Positions 1-20,388 of a stretch of 20,388 nucleotides of DNA are shown piece by piece. Position numbers and translations under genes: made by a program. A model generated the notes under the pieces. It saw only the letters and a program-made list of their open reading frames with translations. It was not told the origin of the DNA and did no database searches. Each line of letters starts with the position of its first letter. The first letter of the stretch is position 1. The stretch lies in the IMG/VR virus record IMGVR_UViG_2734482534_000001. One strand, 5' to 3'. Source of the DNA: a virus (lineage: Duplodnaviria; Heunggongvirae; Uroviricota; Caudoviricetes).

Positions 1-2452
<2,452 letters not shown>

Positions 2453-2512
2453 TCGTCATGCTCCATAAACGATAAAACCGCCCGGAGGCGATTTCACATA
2501 AAACATTTTGCA

Positions 2513-3184
2513 TCAGCGACCAATCACCACAACCTGACCACCGTCCCCTTCGTCTGCCGTGCTGATCTCCTGAGATACCACACGTGACCCCACGCGCATT
2601 TCACCATACAGAACAGGCATAACATTGCCCTGGGCAACCATGTTATCCAGTGAGGAGAAATAGGTGTTCTGCTTACCGTTATCCGTTGTCTGTGTGCGGG
2701 GAGTTCTGGCTTTCGGTGCCAGCATCTGAGCCACACCGCCGAGCACCATACTGGCACCGAGAGAAAACAGAATGCCGGTCATACCACCGGCACCAATGGC
2801 AGCCCCCCATGCTGCAAGGGTGGCTCCGGCGGTAAAGAATGATCCGGCAATGGCGGCTGCTCCCAGGACAATCTGGAATACACCACCTGACTTGGCCCCG
2901 GCGACTCTGGGAACAATATGAATCACAGCGCCGTCAGGCAGAGCCTCATGTAACTGTGCCGTTAATCCGGACGTGCTAACATCCTGCCCGGCAATACGCA
3001 CCTGATACCAGCCGTCGCTCAGCTTCTGACGAAACGCAGGGAGCTGTGTGGCCATCGCCCGGATGGCTTCGGCACCCGTTTTCACACGAAGGTCGATGCG
3101 GCGGCCAAATCGTTGCAAATCCCCGTAAAGGCAGATGCGTGCCATGCCCGGTGACGCCAGAGGGAGTGTGTGCGTCGCTGCCAT
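2513..3184 (-). CDS. I: Tail tip assembly protein I (223 aa, full length)
   Basis: ORF 2513..3184 (MAATHTLPLASPGMARICLYGDLQRFGRRIDL ... VVVIGR) matches lambda gpI in length and sequence; its start overlaps the 3' end of K by about 100 nt as in lambda. Confidence 0.92.
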   Translation of the reverse strand: MAATHTLPLASPGMARICLYGDLQRFGRRIDLRVKTGAEAIRAMATQLPAFRQKLSDGWYQVRIAGQDVSTSGLTAQLHEALPDGAVIHIVPRVAGAKSGGVFQIVLGAAAIAGSFFTAGATLAAWGAAIGAGGMTGILFSLGASMVLGGVAQMLAPKARTPRTQTTDNGKQNTYFSSLDNMVAQGNVMPVLYGEMRVGSRVVSQEISTADEGDGGQVVVIGR

Positions 3185-3269
3185 TTGTCGGTATACCTCT
3201 CTCGTTTGCTCAGTTGTTCAGGAATATGGTGCAGCAGCTCGCCGTCACCACAGTAAATGGCGGCATGAT
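3082..3269 (-). CDS. K: Tail tip assembly protein K, C-terminal fragment (5' end lost in N-run 3270-3519)
   Basis: Translation HAAIYCGDGELLHHIPEQLSKRERYTDKWQRRTHSLWRHRAW ... STFV then stop at 3082-3084 is the lambda gpK C-terminus; positioned immediately upstream of and overlapping I. Confidence 0.85.
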
Positions 3270-3519
3270 NNNNNNNNNNNNNNNNNNNNNNNNNNNNNNN
3301 NNNNNNNNNNNNNNNNNNNNNNNNNNNNNNNNNNNNNNNNNNNNNNNNNNNNNNNNNNNNNNNNNNNNNNNNNNNNNNNNNNNNNNNNNNNNNNNNNNNN
3401 NNNNNNNNNNNNNNNNNNNNNNNNNNNNNNNNNNNNNNNNNNNNNNNNNNNNNNNNNNNNNNNNNNNNNNNNNNNNNNNNNNNNNNNNNNNNNNNNNNNN
3501 NNNNNNNNNNNNNNNNNNN
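3270..3519. other. N-run (250 nt), gap between the K C-terminal fragment and the partial I copy
   Basis: Run of n characters. Confidence 0.9.
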
Positions 3520-3948
3520 ATTGCCCTGGGCAACCATGTTATCCAGTGAGGAGAAATACGTGTTTTGTTTGCCGTTATCCGTTGTCTGTGTACGGGGAGT
3601 TCTGGCTTTCGGTGCCAGCATCTGCGCCACACCACCAAGTACCATACTGGCACCGAGAGAAAACAGGATGCCGGTCATACCACCGGCCCCAATGGCTGCC
3701 CCCCATGCTGCAAGGGTGGCTCCGGCGGTAAAGAATGATCCGGCAATGGCGACTGCTCCCAGGACAATCTGGAATACGCCCCCTGACTTGGCCCCGGCGA
3801 CTCTGGGAACAATATGAATCACAGCGCCGTCAGGCAGAACCTCATGTAACTGCGCCGTCAATCCGGACGTGCTGACGTCCCGCCCGGAAATCCGTACCTG
3901 ATACCAGCCGTCGCTCAGTTTCTGACGAAACGCCGGGATCTGCATGGC
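3520..3948 (-). CDS. Second, divergent partial copy of tail assembly protein I (about residues 44-190), bounded by N-runs on both sides
   Basis: Translation AMQIPAFRQKLSDGWYQVRISGRDVSTSGLTAQLHEVLPDGAVIHIV ... DNMVAQGN parallels the full I copy at 2513-3184 but with substitutions (ISGRD vs IAGQD, HEVL vs HEAL, GAVAIAG vs GAAAIAG). Confidence 0.7.
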
Positions 3949-4198
3949 NNNNNNNNNNNNNNNNNNNNNNNNNNNNNNNNNNNNNNNNNNNNNNNNNNNN
4001 NNNNNNNNNNNNNNNNNNNNNNNNNNNNNNNNNNNNNNNNNNNNNNNNNNNNNNNNNNNNNNNNNNNNNNNNNNNNNNNNNNNNNNNNNNNNNNNNNNNN
4101 NNNNNNNNNNNNNNNNNNNNNNNNNNNNNNNNNNNNNNNNNNNNNNNNNNNNNNNNNNNNNNNNNNNNNNNNNNNNNNNNNNNNNNNNNNNNNNNNNN
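3949..4198. other. N-run (250 nt), gap between the partial I copy and the partial K copy
   Basis: Run of n characters. Confidence 0.9.
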
Positions 4199-4480
4199 TT
4201 GTGAATCGCCCCCCGGCAGACCAGCCACCACGGCAAATCACTCTGCACCTGCAGCCGCCGGTCGGCCTCACTCAGCCAGGGCAGACCACCGGGGTGGCTG
4301 TGGACCAGTGCCACAATCTCACCCTGCATCTCTGCCTGCAGCCAGTCTTCCGGCGACATACGGAAATACGCCTCCGGCTCACCGGAGATATTCACGCAGG
4401 GGAAATATCTTTCCCCCTCCGGCGTTCTTACCACGAAGCCGCACGACTCCGCTGGAGCACATCGCCCGGTTGTGCTGATG
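4199..4480 (-). CDS. Second, divergent partial copy of tail assembly protein K (N-terminal MPN/JAMM-like region), bounded by N-runs on both sides
   Basis: Translation ...CAPAESCGFVVRTPEGERYFPCVNISGEPEAYFRMSPEDWLQAEMQGEIVALVHSHPGGLPWLSEADRRLQVQSDLPWWLVCRGAIH parallels the K N-terminus at 4606-5099 with substitutions (EAYFRMSPED vs EDYFRMAPED, PWWLV vs PWLLV). Confidence 0.7.
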
Positions 4481-4605
4481 NNNNNNNNNNNNNNNNNNNN
4501 NNNNNNNNNNNNNNNNNNNNNNNNNNNNNNNNNNNNNNNNNNNNNNNNNNNNNNNNNNNNNNNNNNNNNNNNNNNNNNNNNNNNNNNNNNNNNNNNNNNN
4601 NNNNN
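4481..4605. other. N-run (125 nt), gap between the two K N-terminal copies
   Basis: Run of n characters. Confidence 0.9.
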
Positions 4606-5099
4606 ACCTGATACAGCCCTGTGGCCTCCAGATTATCCAGATAGAGATTCTGACCGTGACGCCACCAGTCATCCTCACGATGAAAATCCGGCATCTCAAT
4701 CCCCGCCAGATGATAAGCATCCCGGAACAGCGTGTAACAGTCCGTCACCCCGTGCTCAAAGCGCCGCCCGGTGAGATGCGGCACACAGCGGAACTTATGA
4801 ATCGCCCCCCGGCAGACCAGCAACCACGGCAAATCACTCTGCACCTGCAGCCGCCGGTCAGCCTCACTCAGCCAGGGCAGACCACCGGGGTGGCTGTGGA
4901 CCAGCGCCACAATCTCACCCTGCATTTCTGCCTGCAGCCAGTCCTCCGGAGCCATCCGGAAATAATCCTCCGGCTCACCGGAAATATTCACGCAGGGAAA
5001 ATATCTTTCCCCCTCCGGCGTTCTCACCACGAAGCCGCACGACTCCGCTGGCGCACATCGCCGGGCGTGCGCCAGAATCGCTGATTCTGTCTCTGTCAT
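4606..5099 (-). CDS. K: Tail tip assembly protein K, N-terminal 164 aa (3' end lost in N-run 4481-4605)
   Basis: Begins MTETESAILAHARRCAPAESCGFVVRTPEG five nt downstream of the L stop; contains the HSHPGG (JAMM-type) motif and the start of an NlpC/P60-like region; lambda gene order L then K. Confidence 0.85.
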
Positions 5100-5103
5100 G
5101 GGA

Positions 5104-5802
5104 TTACTGCGAAAGTTTGTTAATGGAAAGGAAGCCGCCAAAGTTGCCGACGTTATTGCGAAACTTACAGCCACTCAGGCATTTGCTGCATTTATCCTTC
5201 GTGATATCGGACGTTGGCTGGTCATATTCATCCGCGACCGCCGGACCGTGATAACCGCACTCATCGCCGCGATAGGTCCAGGTGCAGGTGTTGGCCAGCA
5301 TGATACGTCCCGGAAAAACAGCGCCGTCCGTTTCCGTCGGCGTGGACAGTACAAAAGAGGCACTCACCGCGCTCAGTTCGCTGCACTGCTCAATGCGCCA
5401 GCGGCTGATCACCTCCTGCTCCGGATCGGCGTCACTGTTTCCGTTGACGAAGTTCACCGCATCCAGAAAACGGGCGTAAACCTTACGCCGGACCACCGTT
5501 CCGCCGACCAGACTCTGTAGATCTTCCGCCATCCCGGTGACCATACCGTACAGGTTAGAAACCATCAGCGTGGGGCGCGTACTGGTGCCTTTGCCATTCA
5601 GTTCAAAACCACTCCCCTGAATGGGATACGGCTGATACTGTCGCCCCTGCCAGGTGACCGGCTCACCTTTTTCGTTCTGCTCATTACAGAAAAAATAACG
5701 TTCTCCACCGACCTCTGTCAGATCGATTTCCCAGAGCACCACGCTGGCCGACTGCTCCGCACGGGTGCATTCATTCAGTGTTTCCTGCCGGATATCCTGC
5801 AT
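5104..5802 (-). CDS. L: Tail assembly protein L (232 aa)
   Basis: ORF 5104..5802 (MQDIRQETLNECTRAEQSASVVLWEIDL...) matches lambda gpL; its ATG overlaps the M stop (TGATG on the coding strand). Confidence 0.94.
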   Translation of the reverse strand: MQDIRQETLNECTRAEQSASVVLWEIDLTEVGGERYFFCNEQNEKGEPVTWQGRQYQPYPIQGSGFELNGKGTSTRPTLMVSNLYGMVTGMAEDLQSLVGGTVVRRKVYARFLDAVNFVNGNSDADPEQEVISRWRIEQCSELSAVSASFVLSTPTETDGAVFPGRIMLANTCTWTYRGDECGYHGPAVADEYDQPTSDITKDKCSKCLSGCKFRNNVGNFGGFLSINKLSQ

Positions 5803-6131
5803 CAGTTCACCACCTGTTCAAACTCTGCGCTGAACTCAACACGCAGCATACTGACCCGCGACGACCATTTTGCGCAGGTCACCTTTATCTGCCGCCACTC
5901 ATAAGGCGGCGTCCACAGAAAGGCTTTCCAGCCCCCGTGCTCTTCCAGAAACGACTCCAGTACCATGGCCTCCTCACGGGGGACAGAAAGCGTCACGCTG
6001 TACGTTTTCAGGTTGGCATTCAGCCCGGCAGGCGCTCGCTGGGAATAGCCATCACCAAAGCGCACCTTTCTTACAGAAGGGGCCGAAGCCACATCCATAC
6101 CGGGTTTCACTTTCCAGCGGAAGGTTTTCAT
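5802..6131 (-). CDS. M: Tail assembly protein M (109 aa)
   Basis: ORF 5802..6131 (MKTFRWKVKPGMDVASAPSVRKVRFGDGYSQ...) matches lambda gpM; its start overlaps the H stop. Confidence 0.94.
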   Translation of the reverse strand: MKTFRWKVKPGMDVASAPSVRKVRFGDGYSQRAPAGLNANLKTYSVTLSVPREEAMVLESFLEEHGGWKAFLWTPPYEWRQIKVTCAKWSSRVSMLRVEFSAEFEQVVN

Positions 6132-8689
6132 CGTCCACCTCCGGAGAACAGGCCACCATCACGCATCTGTGTCTGAATTTCATCACGGGCACCCTTGCGG
6201 GCCATGTCATACACGGCCTTCATCATCTGTGGACCTGGCAGACCATTCGTACCGTCGTTCTGAATCACCACGTGATTGTTCTGATTAAAATTAATGCCTT
6301 CAGCCCGCCGCATCTGCGCCGGACTTCCGGCACCGCCCACATAACCACCTTCCGCATAGCCGCGCATCAGCCGGTAGAGATTCCCCACGCCAATCCGGCT
6401 GGTTGCCTCCTTCGTGAAGACAAATTCACCACGGTGAACAATCCCCGCTGGCTCATATTTGCCGCCGGTTCCCGTAAATCCCCCGGTTGCAAAATGGAAT
6501 TTCACCGCAGCGGCCTGAATGGCTGTACCACCTGACGCGGATGCGCCGCCACCAACAGCCCCGCCAATGGCGCTGCCGATACTCCCGACAATCCCCACCA
6601 TTGCCTGCTTAAGCAGAATTTCTGTCATCATGGACAGCACGGAGCGGGTGAAGCTGCGCCAGTTCTGTTCACTGCCGGTCAGCATCGCCGCCATATTCTG
6701 TGCAATACCATCAAAGGTCTGCGTGGCTGCACTTTTAACCTGTGACATACTGTCCGTGGCGCTCTCTTCCCACTCACTCCAGCCGGACTTCAGGCCTGCC
6801 ATCCAGCTCCCGCGAAGCTGGTCTTCAGCCGCCCAGGTCTTTTTCTGCTCTGACATGACGTTATTCAGCGCCAGAGGATTATCGCCATACTGTTCCTTCA
6901 GGCGCTGTTCCGTGGCTTCCCGCGCTGCCTGCCGGTCAGTCAGCCCCCGGTTTTTCGCATCAATGGCTGCCCGTTTTGCCCGTTGCTGCTGTGCGAATTT
7001 ATCCGCCTGCTGCGCCAGCGCATTCAGGTGCTCCTGATACGTAACCTTGTCACCAAGTGCAGCCAGCTGGCGTTTGTACTCCAGCGTCTCGTCTTTATGC
7101 GCCAGCAGGGATTTCTCCTGTGCGGACAGCTGGCGACGTTGTGCCGCCTCCTCCAGTACCGCGAACTGACTTTCTGCCTTCCACAAATCCCGGCGCTGCT
7201 GGCTGATTTTCTCATTCGCTCCGGCATGCTTCTCCAGCGTCCGGAGTTCTGCCTGAAGCGTCAGCAGGGCCGCATGAGCACTGTCTTCCTGACGATCGCC
7301 CGCATACACCTTCACGCCGGACTGTTTCGGCTTTTTCAGCGTCGCTTCATAATCCTTTTTCGCCGCCGCCATCAGCGTGTTGTAATCTGCCTGCAGGATT
7401 TTTCCGTCTTTCAGTGCCTTGTTCAGTTCTTCCTGACGGGCGGTATATTTCTCCAGCGGCGTCTGCAGCCGTTCGTAAGCCTTCTGCGCCTCTTCGGTAT
7501 ATTTCAGCCGTGACGCTTCGGTATCGCTCTGCTGCTGCGCATTTTTGTCCTGTTGACGCTGTTGATCTACCCTCTTTTGGGCTGCATCCCGCTCCAGGCG
7601 TTTTTTTTCACGATCATCCCAGTAACGCGCCCGTGCTTCATCGTTAACGAAATAATCATCCTTGCGCAGATTCCAGATGTCGTCTGCTTTCTTAAACGCA
7701 GCCTCTGCCTTAATCAGCATCTCCTGCGCGGTATCAGGACGACCAATATCCAGCACCGCATCCCACATGGATTTGAATGCACGTGCAGTCCTGTCTGCCC
7801 AGGTCTCCAGCGTGCCCATGTTCTCTTTCAGGCGGCGGGTCTGGTCATCAAACCCTTTCGTTGCGGCCTCGTTCGCCGCCTGCAATGCCCCGGCTTCATC
7901 GCCGGAACGCTGCAACTGAGCAACATACGCAATCTGCTCCGCCGTCACGTTATGGAACTGGCGTGCCATCGCCGTCAGCCCCGACGTCGGGTCTGTGGTC
8001 AGCTTCCCGAAGGCTTCAGCGACCTTGTCCACCTCCACGCCGGATGCATAGGAGAAACGCGCCACACTCTGGCTGATGGACGCAATCTGAGCCTCACCGC
8101 TTACCCCCGCCTTAACCAGTGCGCTGAGTGACTCGCTGGTCTGGTTAAACGTCAGCCCTGCCGCCTGCCCGGCTCTGGACAGGACCAGCATACGATCTGC
8201 CGTCAGTCCCGCCTGATTACCGGAAAGGACCAGCGTTTTGTTGAAATCGGACAGGGTTGAGTTGCCCTGATACCAGGCATACGCCAGCGCACCGGTCGCC
8301 ACCGCCAGCGAGGTGGCCCCCACCATCGGCAGGGTGATCGCGCCGGCAAGCCCCCTGAACATGGGGATCATCCCGCCGAAGGAGTCCTTAACCTGACCAC
8401 CCTGTTGCAGCAGGATCAGCCAGGGATTCTGCCCCCCTGCAAGCTGCGTGGCCACGTCGGTGAACTGTGCAGGCAGCATACGCATGGCGGCTTTATACTG
8501 CCCGACGGAAATCCCCGCTTTCTGTGCAGCCAGCGCCTGTCGGCTCAGCGACTGTTCAACGACTGCCGCTGTTTTTTTCGCATCACTTTCCGTACCGGAA
8601 AAATGACGCCTGACTCTGGCCATCTGCTCGTCAAATCTGGCCGCATCCAGACTCAAATCAACGACCAGATCGCCTACCGGTTCAGCCAT
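6128..8689 (-). CDS. H: Tail tape measure protein H (853 aa)
   Basis: ORF 6128..8689, 853 aa, begins MAEPVGDLVVDLSLDAARFDEQMARV; coiled-coil-rich middle and Gly-rich C-terminal region as in lambda gpH; same length as lambda gpH as recalled. Confidence 0.94.
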   Translation of the reverse strand: MAEPVGDLVVDLSLDAARFDEQMARVRRHFSGTESDAKKTAAVVEQSLSRQALAAQKAGISVGQYKAAMRMLPAQFTDVATQLAGGQNPWLILLQQGGQVKDSFGGMIPMFRGLAGAITLPMVGATSLAVATGALAYAWYQGNSTLSDFNKTLVLSGNQAGLTADRMLVLSRAGQAAGLTFNQTSESLSALVKAGVSGEAQIASISQSVARFSYASGVEVDKVAEAFGKLTTDPTSGLTAMARQFHNVTAEQIAYVAQLQRSGDEAGALQAANEAATKGFDDQTRRLKENMGTLETWADRTARAFKSMWDAVLDIGRPDTAQEMLIKAEAAFKKADDIWNLRKDDYFVNDEARARYWDDREKKRLERDAAQKRVDQQRQQDKNAQQQSDTEASRLKYTEEAQKAYERLQTPLEKYTARQEELNKALKDGKILQADYNTLMAAAKKDYEATLKKPKQSGVKVYAGDRQEDSAHAALLTLQAELRTLEKHAGANEKISQQRRDLWKAESQFAVLEEAAQRRQLSAQEKSLLAHKDETLEYKRQLAALGDKVTYQEHLNALAQQADKFAQQQRAKRAAIDAKNRGLTDRQAAREATEQRLKEQYGDNPLALNNVMSEQKKTWAAEDQLRGSWMAGLKSGWSEWEESATDSMSQVKSAATQTFDGIAQNMAAMLTGSEQNWRSFTRSVLSMMTEILLKQAMVGIVGSIGSAIGGAVGGGASASGGTAIQAAAVKFHFATGGFTGTGGKYEPAGIVHRGEFVFTKEATSRIGVGNLYRLMRGYAEGGYVGGAGSPAQMRRAEGINFNQNNHVVIQNDGTNGLPGPQMMKAVYDMARKGARDEIQTQMRDGGLFSGGGR

Positions 8690-9116
8690 ACCGGACTCCT
8701 CCTGCGATCCCTTCTGATACTGTCATCAGCATTACGTCATCCTCCGTCATGTCCGCCACATCCGGGGAAGCGGGGATAACTTCATTCCCGTCCGGGCCAA
8801 AGCGGACACCTCCGGCAAGCCCTGCCGCTTTCTGCATCAGCACATCATCTTCAGGCTCTTCGTCAGCCTCGCGCCGGTTCAGCAGACTGAAATCCAGCGG
8901 ATGCATCTCCGGATCGCTGAAAAACAGGCTGAGCACGGTGTACGTCAGCCCGGAAAAGTGCATATCCAGCAGAACATCATGAAAATAATGGGTACTGTAA
9001 AAGCGGTGCCAGTCGGCATACTCCGTGGATGACATCCCGGCAAGCATGGCGCGCCAGTCGGGTCGCCCCATCTCACGCGCCAGTTTCAGGGCAAAACTCA
9101 GCTCACCGTCGAACAC
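8682..9116 (-). CDS. T: Tail assembly chaperone T reading frame, expressed as the G-T fusion by -1 programmed frameshift from G
   Basis: ORF 8682..9116 (…FDGELSFALKLAREMGRPDWRAMLAGMSSTEYADWHRFY...) matches lambda gpT; it has no independent ATG and lies in the -1 frame relative to the G 3' end. Confidence 0.9.
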   Translation of the reverse strand: MFDGELSFALKLAREMGRPDWRAMLAGMSSTEYADWHRFYSTHYFHDVLLDMHFSGLTYTVLSLFFSDPEMHPLDFSLLNRREADEEPEDDVLMQKAAGLAGGVRFGPDGNEVIPASPDVADMTEDDVMLMTVSEGIAGGVRYG

Positions 9117-9520
9117 TTTCCCGCAGAAACAGGCTCTGCAGGCCCGGCGTCCTCTGCCTGTTCAGGAGCATCATTCACCACAAACTCATACATACCGGAC
9201 AGCCGGTACACCACGTTTTCAGCATGAGAAATTGCCTCTGTGGGCCAGGTGGTAAGCACTTCCTGCTCAATCTGTTTAACGGCTTCATTCATGGACGGCA
9301 TCTGCGTCTTCTTCGGATGGTTATGCCACAGGGACATCGCAACCACAAAAGCGCCGGTTCTGATGGCGTCTTCCACAGTAAACTTCCGGTTGCTGTCTGA
9401 CTCCGCCTGTTCTGCCTGCCGTTTCATCAGGTCGAGATGCTCAATACGCTGCAGGGCTGACAGTTCAGAAAGCGTGACGGTCACACCGTTATGTTCAAAT
9501 GATTCGGTTTTCAGGAACAT
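9098..9520 (-). CDS. G: Tail assembly chaperone G (140 aa)
   Basis: ORF 9098..9520 (MFLKTESFEHNGVTVTLSELSALQRIEHLDLMKRQAEQ...) matches lambda gpG; the slippery heptamer lies near its 3' end. Confidence 0.94.
   Translation of the reverse strand: MFLKTESFEHNGVTVTLSELSALQRIEHLDLMKRQAEQAESDSNRKFTVEDAIRTGAFVVAMSLWHNHPKKTQMPSMNEAVKQIEQEVLTTWPTEAISHAENVVYRLSGMYEFVVNDAPEQAEDAGPAEPVSAGKCSTVS
9116..9122 (-). other. -1 programmed ribosomal frameshift slippery heptamer G GGA AAG (G to G-T fusion)
   Basis: Plus strand reads ctttccc at 9116-9122, i.e. GGGAAAG on the coding strand, in the G frame as gcG GGA AAG. Shifting -1 here gives GKVFDGELSFALKLAREMG, which is the T frame. Confidence 0.85.
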
Positions 9521-9535
9521 CGCTGACTCTCCGGA

Positions 9536-10276
9536 TTAACTGGCGGTGACGTTGATTTCTGCAACCGCAGCAAACTCACCATTACCAGATACGACCGGAA
9601 TGTTGACCTTGCCTGCAGCAACACCTTTCACGGTGATGGTCATACCACTGACCGACACGGTGGCTTTTGTTTTATCCGCAGACACCGCACGGAAGCTCTT
9701 GTCGGTTGCGCCATCCGGCTGGAATGCCACGGTCAGCGTGGTGCTCTGCCCTTTCACTACGGAAGCACTGGCGGGTGTCACCGTCATGCCGGTCGTCGCC
9801 GTCACCGTGCTGCGATCTTCTGCCATCGACGGACGTCCCACATTGGTGACCTTCACCGTGCGGGTAATCACCTCCTTCGCCGTCACCGCCTTACCGATAC
9901 TGCTGACCCAGCCACGGAACACATCGACCGTGCCGTTCGGGAAGCGGATTTTATAGGCACGGGTATCACCTTCATTAAACCACGCCAGCAGCGCCTGCTG
10001 CCCCTGCTCTCCGGGCATCCACGCCAGCGTGAAGCTGGTATCTCCGGCAGATTTCTGCCCCTGCCCGGTCGCAGTCCAGTCTGCATCTTCATCATCGAGA
10101 TAGCTGTCGTCATAGGACTCAGCGGTCAGTTCGCCGGGCGTCAGGTCTTTAACTTTTGCCAGACGCGACCAGTCAACGTCTGAAAGCGGGTTCGCATAAG
10201 GGTCACCGCTCCCCTTATAAACCCACAGGGTGGTCCCGGCACCTTTCACCGGCATTGTAGGATTTGGTACAGGCAT
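9536..10276 (-). CDS. V: Major tail tube protein V (246 aa)
   Basis: Within ORF 9536..10306 the lambda gpV N-terminus [22 protein letters not shown] starts at the ATG at 10274-10276, preceded by a GAGGA Shine-Dalgarno sequence; C-terminal Ig-like region is present. Confidence 0.93.
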
Positions 10277-10283
10277 AGCGTCC

Positions 10284-10679
10284 TCACATTTCATAGATAA
10301 TGACATAAGTCAGATCGGCTGAACTCCACAGGCCCGCATCATCGTCGCGCCGGTAGTCATAGCCGCTGGCCACCATACTGGTGATCAAATCTGACAGTGC
10401 CGGGATATCGCTCATCACAGGATAAATCCGGGACTCCATCCACGAATCCAGCTCTGAATCCGGCACCTGAGCAGGCAGGAAAACTTCAATATGCAGCTCC
10501 GCCTGCCAGGTATCGCTGTCCAGCTCTTCGCCCGTGTATTCAGCGCCGGTGAGATAAACGGCAATTGCCGGAAAATCTTCCTCATCAAAAACAGCGGGGC
10601 GACCATCAAAAAGCGTCGCCCCGGTGTCATGCTTCTCCAGTGCATCCAGTACGGCTGCACGGAGTTCAGTATGTTTCAT
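10284..10679 (-). CDS. U: Tail terminator protein U (131 aa)
   Basis: ORF 10284..10679 ([36 protein letters not shown]...) matches lambda gpU. Confidence 0.94.
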
Positions 10680-11254
10680 CGCTTTATTACCATTCTCAGT
10701 TGATGCTGCAGCGCATAGCCCAGCTCTTTCGGAAGACGTTCACGCCGTATCCGTTCAATATTCTGTTTAAACGCCGTGGTCAGCGGCACCGCCATCGGGA
10801 TTTTCACCACATCAATGGGGTAACGGTTTTTCCCGGCCACACGCTGCATAACATGCCACCGGCCGTTTTTCAGTTGCTGAATAAACGCGCCGGGAATACG
10901 ACGGTTACCCACCACAAGCACGCTGCCGCCACCTTTCAGGGATGAACGCTGCCCCTTTTTATGACGCCTGCGGCGGGACAGGACAACCCGCGCATTACCC
11001 AGCTTGATTACGGGCAAATCCCCCCGGTTAACTTTGATTCTGGCCTGCGGATTTTTGACCGTGGCCCTTTTCAGCCTGGCCCTTTCCTTTACCAGTTTCC
11101 GGCGTACCTTTGTCTCACGGGCAACCTGTGACGCAGACTGCGATATCGCGGATGAAGCAACGCGGTTAATGGCCATTGCGGCGGCACCGGGCACCGCCGT
11201 TTTGCTGATACGGCTGAGGTTTTCAACGGCCTGCTCAAGACCTTTTATGGCCAT
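10676..11254 (-). CDS. Z: Tail completion protein Z (192 aa)
   Basis: ORF 10676..11254 (MAIKGLEQAVENLSRISKTAVPGAAAMAINRVASS...) matches lambda gpZ; its stop overlaps the U start. Confidence 0.94.
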   Translation of the reverse strand: MAIKGLEQAVENLSRISKTAVPGAAAMAINRVASSAISQSASQVARETKVRRKLVKERARLKRATVKNPQARIKVNRGDLPVIKLGNARVVLSRRRRHKKGQRSSLKGGGSVLVVGNRRIPGAFIQQLKNGRWHVMQRVAGKNRYPIDVVKIPMAVPLTTAFKQNIERIRRERLPKELGYALQHQLRMVIKR

Positions 11255-11265
11255 ACATCCCCCTT

Positions 11266-11619
11266 TCAGCGGCGACGGTTAACGGCAGGCGGTACGCCCC
11301 GTCCAAGCCAGAGATGACAACTTCCGCCATCATCCGGCGAAACCCGATCTACCCAGAAATTTTCCTCACCGATGGTCAGCGTGTCTCCACGCCGCAGCTG
11401 CCGCACCTCATCAGTCCGGACAAACAGGGACGGGCTGGAGCCTTCAACGCGCACGCCCTGTCCGGCATAGCTGATATTTTCAGGGTCATCAAAAACACCA
11501 CGTATCACCGCACCTGACTGCTCACCGGATGTCATGGTGGCTGACGTTCCCATGTACCCGCGTATCGTTTCATCGGCGCGGGCAATGGCAGCATCGAACA
11601 GGTTATCGAAATCAGCCAC
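11266..11619 (-). CDS. FII: Head-tail joining protein FII (117 aa)
   Basis: ORF 11266..11619 (MADFDNLFDAAIARADETIRGYMGTSATMTSGEQ...) matches lambda gpFII. Confidence 0.94.
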   Translation of the reverse strand: MADFDNLFDAAIARADETIRGYMGTSATMTSGEQSGAVIRGVFDDPENISYAGQGVRVEGSSPSLFVRTDEVRQLRRGDTLTIGEENFWVDRVSPDDGGSCHLWLGRGVPPAVNRRR

Positions 11620-11630
11620 AGCGCCTCCCG

Positions 11631-12029
11631 TTATTGCATTCTGGCCAGGCCGCGCTCTGTCATTTCGGCTGCCACACCGGCAGAGACACGAAACGCCGTT
11701 CCCGGCAGCACAAATGCCACAGGTTTATCCCGCGTGGCGTGAAGTGCATCAGTATGCAGCGTCACCAGTGCCACGACCGTGACCAGTTCAGCCGTATCCT
11801 GAATCACGGTATCCGGCTGCGCTGATACCACCTCATTTTCATGCCCGGTCAGCACATTTTCCCGGCTGAGAGGGGTGTCCTGACCGGCAGTTTCATCCGT
11901 GTCATCAAGCTCTTCTTCCAGCTCTGCCACACGAAGCGCCAGTTCTTCTTTCGTTCCCGTCAAACTGACATCGCGGTTCAATTGCTCACCCAGCTCCTGA
12001 AGACGGGCAATCAGTTCATCTTTCGTCAT
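11631..12029 (-). CDS. FI: DNA packaging protein FI (132 aa)
   Basis: Within ORF 11631..12068 the lambda gpFI N-terminus MTKDELIARL starts at the ATG at 12027-12029; acidic middle region (EELDDTDETAGQD) as in lambda. Confidence 0.92.
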   Translation of the reverse strand: MTKDELIARLQELGEQLNRDVSLTGTKEELALRVAELEEELDDTDETAGQDTPLSRENVLTGHENEVVSAQPDTVIQDTAELVTVVALVTLHTDALHATRDKPVAFVLPGTAFRVSAGVAAEMTERGLARMQ

Positions 12030-12070
12030 GAACTCCTCCACAGAGAGAAAATGGCCCCGAAGGGCCATGA

Positions 12071-13096
12071 TTACGCCAGTTGAACGGACACGAACTCATC
12101 AGGATCAGCCAGCAGCATCAGCGGTGCTGACTGAATCATGGTGAACTCACGCGCCGGATCGCCGGTGGTCACCCAGTTTTTCGGGTAACGGGCAGAAGCG
12201 TTAATGCCTTCGCGCTGTGCGTCCGCATCCTGAATGCAGCCATAGGTGCGCAGACCGCGAGCCTGAGTGTTCCCCAGCACCATCGTGTTGTCCGGCAGGA
12301 AGTTCTTTTTGACGCCGTTTTCCACGTACTGTCCGGAATACACGACGATGGCCACATCGCCATACATTCCCTTATAGGACACCGCTTTGCCCAGGTCTTT
12401 TACCGCTGTCTCCAGCTCGGAATGAGAGCCGCGACGGGTATCCAGCTTCTCCTTGACGGCTTTGAAGGAACGGAACAGCGCCCAGCCTTTCGGGTCAAAC
12501 ACGATGATATTCACCACACCGCTGGCGTTCAGCGCGTAGGCTTCGATATCGTCGGTCGGGTCATACGTGGACTTGTCACGCTTGCTCCACTCCGTGACGC
12601 CGGACTGTGTGATGTTGTTCGCCGCACTGCGGCCCATATCCACCTCAACCGGATCGAAGGCTTCACCGGTCATGGTGTATTTGCCCTTGAGCACGGCAGA
12701 AACTGCCTGCATCTCTTCGACCTGAGCAATGGCCAGCTCTTCGTCACGCATGTTCTGCATGATGATGCGACGGCGGCGGTAAGCCGGGTCCGCCAGATTC
12801 TGCGGATCTTCATCCGGCAGGCGACGCAGGGTCATCTGCGGATTCACCTCATGCTTGGGTTTGACATATCCCGGCGTAAATTCAGAGGTGGAGCCGCCAC
12901 GGGAACGGATAACCTCACCGGAAACAATCGGCGAAACGTACAGCGCCATGTTTACCAGTCCCGGAATTTGTGAGAGATAGACTTTCTCCGTAGTGAAGGG
13001 ATAGCTCTCACGGAAAAAGAGACGCAGAAACAGCGGATCAAACTTAAATTTCTGCTCATTTGCCGCCAGCAGCTGGGCGGTTGTGTACATCGACAT
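12071..13096 (-). CDS. E: Major capsid protein E (341 aa)
   Basis: Within ORF 12071..13123 the lambda gpE N-terminus MSMYTTAQLLAANEQKFKFDPLFLRLFF starts at the ATG at 13094-13096; HK97-fold major capsid protein of lambda. Confidence 0.94.
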   Translation of the reverse strand: MSMYTTAQLLAANEQKFKFDPLFLRLFFRESYPFTTEKVYLSQIPGLVNMALYVSPIVSGEVIRSRGGSTSEFTPGYVKPKHEVNPQMTLRRLPDEDPQNLADPAYRRRRIIMQNMRDEELAIAQVEEMQAVSAVLKGKYTMTGEAFDPVEVDMGRSAANNITQSGVTEWSKRDKSTYDPTDDIEAYALNASGVVNIIVFDPKGWALFRSFKAVKEKLDTRRGSHSELETAVKDLGKAVSYKGMYGDVAIVVYSGQYVENGVKKNFLPDNTMVLGNTQARGLRTYGCIQDADAQREGINASARYPKNWVTTGDPAREFTMIQSAPLMLLADPDEFVSVQLA

Positions 13097-13151
13097 AAAA
13101 AAATCCCGTAAAAAAAGCCACACAGGCGGCCTTTAGTGATGAAGGGTAAAG

Positions 13152-13484
13152 TTAAACGATGCTGATTGCCGTTCCGGCAAACACGGTCCGTTTTTTCGTC
13201 TCGTCGCTGGCAGCCTCCGGCCAGAGCACATCCTCATAACGGAACGTGCCGGACTTGTAGAACGTCAGTGTGGTGCTGGTCTGGTCAGCAGCAACCGCAA
13301 GAATGCCAACGGCAGCACCGTCGGTGGTGCCATCCCACGCAACCAGCTTACGGGTGGAGGTGTCCAGCATCAGCGGGGTCATTGCAGGCGCTTTCGCACT
13401 CAATCCGCCGGGCGCGGTTGCGGTATGAGCCGGGTCACTATTGCCCAGCGGCTGGTAATGGGTAAAGGTTTCTTTGCTCGTCAT
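13152..13484 (-). CDS. D: Capsid decoration (head stabilisation) protein D (110 aa)
   Basis: Within ORF 13152..13490 the lambda gpD N-terminus [12 protein letters not shown] starts at the ATG at 13482-13484; ends ...FAGTAISIV. Confidence 0.94.
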
Positions 13485-13493
13485 AAACATCCC

Positions 13494-14099
13494 TTACACT
13501 GGTGTGTTCAGCAAATCGTTAACGGCATCAGATGCCGGGTTACCTGCAGCCAGCGGTGCCGGTGCCCCCTGCATCAGACGATCCAGCGCAGTGTCACTGC
13601 GCGTCTGTGCACTCTGTGGTGCTGCGGCCAGAATACGGCGGGCCGTTTCCACGGTCATACCGGGGGTTTCGGCCAGCACGCGTGCCTGTTCTTCGCGTCC
13701 GTGAGCCTCCTCACAGTTGAGGATCCCCATAATGCGACTGTTTTCTGCCGCAACCGCTGCGGTGATCTGCGCGTTCACGTCCGGCTGCGCCGCGCTGGCG
13801 TTCTCGCCCTCCGTCGCTTGCACCACGCCAGTAACGTCAGCCTGCGAAGCAGTGGCTGAAACAGTTGTTGATTGAGTCTCTTTGGTCATTCGCCCTCCTG
13901 AGAGACGGGATTTACGTGCATCCAGTGCATCACGCATGACGGTGATCGCATCGGTACTGTTAACAAGTTCATCAGCCAGTCCGGCATCAATGGCCTCCTG
14001 ACCGCTGTACACTGCAGCCTCGGTATCCAGCACAGCCTGCACGGACAGGCCGGTATATGCCGACACCTTCTGTGCAAACATCCGGCGGGTTGCATCCAT
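13494..14099 (-). CDS. Nu3: Scaffolding protein Nu3 (201 aa), in-frame internal start within C
   Basis: Internal ATG at 14097-14099 begins MDATRRMFAQKVSAYTGL..., sharing frame and stop with C; in lambda Nu3 is the C-terminal 201 aa of the C reading frame (recalled). Confidence 0.8.
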   Translation of the reverse strand: MDATRRMFAQKVSAYTGLSVQAVLDTEAAVYSGQEAIDAGLADELVNSTDAITVMRDALDARKSRLSGGRMTKETQSTTVSATASQADVTGVVQATEGENASAAQPDVNAQITAAVAAENSRIMGILNCEEAHGREEQARVLAETPGMTVETARRILAAAPQSAQTRSDTALDRLMQGAPAPLAAGNPASDAVNDLLNTPV

Positions 14100-14793
14100 C
14101 CGGGACTGCAATGTTTCCCGGACATCATCCGGTAGATGGCTGTAGGGGTTGCCATCCACCTTATGGCTGCCGCTGTAAATCAGCGTGATTTCCACGCCCT
14201 GTTTCTCCAGTGCAGCGCCGTAATTACTGTGAGCCATCATGACGCCGATGGAGCCTGTCCGGGCGGTCTGCGTGACCAGACGCCGGGAGGCGGCACTGGC
14301 AAGCAGCTGACCTGCGCTGCAGTTCATGTCATTGGCCAGCGCCCATACCGGCTTTATGTCACGCACACGGGCGATGATGTCAGCGCAGTCAAATGCTCCC
14401 GCCACCATTCCGCCCGGTGTGTCCATATCGAGCAGAATGCCGTCCACCATCGGGTCGCTGGCAGCCTGTTGCAGACGGGCGATAATGCCGTTGTAACCGG
14501 TCATCCCCGAGTACGGCTGCAGCGCCCGCGTCCGGCTGACCAGCGTGCCGGACACCGGCAGCACGGCGATGCCGTTCATTACCTGATAACTGCGGGCCTG
14601 TCGTGGTCCGTCATCATCACCGGATAACGCCAGCGCCGCGGGTGCCTCTCCGGCAGTCAGGCTGTCGCCGGATACTGCATCCGTCAGGCAGCTGATCCCA
14701 AGCTGGCCTGCAAGCGCACAAAAGAAAACCCGCGCATAGGCGGGTTCAAGCATCAGCGGCTCATTAAAAGCCATGCTGGCAATATGCGGGAGA

Positions 14794-14813
<20 letters not shown>
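13494..14813 (-). CDS. C: Head maturation protease / minor capsid protein C (439 aa, S49/ClpP-like), apparent GTG start
   Basis: ORF 13494..14948 contains the lambda gpC sequence from VTAELRNLPHIASMAFNEPLMLEPAY; the codon at 14811-14813 is GTG, 14 nt after the B stop. The upstream 45 codons of the open frame overlap B and are probably untranslated. Confidence 0.88.
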
Positions 14814-18507
<3,694 letters not shown>

Positions 18508-18533
<26 letters not shown>

Positions 18534-19053
18534 TCAGCAACCCCGGTATCAGTTCATCCAGCGCGGCTGCTTTGTTCATGGCTTTGATGATATCCCGTTT
18601 CAGGAAATCAACATGTCGGTTTTCCAGTTCCGGAAAACGCCGCTGCACCGACAGGGGGATCCCGTCGAGAATACTGGCAATTTCACCTGCGATCCGCGAC
18701 AGCACGAAAGTACAGAATGCGGTTTCCACCACTTCAGCGGAGTCTCTGGCATTTTTCAGCTCCTGTGCGTCGGCCTGCGCACGCGTAAGTCGATGGCGTT
18801 CGTACTCAATAGTCCCTGGCTGGAGATCTGTCTCGCTGGCCTGCCGCAGTTCTTCAACTTCCCGGCGCAGCTTTTCGTTCTCAATTTCAGCATCCCTTTC
18901 GGCATACCATCTTATAACGGCGGCAGAGTCATAAAGCACCTCATTACCCTTGCCACCGCCTCGCAGAACGGGCATTCCCTGTTCCTGCCAGTTCTGAATG
19001 GTACGGATACTCGCACCGAAAATGTCAGCCAGCTGCTTTTTGTTGACTTCCAT
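18508..19053 (-). CDS. Nu1: Terminase small subunit Nu1 (181 aa)
   Basis: ORF 18508..19053 (MEVNKKQLADIFGASIRTIQNWQEQGMPVLRGGGKGNEVLYDSAAVIRWYAERDAEIENEKLRREVEEL...) matches lambda Nu1, with its N-terminal winged-HTH region; ATG lies about 178 bp from the cosN 12-mer as in lambda. Confidence 0.95.
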
Positions 19054-19074
19054 TGTTCATTCCACGGACAAAAA

Positions 19075-19192
19075 CAGAGAAAGGAAACGACAGAGGCCAA
19101 AAAGCCCGTTTTCAGCACCTGTCGTTTCCTTTCTTTTCAGGGGGTGTTTTAAATAAAAACATTAGGTTACGGCGAAGAAGAACGGAAACGCC
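19075..19192 (-). other. cosB: terminase (Nu1) binding elements R1 (19075-19093), R2 (about 19118-19135), R3 (19173-19192) with the AT-rich I1 (IHF) region at about 19141-19170
   Basis: Reverse complements of cagagaaaggaaacgacag, cctgtcgtttcctttc and cgaagaagaacggaaacgcc give the lambda R-element cores CTGTCGTTTCCTTTCTCTG, GAAAGGAAACGACAGG and GGCGTTTCCGTTCTTCTTCG as recalled, in the lambda order and spacing relative to the Nu1 start. Confidence 0.85.
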
Positions 19193-19230
19193 TTAAACCG
19201 GAAAATTGTCATAAATAGCGAAAACCCGCG

Positions 19231-19253
19231 CGCCTTCCGCCCCGTAACCTGTC
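19231..19253 (-). other. cosN-equivalent 12-mer (19231-19242) with the conserved right-end flank CGACAGGTTACG (19243-19253)
   Basis: In lambda orientation the window reads GACAGGTTACG GGGCGGAAGGCG CGCGGGTTTTCGC. Lambda as recalled is GACAGGTTACG GGGCGGCGACCT CGCGGGTTTTCGC, so both flanks are identical and the 12-mer differs at five of its last six positions. Confidence 0.7.
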
Positions 19254-19441
19254 GGATCGCCGGAAAGGACCCGCAAAATGATAATAATTATCATCTACAT
19301 GTCACAACGTGCATCTACGCCATCAAACCACGTCAAATAATCAATTATGACGCAGGTATCGTATTAATTGATCTGCATCAACTTAACGTAAAAACAACTT
19401 CAGACAATACAAATCAGCGACACTGAATACAGGGCAACCTC

Positions 19442-19675
19442 ATGTCAACGAAGAACAGAACCCGCAGAACAACAACCCGCAACATCCGCTTTCCTAACCA
19501 AATGATTGAACAAATTAACATCGCTCTTGTTCAAAAAGGGTCCGGGAATTTCTCAGCCTGGGTCATTGAAGCCTGCCGCCGGAGACTGTGCTCAGAAAAA
19601 AGAGTTTCGCCTGAAGCAAACAAAGAAAAGAGTGACATTACTGAATTGCTCAGAAAACAGGTTAGACCAGATTGA
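19442..19675 (+). CDS. Small basic hypothetical protein (77 aa), possible ribbon-helix-helix (Arc/CopG-like) DNA-binding fold
   Basis: ORF 19442..19675; Arg/Thr-rich N-terminus, then NIRFPNQMIEQINIALVQKGSGNFSAWVIEACRRRL, which resembles a beta-strand/helix/helix RHH pattern. Weak Shine-Dalgarno sequence, AT-rich context, opposite orientation to the terminase genes. Fold assignment is by eye only. Confidence 0.5.
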   Translation: MSTKNRTRRTTTRNIRFPNQMIEQINIALVQKGSGNFSAWVIEACRRRLCSEKRVSPEANKEKSDITELLRKQVRPD

Positions 19676-19732
19676 AGCAATTTAGATAATCGTGCAGACT
19701 ACGCCCCCTCATATCACATGGAAGGTACTACA

Positions 19733-20143
19733 ATGGCTCAGGTTGCCATTTTTAAACAAATATTCGATAAAGTGCGAAATAATTTAAACTATCACTGGTT
19801 TTATTCTGAACTAAAACGTCACAATGTCTCACATTACATTTACTATTTAGCCACAGAGAATATTCATCTTGTTCTTGAAAACGATAATACGGTTTTAATA
19901 AAAGGACAGGGTAAGGTTGTAAATGTAAGATTTTCAAAAAATAAATGCCTTATAGAAGCCACCTTAAAAGGATTCAAATCAGGAGAGTTATCATTTTACG
20001 AATACAGGAAAAATCTTGCTACAGCAGGGGTTTTCAGATGGATTACAAATATCCACGAAAACAAAAGGTATTACTATACCTTTGATAATTCATTACTCTT
20101 TACTGAGAACATACAGAACACTACACAAATATTTCCGCACTAA
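19733..20143 (+). CDS. AT-rich accessory (moron-type) gene, 136 aa hypothetical protein; possibly DUF1398/YbcV-like (unverified)
   Basis: ORF 19718..20143; the ATG at 19733 is preceded by GGAAGG at a suitable distance, so this is the likely start. GC content by eye is roughly one third, against over one half in the structural genes. Position (cos-proximal, opposite strand to Nu1) and size match the ybcV-type gene slot of lambdoid prophages as recalled; two Tyr-rich segments ([17 protein letters not shown]) suggest an internal repeat. Confidence 0.6.
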
Positions 20144-20151
20144 ATCATAAC

Positions 20152-20180
20152 GTCCGGTTTCTTCCGTGCCAGAACCGGAC
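20152..20180. terminator. Candidate stem-loop just downstream of the 136-aa gene (8-bp stem gtccggtt / aaccggac, 13-nt loop)
   Basis: Perfect 8-bp inverted repeat at 20152-20159 and 20173-20180, starting 9 nt after the stop codon; there is no clear U-tract, so intrinsic-terminator function is uncertain. Confidence 0.25.
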
Positions 20181-20388
20181 TCGCTGGCATGATGAAATAT
20201 GTGTACCCGGTAACCCCGGTGTGCATCGTTTTTGATTATTCCCGCACACTCGCGCAGAAGGAGTTCCCCGTCGGGCTACGGTCTCTGTTAATACGGGAAT
20301 ACGGCGACGATTGGATTTGCCCCTATATTTCCAGACATCTGTTATCACTTAACCCATTACAAGCCCGCTGCCGCAGATATTCCCGTGG

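Follow-up and report, generated by a model that had tools for sequence, protein, structure and literature searches.

Interleaved fragments of tail genes K and I in a lambda-like prophage scaffold as a probable assembly artefact of two alleles

Gene content of the window and the pieces between L and I

The window, meaning here the whole stretch of 20 388 nt that was analysed (IMG/VR record IMGVR_UViG_2734482534_000001), carries on its minus strand the late region of a lambda-like prophage, with its head and tail genes. The positions of its genes, gene pieces and runs of N are given in Table 1. Gene K was numbered from the ATG at 5099 over a length of 744 nt, which places the start of I, at 3184, on K nt 642 and gives a K/I overlap of 103 nt.

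Table 1. Genes, gene fragments and N-runs of the window, from the start of the late region to its end. K and I coordinates are nucleotides of the respective gene.
Feature	Position in window	Strand	Description
Nu1	18508-19053	-	
Large terminase	16608-18533	-	
Portal gene	~14.8-16.4 kb	-	Interrupted by N-run 15232-15534
N-run, 303, inside portal gene	15232-15534		290 nt there in closed relative
H	6128-8689	-	Tape-measure protein, 853 aa
M	5802-6131	-	
L	5104-5802	-	Minor tail protein, 232 aa; protein identical to that of closed relative
Fragment A	5099-4606	-	K nt 1-494, JAB/MPN domain; allele 2 (E. coli type)
N-run, 125	4481-4605		Scaffold gap
Fragment B, 5' tip, 25 nt	4480-4456	-	Equals allele-2 K nt 503-527
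Fragment B, body	4466-4199	-	K nt 38-305; allele 1 (native)
N-run, 250	3949-4198		Scaffold gap; differing alleles on its two sides
Fragment C	3948-3520	-	I nt 133-561, partial; allele 2
N-run, 250	3270-3519		Between fragments C and D
Fragment D	3269-3082	-	K nt 557-744, NlpC/P60 end; allele 1
I, intact	2513-3184	-	ORF of 223 aa; allele 1
J	From 2452 down to window start	-	Interrupted by N-run 832-1081
N-run, 250, inside J	832-1081		258 nt there in closed relative

Fragment A is the terminal part of a long contig of 10.6 kb (4606-15231), and fragment D runs directly into I and then J. Fragment B (4480-4199) aligned to nt 35-305 of the neighbouring K copy with 94.1% identity over 271 nt (E=1e-119), and fragment C aligned to the intact I of the window (2624-3052) with 93.2% identity over 429 nt. 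Judged from these alignments, the similarities of the extra pieces to their neighbours lie far beyond chance. The N-run map, the alignments and the Pfam matches confirmed the order and coordinates of the pieces from L to I that an earlier note on this DNA had proposed, and its description of the extra fragments as paralogous and not identical to their neighbours holds at the identities just given.

Domain content was consistent with these assignments. The Pfam family Prok-JAB was found in fragment A (E=1.6e-14) and in fragment B (E=1.2e-10), and both the intact I (E=3.4e-27) and fragment C (E=2.9e-11) matched Lambda_tail_I (PF06805). The NlpC/P60 end in fragment D gave a weak match under the Pfam cut-off (E=1.2e-3) because the piece is short, at only 61 aa. 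At the same locus in closed genomes, K carries both PF14464 and PF00877. The locus accordingly has what is expected of a gpK-type gene, an MPN/JAB N-terminal and an NlpC/P60 C-terminal domain directly after L, and of gpI, a Lambda_tail_I domain in a gene that overlaps the end of K and precedes J.

Fragment C (I nt 133-561) and the contig that carries fragment D, with all of I, share I coordinates, so the printed order is impossible for a single molecule. The earlier claim that the order is not colinear was borne out in this respect.

Single-copy K and I in related prophages

A closed relative, chromosome CP104423.1, was found via its identical 853-aa tape-measure protein H, a very common exact sequence whose source names are Shigella sonnei or Shigella; the K and I proteins of the CP104423.1 prophage are likewise named Shigella sonnei. 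This chromosome was 100% identical to the window over positions 1-831, 1082-3269 and 15535-18702, and over 5330-15231 it differed by a single synonymous SNP, at 10419. CP104423.1 has one copy each of L, K (247 aa), I and J in a contiguous block, and the equivalents of window positions 3269 and 4606 lie 62 nt apart, as against 1336 nt in the window. From the L stop to the J start, CP104423.1 measures 1378 nt and the window, read literally, ~2.65 kb.

The same arrangement was observed more widely. Contigs with the identical H protein were read in 34 cases, 31 of which share the neighbouring gene set of CP104423.1; the remaining three are sister drafts, two of which cross one K and one I while the third, L005, stops inside K. 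All 45 contigs read with an identical L protein showed L, K, I and J without extra pieces, with a K of 247 aa (called as 199 aa in one contig). Every phage record matching window positions 2400-6600 spans this query in ~2927 nt. The duplicated K/I arrangement was not found in any relative that was read through the region, each of which has one K and one I.

Within closed E. coli genomes, K-homologous DNA occurred at a median of 3 places per genome, with a maximum of 15. The presence of multiple K copies per genome, together with the L005 contig that ends in K, marks this segment as a recurrent repeat at which assemblies habitually break.

Phasing of the pieces into two alleles

The pieces were found to represent two alleles that are ~94% identical and can be told apart at 96 positions from the K start to early J. 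The body of fragment B and fragment D belong to allele 1, of Shigella type, and both are 100% identical to CP104423.1; for fragment B this holds over its nt 15-282, with a sole mismatch, at 4467, located at the chimeric junction described below. Fragments A and C belong to allele 2, of E. coli type, at 99.4-100% identity. Fragment A was 99.4-99.6% identical to E. coli OkiPb01701 as against 96.4% to the Shigella-type K, and fragment A together with the tail of L was 99.6% identical to one prophage in closed E. coli genomes such as NZ_AP042598.1 and NZ_CP027355.1. Fragment C was 100% identical to that same prophage in these genomes, and likewise to the I gene of E. coli OkiPb01701. In the closed E. 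coli genomes the A- and C-type pieces are colinear, with C exactly 279 nt downstream of A, and in CP104423.1 the spacing from B to D is 251 nt. All of the Shigella-type loci that were read carry allele 1.

The pieces therefore phase into haplotypes, each of which is colinear and single-copy elsewhere, as is expected for mis-scaffolding. One colinear molecule cannot be written for the copies in the window, in which the alleles alternate 2-1-2-1 and the coordinates of C and D overlap. This phasing also changes which K piece is to be regarded as native: the presence of a piece beside L and of a second, orphan piece stands as first described, whereas their status is reversed, fragment A carrying the foreign allele and positions 4199-4466 of fragment B the native one.

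The long contig itself carries both alleles. It differs from CP104423.1 at 23 positions, 22 of which fall within 4713-5329, in the N-terminal part of K and the final third of L, and fragment A holds 18 of the 23. In L, the SNPs at 5329, 5326 and 5206 and a 1-nt indel at 5106 are of the allele-2 type. The DNA of L is allele 1 at L nt 81-285 and allele 2 from L nt 474 on, with the switch located within a stretch of 188 nt that is identical in both alleles (window ~5330-5517). This identical stretch is a place where either the assembler or a real crossover could switch from one allele to the other.

A single natural recombinant K, joining the N-terminus of A to the C-terminus of D, was also considered and was rejected, as the hybrid K protein was absent from a collection of 15 billion proteins. 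A pure allele-2 K with the exact N-terminus of A was present in that collection, in E. coli.

Lengths of the N-runs

In both J and the portal gene the reading frame is unequal across the N-run that interrupts the gene, and the true lengths at these two sites are 258 and 290 nt in the closed relative. This prophage is also present in a sister draft, CWWG01000057.1, which has runs of 250 N at other places, one of which replaces 251 real nucleotides. Taken together, the true lengths, the broken frames and the 250-N runs of the sister draft indicate that the runs are scaffold gaps of stereotyped, approximate length and not masks over finished sequence. The paper describing the Sanger assembly pipeline states that gaps of unknown size are inserted; the recurrent length of 250 N is not explained there (PMC5320598).

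The N-runs between L and I are similarly unreliable as distances. The run at 4481-4605 would equal just 8 nt (K nt 495-502) if the tip of fragment B continues fragment A, and the run at 3270-3519 represents no real distance, because the pieces that it links, C and D, overlap in gene coordinates. The extra pieces are bounded by gaps of unreal length, which is again the pattern expected for mis-scaffolding. All transitions from one copy to another occur across N-runs, with the exception of the 25-nt tip of fragment B, which forms a junction private to this scaffold.

Mis-scaffolding of allelic contigs

The extra K and I pieces are best explained as an assembly artefact of a short-read draft that contained two alleles, and not as a real duplication; we put the probability of this reading at about 0.9. 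The true order in the prophage is almost certainly L, one K, one I and J. The reading that the earlier note preferred, in which the scaffold combines short repeat contigs of several lambdoid prophages, is upheld by the single-copy closed relative, the two-allele phasing and the unreal N-runs. For the alternative that it allowed for, a genuine tandem duplication or recombination scar, a single supporting observation is left, the 25-nt chimeric tip of fragment B.

The following sequence of events probably produced the window, where the behaviour of the assembler and the physical source of allele 2 are what we infer. On this view the window is one scaffold of a draft assembled from short reads, and its lambda-like prophage is of a kind characteristic of Shigella sonnei. 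The sequenced DNA would have contained two divergent L-K-I alleles, of which allele 1 is native. An assembler unable to thread both alleles would have produced short, allele-specific contigs, and its long contig would have crossed from allele 1 to allele 2 inside the identical stretch of L. A greedy scaffolder would then have lined up fragments A, B, C and D, which are of alleles 2, 1, 2 and 1 respectively, and filled the spaces with placeholder N-runs, although window positions 4606 and 3269 would truly be separated by ~62 nt of K (nt 495-556). At odds with a plain two-copy de Bruijn model, the contigs do not end cleanly where long stretches of shared sequence begin or stop.

Source of allele 2

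The most likely source of allele 2 is a further lambdoid prophage carried by the same isolate. Several K copies per genome and the break of L005 inside K make a second resident prophage the simplest source. The exact allele-2 K and I proteins carry the names E. coli or Enterobacteriaceae and the allele-1 proteins the name Shigella sonnei, and a second resident prophage would be less secure for this lineage given that the allele-2 names are not Shigella. Three E. coli contigs with the pure allele-2 K protein were examined as donors and rejected, since their DNA differs elsewhere (95.6-97% identity for fragment C).

Within the same overall explanation, a less likely origin, to which we would give a clear minority of the weight, is contaminating E. 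coli DNA or a mixed culture, from which fragments A and C and the 5' tip of B, all of allele 2, would have been drawn into the scaffold by homology. The division of protein names between the alleles fits this origin, as does the presence of allele 1 in every Shigella-type locus read, and at 282 and 429 nt the orphan pieces have the very small size that thin coverage would predict. However, the long and presumably well-covered contig is itself allele 2 for ~720 nt (5329-4606), and it is the native allele that was left as an orphan, which would be unexpected were allele 2 the minor component. The sister assembly L005, which also breaks in K, suggests a resident K repeat, and a genome normally has several lambdoid copies of K. 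Whichever source allele 2 has, the interleaving is an artefact.

The chimeric tip of fragment B

The piece that had been described as a second K N-terminus is indeed K sequence, but K nt 1-37 are absent from it and the piece is itself chimeric. Its first 25 nt are identical to allele-2 K nt 503-527, from which allele 1 departs at K nt 505, 507, 510 and 513. The tip thus picks up allele-2 K 8 nt past the end of fragment A and then jumps to K nt 49. The join is the 11-mer GGCGATGTGCT, present both at K nt 517-527 and at allele-1 K nt 38-48, and after it allele-1 K nt 49-305 follow out of frame. Among 5,426 closed E. coli genomes, no match covered the first 11-14 nt of fragment B. The junction k-mer, searched as the exact 34-mer CAGCACAACCGGGCGATGTGCTCCAGCGGAGTCG and as a degenerate 29-mer, was absent from genome, viral and metagenome contig collections, which hold no Shigella drafts, so that this absence is weak evidence for that lineage.

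The tip counts against a simple collapse of repeats, as it needs an extra false join, chimeric reads or a real junction. GapFiller closes a gap once the sequences extended from its two sides share an overlap of 10 nt or more and the resulting length agrees with the estimate for that gap (PMC3446322). The authors of a widely used pipeline that relies on SSPACE and GapFiller describe both tools as greedy and warn of false joins (PMC5320598). The overlap rule and this warning together make a technical origin of the junction plausible, and the junction is probably a false join. The 125 N still present beside the tip are unexplained by one gap-closure event.

Alternatively, the tip could record a real rearrangement, in which an allele-2 patch entered through a homologous crossover in L and an illegitimate crossover at the 11-nt repeat GGCGATGTGCT. 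The product would read L, then K'(1-527) running out of frame into K(49-744), then I and J. Part of K would be duplicated in direct orientation, its first copy would be truncated, and only fragment C would be misplaced. Two observations agree with this scheme: the tip begins 8 nt past the end of A and joins at a perfect repeat, and the B-to-D spacing of 251 nt in the relative is near the length of one 250-N run. We nevertheless consider a real rearrangement very improbable. The junction was absent from the 5,426 closed E. coli genomes and from the genome, viral and metagenome contig sets, and K is intact in all relatives read. The scheme still requires one misplaced contig, C, which itself shows that an allele-2 K-I copy was in the read set, and the 125-N run between A and the tip must be wrong. 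The overlap closure of GapFiller (at least 10 nt; PMC3446322) offers a purely technical route to the same join, and with its parts out of frame an essential tail gene would be broken. If real, the B junction, formed through an 11-nt microhomology, would be a partial duplication private to this isolate, with the first K copy inactivated in a prophage tail module that is otherwise intact.

Least credible, to the point of being negligible, is that the N-runs mask finished sequence at its true length and that the 1336-nt interval and the extra pieces are physically real: the J and portal runs do come near to the true lengths (250 vs 258 and 303 vs 290), but they are not equal to them and both shift the frame of an otherwise intact gene, colinearity of K and I needs 8 nt for 125 N and 468 nt for 250 N, and the last 250-N run joins pieces that overlap in coordinates, so that length-preserving masks are refuted by the frame and coordinate tests.

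Implications and comparison with known systems

With mis-scaffolding of allelic contigs as the preferred reading, the value of the finding lies in quality control of a draft scaffold and not in new biology. Gene counts, pseudogene calls and duplication calls would be wrong in this region of the draft, and the L-K segment of the long contig is an allele chimera that is unfit for phage typing or recombination analysis. The window can also serve as a worked example of how two prophage tail modules of ~94% identity are mishandled by short-read assembly and scaffolding.

Compared with the L-K-I-J block of lambda, in which gpK combines MPN/JAB and NlpC/P60 domains and gpI has the Lambda_tail_I domain, the prophage has these genes in the same order, with the same domains and the same K/I overlap of 103 nt. 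It is biologically no different from lambda in this block; only the interleaved pieces set the window apart, and these would be a product of assembly.

Repeat-induced mis-scaffolding, as produced with SSPACE and GapFiller, shares with the window the presence of short allele-specific contigs between stereotyped N-runs, and the long contig of the window likewise switches allele in an identical stretch. The 11-nt join of fragment B satisfies the 10-nt minimum overlap of GapFiller. Unlike the result of a single GapFiller closure, the window keeps a run of 125 N beside the chimeric tip.

Lambdoid prophages of E. coli and Shigella are mosaics in which segments of tail genes are swapped by recombination. 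Two K-I alleles of ~94% identity with long identical flanks, as found here, are the substrate for such recombination, and in principle the change of allele within L could be a real event. To our knowledge, each gene in real lambdoid mosaics is single-copy and in register. In this the window is unlike real mosaics, as gaps lie between its pieces and their coordinates overlap.

Allele switch and junctions in the L–K region

The 10.6-kb contig, which ends in the first K piece (fragment A), shared the sequence of the Shigella-type prophage up to L nt 285 and then switched allele: the stretch between L nt 474 and K nt 494 (window 4606–5329) was of the E. coli type. The switch point was located inside 188 nt common to both alleles (window 5330–5517, L nt 286–473). 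The L protein sequence was unaffected by the switch, and a 1-nt deletion in the L–K spacer at window 5106 was the E. coli-type (allele-2) form.

The best allele-2 match was carried by the closed genome of E. coli OkiPb01701 (L006). An IS421 (IS4-like) insertion was observed to split the tape-measure gene in this genome (L006 1303–5213), which makes that prophage defective.

For fragment B, the second K piece, the 25-nt tip of allele-2 origin was joined to K nt 49 at an 11-nt repeat, GGCGATGTGCT. This junction was both chimeric and private, and may derive from false gap closure, from chimeric reads or from a real junction. A contig of this prophage from a further short-read assembly (L005, CATNON010000099.1) stops within K, at nt 240, a pattern suggesting that contigs of this lineage habitually break at K, as at a repeat.

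Gap lengths and gene calls

The N-runs inside J and the portal gene differed in length from the sequence they stand for, shifting the frame, and both genes would be wrongly called as split or truncated. Runs of 250 N accounted for six of the eight seen in the window and in L003 (CWWG01000057.1), a sister draft carrying this prophage, counting as 250 the third L003 run, of which the locus end leaves 242 N; the real lengths there were 251–258 nt. The recurrent 250 N resembles a gap size that was rounded, or set by default, in some assembly pipeline.

Coordinates of gaps, open reading frames and other features
Feature	Location	Strand	Description
N-run inside J	window 832–1081		stands for 258 real nt; frame shifted
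N-run inside portal gene	window 15232–15534		stands for 290 real nt; frame shifted
N-runs of L003	CWWG01000057.1 15478–15727, 20406–20655, 22321–22562		exactly 250 N; positions differ from those in the window
Fragment B tip	window 4456–4480		25 nt; equals allele-2 K nt 503–527
DUF3950 ORF	within window 19442–20143	+	77 aa
DUF1398 ORF	within window 19442–20143	+	141 aa
Locus L002	CP104423.1 1291486–1314047		closed relative with the same prophage

Prophage type and distribution

Past Nu1 and the cos end, small plus-strand ORFs carrying DUF3950 and DUF1398 domains were present, which are typical lambdoid accessory genes. Among the J genes of 5,426 closed E. coli genomes, the best match to J of the window prophage was at most 97.7 % identical. 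The exact tape-measure protein was found in 6744 indexed blocks of the assembly collection. Taken over the whole window, the prophage is the common lambdoid prophage of the Shigella sonnei type.
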